Source of the DNA: Pyrobaculum calidifontis JCM 11548 | GTDB taxonomy: Archaea > Thermoproteota > Thermoprotei > Thermoproteales > Thermoproteaceae | Reading direction: 5' to 3' | DNA length: 32,000 nucleotides | Assembly (NCBI RefSeq): GCF_000015805.1 | Contig: NC_009073.1 | Span: 1,505,762 to 1,537,761 of the forward strand | Shown: in pieces, positions 1-32,000 of the stretch | Layout of the letters: the number at the start of each line of letters is the position of its first letter | Numbering within the stretch: position 1 is the first letter of the stretch | Position numbers and translations under genes: made by a program | Notes under the pieces: model-generated | What the model saw: only the letters and a program-made list of their open reading frames with translations | The model's database searches: none | Told to the model about the DNA's origin: nothing

Positions 1-8485: not shown

Positions 8486-8992
8486 CTACCTGTTTGCCGC
8501 CCTATATAAATGTTGAACTCTAGCGACGCCGCCTATCTCCTCGATGTACTCGGCCACTGCGCTTGGGACAAGCTCCTTCCACCGGGGATCTCCCTGCGCC
8601 ATTAGGCGCCTTACCTCCGTGGCTGAGTAGCCCTCGTGGTGTGGGTGAGCCCTCACCTCTACCCCCCAGTACTCAAGCGCGGCAGCGACGTAGGGGTTGT
8701 TGGAGTAGGCCACTTGGTAGGGGGGACACCAGTGGCGGACATATGCACCCCATAGGCTTGAGGAGCCGCCTGTGTCGGGCACTGTGCAAAAGAGGAGGCG
8801 GCAGTTTGGGCCAAAGTGCCGCCTGAACATCTCAAGCCTCTCGCCGGGGGTAAAGGGGTTTTCAAATGTGAGGGCCTTGTCTGCCGACCCCAGCGCTATT
8901 ACTACCTCGTCGTAGTGCGTGAGGAGCCACTCCACCACTTTTACATGCCCCCAGTGCAACGGCTGGAAACGTCCTACGAAGAGGGCCCGCAT
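8486..8992 (-). CDS. nadM: Nicotinamide-nucleotide adenylyltransferase (archaeal NMNAT)
   Basis: 168 aa. N-terminus [24 protein letters not shown] carries the GRFQPxHxGH nucleotidyltransferase motif, and [24 protein letters not shown] matches archaeal NadM. TATA-like taaaata (plus 9013-9020) lies about 24 nt upstream of the start. Confidence 0.85.
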
Positions 8993-9000
8993 ATTTAAAA
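8993..9000 (+). promoter_or_regulatory. TATA box (atttaaaa) positioned to drive the C/D-box sRNA
   Basis: A/T octamer centred about 24 nt upstream of the C box at 9021. It abuts the nadM ATG on the opposite strand, so it is too close to serve nadM. Confidence 0.45.
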
Positions 9001-9016
9001 CTGAGACTCCGGGTAT

Positions 9017-9074
9017 TTTAGTGATGTTGTAGCTCGCGGCTGAGGTGTGACGAGAGGCATACTGGCTGACTAAA
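9017..9074 (+). ncRNA. C/D-box sRNA (2'-O-methylation guide)
   Basis: Canonical archaeal layout read directly: C box GUGAUGU (9021-9027), 12-nt guide UGUAGCUCGCGG, D' box CUGA (9040-9043), 3-nt spacer, C' box GUGACGA (9047-9053), 12-nt guide GAGGCAUACUGG, D box CUGA (9066-9069). Short UUUA/UAAA flanking complementarity. Own TATA at 8993-9000. The reverse complement has no box pattern. Confidence 0.65.
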
Positions 9075-9867
9075 GCAGAGAAGAAATGTGCATTAGTATC
9101 CTCACCACCTTCGCCGCAGTTATGTCGGAGACGTCGAACGGGGGGCTGTACTCCATGACATCTACGGCCACGGGCTTTAAAGAGAGCATTAAGTCGGCCA
9201 GTAGGAGCTCCAGTTTTCTAAAGGAGAGGCCGCCGGCCTCCGGCGTCCCCACGCCTGGCGCCTCGGAGGGGTCTAAGACGTCTATGTCTAGGCTTAAGTA
9301 CACTCTCCCCGAGGCAGTTGCCACGGCGTCTGCCACCTCGGACCTCGTGAAGTCTGACCCCTCTACCACGTAGAAGCCTGCCTCTTTTGCGTATTTGTAC
9401 TCCTCGTCGTCGTATGCCCTGACCCCTATGTACAAGGCGTAGAAGCCCAACTCCTCGTGCGCCCTTCTTGCAAAAGTGGCGTGGGATAGCTTTTGCCCAG
9501 GCGGCCACTCGTCGCGGAGGTCGAAGTGGGCATCTATGTGGACATACACGTCGGGCCTCAGCGCCCTCAGTGCGGCAAGCGTAGCCGTGTGTTCGCCACC
9601 CAGCATTATAAAGGGCGGCGTAGTCTTCCTAATGAAGGCCTCTATCCGCGACACGTTTTCGCCGGGCGCCCCGTGCAGTAGCTCCACGTCGCCGAGGTCG
9701 CAGAGCGGCTTTGCCACGTTGCCGAGGACAGTCGTGTACTCTAGATACGGCAGAATGCTCCGTATTTTCTGTGGAGCAAAGCGAGTGCCCGGCCTAAAGC
9801 TGACGGTGTCCTCCATCGGCGCGCCGAACAGCTTTACGTCTCCCTCGCGGCAGACGCTCTTAAGCAT
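9070..9867 (-). CDS. speB: Agmatinase (ureohydrolase/arginase family)
   Basis: Ureohydrolase Mn-binding motifs GGEHT, HIDAHFDLR and SLDIDVLDPSEAPGVGTPE. The preferred start is ATG 9867 (MLKSVCREG...), with TATA tataaaaa (plus 9890-9897) upstream. The track start is TTG 9888. Confidence 0.85.
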   Translation of the reverse strand: MLKSVCREGDVKLFGAPMEDTVSFRPGTRFAPQKIRSILPYLEYTTVLGNVAKPLCDLGDVELLHGAPGENVSRIEAFIRKTTPPFIMLGGEHTATLAALRALRPDVYVHIDAHFDLRDEWPPGQKLSHATFARRAHEELGFYALYIGVRAYDDEEYKYAKEAGFYVVEGSDFTRSEVADAVATASGRVYLSLDIDVLDPSEAPGVGTPEAGGLSFRKLELLLADLMLSLKPVAVDVMEYSPPFDVSDITAAKVVRILMHISSLL

Positions 9868-10726
9868 GGCGCCTCTTCCTAGGGACAATTTTTATATCAA
9901 CATGCACTATGAGGGGGTGGAGCTTTGAAATTGCCCTTATGGCCCTGGTCCTCAAGACGTGTAGACGGCCGATGGTCATGTCGGGGCTCACCGCCACGAG
10001 GGAATACACAACTAGGAAGCTCCCAGCCCTCCTAATTTTTACGTCGATGGGGCGGCCCAGCTCGCCGAGTGCATCTCTGATCTTTTCCTCGAGCTCCTCG
10101 TCTCTGTACAATGCGCCCAGGATTCCGTAAGTGGCCTCTCTGGCCAAGCGCAGGAACTCGTAGAGCACGTATCCGAATATCGCCACCACAGCCGCCGTCT
10201 CCGCGATGTATAAGTGGAACAAGTTACTCACAACAACGGCCGCGGCGGAGAAAATGGAGAGGAATGTGTCAACCTTGGCGTGTGTGGCATCTGCCTGGAG
10301 TATGTCCAGCTTCAACACGCGGTAGTTGTGCTTTTCCCAGAGGTACATCAACGCCGTCACTGCGCCGCTGGCCAGCAACAGAAGCGTCATCCATAGGGGC
10401 GTGGGCTCCCCGTCCAGCTTTATAGAGGATGCCAGTAGGTAGGTGTAGAAGCCCACCACGGCTATTACAGAGAGCAACGTCAGCAGGCTCTCTACGCGGT
10501 AGTAGTCCCATGGGAATGGCCTAGAGCGCCTTGACGCAAAGTAGAGGCCGAATCCGCTGACGTACGCGATGGCGCTGTCCAGAAATCCGTGGAGTGCATC
10601 GCTTGTGACTAGGAGGCTTTGGTACACTACGCCGAGGAGGAGCTCCGCCAAGGAGTATGCGAGGGATATCGTCCCCATGATGAAGAGGTAGAGAGAGGCA
10701 AGCCATAGTCGGGTCGACGGCGACAC
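9860..10726 (-). CDS. Cation diffusion facilitator (CDF) family metal efflux transporter
   Basis: 288 aa with six hydrophobic segments. TM2-like SDALHGFLDSA and TM5-like ADATHAKVDTFLS (H/D metal-site pairs typical of CDF proteins). C-terminal cytoplasmic alpha/beta domain. GTG start 10726. Confidence 0.7.
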   Translation of the reverse strand: MSPSTRLWLASLYLFIMGTISLAYSLAELLLGVVYQSLLVTSDALHGFLDSAIAYVSGFGLYFASRRSRPFPWDYYRVESLLTLLSVIAVVGFYTYLLASSIKLDGEPTPLWMTLLLLASGAVTALMYLWEKHNYRVLKLDILQADATHAKVDTFLSIFSAAAVVVSNLFHLYIAETAAVVAIFGYVLYEFLRLAREATYGILGALYRDEELEEKIRDALGELGRPIDVKIRRAGSFLVVYSLVAVSPDMTIGRLHVLRTRAIRAISKLHPLIVHVDIKIVPRKRRHA

Positions 10727-10768
10727 GGCTCTTGGAAAGGCTTAAAATATATTTACTACATGGGCGCA

Positions 10769-12526
10769 ATGGGGCGTGCTGAGCGGCTTGAGGAGATCGT
10801 AAAGAGGAGGTTGATCTATTGGCCCAGCTCGGAGATCTATGGCGGCATCGGCGGCTTTTATGATTTCGGCCCCCTGGGGGTGCAGATTAGGCGGAATATT
10901 GTCGAGAAGTGGAGACGCACCTTCGTCTTACCCTACCAAGACTTCATCGTGGAGGTGGAAACTCCCATAATTATGCCCGAGCCCGTGTTCAAGGCCTCCG
11001 GCCACCTGGACCATTTCACAGACTACGTAGTGACGTGTAGTAAGTGTGGTAGAAAGTTTAGGGCGGATCACTTGGTGGAGGAGGAGTTGGCCAAGAGGGG
11101 GCTCAAGGTGTCCACGGAGGGTCTCTCGGCCGCTGATCTCAAGCGCCTCATAGAGGAGCATAAGATTCGTTGCCCAGTCTGCGGCGGCGAGCTGGGGGAC
11201 GTGGAGACATTTAACCTCTTGTTTAAGACGACGATAGGCCCCTACAGCGACAGCGCGGGTTACCTCAGGCCTGAGACTGCGCAGGGCATTTTTGTGGCGT
11301 TTCCGCGGCTCGCGGAGTATGTGGGCAGGAGGCACCCATTTGGCGTGGCGCAGATTGGCAGAGTGGCGAGGAACGAGATATCGCCCCGCGGCGGCCTCAT
11401 TAGGCTGAGGGAGTTTACTCAGATGGAGATTGAGCTGTTCTTTGACCCACAGAACCCCAAGTGTCCAGTCTTCGCCGAGGTGGAGAACTTGGAGGTGCCC
11501 ATTGTGCCAGAGGAGCTCGTGGCAAAGGGGGCGACCGACCCGCTTTACCTCACGGCGCGGGAAGTGGTGGAGAAGGGGTACGCCAACGAGTGGATGGCGT
11601 TCTTCATGGCCCTCGCCGCCAAGTTCCTAAGGGAGCTCGGCGTGCCTCTAGAGAAGCAGAAGTTCCTCGGGAAGCTCCCCCACGAGAGGGCGCACTACTC
11701 GGCCAAGTCCTACGACCAGATGGTTTACACAGAGAGGTTCGGGTGGGTGGAGGTCTCTGGCCACGCATATCGCACAGACTACGACCTCTCTGGTCACAGC
11801 AAGCACAGTGGGCAGGAGCTCTACTTGGAGAGGAGGCTCCCCGCGCCGAAGGAGGTGGAGGTGGTCCGCGTATACCCCAACCCGGCTACTATAAGGGAGA
11901 AGTACGGCGATAGGCTGGGCGAAGTGGTTAAGGCAATTAAGGAGGCGGAGGCAAGGGTGGCGGAGGCCTTTAGGCAAGGCGCGAGCGAGGTGAGAGTCGG
12001 CGACTTCGTTGTGACGCGCGAGATGGTGTTTATCAAGGCCGAGAAGCGTCGTACCGACTTGGAGAAGTTTATACCCCACGTGGTGGAGCCGTCGTTTGGC
12101 CTTGACAGAATTCTATACGTTGTGCTAGAGCACGCGGTGGCGGAGGAGGGCGGCAGAGTGTATCTGCGCTTGCCGCCCGACATTGCGCCTGTGACTTTGT
12201 GCATTTTGCCAATTGTAAAAAGGGAGGACTACGTGGCCATTGGTAAGAGGCTTATGAGAGAGTTGGCGTCTGAGGGCTTCCTCGTGCACTATGACGACGA
12301 GGGGACTATTGGCAGTAGATACGCCGCGTGCGACGAGGTGGGGACTCCCCTCGCCGTTACCATAGACGAGAGAACCCCCGTCGACGGCACTGTCACTATT
12401 CGCGACCGCGACACTAGGAGGCAGGTTAGAGTGAAAACTAGCGACGTAGCCCGCTTCGCCGCCTTGGTTAGAGGCGGTGTTCCCTTTGACAAGGCCGCGG
12501 AGGCGCTGGGCGCTTCACCTCAGTAA
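10769..12526 (+). CDS. glyS: Glycyl-tRNA synthetase (archaeal/eukaryotic alpha2 type)
   Basis: Motifs YGGIGGFYDFGPLG, YLRPETAQGIFV, GRVARNEISPRGGLIRLREFTQMEIE and a C-terminal anticodon-binding domain. The ATG at 10769 fits the TATA spacing better than the track ATG at 10760. Confidence 0.9.
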   Translation: MGRAERLEEIVKRRLIYWPSSEIYGGIGGFYDFGPLGVQIRRNIVEKWRRTFVLPYQDFIVEVETPIIMPEPVFKASGHLDHFTDYVVTCSKCGRKFRADHLVEEELAKRGLKVSTEGLSAADLKRLIEEHKIRCPVCGGELGDVETFNLLFKTTIGPYSDSAGYLRPETAQGIFVAFPRLAEYVGRRHPFGVAQIGRVARNEISPRGGLIRLREFTQMEIELFFDPQNPKCPVFAEVENLEVPIVPEELVAKGATDPLYLTAREVVEKGYANEWMAFFMALAAKFLRELGVPLEKQKFLGKLPHERAHYSAKSYDQMVYTERFGWVEVSGHAYRTDYDLSGHSKHSGQELYLERRLPAPKEVEVVRVYPNPATIREKYGDRLGEVVKAIKEAEARVAEAFRQGASEVRVGDFVVTREMVFIKAEKRRTDLEKFIPHVVEPSFGLDRILYVVLEHAVAEEGGRVYLRLPPDIAPVTLCILPIVKREDYVAIGKRLMRELASEGFLVHYDDEGTIGSRYAACDEVGTPLAVTIDERTPVDGTVTIRDRDTRRQVRVKTSDVARFAALVRGGVPFDKAAEALGASPQ

Positions 12527-12558
12527 CACATTTTTAACCCCCACCCCCTGTATTGTAC

Positions 12559-12906
12559 ATGTCTGAGGGGAAGGACGTGGAAAGGGGTAAGAGGCTGTTG
12601 ATACCGCCGTTTCTCAAGCCTCAACAGGAGAAGAAAGAGCAGAAAAGAGGCGAGCGCAGAGTCAAAATACGCGCCGGAGATGTGGAAGAGGGCGTGGCCA
12701 AGTTGTCTAAGGACGTCTACGAGGAGCTCGATAAGCCGAGCGAGGTGGAGGTGGTGGCGCCAGGCGGCTCTTCTCACGAGAAGAAGAAGGTGTTCCGCGC
12801 CGTGTTAGACGAGAAGTTAGCCGCGGGGGAGGTGTTGGTGTCGGCTGAGGAGCTTAGGTCTCTTGGAGTGGCCGACGGCACTGTTGTTACAGTGAGAAAG
12901 AGATGA
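12559..12906 (+). CDS. Small basic protein with C-terminal VAT-N/CDC48-N-like (double-psi / cradle-loop barrel-like) domain; function unknown
   Basis: ATG 12559 (TATA atttttaa at 12529-12536; the track uses TTG 12553). K/R/E/Q-rich N-terminus, then two pseudo-repeats: [22 protein letters not shown] and [24 protein letters not shown]. These resemble the two halves of the CDC48/VAT N-domain. ATGA overlap with endA. Confidence 0.55.
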
Positions 12907-13457
12907 TCAAAGGCGTCTTGAGGGGCCTTGCGGTAGTTGTAGAAGACGTAGAAAGCGGCAGGGAGCTGTATAGGCGGGGCTTCTACGGGCGGTTTCTAGG
13001 CTATGACAAGGTGAAGAGGGAGGAGGTGGATAAGGTAGATGCCCCGCTGATACTAGCCCTCTACGAGGCGTTGTACCTCGCGGAGAAGGGGGTGTTGACG
13101 GTGGTGGATGAGAACGGAGTGGAAATACCGCCTCAACAGTTGGTGGAGCTGGGTAGGGCTAGGATTAAGAACTTCGACGATATATACAAGATATACAAGT
13201 ACTTTAGAGACTTGGGCTACGTGGTTAAGAGCGGGCTTAAGTTCGGCGCCTTGTTCTCAGTGTACGAGAAGGGGCCGGGCATAGACCACGCGCCTATGGT
13301 GGTAGTGTTTTTGGAGCCTGACAAGGGCATCTCGGCTACGGACATTACGAGGGGTGGGAGGCTGGGGCACAGCGTTAAAAAGACCTTTACCTTGGCCACT
13401 GTGCTGAAGCCGGCGGGGGAGGTGGCTCTGCTCGGCTTTACCTGGGCGCGCCTCTAG
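12903..13457 (+). CDS. endA: tRNA-splicing endonuclease, catalytic subunit
   Basis: 184 aa. [39 protein letters not shown] and SVKKTFTLA match the EndA catalytic C-terminal domain (Tyr/His/Lys triad context). Confidence 0.85.
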
Positions 13458-13840
13458 TCTATCTTGAGCTCGGCCACTCCGTACTCCCCCGCCTTGCCCA
13501 CCACCACTTGCAATACGCCGTCTCTGTAGACCGCCCTGGCGCTGTCCACTCTGAGCCTGAAGGGTAGCTCTATTTTTCTCGACACGGGGAAGTTGGAAAT
13601 GCGCTCTCTTCTAATGGGCTTCCCCTGGGCCTCTTGTTGCGACGGCGACGCCGTGACTTCCACTGAGCGGTCGTATACTCTAACCTTTATCCCCTCCTTC
13701 TTCACGCCGGGCATGTCTATGTATATAACCACGGAGTCTCCTAGGTCGTATATATCCACGTCTGGCTGTCTCTCCACTTTGCCGACATTGGAGTCGTACA
13801 GCTCTTTGAGGCCTTCCTCGATCTTCCTCACTGGCTCCAT
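13454..13840 (-). CDS. Small heat-shock protein (Hsp20/alpha-crystallin family)
   Basis: 128 aa. The alpha-crystallin core is [36 protein letters not shown]...[13 protein letters not shown]...[16 protein letters not shown] cttaaaaaa (plus 13858-13866) lies 22 nt upstream. Confidence 0.9.
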
Positions 13841-13887
13841 GTAGAAAACTGCGGCCTCTTAAAAAACGGGGCTGGGTATTATCTGTG

Positions 13888-14106
13888 TTATTTCTGTCCA
13901 ACGACGCCTATGATCTCGCCGTAGGCGTTTATTGGGAATGAGCGGCCGCACTTGGGGCAATTAATGCTAAAGCCAATGTTGTACCAGCTTTCTCCAATCT
14001 CTACCTCGAACTTGTGTTTACAGTATGGGCATGTGGCGCGCACTTTTAGCGTCTTCTCCAGCTCTCCGCCTGAGTATTCCCAGTCTTCTGGAAATTCCTG
14101 GGCCAT
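13888..14106 (-). CDS. Zinc-ribbon protein (72 aa), function unknown
   Basis: CPYC...CPKC pairs (RATCPYCKHKFEV...INCPKCGRSF). Its start sits 21-22 nt from the shared TATA at 14124-14131. Confidence 0.6.
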   Translation of the reverse strand: MAQEFPEDWEYSGGELEKTLKVRATCPYCKHKFEVEIGESWYNIGFSINCPKCGRSFPINAYGEIIGVVGQK

Positions 14107-14123
14107 GGGGGGCGAGGTGGATG

Positions 14124-14131
14124 ATATTTAA
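14124..14131. promoter_or_regulatory. Single central TATA box (atatttaa) shared by divergent genes starting at 14106 (-) and 14150 (+)
   Basis: The 43-nt spacer contains one A/T block centred about 21.5 nt from one start codon and 22.5 nt from the other. Confidence 0.45.
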
Positions 14132-14149
14132 AAAGGTAATCTTCGACAC

Positions 14150-14866
14150 ATGGACTTCTGGGAGACGTTGGCAAGGCGGCGGTCGATAAGGAGGTTTAAG
14201 CGTGTTAAAATGCCAGAGGAGGACGTAATTCGCATAATGGAGGCTGGGCGGTCGGCGCCGACAGATGCAACTCTGCATCTGTGGACCGCTGTGCGGATTG
14301 TAGATGAGGCAAAGAGGGCCAAAATCGCGGAACTAATTGCGCAACCCCACGTGGCCGAGGCCTCGGAGTTTTTCGTGTTTCTGGCGGATTTGTATAGGCT
14401 GGAAAATTTGTTAAAGCACAGGGGGAGGGAGCTGGCGAAAGACCGCTTCGCCCTTTTCGTATTCGCGGCAGTTGACGCAGCTTTGGCGGCTGAGAACATG
14501 GCCCTGGCCGCTACTGCGCTTGGCTACGGCTCTTGTTTCATAGGCGCGGTGCAAAACGCCGCTGAGGAGCTCATAAAGATTCTAGAGCTTCCACGTCTGA
14601 CTTATCCACTCTTCGGGCTGGCGATTGGCGTCCCCGACGAGGACCCGCCTCCTCGGCCTAGGCTCCCCCGCGACATGTTGTTCCACGTGGACAAATACCG
14701 GAGTTACAGCAGAGAGGAGCTGGATGAGGCGTACAGAGTCATGGCGAAGATAACGAGGTCGGGGGACTGGCTGAGGCTGTTGGAGAGATATGCGGCCGCT
14801 GGGGGCTACTTTGAGGCGAGGAGCGCCCTCATGCGGCGGCTCCTCGGCGAGCAGGGGCTTGGGTAG
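14150..14866 (+). CDS. Nitroreductase-family flavoprotein
   Basis: The N-terminus [17 protein letters not shown] matches the RRSxRxF nitroreductase signature. [10 protein letters not shown] occurs mid-protein. Confidence 0.8.
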
Positions 14867-14868
14867 CA

Positions 14869-14879
14869 TTTATATATTT
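14869..14879 (+). promoter_or_regulatory. TATA box (tttatatattt) for arcadin-1
   Basis: Centred 22 nt upstream of ATG 14896, immediately after the nitroreductase stop codon. Confidence 0.5.
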
Positions 14880-14895
14880 GCCGGTTTTGGTTTCC

Positions 14896-15237
14896 ATGGC
14901 CACTATTAGGGGCATCGTCATTAGCAAGCAGTTGGTGTACGACCCGAGCGGCGCTAGATACATAAAAGTCGATATAATAGAGGAGAAGGAGTTGCCGGGC
15001 CCCGTGGCGGCCTTTTCTGCGCAAGATGAGCAGACGGCGCAACTCATGCGCGAGGTAATGCCGCTTGTTACACAGATAGTGCGGTCTCTCCCCTTCGGAG
15101 GGGGTAAGATAGCAGTGCCGAGGCTAACTCTGTGGCTGACTGACGAGGAGCTGGAGATGTTTGGCGACGTGGACGTGGGCGACGTCGTTTTAATCTCTGT
15201 AGAAAATGGCGAAATTAAGGTAAAGCCAGAAGCTTAA
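14896..15237 (+). CDS. rkd-1: Arcadin-1 candidate (113 aa), first gene of the crenactin cluster
   Basis: Lies immediately upstream of crenactin on the same strand, as described for the arcade cluster of Pyrobaculum. ATG 14896 is preferred over track TTG 14878 because of the TATA spacing. No enzymatic motif. The C-terminal segment [22 protein letters not shown] looks like a beta-hairpin. Confidence 0.6.
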
Positions 15238-15241
15238 ATAG
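15233..15241 (+). promoter_or_regulatory. TATA box (cttaaatag) for crenactin, overlapping the arcadin-1 stop codon
   Basis: Centred about 22-23 nt upstream of GTG 15260. Confidence 0.45.
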
Positions 15242-16552
<1,311 letters not shown>

Positions 16553-16562
16553 ATTTAAATAC
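16553..16562 (+). promoter_or_regulatory. TATA box (atttaaatac) for arcadin-2
   Basis: Begins 1 nt after the crenactin TGA and is centred 22 nt upstream of GTG 16579. Confidence 0.5.
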
Positions 16563-16578
16563 TGGCGTTGGATATATC

Positions 16579-17190
16579 GTGGATTTTCCCAAGGTCCTCT
16601 TAATACGCCACTTCACAGAGGTCTTGGGGATGAAGTACGCGGGAGAGGGGGGAGAGGTGTTGTGGTTTGAAGAGGGGTTAAACAGGGTGGCGGTTGGGAT
16701 ATACTTCACAGACTTATATGAGGAGGCCGAACTCTACAAGCGTGTGGGCGCGTTGATGGGGCTAGGCGCGTCTAAGGTCTTCTTGGCTGTGCTCCCCGAC
16801 GCCTTGGCCTTCGTTGACCCGCGGTATTTTAAGGCAAATGGGGTAGGGCTAGTCGTCGTGGACCCCGCCAAGGGCGTAGACGGCGTCGAGGTGAAGATTT
16901 TTGCAAGAGCTAGGCCTGCGGCAGTGGAGCCTCTGAAGATCGACGCCGTTAAGGCGGCGTTGCATGAGTATTTGGCATCCGAGTTGAAGAGAGTTGAGGA
17001 GTCCCTCTTTGAGAAAGTTAGACGGTATGTAGACCAGAGGGTAGAGGAGGTAAAGAGGGCTTTACAGGCGGTAGAAGAGGCGAAGAGGGCCGCCCCGCCT
17101 GTGCAGAGAGCCGCGGCTGAGTCTGCCCAGGAGCCCAGGGGAGGCATTGGCGAAAATGAGTGGGTTAAGATACTTAGGTCGAAGCGCTAG
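16579..17190 (+). CDS. rkd-2: Arcadin-2 (203 aa)
   Basis: Lies immediately downstream of crenactin. 203 aa with an N-terminal alpha/beta domain, a charged helical segment (LKRVEESLFEKVRRYVDQRVEEVKRALQAVEEAKRA), a flexible linker and a basic/hydrophobic C-terminal tail GIGENEWVKILRSKR. The length and tail agree with the arcadin-2 whose C-terminal peptide (residues 187-203) is reported to bind crenactin. Confidence 0.8.
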   Translation: MDFPKVLLIRHFTEVLGMKYAGEGGEVLWFEEGLNRVAVGIYFTDLYEEAELYKRVGALMGLGASKVFLAVLPDALAFVDPRYFKANGVGLVVVDPAKGVDGVEVKIFARARPAAVEPLKIDAVKAALHEYLASELKRVEESLFEKVRRYVDQRVEEVKRALQAVEEAKRAAPPVQRAAAESAQEPRGGIGENEWVKILRSKR

Positions 17191-17198
17191 GCTGTAAG

Positions 17199-17208
17199 AA
17201 TATATATT
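17199..17208 (+). promoter_or_regulatory. TATA box (aatatatatt) for the arcadin-3 candidate ORF
   Basis: Centred 23 nt upstream of GTG 17226. Confidence 0.45.
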
Positions 17209-17225
17209 GGCTAGTCCTCTCACGC

Positions 17226-17396
17226 GTGGACATCCTCCTCGAGGAGGTTAGGAAAGTCTTTGGGAACACCGACGAGGGGAAGCTCGCAGAGAGGCTCATA
17301 GTCGCCTACAGACAACGGGGGGCTAGGGGGGCTAGAGAGGTTTTAAAGAAGTACTTGGAGGAGTTGGGCGTAGATGTGGCGGATATCGAGAGTTGA
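17226..17396 (+). CDS. rkd-3: Arcadin-3 candidate (56 aa), absent from ORF track
   Basis: GTG 17226 to TGA 17394-17396: (M)DILLEEVRKVFGNTDEGKLAERLIVAYRQRGARGAREVLKKYLEELGVDVADIES. The composition is all-helical. A canonical TATA sits at the same 22-23 nt spacing as the neighbouring genes. It overlaps the arcadin-4 start by 23 nt. It fills the only gap in the cluster, at the position expected for arcadin-3. Confidence 0.5.
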   Translation: MDILLEEVRKVFGNTDEGKLAERLIVAYRQRGARGAREVLKKYLEELGVDVADIES

Positions 17397-19761
17397 GCTG
17401 GAGAACTTCCGCTCGTATAGGGGAGCGCACAGGCTGGAGCTAGGCGACGTCAATTTGCTGTGGGGCAGGATAGGCGCTGGGAAAACCTCCGTTTTCTACG
17501 CCATTGAGTACGCCTTGTTTGGCCAACAGCTTGAGGTCAAGGAGAGGGTGGCCAAGCTAGCCGACTTGATACACTCGGGGTCTCACGAGGCTAGAGTGGC
17601 TCTAGAGCTGGTGGACGGGGCCAATGTGCTTAAGGTGGAGAGGAAGCTGGGAAAGCGGGGAGCGGAGAAGCTCGTCGTTGTGCACAACGGCGTAGAGCTC
17701 AGAGGCGGCGAGGCGGAGAGGAGGCTGGAGGAGCTTTTAGGCGTAGACGAGGATTTGTACGAGCGGTTGGTATACATTTCTCACAGGACGCTGGAGGGCT
17801 TTATCTACGGCACCTCTCAGAAGAGGGCAATCTCGGTGGATAGGCTCTTCGGCATCGACGTGATAGACGGCGTAGTTAAGACCGTCTCCTCGGCCGAGAA
17901 GGCGCTGTTGGGGAAGGCGGAGGAGCTGAGGAAGAGGCTGGCGGCTTATGAGAAGTACCGGGATGTGATTAAGAGGTATGGTGGCTACTCGGGGCTAGTG
18001 TCTAGGCTTAGGGCTCTGAGCTCCGAGATTGAGGCGCTGAAGGAGCGGGAGGCTATGTTGACGAGGACGGTGGAGGAACTTGCCAGGGCGCGGGCGGCGT
18101 ATTTGGCGAAGCTGAAGGAGCACGAGCAGATTCTACTGGAGTACTACAGGGCCAGGTCTGAGCTCGAGTTTTTGGAGTCCTCCGCGGGGGGCGAGGTAGA
18201 CGTGGGCGCGCTGGAGAAGGTGAAGGCCGCGCTTAGGGAGGCCGCTGAGGAGTTTGAACACATGCTTGACCCAGGCATATTGGAGAAGTTGTACAAGGCG
18301 TCCGACCTGGAGGCCCTCTCGGTGGCCATGGCCGAGGTGTACGACGCATTGACTAGGGTTGCAAAAGACTTGGAACTCGAGCTGACCGACGTGAAAAAGG
18401 CCTATGAGGAGTATGTGGCCAGGGCGAGGAGACTTGAGGAGGAGGTGGCCGCGGCTGAGGCGCGGCTGAGGAGATTGGAGAAGCCGTTTTTGCGCTTTCA
18501 AGAGCTTTTAAAGAAGCTTCGCTCTTTGGAGGAGGCCCGGGCGAGGCTAAGCGAGGCCAGGCGTAGGCTTAGCGAGGCGGAGAGAGAGGCGGCGTATTAC
18601 ACGTCTCTCAAGACTGTGGCGTTGTACCTAGCTGAGACAAACGCCTCTGTTTGCCCAATATGCGGCTCGCCTATAAGCAGAGAGGCCGTAGAGAAAGTAG
18701 TTCGGGATATCGATGAAAAGTTCGGCGGCGTAGTGAAGAGAGTGGAAGAGCTACGGGAGGAGGTTAAGGCGCTGGAGAGAGAGGTAGAGGAGATGGAGAT
18801 CCTCCAGGGCGACGCGGCAGAGTACATAGCCGCGAAGGCTAGACTGGACGAATTAAAGGTAGAGAGAGAGGAGGTGGTGAAAAAGGTGTTGCAGGCTGAG
18901 AAGTCGGTTAGGCAGTTGGAGAAGAGAATTGAGAAGTTGCGCGAGTTTTTTGCAAAAGTGGACAAGCGTGTCATCTCAGACGCCGTCTCTAGGTATGGGA
19001 GAGCCGTGAGGATTAGGGAGCTTAGGAAAAGGGTCAAAGAACTTGAGGAGAGGCTGAGGCAGGCGGGGATAGGGGGAGAGGAGCTCGAGGTGGAGGTCAA
19101 GTGGAGGGAGGCGGCGGCTGAGCTTGAAAAGGCGGCGGCTAGGCTAGCCGAGTTGTACAAGGAGAAGAGCCTCTTGGAGGAGGCGGCGCGGGAGGTTGGG
19201 GAGGAGGCGGAGGGGCTGAAGAAGAGGCTGGACAACGTGCTGTATGCGTATGGAAGACTAGAGGAGCTCAAGTCCCGGCTTGAGTTAGCCAAGGTTAGCG
19301 CAAGAGCTAGGCTTGTGGAAGTGGTGAGGAGCCGTTTCAACGAGGTGTTTCAAAGCTTGTATAAGTATGGCGACGTTGTGAAAGTGGACGCGGCGGTGGA
19401 GCCCAGCAGGGGGTACTACGACTTCTACGCCATTTCTCCCTCCGGCGATAGATATGGCGTCTCCCGGCTGAGCGATGGGCAGAGGCTGTCAATAGCCCTC
19501 TCCCTGGCCCTAGCGTTAAGAGAAATCTCCCAGGTGAAGCTCGGCTTCTTAATCTTCGACGAGCCGATACCCTACGTCGATGTAAATGTGAGAAAGGCCT
19601 TCGCCCAACTTCTCACATCGCTGGCTGGGCGCTACCAGCTCCTAGTGGCCACCCAGTCTAGGGAGTTCGCGGAGGAGGTCAGAGAGGCTTTGCCAAACGC
19701 AAAGCTGTTCACCGTTGTGAAAGACGGCGCCTCTGCGCTGATAGAGGGGTTACAAAGCTGA
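17374..19761 (+). CDS. rkd-4: Arcadin-4: Rad50/SMC-like coiled-coil ABC ATPase with zinc hook
   Basis: 795 aa. Walker A GRIGAGKTS (17464-17490). About 250-aa E/K/R/A/L-rich coiled-coil arms flank a central CPIC motif (C427-C430, 18652-18663). ABC signature LSDGQRLSIAL (from 19468). Walker B FLIFDEP (19546-19566). Last gene of the crenactin cluster. Confidence 0.85.
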   Translation: MWRISRVELENFRSYRGAHRLELGDVNLLWGRIGAGKTSVFYAIEYALFGQQLEVKERVAKLADLIHSGSHEARVALELVDGANVLKVERKLGKRGAEKLVVVHNGVELRGGEAERRLEELLGVDEDLYERLVYISHRTLEGFIYGTSQKRAISVDRLFGIDVIDGVVKTVSSAEKALLGKAEELRKRLAAYEKYRDVIKRYGGYSGLVSRLRALSSEIEALKEREAMLTRTVEELARARAAYLAKLKEHEQILLEYYRARSELEFLESSAGGEVDVGALEKVKAALREAAEEFEHMLDPGILEKLYKASDLEALSVAMAEVYDALTRVAKDLELELTDVKKAYEEYVARARRLEEEVAAAEARLRRLEKPFLRFQELLKKLRSLEEARARLSEARRRLSEAEREAAYYTSLKTVALYLAETNASVCPICGSPISREAVEKVVRDIDEKFGGVVKRVEELREEVKALEREVEEMEILQGDAAEYIAAKARLDELKVEREEVVKKVLQAEKSVRQLEKRIEKLREFFAKVDKRVISDAVSRYGRAVRIRELRKRVKELEERLRQAGIGGEELEVEVKWREAAAELEKAAARLAELYKEKSLLEEAAREVGEEAEGLKKRLDNVLYAYGRLEELKSRLELAKVSARARLVEVVRSRFNEVFQSLYKYGDVVKVDAAVEPSRGYYDFYAISPSGDRYGVSRLSDGQRLSIALSLALALREISQVKLGFLIFDEPIPYVDVNVRKAFAQLLTSLAGRYQLLVATQSREFAEEVREALPNAKLFTVVKDGASALIEGLQS

Positions 19762-19807
19762 GCCTCAGTGCAGGTCACCGATCCCAGCTCCAGACCTTCA
19801 CCACCAT

Positions 19808-20554
19808 TCAGCTTGTGTGTTGCTCTGTTCCAGTATTAAAACTTGCCCTCTGCCAGACGTGGTTGAAGTAAGTCTTGGCAACCTCGATTATGTAGCGCTC
19901 GTTGGAGTAAACTCCGCTCAGTTCGTCGAAGTGTTTTACGTAGATCACGACGGCGTCTCCGATGGCGCCTCCGCCGAAGAGCTCAGCCGTGGTCCTCACC
20001 TCCACGCGGGGAGGCAGGCTCAACATGGGCCTCAGACGTGCAGTGGTAAGAACCTTGATAGACACCCTCTTTGACTCCTCCTCTATTGCCGAGACCAGCC
20101 TATACGTCACCAGCTCTGGGAAGGGGAGAGCGAGGTACACCTCGGAGTCCGCCGTAGTTATGATCTCGTGGACTAACTCGGCAATCCGCTCCGTGCCTCT
20201 CACCAGCGTCAAGAACGTCGAGGCAACTGCGTGCTGTCTCTCGTAGACCATTTGCAACCCGTCGAAATAGGGCTTTAACTGCCTCAACGCCTCCGATGTC
20301 TTGTTTACAAGCATTTTGTAGACCTCCGCGGGGGGTCTCGCCCTGTACCTGTACGGCCTCCCACCGCCCTCCTTTGCCACAACGCCCAGGTTCTCCAACT
20401 TGTAGAGGTAGGTGTATATCTTTGTGTAGGGGATGCCCAGCGCCTCTGCCAACTCTCTTGCCGATTTGGGGCCCTGTTCTACCAAGGCTACGTAGATCTC
20501 CGCCTCCCGCTCCCCGACGCCGAGGAGGGAGAGGACTCTGCCGAGCTGGTCCAC
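19808..20554 (-). CDS. TrmB-family transcriptional regulator
   Basis: The N-terminal wHTH LLGVGEREAEIYVALVEQGPKSARELAEALGIPYTKIYTYLYKLENLGVV is typical of TrmB proteins. A C-terminal effector-like domain follows. GTG start 20554, with TATA gataaata (plus 20573-20581) 23 nt upstream. Confidence 0.85.
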   Translation of the reverse strand: MDQLGRVLSLLGVGEREAEIYVALVEQGPKSARELAEALGIPYTKIYTYLYKLENLGVVAKEGGGRPYRYRARPPAEVYKMLVNKTSEALRQLKPYFDGLQMVYERQHAVASTFLTLVRGTERIAELVHEIITTADSEVYLALPFPELVTYRLVSAIEEESKRVSIKVLTTARLRPMLSLPPRVEVRTTAELFGGGAIGDAVVIYVKHFDELSGVYSNERYIIEVAKTYFNHVWQRASFNTGTEQHTS

Positions 20555-20589
20555 GGAGAGGTGGCGGTTTAGCTATTTATCTTTTTCCG

Positions 20590-20602
20590 TTAACCGGGTT
20601 AA
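20590..20602. promoter_or_regulatory. Perfect palindrome TTAACC-G-GGTTAA; candidate TrmB operator
   Basis: Six-nt arms around one central base. It lies between the two divergent TATA boxes (20573-20581 and 20607-20614) and abuts the A-rich BRE-like stretch of the radical-SAM promoter. Confidence 0.4.
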
Positions 20603-20606
20603 AAAG

Positions 20607-20614
20607 TTTAAATA
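20607..20614 (+). promoter_or_regulatory. TATA box (tttaaata) for the radical-SAM gene
   Basis: Centred 24 nt upstream of ATG 20635 and preceded by aaaaag. Confidence 0.5.
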
Positions 20615-20634
20615 TAGATGGCCACGGGGGCGCA

Positions 20635-22374
20635 ATGAGCAAACAAGTGCTGGAGCTAGAGGCTAAGCCGAAGAGGCTGGTGGATCTCTCCAGGTTTAAT
20701 CTGCCAGAGAGGTACAAATCGACGTTGACAAATGAGAAGTGGCAGACGATGGTCAAGAGGCAGTACGGACTGCCAGAGGATACCCGCGCAGTGAAGGCGA
20801 CGCTGTCTCTCTGCCCAGTCTGCAACAGGAGGATACCGGCTGTGGTCTACGAGGAGAACGGTGCTATATGGCTTAAGAAGAGTTGCCCAGAACACGGCGT
20901 ATTTGAGGACTTGTACTGGGGCGACGCGGAGATGTACTACTACTTCCTCCAGTGGGACAGGCCCGAGTACATCGCCAAGGGCCTTGCAAACCCCTACACA
21001 GATCTGGAGTTCTACAAGGACATGGGCTCTTGTCCCGAGGGCTGCGGCCTCTGCCCAGTGCACAAATCCAACACCGTGTTGGCCATAATCGACGTCACCA
21101 ATAGGTGCAACATGGCGTGCCCCGTGTGTTTCGCCAACGCCGGCGCCGCCGGCTACGTCTATGAGCCGACCCTAGAGCAGATAGAGTACATGTTGCGCAC
21201 GTTGAGGGCGCAGAAGCCGTGGCCCCCCAACGCGATTCAGATATCGGGCGGCGAGCCTACGCTTAGAGACGACTTGCCCATAATCGTATCCATGGCCAAG
21301 AAGCTCGGCTTTACGCACATTGAGGTGAACACAAATGGCATTAGGCTGGCCAACGAGCCGGAGTACTACAAGGCCCTGCTAGACGCGGGCATGTCCACCA
21401 TATACCTCCAGTTCGACACGATCGACGAAAAGAACGAGGGCGTGTGGCGCCACAGGCTTTACCACCCCAAGGCCTACGCCGCCATAAAGTACAGAGTAAT
21501 TGAAAACGCGAGGAAGCTGGGCCACCGCTCCATAGTCCTAGTGGTGACTCTGGCCCGCAACTACAACGACAAGGACTTGGGCAAGATCATCGACTTCGCA
21601 ATTCAGAACAGAGACGTGGTGAGGTGGGTGAATATACAGCCCGTGTCCTTCTCAGGCCGCGCCAGGCTGTACAGCAAGGAGGAGCTCCGCAAATTCCGCA
21701 TAACGATCCCGGACACCATAATTGAGATTGAGAAGCAGACCGGCGGAGCCATCAGCAGGTGGGACTGGCGCCCCACCAACTGGCCAGTGGCCGTGGCCAA
21801 GATGGTCGAGGCGTTGACAGACTCGCCCAAGCCTCTCTTCTCCATGAACCCCATGTGCGGCGCCGCCACCTTCATATACTACGACGAAGACGAGAAGCGC
21901 ATATACCCAATCACAAAGTTGGTAGACGTCGACGCGTTTGAGCGCGGCGCGTGGGATGTGTACTACACAGCGGTGAAGGGCGGAGTGTATAAGCAGGCGG
22001 CTAAGCTAAAGGCGCTGAAGCTATTGAAAGCGGTCAAACACAAGAGGGTAAAAGACTTGATCTACGACTTCCTCGTGAAAAAGGACTACGAGTCGCTTGG
22101 CCGCTTCTTCTTCAACGTGGTGGGCATCGGCATAATGCACTTCATGGACACAATGAACTACGACGTAGAGAGAGTGCAGCGCTGCGACATCCACTACGCG
22201 ACGCCAGACGGCCGCGTATTCCCATTCTGCACATACAACGTCGTCGGACACAGAGAAAAGGTAGAGCAGTCCTTTAAGGTCGATCCAAAGACCTGGGTGA
22301 AGGTGACCGGTGTATCTCTGACCGGGTGGAACAAGCAGAAATTCCAGGAAATACGCACAAGCATAAGCCCATAA
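20635..22374 (+). CDS. Radical SAM enzyme with N-terminal Cys3His ribbon and auxiliary Cys cluster (MJ0619-like; candidate tetraether lipid synthase Tes/GDGT-MAS family)
   Basis: 579 aa from ATG 20635. Track ORF codons 20296-20634 are antisense to trmB. Motifs: CPVC...SCPEHG (20812-20895), CPEGCGLCPVH (21031-21063) and the radical-SAM CNMACPVC, a Cx3Cx2C (21106-21129). SGGEPTL SAM-binding motif and a large C-terminal domain. The family assignment is from memory of the architecture, not from a search. Confidence 0.8.
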   Translation: MSKQVLELEAKPKRLVDLSRFNLPERYKSTLTNEKWQTMVKRQYGLPEDTRAVKATLSLCPVCNRRIPAVVYEENGAIWLKKSCPEHGVFEDLYWGDAEMYYYFLQWDRPEYIAKGLANPYTDLEFYKDMGSCPEGCGLCPVHKSNTVLAIIDVTNRCNMACPVCFANAGAAGYVYEPTLEQIEYMLRTLRAQKPWPPNAIQISGGEPTLRDDLPIIVSMAKKLGFTHIEVNTNGIRLANEPEYYKALLDAGMSTIYLQFDTIDEKNEGVWRHRLYHPKAYAAIKYRVIENARKLGHRSIVLVVTLARNYNDKDLGKIIDFAIQNRDVVRWVNIQPVSFSGRARLYSKEELRKFRITIPDTIIEIEKQTGGAISRWDWRPTNWPVAVAKMVEALTDSPKPLFSMNPMCGAATFIYYDEDEKRIYPITKLVDVDAFERGAWDVYYTAVKGGVYKQAAKLKALKLLKAVKHKRVKDLIYDFLVKKDYESLGRFFFNVVGIGIMHFMDTMNYDVERVQRCDIHYATPDGRVFPFCTYNVVGHREKVEQSFKVDPKTWVKVTGVSLTGWNKQKFQEIRTSISP

Positions 22375-22377
22375 ACC

Positions 22378-22383
22378 TTTTTT
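22378..22383 (+). terminator. Oligo-T tract (T6) 3 nt after the radical-SAM stop codon
   Basis: taaaccTTTTTTcc. Archaeal transcription termination commonly occurs at oligo-T runs. This is a convergent gene junction. Confidence 0.3.
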
Positions 22384-22386
22384 CCT

Positions 22387-24189
22387 CTACCTCCTCTCTC
22401 TTCTTATCACGAGGAGCACAGTAATTGCTAGAGCTACGGCAACTATTGCCAACGGCATCTGAAACGACATAGTATCTCTCTGCTGCGGCGTAGTGGCTAC
22501 TGCGGGTAGGGGTATCGTGGTGTTGCGCATGGCTGGCGGAAGTTCAATGAAATACCGGACCTCGACCCTTGTCGCATTCACTACGGCAAGATACATCTCC
22601 ACTGCGGCGCGGCGCGTCGACAGCTCATAAAGCTGCCTTCTCAACTCGGCGGTGTAGTTGTACAATGCGGACTCTACAAAGCCGAGCCTGGGCAACGCGG
22701 CCAGTTGCTCCACCTGATAGTCTCTAAGGCCACGGGCGTAGTGGACGAGGTCGTCACCAGCTCTCCTGAGCGTAGCAGAGGCGTTGTAAAGCGGCGCCAC
22801 GTATTTAGACACCTCGTCTGCAGTTTTGTAGAGGTTGGCCGCAACGTCGTCTAAGTTCTTCGATGCGTTTAATATGATCTGCGGCATGCCTTGTTTAAGC
22901 GCCGTGGCGTTCCCCCGCGTGGAGGCCGCAGTGGAGTTTAACAGAGGCGCCAGCTCTCCCAAGCTCTTCCTAGTTGCCTCGAGAGTATTCACAGAAGAAT
23001 CAACTATAGCGATAAGGCTGTCTACAATGCCTAGCAAAGAGTCCACGGACTGCCTCAGCGAGCGCAACTGCAAAATTGCTGCGTCGAGAGGTCTCTCACC
23101 TTGTGTTAAATTCAGCTGGGAGAGAGCTCTCTTGGCGCTCTCTAACTCGCCTATCGCCAAGTCGATTGACTGGCGGATTGCCAGTAGATTAGATCTAATG
23201 CCAAAGAGCTGTCTGCGCGTCTCGGCAAGCCCCTGTATTGTCTGCCCAGCGGCCACGTCGTAGGAGGCCAACGCCGCTGACTGCGTTTCTAACAAGTTGG
23301 CGGCTGTTATAAGCGCTAGGTACTGGTAGTCAACTAAGAGGAGGCTCCGGTTTAACACCTGCGACACCCCAGCCGCAGCATCCCCCAGCGCCGCCACTTG
23401 TCTCCTCAGCGCCTCCAGCGCATACGTCGACGTGTTCAACGCGCTGGCCCCCTGGCCCAGGGCAAGGCCCGTCAAGTTGAGAAGCTGAATGAGGCGGGTC
23501 AAATTTTGCAACTGGCCGTAGGCAGTCTCCGTAAACAGTGAGACAACCCTTGAGAAATTCTGTAGCTGGGCAACGGCGCTGTTTAACTCCCTCGTCTGCC
23601 TATCAAAAGCCGACAATGTGCCGTTTAAATCAAGCGTCGCAGTTATAGACACCGTGGGCAACCGTACAGCCCCAAAGCTCCCAAACTCCCTAATCCTCAG
23701 ACCCAGCTTAAACTCTGTGTAGTTACCCACCAGGAGAGCCCAGTAGTACACAGTAGAGCCCGACACCTGGGTCACTGAGGTAGGAGCCACGTCATAGAGC
23801 AGGGCAACTTTTCCATCCGTCGCCACCGACACCACCACGGGCACAGACACAGGGAGAAGGGGACGGAGCTTCACCAATAGCCGAACCACGGTCGTGTTAT
23901 CCGCCCAGAGGACCCCATCTCTATAGACCCCGTTCACATAACTCACGTCTACGTCCACCGCGAGAAATGGGGGATACACATTTTGCGCCGGCCGCTCCAA
24001 CACCACCGCCGAGTAGGGGGGAACCGTCACGCCTGACACATTCACGGGGCTTGGCCCATTGTTTACGAGGACTTCTTGAAGAGAGACAGAGCTCGTGACG
24101 GCGCCCCCAGGCTTTACGTTGTACGTCATTACAAGCGTAGATGCGGCTAGGAAAACCGCCACAGCGAGTAGGTACAAGAGCTGCCTCAT
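22387..24189 (-). CDS. Bitopic surface glycoprotein candidate (600 aa) with long heptad-periodic helical ectodomain; third gene of the MacB/FtsX-type ABC operon
   Basis: N-terminal signal/TM (MRQLLYLLAVAVFLAASTLV). Beta-rich region to about aa 190. About 330 aa rich in L/A/Q/S/N with heptad spacing (e.g. TIQGLAE TRRQLFG IRSNLLA IRQSIDL AIGELES AKRALSQ). C-terminal TM + RRERR. I count 17 N-x-S/T sequons. Its ATG overlaps the ATPase stop by 4 nt. Confidence 0.75.
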   Translation of the reverse strand: MRQLLYLLAVAVFLAASTLVMTYNVKPGGAVTSSVSLQEVLVNNGPSPVNVSGVTVPPYSAVVLERPAQNVYPPFLAVDVDVSYVNGVYRDGVLWADNTTVVRLLVKLRPLLPVSVPVVVSVATDGKVALLYDVAPTSVTQVSGSTVYYWALLVGNYTEFKLGLRIREFGSFGAVRLPTVSITATLDLNGTLSAFDRQTRELNSAVAQLQNFSRVVSLFTETAYGQLQNLTRLIQLLNLTGLALGQGASALNTSTYALEALRRQVAALGDAAAGVSQVLNRSLLLVDYQYLALITAANLLETQSAALASYDVAAGQTIQGLAETRRQLFGIRSNLLAIRQSIDLAIGELESAKRALSQLNLTQGERPLDAAILQLRSLRQSVDSLLGIVDSLIAIVDSSVNTLEATRKSLGELAPLLNSTAASTRGNATALKQGMPQIILNASKNLDDVAANLYKTADEVSKYVAPLYNASATLRRAGDDLVHYARGLRDYQVEQLAALPRLGFVESALYNYTAELRRQLYELSTRRAAVEMYLAVVNATRVEVRYFIELPPAMRNTTIPLPAVATTPQQRDTMSFQMPLAIVAVALAITVLLVIRRERR

Positions 24190-24950
24190 AGCCCAATTAA
24201 CTCGTCTATGCGTCTAAGTTTTTCATACGCCGTAGCGACTCTCTCCAGTTCTATCTTCAGCTCCCTCTTGGGGGGCTCTGCCGCCTCGTAAACTCTGCCG
24301 CTACGCATGTATATGAGCCTTGTGGCTATGCGCGCCACCTCTGCGTCATGTGTCGCAATAAAAACGGTCGTCTTAAAGATCCGGTTCACGGCGGCTATAA
24401 GGGCTAGGAGGTTTGAGGCGTTGTCGGCGTCTAAGTTTGAGGTTGGCTCGTCGAGGACGAGGATGGGGGGATTATTCGCGAGAGCCCGCGCCACCGCGGC
24501 GCGTTGTTGCATGCCGCTGGACATCTGCTGTGGGTAAAGCCCAGCGGCCTTCTCCAACCCCACTAGCTCGAGAAGCACCCTGGCCTTCAGCAGGGCCAGC
24601 TCCTTCTTCACGCCCAGGGCAATTAGGGGGAGGGCCACGTTCTGCTCCGCGGTTAAATAGGGCACGAGGTTGTAGCTCTGGAAGAGGTAGCCTATGTTCC
24701 GGAGGCGGAACTTCTCCAGCTTCTTCTCTGGCATGTTGACAACATCTACGCCCAACACGTACACCTCGCCGCTCGTTGGTCTATCAAGCGTCGCCACTAT
24801 GTTCAACAACGTGGTCTTCCCCGAGCCCGAGGGACCCATCAACACCACAGACTCCCCCGGGGCCACTACAAGCGAGACTTCTTCTAAGGCCACGGTTCTC
24901 ACAGCGCCGTTCCCATACACCTTGCTCACCCTCCTAAGCTCTACCGCCAT
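24186..24950 (-). CDS. ABC transporter ATP-binding protein (MacB/LolD/FtsE-type)
   Basis: Walker A GPSGSGKTT, Q-loop, signature variant MSSGMQQRAAVARAL, Walker B ILVLDEPTSNLD, H-loop ATHD. The N-terminus VELRRVSKVYGNG...VALEEVSL is typical of the MacB/LolD subfamily. Confidence 0.9.
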   Translation of the reverse strand: MAVELRRVSKVYGNGAVRTVALEEVSLVVAPGESVVLMGPSGSGKTTLLNIVATLDRPTSGEVYVLGVDVVNMPEKKLEKFRLRNIGYLFQSYNLVPYLTAEQNVALPLIALGVKKELALLKARVLLELVGLEKAAGLYPQQMSSGMQQRAAVARALANNPPILVLDEPTSNLDADNASNLLALIAAVNRIFKTTVFIATHDAEVARIATRLIYMRSGRVYEAAEPPKRELKIELERVATAYEKLRRIDELIGL

Positions 24951-26080
24951 AGCTGAAGTATCTCAATAGGCCGCAACTTTGCCACTCTATACAGCGGCGA
25001 GGCGGCCCCCGCTAATGCTACTGCTAGAGAGGCTGACAGGGCTAGGGCGATGTAGCGGAGCTTGAACTCTATGGGGACGTCGAAGTTGACGCCCATACCT
25101 ATCAAAATTTGTTTGACAAGCGTGGCGCCGTAGAAGCCCAGCGCCGCGCCGGCGATCCCGGCGGCCACGCTTAGCAACGCCACTTCCACAGCCACGGACA
25201 CGACGATGTCGGAAGACGAAATGCCCACGGCCTTGAGCAAGCCGAATTCCCTAAGCCTCTCCCTGGCAGTGATAGACATGACGGCGAAGGTCGTCACGGC
25301 GGCTGTGGCAAGCGCCGCGGCGCTTATCACAGTGAAGACGAAGTTCAAAGCGTTGAAGACCTGGGATACTGTATTCAACAGAGCCTCTTGGGTATACACC
25401 TGGGCATCTCGGAACGTCTCTTTCAGCGTCTTGTAAAAAGGCGTTACATACCCCTTGTCTCTGAGCGTTATCAAGACGGCGTTGACGAAGGGGCCAGCCC
25501 CCAGCTCTTCCTGAAGCCAGTCAAGGGGAACCACCACCAGATTTAGCCTAAAGGCGCCTATGAAGCCCCTTAAGAAGCTCCTCATAACACCCACCACCTT
25601 AACCGTGACTGTCCTCTCCCCGCCCAAGGCGCCTGAGTACACCTTAATCGTGATAGTGTCGCCGGGCCGCGCGGCGAGTGACTCTTCTACAACGGCCTCG
25701 CCCCCCGAGGAGGGGAGTCTCCCCTCCTTTAAGTCAATGGCGAAGTAGTCGACGTCTCTAAGAGGTATCCCCACGATAGATACCACTTGCCCATTCACAA
25801 CGCCGGTGGTAATTATGATCCCCTCTGCCCCACTTACGGCGGGGTTACGCTGGAGCAAGTCCACAAGCCGCTGTGGGATATTTATAGAGTCTGAATACAT
25901 CATAATATCGGCTGGGTAGACTTTGTAAAGCGTCTGCTCCACGTAGGCCCTCGTGGCGTCGCTGACGGCGGTTAAGGCCACCAGCAACGCTACGCCGACG
26001 CCTATGGCGACTGCTGTCAACAAATATCGCAAGGCCCTCGACTTCAAGTCTCCTAAGGCGAGCATCAGTACGTGGTCCAC
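24941..26080 (-). CDS. ABC transporter permease, FtsX/MacB-type (4 TM with large extracytoplasmic domain)
   Basis: TM1 (RYLLTAVAIGVGVALLV), then an extracytoplasmic domain of about 220 aa, then an FtsX-domain core (ITARERLREFGLLKAVGISSSDIV) and the C-terminal LYRVAKLRPIEIL. The start is ambiguous: GTG 26080 by TATA spacing, ATG 26065, or track GTG 26125. 10-nt overlap with the ATPase gene. Confidence 0.85.
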   Translation of the reverse strand: MDHVLMLALGDLKSRALRYLLTAVAIGVGVALLVALTAVSDATRAYVEQTLYKVYPADIMMYSDSINIPQRLVDLLQRNPAVSGAEGIIITTGVVNGQVVSIVGIPLRDVDYFAIDLKEGRLPSSGGEAVVEESLAARPGDTITIKVYSGALGGERTVTVKVVGVMRSFLRGFIGAFRLNLVVVPLDWLQEELGAGPFVNAVLITLRDKGYVTPFYKTLKETFRDAQVYTQEALLNTVSQVFNALNFVFTVISAAALATAAVTTFAVMSITARERLREFGLLKAVGISSSDIVVSVAVEVALLSVAAGIAGAALGFYGATLVKQILIGMGVNFDVPIEFKLRYIALALSASLAVALAGAASPLYRVAKLRPIEILQLWR

Positions 26081-26098
26081 GGCCTCTACGCCGCATCC

Positions 26099-26108
26099 TT
26101 TTATATAC
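26099..26108. promoter_or_regulatory. Single TATA box (ttttatatac) shared by the divergent ABC operon and MMPL gene
   Basis: Centred about 24 nt from GTG 26080 (-) and about 22 nt from GTG 26126 (+). It is the only A/T block in the 45-nt spacer. Confidence 0.45.
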
Positions 26109-26125
26109 TTGTCTAATGCCCCCAC

Positions 26126-28738
26126 GTGAAGAGGACGGTGGCGGCCGCTGTAGCTCTCCTAATCTTGTACGTATACTTAGCGCTCCACTCGCCCAATGTA
26201 TTTAGCGTGCTGGTATACGATGAGTCTAAGCTTACGCCTCCCGACGTAGAGCCAAAGCTAGTAGACTCCATAGTCAAGCAGAAGAACGGCAGCGGAGTGA
26301 ACACCGTGCCGGTGGTCATATTCGGCCCCTTCCTTGAGGACAAGGCGAGGAATTTGACAAAGCTGTTCCCTAATTCAACAACCCCGTGGACTATTTTAGA
26401 TAAGGCACTGGACATCTACTGGCGACGCATAAAGGCCACCGTTGAAAACGCCACTGTGGCGTTTAGAGACGTAGCCGTGGCCGTGGCAAACGCCACAGGA
26501 GAGACGTGTAGCGAATTGAAGAAGCTCGTGCAGGGGTACACAGAGGCGAGGGAGAGGGCTAGGGAGCTCCTCTTAGCCACATACGGAGTCGCGGCGCTGG
26601 GGAAAGCTGTGGACAACAAGACGGAGGAGTTCCTCAAGAAGTACAGGGAGTATGTGGCAGTCTACGACGTGGACGTGGCGGTGAGATTAGCAGCAGAGGA
26701 GGTCTACGGCGTCAACGCGTCGCGGCTCTTGGCAAATGTCACGTGGAGGACGTGGGCCTCTGAGGGCGCCGTGGAGAACGTGACAGAGGCCATTTTATCC
26801 ACAGCCTTGAACAAAACGTTGATACAACTGGCGCGGGAAGTCGCAACTGTAGGCGTGGAGAAATACGTCTATGTATCCACAGTGAATAAGGCCCCGCCTG
26901 TTTTGCGCCCCTACCTGTCCTACCTCGTGTGTAACGGCGATGTGGACCGCGCCGTCGAGCTCTTTAGAGCCGACTTGCTGAGGAATATAACGGCGCAGTA
27001 TCCGCCCCCCACTTTGGACACGCAGAAGCTCGCGTCCCAGCTGGTGTACAGGGGGAAGTACGCGCTTGCCTTTGTCAAAGCCACTGAAGATAAGCCGGTT
27101 ATACCCCTGGCGCTGGGCGTGCCTGTCTCTATGGCGTACATAATGGACAGCTTTAGAGAAATTGTGACACAAGACGTCTCCTCAATAGACAAAACCACCG
27201 CAACGTCTCTGCTTGTGGTACTTCTGGCGGTTATGGGGACGCTTGCGGCCCCCCTCGTAATAGTGTCCACCGTTGGCCTCACGTACCTCGCCGTCTTGGG
27301 ATTCCTAGAGCAGATAAGCAGCTTCCAAGGCATATACTACCTCGTCGTCTACATGGCGGCCCCCGTGGTCTTCGCCATAGGAGTAGACTACATGCTCCTC
27401 ATGACTAGCCGCTATGGGGAAGAGAGGGCTACTGGCAAAAGCAAGAGGGAGGCCATCGACGTCGTGGTTAAATACGCCAGGAGGGCCATAGCGGCTAGCG
27501 CCGCGGTGGTGGCCACATCGCTTGGCTCATTCGCCCTCTCCACTCTCCCATTTATGCAGTCCATAGGAATAGGCTATATAATCACCACGGCGTTTGTCGT
27601 AGCCTCCGTCTTCGTAGTTTTTCCCGCCATCTTGTATGTCCTGGGCGATAAGATCTTCTGGCCTAGGAAAAAGGTCGTTGGACACACAGGCAGGTCCAGG
27701 CTGATGGCCAAGGCGGTGGACCTCGCGTTGAGAAGGCCCCTCGCCGTAGCCGCCGTAGCGCTGGCCGCCACGCTAGTCTCCTTCATATTTCTAACAACGA
27801 CTCTAAAGATCACAACCGACCCAGTTGTGGCAATGCCAGAGACGCAGCACAAGAAGGCCCTAGAGATTGCCACCAAATACTTTTCTAACATCACGGCGAT
27901 TTCTACCACGTATGTAGTAATGAGGGAGCCTCCGCCGCCGCAAGTTCTGGCAACCGTGGAGGGGCTACCTCACTACGTTAACCATACTGTGGAAAAGATC
28001 GGCGATTGGTATGTAATCAATGTAAGGCTCTCTGTGGAAGACACATCTGACGAACTGTTGAAGGTGTATCAGCTCTTGAAGCCGCTTAAGGATCAATACG
28101 GCGCATTAATTGGCGGAGCCGCCTCTTGGAAGAACGTGGTATTCAACGAGATTTACGTCCGATTTTGGAACTTCCAAGTGTACGTGGTAATAGTGGCGGT
28201 TTTCGTAATACTCGCCGTGTTGTTGAAAAGCTTCCTAATCCCCCTCCGGCTGATAGCCACAGTGCTTATGTCTATAGCGTGGAGCCTCGCGCTGGAGGTG
28301 CTCCTCTTCCAAGAACTCGCAGGACAGCCCACATACTGGCTCGTGCCCATAATCCTCTTCGCCTTTTTAATGGCCGTGGGGACAGACTACGACATTTTCA
28401 TTATTGCGAGGATAAGAGAAGAGCTTGAGAAGGGGCTCGGCGAGAGGGAGGCGATAAAAAGGGCCATCGTCACCACAGGGCCCGTGATAACGGGCGCCGC
28501 CTTGATCTTGGCCACGGCCTTCTCCACCCTGCTCCTATCTCAGCTCACTCTGCTGAGGCAGGTGGGCTTCACCATAGCCTTCGCGGCGCTGGTAGACGCC
28601 TTCGTCATAAGGCCCCTCGTCGTGCCAGCCCTCATCGTGCTGGCGGGCAAGTACAACTGGCTGTGGGTCACGGGCTACAGCGTCAAAGTTATAAACCCAG
28701 AGCTCGGCGGAGGCCGTGGACCTAGTCCTCTTGATTAA
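26126..28738 (+). CDS. MMPL/RND-superfamily exporter (12 TM) with enlarged glycosylated first ectodomain
   Basis: 870 aa with two MMPL-type TM bundles carrying GVDYMLLMTSRYGEE and GTDYDIFIIARIREE motifs. TM1 is followed by a loop of about 320 aa that is largely helical, with at least 11 N-x-S/T sequons. The second loop is shorter (about 130 aa). Confidence 0.85.
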   Translation: MKRTVAAAVALLILYVYLALHSPNVFSVLVYDESKLTPPDVEPKLVDSIVKQKNGSGVNTVPVVIFGPFLEDKARNLTKLFPNSTTPWTILDKALDIYWRRIKATVENATVAFRDVAVAVANATGETCSELKKLVQGYTEARERARELLLATYGVAALGKAVDNKTEEFLKKYREYVAVYDVDVAVRLAAEEVYGVNASRLLANVTWRTWASEGAVENVTEAILSTALNKTLIQLAREVATVGVEKYVYVSTVNKAPPVLRPYLSYLVCNGDVDRAVELFRADLLRNITAQYPPPTLDTQKLASQLVYRGKYALAFVKATEDKPVIPLALGVPVSMAYIMDSFREIVTQDVSSIDKTTATSLLVVLLAVMGTLAAPLVIVSTVGLTYLAVLGFLEQISSFQGIYYLVVYMAAPVVFAIGVDYMLLMTSRYGEERATGKSKREAIDVVVKYARRAIAASAAVVATSLGSFALSTLPFMQSIGIGYIITTAFVVASVFVVFPAILYVLGDKIFWPRKKVVGHTGRSRLMAKAVDLALRRPLAVAAVALAATLVSFIFLTTTLKITTDPVVAMPETQHKKALEIATKYFSNITAISTTYVVMREPPPPQVLATVEGLPHYVNHTVEKIGDWYVINVRLSVEDTSDELLKVYQLLKPLKDQYGALIGGAASWKNVVFNEIYVRFWNFQVYVVIVAVFVILAVLLKSFLIPLRLIATVLMSIAWSLALEVLLFQELAGQPTYWLVPIILFAFLMAVGTDYDIFIIARIREELEKGLGEREAIKRAIVTTGPVITGAALILATAFSTLLLSQLTLLRQVGFTIAFAALVDAFVIRPLVVPALIVLAGKYNWLWVTGYSVKVINPELGGGRGPSPLD

Positions 28739-28895
28739 GGAGCTGGGGGGAGAGGCCGACCTAGAGACAATAGCCGAGGCCGCGTGGAAGAGGGGCATAC
28801 CGCCGCCAGTGGCGACGAGGAGGTTGATGAGACTAGTGGAGAAGGGGGTGGTGGAGGTGGTCTGCGACGTAGGCGTGCGGTACCGCGTTAGATGA
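28716..28895 (+). CDS. Mini winged-helix (wHTH) protein candidate, 59 aa; absent from ORF track
   Basis: GTG 28716 to TGA 28893-28895: (M)DLVLLIKELGGEADLETIAEAAWKRGIPPPVATRRLMRLVEKGVVEVVCDVGVRYRVR, a helix-helix-helix-wing pattern. TATA-like gttataaa (28688-28695) lies 24 nt upstream. It overlaps the MMPL 3' end by 23 nt, and its stop overlaps the downstream ATG (ATGA). Confidence 0.5.
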   Translation: MDLVLLIKELGGEADLETIAEAAWKRGIPPPVATRRLMRLVEKGVVEVVCDVGVRYRVR

Positions 28896-29497
28896 ACGTA
28901 ATCACAAGCTTCTGGGGCCTCTTGGCACAGCCGGTGGACTTCTGGGAGGAGCTAAAGGCTACGGTGGGCAACGACGGCGCCGTGGAGCAAGTGAGAGTCG
29001 TCGTGGAGGAGATCAGGGCCACCGGGGTGGAAGTGCCACTACGGTCTGTAATAAGCGCAGTGGCACACATGGCGGGCTTGGAGGCAAGGGAGATGTGGAA
29101 TAGGTATGTGGCCCAAGTGTCGGGCAAGATCAGGGAGACACCTTGCGCCGTGGAGTTTATCAAGTGGGCCTCCAGCGCGGGAAAAGTGGCGATACTCTCT
29201 AACACGCCCTGCAAATGCTTCATCACGGCCTTCTTAGAGGCCCACGGCTTGAGGGTGAACCTCGTGCTCACCTCAGACGTCTTGCTTAAGAGAAAGCCCC
29301 TCAAGTCGGTGTTTAAGTACGCGCTGAGGCGTCTGGGAGCCGAGGCGCGCGACACCGTGTACGTGGGCGACAGCGAGGAGGACCTAGGCGCAATGGCCCT
29401 GGGAATGTTGACCATAATCGTGGGCAAAGAGGGCGGACACGTCAGCTTTAACGACCTCTGCCAGGCGAAGAGCTGGCTTGAGCAGATTTTTAAGTAG
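28892..29497 (+). CDS. HAD-superfamily hydrolase-like protein lacking the motif-I aspartates
   Basis: HAD motifs II (VAILSNTP), III (KRKP) and IV (VYVGDSEEDLGAMALGM) are present. Motif I reads VITSFWGLL where hhhDxDGTL is expected. An in-frame TAG directly precedes the ATG, so no N-terminal extension is possible. Confidence 0.75.
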   Translation: MNVITSFWGLLAQPVDFWEELKATVGNDGAVEQVRVVVEEIRATGVEVPLRSVISAVAHMAGLEAREMWNRYVAQVSGKIRETPCAVEFIKWASSAGKVAILSNTPCKCFITAFLEAHGLRVNLVLTSDVLLKRKPLKSVFKYALRRLGAEARDTVYVGDSEEDLGAMALGMLTIIVGKEGGHVSFNDLCQAKSWLEQIFK

Positions 29498-29513
29498 AAA
29501 CGAGAGACGGGCC

Positions 29514-29729
29514 GTGATCGTCTGCCCCAGATGCGGACTGCCGGAGTGGGAGGCGCTACCCCCGCCTCACACATATCGTCATAAGGGGCCAGAGAACACC
29601 ATCATGATTGCACGCTGCAAAAACTGCGGCATTATCTTCTACATATTCAGAACGTCGCTGGAAACCTTTACCCTAGAGATTGAGAAGGCTGAGAGAAAGC
29701 ACGGCACCATACCCCACATTAACCTGTGA
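29514..29729 (+). CDS. Zinc-ribbon protein (71 aa), coupled to ncs6/ttuA
   Basis: CPRC...CKNC pairs. GTG 29514 lies 24 nt downstream of TATA atttttaa (29486-29493). The track uses TTG 29478, which overlaps the HAD gene. GTGA overlap with the downstream gene. Confidence 0.5.
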   Translation: MIVCPRCGLPEWEALPPPHTYRHKGPENTIMIARCKNCGIIFYIFRTSLETFTLEIEKAERKHGTIPHINL

Positions 29730-30709
29730 CGGCGCTCTGCGACCGGTGTGGAAAAAGGCCGGCGCAGTATCTCAGGCAGGTAAGCGGAGAAAAACTATGT
29801 CTTAAGTGTCTCTTCGCGTCAATAGAAAATAAGGTAGTGGAGACAATCAGGAAAGAGTGGCTTATAGTCCCAGGCGACTATGTGGCAGTGGCGGTGTCCG
29901 GGGGGAAGGACTCCCTAGTACTGCTCTATATACTGGGGAAGTTGAGGGAGAGAGGTGCCTTGAGGGGAGTGAGGCTTGAGGCCTTTACAATAAACGAGGG
30001 GCATCCCTACAGTTGCTTCTATAGGATGTCTAGAAGGGACTACGTGAGAGAGCTGGCGGAGAAATTCGGCGTTGAGTACAACGTGTACCACTTCAAGGAC
30101 ATTTTTGGCGTAACCGCGATGGAGCTCTCGGAGAGGTTGGCCAAGGCTGGGCACGAGGTACATATGTGTACAATAGACGGCGTGTTGAGGCGGAGGGCTA
30201 TGAACATAATAGGGAAAAGGAGGGGCTGGACGAAGATAGCCACTGCCCACAACTTAGACGACGAGGCGCAGACCGTCATGTTAAACGTGTTGATGGGCAA
30301 CTTGGGGCGGTTCGCCTGGTTTGGCCTCTACGAAGACGCAGAGGAGAAAGACCTCGTGCCTCGGATAAAGCCGCTGAAGTACATCAGAGAGGAGGAGATA
30401 GCCCTATACGCCTACTACCACGGCATCCCGCTTATGGAGCTAGAGTGCCCCTACGTAGTGGCCAACCCCAGGTACGACTTGAAATTTACTTTGGCCGGGC
30501 TTGAGAGAGAGATGCCGTCGGTCAAATACAACCTAGTCTCCTTCGGCGAGAGACTTGCAAAACTCCTCCGCGCCGCGCAGCCCGGCGCCGTGGTTAAGAG
30601 GTGTAAATACTGCGGCGCCCCCTCGGCCCGTGATGTTTGTAGGACTTGTGAACTGTTTGAAAAAGCGGGGCTCCTCGACGTCTATTTGGCAAAGGTGGCG
30701 CAGGGCTAG
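29726..30709 (+). CDS. tRNA 2-thiolation PP-loop ATPase (Ncs6/Ctu1/TtuA family)
   Basis: PP-loop AVSGGKDSLVLL. N-terminal CDRC...CLKC and C-terminal CKYC...CRTC zinc fingers. Central CPY motif. This is the architecture of TtuA/Ncs6. Confidence 0.85.
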   Translation: MTALCDRCGKRPAQYLRQVSGEKLCLKCLFASIENKVVETIRKEWLIVPGDYVAVAVSGGKDSLVLLYILGKLRERGALRGVRLEAFTINEGHPYSCFYRMSRRDYVRELAEKFGVEYNVYHFKDIFGVTAMELSERLAKAGHEVHMCTIDGVLRRRAMNIIGKRRGWTKIATAHNLDDEAQTVMLNVLMGNLGRFAWFGLYEDAEEKDLVPRIKPLKYIREEEIALYAYYHGIPLMELECPYVVANPRYDLKFTLAGLEREMPSVKYNLVSFGERLAKLLRAAQPGAVVKRCKYCGAPSARDVCRTCELFEKAGLLDVYLAKVAQG

Positions 30710-31359
30710 GCCTCAATTCTTATACACGCGCCTTCTTCCACAATTCTGTACTGGACCCCCAGCTCCCTCAGCAACGCGTCGATGTACCTCCTAGCGACCG
30801 TCTGCGCCAAGTTGCACAACGTTGCCGTGAGTCTGCCGCCGGCCACCGTGGTCTCTTTCACGGCGGCTAAGCCCCTTAATTGTACAATGTACAAGGCCTC
30901 TTCAAGCGTCACGGCGTCTATGCTGGGGGCGAGCTCTCTCACGGTTTTTACATCTCTTTTCGCGATCTCTTCGGCAAGTCTTGAGACGTCGTGGAAGTAC
31001 GGCACAAACTCCTTCTCCAGCGCCACGGCTGGACTTCCATTTATGACGTGTGTAATCCACCTGGGCACAAAAATCTGCGCATTTGAAACCCTATACTTGA
31101 CCCTTTTTACAAAGGCAAACATCTCCAGTTGCTTTAATATTTCCCTAATCTGCTCCTCTGTCGCTGTGGATAAGTCGACTATGAAGTGGAGATTTCTACG
31201 GGGGCCGTCAATGGCTATGTTAACAATGTTTACATCGTGCTCGGCAAAGATGTTGGAAAGAGCAGACAAAATGCCGGGCTGGTCGAAGTTCAACTCGACG
31301 AGGAATTCACCCAGCCTGTTGCCTTGTCCAGCTATGAGATAAATCTCACGGTTAAGCAT
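30706..31359 (-). CDS. ACT-domain protein with uncharacterised C-terminal domain
   Basis: Preferred start is ATG 31359 (MLNREIYLIAGQG...), with TATA tttaaata (plus ~31378-31388) 24 nt upstream. ACT-like segment FLVELNFDQPGILSALSNIFAEHDVNIVNIAIDG...HFIVDLS. The track extension to 31554 overlaps valS. Confidence 0.65.
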   Translation of the reverse strand: MLNREIYLIAGQGNRLGEFLVELNFDQPGILSALSNIFAEHDVNIVNIAIDGPRRNLHFIVDLSTATEEQIREILKQLEMFAFVKRVKYRVSNAQIFVPRWITHVINGSPAVALEKEFVPYFHDVSRLAEEIAKRDVKTVRELAPSIDAVTLEEALYIVQLRGLAAVKETTVAGGRLTATLCNLAQTVARRYIDALLRELGVQYRIVEEGACIRIEA

Positions 31360-31429
31360 CAGTGGGGAACCTGGGGCATATTTAAAACTTTGCAGTTTCA
31401 ACAAATTAAAAAACTGTGAATATGCCGCC

Positions 31430-32000
31430 GTGGTCTCCAAATTGCCCACTAGGTGGGACATACGTTGGGAGGAGGAGCTAATAGCCACATGGGAGAAAGA
31501 GGGGCGCTTCAAGACCAAGGTTAGGGGGGATAGGCCGGTGTTTGTAATAGACACGCCGCCGCCCTATCTGTCTAGCAATAGACCCCACATAGGCCAGACG
31601 GCGTCGTACGCCCACTTCGACATGATTGCGAGATTTCTCAGAATGAGGGGAGTCGACGTGGTTTTCCCCTTCTACCTCGACAGAAACGGCCTCCCCATAG
31701 AGGTGCAGGTGGAGAAGAAGTACGGCATCGTCGCGCATGAAGTGCCCAGGGAGCAGTTCATAAAGCTGTGTAAAGAGGAGCTGGACCGCTACGAGGGCGA
31801 GTTTGTCTCGTCGCTTAGGAGGTGGGGCCTCTCCTTCGACTACTGGCCGCAGGGGACCGACAGCCCGGAGTACCGGAGGATGACGCAGAAGACCTTCATA
31901 GATCTGTGGCACAGGGGGTTGGTGTACGAGGCGGAGCGGCCTACCCCCTGGTGTCCACGTTGCCGCACCGCCCTAGCCGAGCCGGAGATAGAGTACAAGG
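31430..32000 (+). CDS. valS: Valyl-tRNA synthetase, N-terminal fragment (continues off the right edge)
   Basis: Translation from GTG 31430: (M)VSKLPTRWDIRWEEELIATWEKEGRFK...FVIDTPPPYLSSNRPHIGQTASYAHFDMIARFLRMRGVDVVFPFYLDRNGLPIEVQVEKKYG...PWCPRCRTALAEPEIEY. This matches the archaeal ValRS N-terminus pattern IDTPPP..SG.LH.GH...D.IAR..RM.G..V.FP.G.D..GLP.E..VEK. TATA aaattaaaaaac lies about 22 nt upstream. Confidence 0.8.
   Translation, partial: MVSKLPTRWDIRWEEELIATWEKEGRFKTKVRGDRPVFVIDTPPPYLSSNRPHIGQTASYAHFDMIARFLRMRGVDVVFPFYLDRNGLPIEVQVEKKYGIVAHEVPREQFIKLCKEELDRYEGEFVSSLRRWGLSFDYWPQGTDSPEYRRMTQKTFIDLWHRGLVYEAERPTPWCPRCRTALAEPEIEYK

Follow-up and report, generated by a model that had tools for sequence, protein, structure and literature searches.

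Archaeal C/D box sRNAs carry C/D and C′/D′ boxes, which form a K-turn and a K-loop, respectively, and bind L7Ae, then Nop5 and fibrillarin. In Pyrobaculum, one survey sorts these sRNAs into 110 families and describes approximately 45% of the sRNAs as near-neighbor dual guides (Lui et al., 2018; PMC6009581). The closest described system to the locus treated here is an sRNA of P. calidifontis itself, PCAsR31, listed at genome position 1514782 on the plus strand with a modest small-RNA-seq coverage of 17 (Dennis et al., 2015; PMC4644070, Additional file 1). Its published targets are U1190 and G1218 of 16S rRNA, given in alignment numbering and located 28 nt apart; the same alignment places them at positions 1203 and 1231 of E. 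coli, G1218 being assigned to helix 30 (PMC4644070). As a second target, 16S G316 is also listed (PMC4644070). Thermoproteus tenax sR134, named sR34 in the target table, shares its guide cores and its predicted targets (U1190 and G1218) with sR31, although its D′ box is non-canonical, unlike that of sR31. In addition, T. tenax sR134 directly follows tRNA-Pro and precedes nadM in tandem, whereas P. calidifontis sR31 is divergent from nadM. The fusion of tRNA-Pro and the sRNA in T. tenax has already been reported (PMC7994747). With respect to promoters, a single TATA element of Pyrococcus furiosus has been found to work bidirectionally in vitro, with a distance of about 50 bp between the two start sites (PMC6640164).

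The stretch analyzed here (the window, 32,000 nucleotides) corresponds to positions 1505762–1537761 of the 2,009,313-bp P. calidifontis genome, so that window position 9021 is genome position 1514782. The sRNA gene found there has the identical 49-nt sequence, coordinate, strand and both 16S targets of PCAsR31, without any difference. Thus, the locus is already catalogued with RNA-seq support, and the gene is a known one and not new. We regard it as almost certain that the locus is P. calidifontis sR31, an archaeal C/D box sRNA that carries two guides, has its own TATA box and has predicted methylation targets at U1169 and G1197 of 16S rRNA. As one of 88 catalogued P. calidifontis C/D sRNAs with published target predictions, sR31 is of small importance by itself.

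Box Anatomy of sR31 and Its Neighbors

All of the elements of sR31 are read on the plus strand. Box C (GUGAUGU, 9021–9027), which is conserved in the orthologs, is followed by the 12-nt D′ guide (9028–9039) and box D′ (CUGA, 9040–9043), and after a 3-nt linker by box C′ (GUGACGA, 9047–9053), the 12-nt D guide (9054–9065) and box D (CUGA, 9066–9069). The span from C to D is 49 nt, which is in keeping with the C/D class (guides of about 12 nt, overall length 50–60 nt). A preliminary description of this DNA had proposed just this order of boxes with 12-nt guides as a methylation guide, and every box is in place; the guide assignment agrees with the published expression (coverage of 17) and with the 16S matches of both guides. 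It had also placed 1 nt between box D and the agmatinase stop codon, while in fact box D directly abuts the stop codon.

A genome-wide search for the four boxes returned 12 instances, a single one of them in the window, against none in each of three order-3 Markov genomes; therefore, the pattern is not a product of chance. The box sequences allow the core pairs of a K-turn and a K-loop, namely, tandem G-A pairs, then U-U or C-U, then G-C. No canonical terminal stem in the K-turn register is found at sR31. A possible terminal stem between 9017–9021 and 9070–9074 was rejected, as it is out of the K-turn register and not conserved.

The Rfam search at the gathering threshold returned no match on the sR31 span. 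Below that threshold, only C/D families are found, the best being sR51 (RF01305) with 33.6 bits and an E-value of 8.5e-6. The core of the sR51 D guide is near-identical to that of sR31 and, by inference, is probably aimed at the same 16S uridine. Membership of sR31 in RF01305 was rejected, since the score is below the gathering score of 38 and the D′ guide differs; the likeness is that of a shared or convergent D guide and not of a common family.

On the nadM side, the gene for nicotinamide-nucleotide adenylyltransferase (8486–8992, minus strand; 168 aa) is divergent from sR31 and matches NF002243 from residue 1 with 164.6 bits (cut-off 127). An rpoP-like gene for a zinc ribbon of 52 aa (8325–8483, minus strand; PF03604, E = 2e-4, below the cut-off) begins 2 nt after nadM, and homologs of 82–86% identity follow nadM in a second genus. 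On the other side, speB (9070–9867, minus strand; stop codon 9070–9072) is convergent with sR31 and encodes an agmatinase/arginase family protein of 265 aa counted from ATG at 9867, with 204 bits for PF00491 and 166.9 bits for TIGR01230, just below the cut-off of 174.3. Probably, its true start is this ATG and not the TTG at 9888. In the region 9867–9900 (minus strand), a speB TATA box is seen about 29 nt upstream of the ATG, inside the 3′ end of a CDF transporter gene. The gap between the ATG end of nadM at 8992 and the agmatinase stop codon is 77 nt, as had been described.

Target Sites in 16S rRNA

A duplex scan of the rRNA operon, in which G-U pairs were allowed, was done independently of the published targets. 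In rRNA, the D′ guide matches best over 11 bp (10 Watson-Crick pairs and one G-U; genome 1725383–1725394) and the D guide over 10 bp (nine Watson-Crick pairs and one G-U; genome 1725355–1725364); the two duplexes have energies of –20.8 and –16.0 kcal/mol, respectively. Both sites are in 16S rRNA, 28 nt apart, and both duplexes exceed the 9 bp that the preliminary description had set as a minimum for an rRNA or tRNA target. A Watson-Crick pair is present at the N+5 position for both guides. With the 5′ end of 16S rRNA placed at genome position 1724191, the N+5 target of the D′ guide is G1197 (E. coli 1231, helix 30), and that of the D guide is U1169 (E. coli 1203, helix 34). These positions agree with the published U1190 and G1218. 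Shuffled guides attained such pairing levels one at a time in 5 and 9% of trials, and both together, no more than 100 nt apart, in 3 of 20,000 trials. For the tRNAs, the ARAGORN list has 20 entries and is incomplete and partly spurious; the genome is intron-rich.

The exact guide complements, which had been written out as predicted targets, are absent from rRNA, and the sites appear once G-U pairs are allowed. The prediction that both guides have targets therefore stands, but its exact wording does not: the real sites deviate from the complements at the guide ends and contain one G-U pair each. In the case of the D′ guide, 16S rRNA reads GCUGCAAUGG, not GCUACAAUGG, a difference that the guide accommodates with a G-U pair. 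Indeed, an imperfect match of this guide to a conserved 16S region had been suspected, and the region was correct. The published G316 probably corresponds to an 8-bp match of the D′ guide at genome position 1724495, and was given no weight because 8-bp matches are common by chance.

From these features, the following pathway is proposed. Transcription of sR31 would be driven by the gene's own TATA box (8992–8999), as suggested by the DNA sequence. According to the established mechanism, the C/D and C′/D′ boxes would fold into the K-turn and K-loop, to which L7Ae and then Nop5 and fibrillarin would be recruited. The guides would pair with the two 16S sites 28 nt apart, and fibrillarin is predicted to 2′-O-methylate U1169 and G1197 following the N+5 rule. 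This double pairing may also aid folding of the head domain of the small subunit, a role of dual guides that is a published hypothesis. Profile searches found the fibrillarin, Nop5 and L7Ae families all encoded in the genome with scores over the cut-offs, the L7Ae family profile being one that also takes in other ribosomal proteins. A literature search for site-level 2′-O-methylation at 16S U1169 and G1197 found no direct evidence. A preprint on the P. calidifontis ribosome names 2′-O-methylation as the main modification in its accessible text, and no list of modification sites was found in that part of the text (bioRxiv 10.1101/2024.11.12.623245). Both exact sites lend themselves to inspection in the cryo-EM model already available for this ribosome.

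Conservation of sR31 in Relatives

BLAST searches matched the sR31 region in 16 of 17 relatives in the genus. All 16 of these have the sRNA or a part of it; in one (G013) the sRNA is split and the pattern is unmatched. nadM adjoins the sRNA in all of the 16 Pyrobaculum genomes scored. In a second genus, the guide pattern detected the sRNA in five of nine genomes, one case being the published T. tenax sR134, and there the sRNA is located in tandem upstream of nadM-rpoP. The linkage of sR31, nadM, rpoP and speB is kept in two genera. The search with the sR31 guide pattern in other families gave no match.

Among 21 orthologous loci, pairing is kept by guide cores of 8–9 nt and at both N+5 positions, the linker and flanks being variable, and substitutions mostly exchange Watson-Crick and G-U pairs. 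The 16S target is identical in all 13 recovered 16S copies. Since the target is invariant in these copies, the conservation is a sign of purifying selection and not of covariation.

Promoters of sR31 and nadM

To score TATA boxes, a position weight matrix was made from 51 sRNA promoters of this genome with sR31 left out. In the sRNA genes of this genome, the matrix has its maximum at –27 to –29 relative to box C, and the TATA peak of long ORFs is at –27/–28. The sR31 TATA box (TATTTAAA, 8992–8999, plus strand) scores 11.7 bits, a level reached by 0.26% of the background; it starts at the very nucleotide that opens the nadM start codon on the opposite strand. The TATA octamer that had been noted at 8993–9000, ATTTAAAA, is present there, and the sequence gives good support to the proposal that the sRNA has a promoter of its own, the 11.7-bit element being at the modal position of –29 from box C.

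The promoter of nadM is less clear. The sole element at the expected distance is a candidate TATA box (CTAAAATA, 9021–9014, minus strand) 29 nt upstream of the ATG, with a weak score of 5.8 bits (3.2% of background); nadM is probably leaderless. Hence the suggestion that the 5′ flank of the sRNA doubles as the nadM TATA box is plausible though unproven, the element being correctly placed but a weak match. A crossed layout, in which each TATA box overlies the start region of the other gene, is plausible from the base sequence. Or nadM may be transcribed by read-through from speB, which has the same direction, instead of from its own TATA box.

In most Pyrobaculum relatives, the arrangement resembles that of P. 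furiosus: the gap from the C box to nadM is 45–47 nt in 12 of 16 genomes, and one T/A element, 24–28 nt away from the C box as well as from the start of nadM, serves both directions. The gap is 26–28 nt in two genomes and 105–120 nt in two others. P. calidifontis differs from the bidirectional promoters of P. furiosus in that its gap is 17 nt shorter than in most relatives; consequently, nadM cannot be driven by the sRNA TATA box and must depend on a second, crossed element or on read-through. With three promoter geometries in one genus, the sR31-nadM pair could be useful for comparing bidirectional with crossed promoters in archaea.

The layout is not confined to sR31. Crossed TATA boxes were found at at least five other sRNA genes of the genome (1072580, 1073821, 1828530, 1893950, and 1929264), with a divergent ORF start 25–32 nt upstream and good TATA scores on both strands, and four others have a gap of 45–46 nt with one shared TATA box; as ORF starts were called mechanically, these counts are approximate. 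The rarity implied in the preliminary description is thus unsupported, given both the recurrence of the crossed layout and the catalogue entry of the gene itself, and the promoter interleaving at sR31 is plausible and of an ordinary kind for this genome. Genome-wide, with the same mechanically called starts, the gaps between C boxes and divergent ORF starts cluster at about 25–33 nt (crossed TATAs) and about 45–46 nt (shared TATA). Neither the promoter layout of sR31 nor two promoter spacings in Pyrobaculum were found to be described in the papers examined.

Alternative Interpretations

A reading of the boxes as chance motifs in an intergenic spacer might lean on the lack of any Rfam family at its gathering score, but it is refuted by the Markov controls, the paired 16S target, the conservation in two genera and the published reads, and its likelihood is practically nil. 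sR31 might pair at both sites and methylate only one of them, or mainly fold the 16S head: each duplex contains a G-U pair, most orthologs have a mismatch at the base adjoining box D′, and non-methylating guides are known in Pyrobaculum. Nevertheless, the cases described by Lui et al. (2018; PMC6009581) carry a mismatch at N+5, whereas both sR31 guides have a Watson-Crick pair there in 21 of 21 loci, so that a single active guide or a pure chaperone is unlikely. An antisense role, on the speB 3′ end, on a speB-nadM read-through transcript or on mRNAs paired with the D guide, might be suggested by the abutting of box D to the speB stop codon and by perfect 12-nt D-guide matches outside rRNA at genome positions 161856 (plus strand) and 1183912 (minus strand). 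These two complements are probably due to chance. In the relatives, sR31 and speB lie anywhere between 0 and about 1.3 kb apart, the 16S sites account for the guide conservation, and conserved mRNA targets of orphan guides were not found in the survey (Lui et al., 2018; PMC6009581); such a role is very improbable.

The crossed promoters could also be taken as a regulatory switch, in which initiation at sR31 and at nadM-rpoP is mutually exclusive and the supply of guides is linked with NAD synthesis and RNA polymerase subunit P. The overlap of each TATA box with the start region of the other gene and the linkage of sR31, nadM, rpoP and speB in two genera would fit this idea, but the geometry is unconserved across the 16 Pyrobaculum genomes, the orientation is tandem in the second genus, and unrelated sRNA genes also have crossed TATAs; we consider a switch at this locus quite unlikely. 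A broader proposal, namely, that divergent sRNA/mRNA pairs come in two spacings (about 46 nt shared and about 28 nt crossed), that sR31-nadM-rpoP has switched between them, and that the crossed form makes the transcripts mutually exclusive, is doubtful as well, and any functional coupling of crossed promoters is speculation. With sR31 read as a dual methylation guide, its promoter overlap with nadM would represent genome compaction and not a regulatory device.

Gene Order around the Orthologs

In the second genus, the sRNA is found just after tRNA-Pro or a tRNA-Pro-like sequence in three of the five loci: in L040 (1560–1652, minus strand) and in L037 and L038, which are T. tenax-like, the sR31 ortholog follows tRNA-Pro. 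The tRNA-Pro of L037 and L038 looks intron-interrupted and was missed by ARAGORN. The other two loci, L036 and L039, are without tRNA-Pro upstream of the sRNA and have a TATA-like element instead. In all of L036–L040, the nadM-rpoP block has changed its side and orientation relative to the sRNA. In Pyrobaculum, two genomes (G008 and G006; loci L005, L007, and L020) harbor an insertion of about 1.3 kb between the sRNA and speB.

Follow-up and report, generated by a model that had tools for sequence, protein, structure and literature searches.

Arcadin-4 (Rkd4) was named in 2011 in Pyrobaculum calidifontis, where its gene closes the arcade cluster (Ettema et al., 2011). The same study co-localised the protein with crenactin filaments in P. 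calidifontis cells, as relayed in PMC5173318, PMC9723716 and PMC10869688, the first of which gives immunostaining as the basis for this placement. A relationship to Rad50 has been stated in PMC5173319 and PMC9389158, and the phylogeny published in the latter nests arcadin-4 within Rad50 and not with ASRP. Published work since 2011 covers the gene and its name, its descent from Rad50 and its tie to crenactin, and a curated NCBI model exists. The sequence-only reading of the DNA analyzed here, which implied that the protein was new, was mistaken on that point; its remark that no mechanism had been demonstrated agrees with a 2024 review that terms the function of arcadin-4 "completely unknown" (PMC11946384).

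We analyzed a 32-kb stretch of P. calidifontis DNA (the window). An uninterrupted frame of 795 codons on its plus strand is, as judged from its sequence, arcadin-4, the terminal gene of the arcade cluster. The Rkd4 model NF053563.1 gave 1035.6 bits, above its cut-off of 860, with residues 2–746 aligned to model positions 1–747 of 747. The genes of the cluster are as follows.

14896..15237, plus strand: arcadin-1 (rkd-1), 113 aa; Pfam PF18653 Arcadin_1, 2e-42; start position follows the gene prediction for identical contigs.
15260..16552, plus strand: crenactin (archaeal actin), 430 aa; Pfam Actin.
16579..17190, plus strand: arcadin-2 (rkd-2), 203 aa; NCBIfam NF053561.1 Rkd2, 300.3 bits, cut-off 290.
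17226..17396, plus strand: arcadin-3 (rkd-3), 56 aa, GTG start; NCBIfam NF053562.1 Rkd3, 113.5 bits, cut-off 90.
17374..19761, plus strand: arcadin-4 (rkd-4), 795 aa; NCBIfam NF053563.1 Rkd4 equivalog, Pfam SMC_N and AAA_23.

The first four genes share the strand of arcadin-4 and lie immediately 5' of it; intergenic gaps measure 22–35 nt, and there is a single 23-nt overlap, that of the 3' end of arcadin-3 with the start of arcadin-4. PDB entry 5LY5 ('arcadin-1') matched all 113 of 113 residues of the first product (198 bits), and crenactin matched 4CJ7, 5LY3, 5MW1 and 4BQL with 939 bits over residues 2–430; the latter four entries are structures of P. calidifontis crenactin (PMC4158420, PMC5173319). 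The cytoskeletal neighborhood proposed previously is thereby borne out for arcadin-1, crenactin, arcadin-2 and arcadin-3, except that the 56-aa arcadin-3 gene had been overlooked. The same gene order was found in P. neutrophilum and in relatives at 32–35% identity, a level down to which the complete cluster is kept (loci L010, L011, L014, L016, L017, L019 and L021). The C-terminal tail of arcadin-2, NEWVKILRSKR, is retained in loci L010, L011 and L012. Scans of the window for tRNA genes and Rfam families gave no matches.

Arcadin-4 descends from Rad50 and has kept the split ABC head, two antiparallel arms of about 230–260 residues and the CPxC hook. In a profile search of the PDB the heads of archaeal Rad50 proteins were the best matches (5e-47), with SMC proteins behind them, and the top Foldseek match for the predicted structure was Rad50 of the C. 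thermophilum MRN complex (7ZR1, 2.4e-26), as expected from the earlier proposal of a Rad50-type split head. The sequence motifs are found where that proposal had put them.

17464..17487, plus strand: Walker A, GRIGAGKT, aa 31–38; G31, G34, G36 and K37 invariant in a 16-sequence alignment.
17857..18639, plus strand: N-terminal coiled-coil arm, aa 162–422, from AlphaFold2 secondary structure; irregular at about aa 241–311.
18652..18663, plus strand: CPIC, aa 427–430, putative zinc hook, in a non-helical loop (423–435) between the arms of the AlphaFold2 model.
18679..19359, plus strand: C-terminal coiled-coil arm, aa 436–662, from AlphaFold2 secondary structure; breaks at aa 529–530 and 564–567.
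19468..19482, plus strand: ABC signature, LSDGQ, aa 699–703; present in 59 of 59 orthologues.
19546..19581, plus strand: Walker B and D-loop, FLIFDEPIPYVD, aa 725–736; D729, E730, P731 and D736 invariant in the 16-sequence alignment.

Walker B itself reads FLIFDEP (aa 725–731). The AlphaFold2 model, built from the 16-sequence alignment, has a mean pLDDT of 86.4, dropping to 61–72 at aa 241–280 of the N-terminal arm, and puts CPIC at the far end of an extended hairpin of helices. Its arms, roughly 260 and 227 residues long and joined at CPIC, agree with the suggestion of two arms of some 250 aa meeting at C427 and C430, and its head is formed from residues 1–160 and 663–795. Lobe I of the head carries a basic stretch, RKLGKRGAEK (aa 90–99).

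Arcadin-4 contains no cysteine other than C427 and C430. CPxC occurs once per protein in all 59 full-length database orthologues, 55 of which contain exactly two cysteines, and C427, P428 and C430 are invariant in the 16-sequence alignment at identities down to 22%; loss of the motif in orthologues had been named beforehand as an observation that would refute the earlier reading, and these 59 proteins do not show it. The CPIC motif is not a chance occurrence. The Pfam model Rad50_zn_hook (PF04423) did not match arcadin-4 at E up to 0.01, and a PDB search with the isolated 91-aa hook region returned 5GOX, 1L8D and 6ZFF among 15 matches, all non-significant (E = 0.095 to 4.6). One divergent orthologue, L020, has CPVY in place of CPxC, and its arcadin-3/arcadin-4 pair has no crenactin within 6 kb and adjoins an Lhr-type helicase. 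Barring sequencing error, neither the hook nor the linkage to actin would be universal because of this locus. The exchange of Cys for Tyr takes a single base change, and a sequencing error is possible. We found no report of a CPVY orthologue in the accessible literature.

Two positions of the nucleotide-binding site differ from those of canonical Rad50.

17782..17784, plus strand: His137, Q-loop position (SHR); opposite the Q-loop Gln in an HMM alignment to M. jannaschii Rad50 (3AUX).
19654..19656, plus strand: Gln761, H-loop position (ATQS); opposite the H-loop His in the alignment to 3AUX.

The Q-loop position reads S/T-H-R in 59/59 arcadin-4 orthologues and RQG in 90/90 canonical Rad50 proteins of the Thermoproteales, and the H-loop position is Gln in every one of the former and His in every one of the latter. 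The exchange is thus specific to the clade (59/59 orthologues, 0/90 paralogues). The signature also differs, being LSDGQ in arcadin-4 orthologues versus LS[LIV]GE in the paralogues. A description of the Q-loop His/H-loop Gln exchange in arcadin-4 was not found in the accessible literature.

A small arcadin-3-like frame stands directly 5' of the arcadin-4 orthologue at all ten loci that reach far enough upstream (L010, L011, L012, L014 and L016–L021). The single-sequence AlphaFold2 model of arcadin-3 consists of helices at residues 3–12 and 16–46 (pLDDT 89.9). Because gene order matches and the start overlaps, we considered whether arcadin-3 could be a remnant of the C-terminal Rad50-binding helices of Mre11. 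This idea found no sequence support: an HMM built from nine arcadin-3 sequences and run with --max against 11,416 frames from 88 loci, many Mre11 genes included, recovered arcadin-3 frames only, and the next-best match (E = 0.21) was a frame other than Mre11. The constant position of arcadin-3 5' of arcadin-4 was not found described in the literature accessible for comparison. Both the obligate pairing of the two genes and the clade-invariant exchange in the Q- and H-loops offer concrete handles for the biochemistry of arcadin-4.

P. calidifontis encodes a separate Rad50, ABO07791.1 (700 aa), identified by protein search and cluster look-up. A protein identical to it is encoded in a NurA-HerA-Mre11-Rad50 operon on contigs of a metagenome that also carries the arcade cluster, and in P. 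neutrophilum the arcade and canonical Rad50 loci are on one chromosome. Arcadin-4 as the only Rad50 of the genome is ruled out by ABO07791.1 and its operon, and the suggestion that it is a paralogue holds. A contig search with a Thermoproteaceae Rad50 (P0068) returned the query's own contig only. When the NurA, HerA and Mre11 proteins of P. calidifontis were searched against the 32-kb window by tblastn, no match was obtained at E < 0.5, in keeping with the earlier view that no nuclease or helicase partner is nearby, and Mre11, HerA and NurA were absent from every arcadin-4 locus examined. Arcadin-4 has lost this genomic context, and the separate canonical Rad50 is kept for that role.

The reading that we favor, at a probability of roughly 85% as a whole, is that this Rad50-derived protein is arcadin-4, the product of the last arcade gene; it would act as a long ATP-gated tether or cross-linker in the crenactin cytoskeleton and not as a DNA-end repair factor. 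Two protomers would meet tip to tip through a shared zinc ion bound by four hook cysteines, and ATP binding would bring a pair of heads into contact. The ATP is probably hydrolysed slowly, or under different regulation, because His137 replaces the Q-loop Gln and Gln761 the H-loop His. Arcadin-3 may be a small partner subunit. Hook joining, ATP-driven pairing of the heads and this partner would together make the complex a gated tether or cross-linker, with heads that might hold crenactin, DNA or membrane.

It is possible, though doubtful, that arcadin-4 is mainly chromosomal, replacing the absent SMC/condensin of the Thermoproteales and coupling the nucleoid to crenactin in segregation or genome folding. 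Thermoproteales are reported to be without clear SMC homologues, and Thermofilum adornatum is described as lacking clear homologues of SMC complexes, as juxtaposing its two chromosome halves and as having arcadin-4 for its SMC-like protein (PMC11946384). The ancestor was a DNA-binding ATPase, the head carries the basic stretch in lobe I, an Alba gene lies within the L011 cluster, and the L020 pair stands away from crenactin beside its helicase. Against these points, mass spectrometry of isolated P. calidifontis chromosomes detected no SMC-family protein (PMC7325993), and the immunostaining places arcadin-4 with crenactin filaments (PMC5173318). The chromosomal and tether readings are not exclusive, since DNA might be what the heads hold.

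An unlikely extension is a remodelled machine of the Mre11-Rad50 kind, made up of arcadin-4 and arcadin-3, with a small helical subunit in the place of Mre11; since the Q-loop and H-loop residues are swapped, such a machine might act as a long-lived clamp that joins crenactin filaments to one another or to the chromosome. If true, the Thermoproteales, reported to be without FtsZ and ESCRT-III (PMC7613921, PMC9723716), would gain an actin-driven apparatus for division or segregation.

That arcadin-4 is Rad50 proper is very improbable, although it has the architecture and the hook of that protein. It resembles archaeal Rad50 (3AUX; P. furiosus 1F2U/1L8D) in its split head, antiparallel coiled coil and apical CPxC, and shares with it Walker A, the Walker B Asp-Glu and the signature Ser. 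However, it stays far below all NCBIfam Rad50 equivalog cut-offs (at best 128.6 against 1000, with another at 95.7 against 700) and is only 28–31% identical to the genome's own Rad50, which is about 95 aa shorter. It also departs from Rad50, invariantly within the clade, at the Q-loop, signature, D-loop and H-loop: Gln is replaced by His in the Q-loop (RQG/KQG in Rad50) and His by Gln in the H-loop (TSHL/ITHH in Rad50), and the LSDGQ signature and the D-loop DEPIPYVD are its own. The hook is shifted to 54% of its length, and the N-terminal arm contains an irregular insert. Rad50 works with the Mre11 nuclease, and its gene usually adjoins that of Mre11; arcadin-4 has no Mre11, HerA or NurA gene nearby, keeps its synteny with actin genes, and is never adjoined by Mre11.

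Bacterial SbcC belongs to the same superfamily and has the same overall architecture, and JGI annotation calls the orthologues SbcC, but arcadin-4 has no SbcD/Mre11 nuclease partner and reaches 47 bits with TIGR00618 sbcc (cut-off 478). SMC proteins and ASRP (coalescin ClsN, Sph) are likewise long coiled-coil ABC ATPases, and Sph3 has also been connected to cell shape (PMC10869688). The apex of SMC is a globular hinge domain, whereas that of arcadin-4 is a CxxC hook in a 13-residue loop (AlphaFold2), and no hinge-domain family was among its Pfam matches. Its scores were 93.9 with the NCBIfam ASRP model (cut-off 300) and 47 bits with SMC_prok_B (cut-off 567). That arcadin-4 serves in defence against phages, as an ATPase like Lamassu LmuB or PtuA/Gabija, can practically be dismissed: the PADLOC match to LmuB (PDLC03859, 5.5e-39 over the full length) and weaker ones to PbeC, DndD, GajA and PtuA are explained by shared SMC/Rad50 ancestry, Rkd4 scores 1036 bits against 133 for LmuB, LmuB genes stand with an LmuA effector and an LmuC partner, typically in variable defence regions, and arcadin-4 adjoins no LmuA/LmuC-like or other effector gene, its neighbors being cytoskeletal and housekeeping and its locus, unlike a defence island, core and syntenic across the genus and beyond. 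With the described arcadin-4 (Rkd4, NF053563.1), the protein encoded here shares score class, gene order and neighbors, without differences.

The stretch is the arcade cluster of P. calidifontis, the locus where the arcadins were first described, as follows from the NCBIfam and PDB matches of its genes.

Arcade genes of the window assigned by NCBIfam
16579-17190 (+): arcadin-2 (Rkd2), 203 aa; NF053561.1, 300.3 bits against a cut-off of 290
17226-17396 (+): arcadin-3 (Rkd3), 56 aa; NF053562.1, 113.5 bits against a cut-off of 90
17374-19761 (+): arcadin-4 (Rkd4), 795 aa; NF053563.1 equivalog, 1035.6 bits against a cut-off of 860

The actin gene is that of P. calidifontis crenactin (PDB 4CJ7, 5LY3, 5MW1 and 4BQL; 939 bits, 429 residues), and a 113-aa gene matches arcadin-1 (PDB 5LY5; Pfam PF18653). 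Both are encoded upstream of the 795 open codons at 17374-19761 (+), so the actin-operon setting proposed from sequence was correct. The novelty that the sequence-only reading implied for a hook ATPase was not: the frame is arcadin-4, already named and repeatedly discussed, in the type organism, and a Rad50-like ATPase in the actin cluster is an already known object. The 56-aa arcadin-3 frame was absent from that account. Eight arcadin-4 sequences were placed as a fully supported clade nested within archaeal Rad50 (Yoshinaga et al., 2022; PMC9389158), and two further papers state that arcadin-4 co-localises with crenactin (PMC9723716, PMC10869688). A 2024 review calls its function "completely unknown" (PMC11946384), and a search of more recent literature found no functional study of arcadin-4.

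All four motifs claimed for the protein were located: Walker A (GRIGAGKT, aa 31-38), the hook motif (CPIC, aa 427-430), the ABC signature (LSDGQ, aa 699-703) and Walker B (FLIFDEP, aa 725-731). The proposed two-arm geometry with CPIC where the arms meet was seen in an AlphaFold2 model (input alignment of 16 sequences; mean pLDDT 86.4).

Segments of arcadin-4 in the AlphaFold2 model
residues 1-160: N-terminal head half
residues 162-422: N-arm helices
residues 423-435: apical loop with CPIC, 13 residues, non-helical
residues 436-662: C-arm helices
residues 663-795: C-terminal head half

Model confidence drops in one irregular stretch of each arm (N-arm, approximately aa 241-311; C-arm, aa 529-567), and the two stretches stand at roughly facing positions; in this model they may form an elbow or a site that binds a partner. 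The N-arm has approximately 35 additional residues, and Y202-G203, E292 and G565 are invariant among divergent orthologues.

The putative hook is conserved. Exactly one CPxC occurs in each of the 59 full-length database orthologues, 55 of which have exactly two cysteines; C427 and C430 are the sole cysteines of arcadin-4 itself, and together with P428 they are invariant among relatives as low as 22% identity. The one exception among metagenomic loci is L020 (5983-8400, 30% identity), which has a single cysteine and CPVY at aa 431-434 and retains SHK, LSDGQ, DEPIPYVD and TQD. This variant, which rests on one contig and is one base change from Cys to Tyr, could be a genuine hook-less lineage or a one-base error. 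Taken alone, the hook region matched solved Rad50 hooks weakly. The Pfam Rad50_zn_hook model did not match arcadin-4, whereas a glycyl-tRNA synthetase-like gene (window 10760-12526) gave a sub-threshold match (E 0.003) through CPVCGG at aa 132-149; a bare CxxC match to this model is therefore undiagnostic either way.

Comparison of the 59 orthologues with 90 canonical Thermoproteales Rad50 proteins revealed clade-specific exchanges at the catalytic site.

Catalytic motifs in arcadin-4 orthologues and canonical Rad50
Q-loop: S/T-H-R in 59/59 arcadin-4; R-Q-G in 90/90 Rad50
H-loop: A/T-S/T-Q-S/A in 59/59 arcadin-4; T-S-H-L in 90/90 Rad50
Signature: LSDGQ in 59/59 arcadin-4; LS[LIV]GE in 90/90 Rad50
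D-loop: DEPIPYVD in nearly all 59 arcadin-4; DEPTEHLD in 90/90 Rad50

In an HMM alignment with M. jannaschii Rad50, His137 (window 17782-17784) lies opposite the Q-loop Gln and Gln761 (window 19654-19656) opposite the H-loop His. Arcadin-4 retains Walker A, the signature Ser and both acidic residues (Asp-Glu) of Walker B. In ABC ATPases the Q-loop Gln assists Mg coordination and the H-loop His touches the gamma-phosphate. Given these roles, we infer that arcadin-4 may retain ATP binding and head engagement, with hydrolysis that would be slower or otherwise regulated. We found no mention of the exchange in the accessible literature.

To survey gene neighbourhoods, tblastn with arcade and repair proteins was run over 92 fetched loci, which separated cleanly into two groups. 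Below 28% identity, arcadin-3, crenactin and arcadin-1 were never present, and Mre11 was often the next gene upstream, with HerA often in the vicinity. At 30% identity or above, arcadin-3 lay directly upstream in all 10 loci that extend far enough, and most of these relatives also had crenactin and arcadin-1. Even L020, which has no crenactin within 6 kb of the pair and has an Lhr-type helicase and a gene resembling Trm112 among its neighbours, keeps arcadin-3. The tightest linkage is therefore that of arcadin-3 with arcadin-4, an obligate pairing, and in the window their reading frames share 23 nt. The gene order parallels mre11-rad50. Modelled alone, arcadin-3 forms two helices (3-12 and 16-46), a fold that by itself is uninformative. 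An origin as a remnant of the Rad50-binding helices of Mre11 found no support in sequence: an arcadin-3 HMM matched no Mre11 among 11,416 ORFs and detected no similarity to Mre11 C-termini.

Other observations concern the surroundings of the cluster. At L011, an arcade cluster of 33-35% identity, arcadin-1 is encoded on the opposite strand and is separated from crenactin by an Alba gene (DNA/RNA-binding; 3274-3555). Just downstream of arcadin-4 are genes for a TrmB-family regulator (window 19808-20554, -) and a radical-SAM protein whose zinc ribbon is of the HMPTM type (20635-22374, +), both kept in P. neutrophilum and, among more distant relatives, at L010, L011, L015 and L019. A mechanical ORF (20296-22374, 692 aa) gives the latter a 113-aa Pro/Arg-rich N-terminal extension (20296-20634) that overlaps the opposite-strand TrmB gene; this is probably not translated, because on identical contigs the gene is called from the equivalent of 20635 (579 aa). 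The gene at 22387-24189 (-) encodes 600 aa with a hydrophobic C-terminal stretch, gave no significant Pfam match and adjoins an MMPL transporter as well as a MacB-type ABC ATPase paired with an FtsX permease, an arrangement conserved in P. neutrophilum.

The repair Rad50 is a separate protein of the same genome. A protein search with a Thermoproteaceae Rad50 query and a cluster look-up identified the 700-aa ABO07791.1 (WP_011849048.1), which has RQG, LSLGE, DEPTEHLD and TSHL motifs, a CPVC hook at residue 357 and only 28-31% identity to arcadin-4; the latter is thus not the sole Rad50 of P. calidifontis. Contigs encoding exactly this protein carry NurA-HerA-Mre11-Rad50 consecutively. JGI metagenome 3300030446 contains one such operon contig and a contig with identical arcadin-4, and P. 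neutrophilum has both loci on a single chromosome. No Mre11, HerA or NurA was found in the window, in agreement with the absence of partners noted from sequence.

Arcadin-4 would dimerise tip-to-tip via zinc, with ATP gating the engagement of its heads at slow turnover and arcadin-3 as partner subunit, and would serve as a long tether or cross-linker of the crenactin cytoskeleton. The leading alternative, compatible with a tether, is that arcadin-4 would stand in for SMC and couple the nucleoid to actin. An observation in T. adornatum (PMC11946384), the Alba gene at L011 and the gene context of L020 hint at such a role, but mass spectrometry of isolated P. calidifontis chromosomes detected no SMC-family protein (PMC7325993). 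A redundant repair protein, or a defence ATPase as a PADLOC LmuB match (5.5e-39) might suggest, is disfavoured by the motif changes, synteny and scores. For experiments on arcadin-4, the Q-loop/H-loop exchange, the coupling to arcadin-3 and the CPVY variant provide leads.

The kinship of arcadin-4 is with Rad50. When PDB sequences were searched with a family profile, the best matches were archaeal Rad50 heads (3AUX, 5e-47) and SMC heads were approximately 26 orders of magnitude weaker; the top Foldseek match was Rad50 from the MRN complex of C. thermophilum (2.4e-26). Both results uphold the Rad50-type architecture claimed from sequence. Against the Rad50 equivalogs the protein fell below all cut-offs (best 128.6 versus 1000). 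Arcadin-4 is Rad50-derived and Rad50-like in architecture, but it lies outside the Mre11-Rad50 repair family, as a member of its own, separately named family.

What the first reader, a model, noticed from the sequence alone, without database searches (positions are those of the whole stretch)
22387..26080. MacB/FtsX-type ABC transporter operon ending in a 600-aa glycosylated heptad-repeat ectoprotein: possible archaeal mechanotransmission module
The operon order is permease (4-TM FtsX/MacB type with an extracytoplasmic domain of about 220 aa), ATPase, then a 600-aa bitopic protein, joined by 10-nt and 4-nt overlaps. The third product has N- and C-terminal TM segments, a beta-rich domain and about 330 aa of heptad-periodic helix, with 17 N-x-S/T sequons by my count. 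In bacteria, this ABC type works by mechanotransmission to extracytoplasmic coiled-coil partners: FtsEX with EnvC/PcsB/CwlO/RipC, and MacB with the MacA helical hairpin. An archaeal equivalent with a dedicated, envelope-spanning coiled-coil partner has not, to my knowledge, been characterised. Here it lies 2.6 kb from the cell-shape (crenactin) cluster.
Basis: inference. Interest (0 to 1): 0.7.

Follow-up and report, generated by a model that had tools for sequence, protein, structure and literature searches.

The report
Archaeal MacB-type ABC with hairpin ectoprotein
A Pyrobaculum operon couples a MacB/FtsX-type ABC "mechanical" transporter to an uncharacterised, heavily glycosylated surface protein built from a beta base and very long helical hairpins, and this pairing recurs in distantly related archaea, so the protein is probably a new kind of extracellular partner for this transporter class.

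Summary
In this Pyrobaculum calidifontis window, three minus-strand genes overlap by 10 and 4 nt: a 4-TM MacB_PCD+FtsX permease, a LolD/MacB/FtsE-like ATPase, and a 600-aa protein with 17 N-x-S/T sequons (about 4 expected).

AlphaFold models the 600-aa protein as a signal peptide or anchor, a confident beta base, about 350 aa of long antiparallel helices that return to the base, and a C-terminal TM. It has no Pfam or NCBIfam family and no fold match to EnvC, MacA/HlyD, MCE or YhgE.

A profile search found about 600-aa relatives beyond Pyrobaculum, in Thermoproteus-like, Vulcanisaeta and unnamed lineages. In 9 of 11 such lineages the gene sits beside an ABC ATPase. In 6 of those a MacB_PCD/FtsX permease is also present, although the flanking genes are unrelated. 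In P. oguniense the trio lies in a different genomic context.

The functional linkage is strong; physical contact and mechanism are inferred. The partner is a new family, not an EnvC or MacA homologue. The proximity to crenactin is genus-level synteny only. An MMPL/RND gene, divergently adjacent in four Thermoproteales lineages, may belong to the module.

Verdict: a new variant of a known kind, and moderately to highly interesting.

The parts
24941..26080 (-). MacB-type (type VII ABC) permease. It has 4 TM segments and an extracytoplasmic MacB_PCD domain of about 205 aa. The ORF is open up to GTG 26125, but the likely start is GTG 26080 (379 aa).
   Evidence: Pfam MacB_PCD 4.3e-16 and FtsX 1.7e-15, both above gathering score. 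TM segments. Best PDB sequence matches are Spr0695 (5xu1_M, 1.2e-10) and MacB (5nik_J, 5.5e-10). Homologue alignments begin at residues 4-16. The TATA box lies 24 nt upstream of 26080.
24186..24950 (-). ABC ATPase of the LolD/MacB/FtsE/DevA clade, with a helical C-terminal extension of about 30 aa. It overlaps the permease gene by 10 nt.
   Evidence: Pfam ABC_tran 8.9e-32. NCBIfam DevA 4e-57, LolD 7e-56, FtsE 2.5e-54, MacB 5.7e-53, all below the equivalog cut-offs. C-terminal extension.
22387..24189 (-). 600-aa glycosylated ectoprotein ('P3'), a member of an unnamed family. It overlaps the ATPase gene by 4 nt (ATGA).
   Evidence: ORF. 17 sequons. 49 homologue clusters, all Pyrobaculum or close relatives, with no Pfam family. 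AlphaFold model with mean pLDDT 74.
24124..24189 (-). P3 residues 1-22: N-terminal signal peptide or signal anchor.
   Evidence: Hydropathy 2.31 over residues 4-22. Cleavage is an inference from the n-h-c pattern. Distant relatives have AxA-like sites or Cys-containing ends.
23629..24123 (-). P3 residues 23-187: membrane-proximal beta-sandwich base.
   Evidence: pLDDT about 90, about 15 strands. Weak Foldseek matches to mu-homology domains. This is the region matched by distant relatives in the profile search.
22579..23628 (-). P3 residues 188-537: four long helices (about 92, 73, 72 and 100 aa). They form either a folded-back antiparallel 4-helix bundle (about 14 nm) or one kinked hairpin (about 25 nm).
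   Evidence: DSSP of the model, pLDDT 55-80. 3.5-residue periodicity. No internal repeat (hhalign probability 15%). The distant homologue P0099 is modelled as a single 19-nm hairpin.
23269..23508 (-). P3 residues 228-307: the most conserved stretch of the family, around helix break 1. It carries sequons N229, N238, N252 and N280.
   Evidence: Column conservation 0.8-0.9, against 0.66 for the beta base. Sequon conservation.
22849..22968 (-). P3 residues 408-447: the second conserved stretch, around helix break 2 (conserved Met-Pro). It carries sequons N418, N427 and N441.
22537..22578 (-). P3 residues 538-551: the return strand that rejoins the beta base.
   Evidence: pLDDT 85-93, strand at 540-547 in model numbering. 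The same feature appears in the P0099 model.
22399..22461 (-). P3 residues 577-597: C-terminal TM anchor, followed by a basic cytoplasmic tail of about 5 aa.
   Evidence: Hydropathy 2.57. Helix 579-597 in the model.
26100..26107 (.). TTTATATA box in the 45-bp divergent region between the ABC operon and the MMPL gene.
   Evidence: Read directly from the sequence. Other Pyrobaculum loci have 60-70 bp here, with two A/T-rich boxes. Promoter function is inferred.
26126..28738 (+). MMPL-family RND transporter (870 aa, 13 sequons), divergently transcribed. It is a possible fourth member of the module.
   Evidence: Pfam MMPL 6.5e-71. The same divergent position is seen in Pyrobaculum, in L013 (Thermoproteus-like), in L014 and in L017 (Vulcanisaeta). 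It is absent beside the module in P. oguniense and in the more distant lineages.

Best explanation
The three genes encode one machine. A MacB-type (type VII) ABC mechanotransducer, made of a permease dimer and an ATPase dimer, works with a dedicated membrane-anchored, N-glycosylated partner (P3). P3's beta base sits at the membrane surface next to the permease's extracytoplasmic MacB_PCD domain. Its long antiparallel helices project 14-25 nm into the 37-nm space beneath the S-layer. ATP binding and hydrolysis in the cytoplasm move the permease ectodomain, which is the established mechanism of this ABC type, and that motion is passed to P3. The most likely role resembles MacAB, YknXYZ and Spr0693-0695 in single-membrane bacteria: removing amphiphilic or hydrophobic molecules (lipids, lipid-linked compounds, peptides) from the outer face of the membrane and guiding them away from it. 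P3 would act as the adaptor or conduit. P3 is not homologous to bacterial adaptors, so this would be a convergent solution. Shown here: the gene anatomy, the family assignments of the permease and ATPase, the predicted P3 architecture, and the deep conservation of the linkage. Inferred: physical contact, stoichiometry, the substrate, and any role for the neighbouring MMPL transporter.
For: Overlapping genes suggest translational coupling. The permease passes the Pfam thresholds for MacB_PCD and FtsX, and its closest solved relatives are the S. pneumoniae MacAB-like permease and E. coli MacB. The ATPase belongs to the LolD/MacB/FtsE/DevA clade. P3 relatives found by profile search are adjacent to an ABC ATPase in 9 of 11 divergent lineages: L013, L014, L017, L018, L020, L021, L023, L024 and L025. 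Six of these also carry a MacB_PCD/FtsX permease, with unrelated flanking genes, and in one case the arrangement is divergent rather than co-directional. The P. oguniense trio sits in a different context. In MAG locus L007 the ATPase gene is absent, yet the permease and P3 genes still overlap by 4 nt. Two independent AlphaFold models, P3 and the 16%-identical P0099, show the same plan: signal or anchor, beta base, long hairpin(s), return strand, C-terminal TM. Both chain ends are therefore at the membrane and the helices point outward. The 15 conserved sequons support an extracellular location. The zero sequons in the permease would fit a covered ectodomain, but that is speculative. All linked ATPases share a helical C-terminal extension, which marks a distinct subfamily. 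The S-layer is accounted for by another protein. Adaptors working with MacB-type pumps in single-membrane bacteria are established (PMC5985334).
Against: No interface, complex model or co-purification is available. Two of the 11 distant lineages (P0057/L016, P0078/L011) have no ABC gene beside the P3-like gene. Three Vulcanisaeta-type loci have the ATPase but no permease within 6 kb. P3 has no detectable sequence or fold similarity to MacA/HlyD, EnvC, MCE or YhgE, so the adaptor role rests on analogy. The helical part of the P3 model has only moderate confidence (pLDDT 55-80), and its packing (4-helix bundle or long hairpin) is unresolved. The substrate is unknown. Many distant relatives were detected at modest E-values (1e-5 to 1e-8).
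Confidence: 0.55

Rival explanations
1. An FtsEX-EnvC-like lever rather than a conduit. The ABC pair uses ATP to switch the conformation of the P3 helical hairpin. The conserved glycosylated zone of P3 then activates or positions another envelope factor, for example one that remodels or inserts the S-layer or handles glycans during growth or division. Nothing is transported.
For: Type VII ABCs do drive coiled-coil partners in this way (PMC7668044, PMC10214136; listed). The most conserved part of P3 lies far along the helices (residues 228-307 and 408-447), not in the base, which suggests a distal binding site. The P0099-type two-helix hairpin would naturally dimerise on a two-fold-symmetric permease dimer (inference).
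Against: The permease ectodomain matches MacB_PCD, and no FtsX-specific model reaches its cut-off. P3 has no enzyme-regulating domain such as LytM or CHAP. No candidate effector gene is conserved beside the module. Pyrobaculum has no peptidoglycan (established knowledge).
Confidence: 0.2
2. P3 is the cargo or client, not a partner. The MacB/LolCDE-like ABC extracts or releases P3's N-terminal anchor (a signal anchor, or a lipid in some relatives) or otherwise helps P3 assemble at the surface. The two are co-encoded in the way a secretion ABC is co-encoded with its substrate.
For: LolCDE, a type VII ABC, extracts lipid-anchored proteins (PMC5985334). Some distant relatives have a Cys just after the signal peptide, for example ...IAAC-D in P0078 and ...LPGC-Q in P0084. 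Dedicated transporter-cargo gene pairs are common (general knowledge).
Against: Pyrobaculum, Thermoproteus-like and Vulcanisaeta members have no such Cys. All members keep a C-terminal TM anchor, so release from the membrane is unlikely. One-to-one operon coupling with overlapping genes fits a stoichiometric complex better.
Confidence: 0.1
3. P3 is an independent surface glycoprotein (structural, adhesive or a virus receptor), and its position next to the ABC genes has no functional meaning.
For: Its architecture (signal peptide, beta domain, helical region, C-terminal TM, many sequons) is common among archaeal surface proteins such as SlaB. Two distant relatives are not next to ABC genes. Within Pyrobaculum the whole region is syntenic, so linkage there is uninformative.
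Against: Linkage survives in 9 of 11 deeply diverged lineages with unrelated flanks, a change of gene orientation, and a different genomic context in P. oguniense. The Pyrobaculum S-layer needs no separate stalk. The linked ATPases form a recognisable subfamily with C-terminal extensions.
Confidence: 0.08

Closest known systems
MacAB-like pumps of single-membrane bacteria (B. subtilis YknXYZ; S. pneumoniae Spr0693-0694-0695) and E. coli MacAB
   Same: A MacB-type permease with a MacB_PCD ectodomain and a LolD/MacB-like ATPase are encoded in one operon with a membrane-anchored extracytoplasmic protein. That protein's chain runs out along a long alpha-hairpin and returns to a membrane-proximal beta domain. 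The cell has one membrane, with a bounded space above it. The permease's best solved relatives are exactly these proteins.
   Different: P3 has no lipoyl, beta-barrel or MP domains and no HlyD-family Pfam match. No MFP appears among the listed top-50 Foldseek matches. P3 has a C-terminal TM anchor, is heavily N-glycosylated, and has two to three times more helix. Its oligomeric state is unknown. The host is an archaeon.
FtsEX with EnvC / PcsB / CwlO / RipC
   Same: A type VII ABC acts as a mechanotransducer on an extracytoplasmic partner with long antiparallel helices. The partner is dedicated and no substrate need be transported.
   Different: The permease is not an FtsX orthologue (NF038346 scores 19.5 bits against a cut-off of 250) and its ectodomain is MacB_PCD. 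P3 lacks LytM, CHAP, NlpC/P60 or any enzyme-control domain. The organism has no peptidoglycan. P3 is itself membrane-anchored.
MCE/MlaD-type and Mce1-like helical needles; YhgE/Pip
   Same: An N-terminal anchor, a beta domain and long helices projecting from the membrane, working with an ABC ATPase. JGI pipelines labelled some P3 homologues 'MlaD'.
   Different: No MlaD/MCE domain (PF02470) and no YhgE/Pip or xxxLxxG repeat models are matched. The only Mce-related signal is a sub-threshold Mce4_CUP1 hit (17 bits against a cut-off of 32.6). The permease type differs: MacB/FtsX, not MlaE/YrbE or ABC-2.
SlaB-type S-layer stalk proteins of Sulfolobales
   Same: Signal peptide, beta-sandwich domain(s), long helical region, C-terminal TM, heavy N-glycosylation.
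   Different: In SlaB a parallel coiled coil leads straight into the TM. In P3 the helices are predicted antiparallel and return to the beta base. The Pyrobaculum S-layer is a one-protein, self-anchored lattice. P3 is genetically tied to an ABC system.

Membership tests
Type VII ABC transporter (MacB/FtsX/LolCE superfamily): permease | FtsX-type C-terminal 4-TM module | tested here: met
   Pfam FtsX PF02687 scores 57.5 bits against a cut-off of 25.5. Four hydrophobic segments at 36-54, 259-277, 307-325 and 358-376.
Type VII ABC transporter (MacB/FtsX/LolCE superfamily): permease | Large extracytoplasmic domain between TM1 and TM2 of the MacB_PCD (Porter/Sabre) type | tested here: met
   Pfam MacB_PCD PF12704 scores 60.3 bits against a cut-off of 27, over residues 35-224.
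Type VII ABC transporter (MacB/FtsX/LolCE superfamily): ATPase | Nucleotide-binding subunit of the LolD/MacB/FtsE clade encoded with the permease | tested here: met
   The top NCBIfam models are DevA, LolD, FtsE and MacB (E 4e-57 to 6e-53), all below the equivalog cut-offs, so this shows clade membership and not orthology. The gene overlaps the permease gene by 10 nt.
Type VII ABC transporter (MacB/FtsX/LolCE superfamily) | Mechanotransmission: ATP-driven movement of the ectodomain without transmembrane substrate passage | not testable with these tools
   Requires biochemistry or structures in several nucleotide states.
FtsEX-EnvC/PcsB cell-wall hydrolase control system | FtsX orthologue | tested here: not met
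   NF038346 FtsX_actino scores 19.5 bits against a cut-off of 250. The only ectodomain match in Pfam is MacB_PCD.
FtsEX-EnvC/PcsB cell-wall hydrolase control system | Partner that combines a coiled coil with a LytM, CHAP or NlpC/P60 (or degenerate) hydrolase-control domain | tested here: not met
   No such domain appears in P3 or its homologues by Pfam or NCBIfam. No EnvC or PcsB appears among the listed Foldseek matches.
Membrane fusion / periplasmic adaptor proteins (MacA, HlyD, YknX) | Lipoyl and beta-barrel (and MP) domains, each built from N- and C-terminal halves around an alpha-hairpin; HlyD-family Pfam models | tested here: not met
   No HlyD, HlyD_3, HlyD_D23 or Biotin_lipoyl_2 match even at E <= 1 in Pyrobaculum members, or at E <= 0.001 in distant members. 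No MFP appears in the listed top-50 Foldseek matches for either model. Only the out-and-back hairpin topology is shared.
Membrane fusion / periplasmic adaptor proteins (MacA, HlyD, YknX) | Oligomer (hexamer) forming a channel above the pump | not testable with these tools
   No multimer prediction or model coordinates were available.
YhgE/Pip and MCE/MlaD families | YhgE/Pip N- and C-terminal domains with xxxLxxG repeats, or an MCE (MlaD) beta-barrel domain | tested here: not met
   No matching NCBIfam or Pfam model. Mce4_CUP1 is sub-threshold (17 bits against 32.6) in one homologue.
S-layer protein or S-layer stalk (SlaB-like) | Forms or anchors the lattice | tested here: not met
   Tested through the literature rather than by computation. 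The Pyrobaculum S-layer is a single 2,667-aa Ig-rich protein with its own TM anchor, and no separate stalk is needed (bioRxiv 10.64898/2026.08.21.746120). P3 is 600 aa and its base is not a canonical Ig array.
New P3 family (unnamed; PAE2285-like) | About 600 aa with a signal or anchor, a beta base with the conserved ...YYW... and F/LGSFG-type motifs, long antiparallel helices, a return strand and a C-terminal TM, encoded next to a MacB-type ABC ATPase | tested here: met
   Alignment A1. Profile hits. Two concordant models. Gene contexts.

The most novel reading that the evidence does not exclude
P3 defines a previously unrecognised, convergently evolved class of extracytoplasmic adaptor for type VII ABC machines in archaea. 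Oligomers of its glycosylated hairpins would form a conduit or lever, 14-25 nm or longer, from the membrane toward the S-layer canopy. Together with the MacB-type ABC, and in Thermoproteales perhaps the co-located MMPL/RND transporter, this would be the first archaeal counterpart of bacterial envelope-spanning efflux or lipid-trafficking assemblies.
Probability: 0.3. Interest if true: 0.8.

Novelty: new variant of a known kind. Interest (0 to 1): 0.62.

Why it matters
Type VII ABC systems (MacAB, LolCDE, FtsEX, YbbAP) are understood only in bacteria, where each works through a specific extracytoplasmic partner. Archaea encode many MacB/FtsX-type pairs, but the searches made here found no report of a partner or a function for any of them. 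A conserved, dedicated partner gives a concrete handle on three questions: what these machines do in archaea, how material or force crosses the wide space under the S-layer of hyperthermophiles (37 nm in Pyrobaculum), and whether adaptor-like hairpin proteins evolved independently of bacterial MFPs. The recurrent MMPL neighbour also hints at a link to lipid or hydrophobe handling at the archaeal surface, which is largely unexplored.

Tried and rejected
1. Pfam, NCBIfam and PDB sequence searches of P3 and of profiles A1 and A2 gave only compositional coiled-coil matches, such as FAK FAT domain, designed bundles, spike HR1, SNAREs and chemoreceptors. These were rejected as evidence of homology.

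3. Two of the three word-indexed protein searches, run with profiles A2 and A3, returned nothing new. The metagenome scan returned only duplicates or contig-edge loci.

4. An internal duplication of the helical region (H1-H2 against H3-H4) was tested and rejected (hhalign probability 15%).

5. A functional link to the crenactin/arcadin cluster was rejected. That adjacency is seen only in Pyrobaculum (9 of 11 Pyrobaculum-type loci examined, counting the window). It is absent from P. oguniense, from Thermoproteus-like L013 and from all distant loci.

6. The S-layer protein or stalk identity was rejected on published evidence.

7. A hidden permease in the Vulcanisaeta-type loci, and a hidden ATPase in L007, L011 and L016, were sought by tblastn and not found within the fetched DNA.

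8. Literature searches for PAE2285, for archaeal MacB/FtsX partners and for archaeal gene-neighbourhood surveys found no description of this module.

9. A pseudo-multimer prediction using a fused construct was considered and dropped. The tool returns no inter-chain contacts or coordinates and would probably refuse non-window sequences.

Full report
**Source and anatomy.** The window is from Pyrobaculum calidifontis: the 600-aa product is 100% identical to a P. calidifontis hypothetical protein. Three minus-strand ORFs match the finding.
- The permease is 24941-26125.
- The ATPase is 24186-24950.
- The 600-aa protein (P3) is 22387-24189.
- The overlaps are 10 nt and 4 nt.

The permease probably starts at GTG 26080 (379 aa). 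Homologues align only from residues 4-16. A TTTATATA box at 26100-26107 lies 24 nt upstream of that codon. The same box lies 19-26 nt upstream of the GTG of the divergent MMPL gene at 26126.

**The ABC pair.** The permease passes the Pfam gathering scores for MacB_PCD (60.3 bits) and FtsX (57.5 bits). It has four hydrophobic TM segments and an ectodomain of about 205 aa. Its closest solved relatives by sequence are the S. pneumoniae MacAB-like permease (5xu1_M, 1.2e-10) and E. coli MacB (5nik_J, 5.5e-10). It is not an FtsX or LolCE orthologue, because the NCBIfam scores fall far below the cut-offs. The ATPase is a LolD/MacB/FtsE/DevA-clade subunit with a helical C-terminal extension of about 30 aa.

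**The third protein.** P3 has hydrophobic segments at residues 4-22 and 577-595. It has 17 N-x-S/T sequons, against 3.9 +/- 1.75 in shuffles (maximum 11). Fifteen sequon positions are kept in at least 17 of 22 family members. Four are invariant: N252, N280, N418 and N427. That argues for an extracellular, glycosylated protein. Periodicity at 3.5 residues is locally significant.

AlphaFold2, run with a 22-sequence alignment (mean pLDDT 74), gives the following plan:
- an N-terminal helix (signal or anchor);
- a confident beta base (pLDDT about 90);
- four long helices of about 92, 73, 72 and 100 residues (pLDDT 55-80);
- a confident strand that returns to the beta base;
- a disordered linker;
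- the C-terminal TM.

Model numbering is protein numbering minus 1, because I clipped Met1 from the reference. The helix lengths fit two arrangements equally well: a folded-back antiparallel 4-helix bundle of about 14 nm, or a single hairpin of about 25 nm kinked at the same height in both arms. I could not inspect the coordinates.

The most conserved parts of the whole protein are residues 228-307 and 408-447, which flank the two helix breaks. The H2/H3 turn (about 358-366), the linker and the TM are the least conserved. There is no internal repeat.

**What P3 is not.**
- It has no Pfam or NCBIfam family. Only sub-threshold coiled-coil noise appears.
- PDB sequence and profile searches give only compositional helical matches.
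- Foldseek against the PDB lists chemoreceptor-like bundles, ClyA-type toxins and mu-homology domains. No EnvC, PcsB, MacA/HlyD, MCE or YhgE appears.
- It is not the S-layer protein or its stalk. A 2026 preprint shows that the Pyrobaculum S-layer is a single, self-anchored 292-kDa Ig-rich protein whose lattice stands 37 nm above the membrane (10.64898/2026.08.21.746120).

**Is the linkage real?** Within Pyrobaculum the whole region is syntenic: MMPL, permease, ATPase, P3, radical SAM, TrmB and an SMC-like arcadin. That synteny alone says little. Three observations go further.

1. In P. oguniense the trio lies in an unrelated context, next to a TFIIB-like gene, a STAND NTPase and a penicillin amidase.

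2. In one MAG (L007) the ATPase gene is missing, but the permease and P3 genes still overlap by 4 nt.

3. An exhaustive profile search found about 600-aa relatives that match mainly the beta base and the start of the helices (E 1e-5 to 1e-79). These have the same overall plan. Their contexts were as follows.

| Relative | Locus | Lineage | Gene arrangement |
|---|---|---|---|
| P0051 | L013 | Thermoproteus-like | MMPL divergent; permease-ATPase-P3 |
| P0054 | L014 | unnamed | MMPL divergent; permease-ATPase-P3 |
| P0099 | L021 | unnamed | permease-ATPase-P3 |
| P0084 | L023 | unnamed | permease-ATPase-P3 |
| P0125 | L024 | unnamed | permease-ATPase-P3 |
| P0066 | L020 | unnamed | ABC pair divergent from P3 |
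| P0060 | L017 | Vulcanisaeta | MMPL divergent; ATPase-P3, no permease within 6 kb |
| P0061 | L018 | Vulcanisaeta-type | ATPase-P3, no permease within 6 kb |
| P0091 | L025 | Vulcanisaeta-type | ATPase-P3, no permease within 6 kb |
| P0057 | L016 | unnamed | no ABC neighbour |
| P0078 | L011 | unnamed | no ABC neighbour |

The flanking genes differ in every lineage. So 9 of 11 lineages keep an ABC ATPase next to the P3-like gene, and 6 of those also keep the permease.

A second AlphaFold model, for P0099 (16% identical to P3; pLDDT 81), shows the same plan with a single 19-nm hairpin and a cytoplasmic helix after the TM. This supports homology and an out-and-back topology.

**Mechanism.** Type VII ABCs are established to convert ATP hydrolysis into movement of their extracytoplasmic domain and to work through a specific partner (reviews PMC5985334 and PMC8277102). 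In single-membrane bacteria, MacB-type pumps have hairpin adaptors (YknX, Spr0693) thought to guide substrates away from the membrane.

The best-supported reading is that P3 is the dedicated extracytoplasmic partner of this archaeal MacB-type ABC. Its beta base would sit beside the permease ectodomain and its helices would project into the sub-S-layer space. I favour an expulsion or adaptor role (confidence 0.55 for the partnership as a whole). The main alternative is an EnvC-like lever that acts through the conserved distal zone. A cargo model and a coincidental-neighbour model are less likely. Contact, stoichiometry and substrate are all inferred.

**Comparison and novelty.**
- The permease and ATPase are ordinary members of a known superfamily.
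- P3 is a new, unnamed family that fails the defining features of MFPs, EnvC/PcsB, MCE, YhgE and S-layer stalks.
- I found no literature on this family or on any archaeal type VII ABC partner.
- I therefore class the finding as a new variant of a known kind.
- The recurrent MMPL/RND neighbour in four Thermoproteales lineages is a better lead.

**Limits.**
- No multimer prediction or model coordinates were available.
- Two fold libraries were unavailable.
- Taxonomy is known for only some of the distant loci.
- Several distant relatives rest on modest E-values, although shared architecture and gene context corroborate them.

Noticed in passing
window 26126-28738 (+); L013 1504-4080; L014 1362-3923; L017 2254-5043: An MMPL-family RND transporter is divergently adjacent to the ABC/P3 module in Pyrobaculum, a Thermoproteus-like lineage, the L014 lineage and Vulcanisaeta. 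In Vulcanisaeta the FtsX permease is absent. The MMPL gene may be a fourth member of the module, or the pattern may be inherited Thermoproteales synteny. It is not adjacent in P. oguniense or in the more distant lineages.
   Followed up: partly
window 24186-24275 (ATPase C-terminus); L020, L021, L023, L024 ATPases and P3-like tails: Every ATPase linked to a P3-like gene carries a helical, charged C-terminal extension of 30-80 aa beyond the NBD. In the most distant group the P3-like protein also has a cytoplasmic helix of 26-42 aa after its TM, which could pair with that extension. In Pyrobaculum the tail is only about 5 aa.
   Followed up: partly
L017 5087-7770; L018 5223-7746; L025 4190-7058: Vulcanisaeta-type loci have ATPase-P3-like pairs with no FtsX/MacB permease within +/-6 kb. 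Either the permease is encoded elsewhere, or the two-TM P3-like protein couples to the ATPase directly.
   Followed up: partly
L007 4862-7806: In one Pyrobaculum-related MAG the ATPase gene is cleanly absent, and the permease and P3 genes overlap by 4 nt.
   Followed up: partly
window 23629-24123 (P3 beta base); P0099 residues 29-243: The beta base gives Foldseek matches to eukaryotic mu-homology domains of AP and COPI adaptor complexes (E about 1e-8, TM about 0.45-0.5 for the P0099 model; weaker for P3). This is probably a structural analogue, but it is the only non-helical fold match found.
   Followed up: no
window 24941-26080 versus 22387-24189 and 26126-28738: The permease has no N-x-S/T sequon at all (9 Asn), including in its 205-aa ectodomain. 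P3 has 17 and the MMPL protein 13. This would fit a buried or covered permease ectodomain.
   Followed up: no
window 20296-22374 (+) and 19808-20554 (-): The 692-aa radical-SAM ORF (Radical_SAM plus an HMPTM zinc ribbon) is over-extended at its 5' end. Its first ~117 codons are Pro/Arg-rich, its first ~86 codons (260 nt) overlap the TrmB-family regulator gene on the other strand, and homologues align only from about residue 118 (MSKQVLE...). The gene ends 12 nt from the P3 stop codon, in convergent orientation.
   Followed up: partly
Their adjacency to the ABC/P3 module is seen in most Pyrobaculum loci but is not conserved outside Pyrobaculum.
   Followed up: yes
P0078, P0083, P0084 N-termini (L011, L023): Some distant P3-like proteins have a Cys right after the signal peptide (IAAC-D, LPGC-Q, TAPC-E), which resembles a lipobox. 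These members might be lipid-anchored at the N-terminus.
   Followed up: no
L011 2648-3133; L020 7904-8392: A 161/162-aa protein with no Pfam match (70% identical between the two loci) lies immediately downstream of the P3-like gene in two distant lineages.
   Followed up: no
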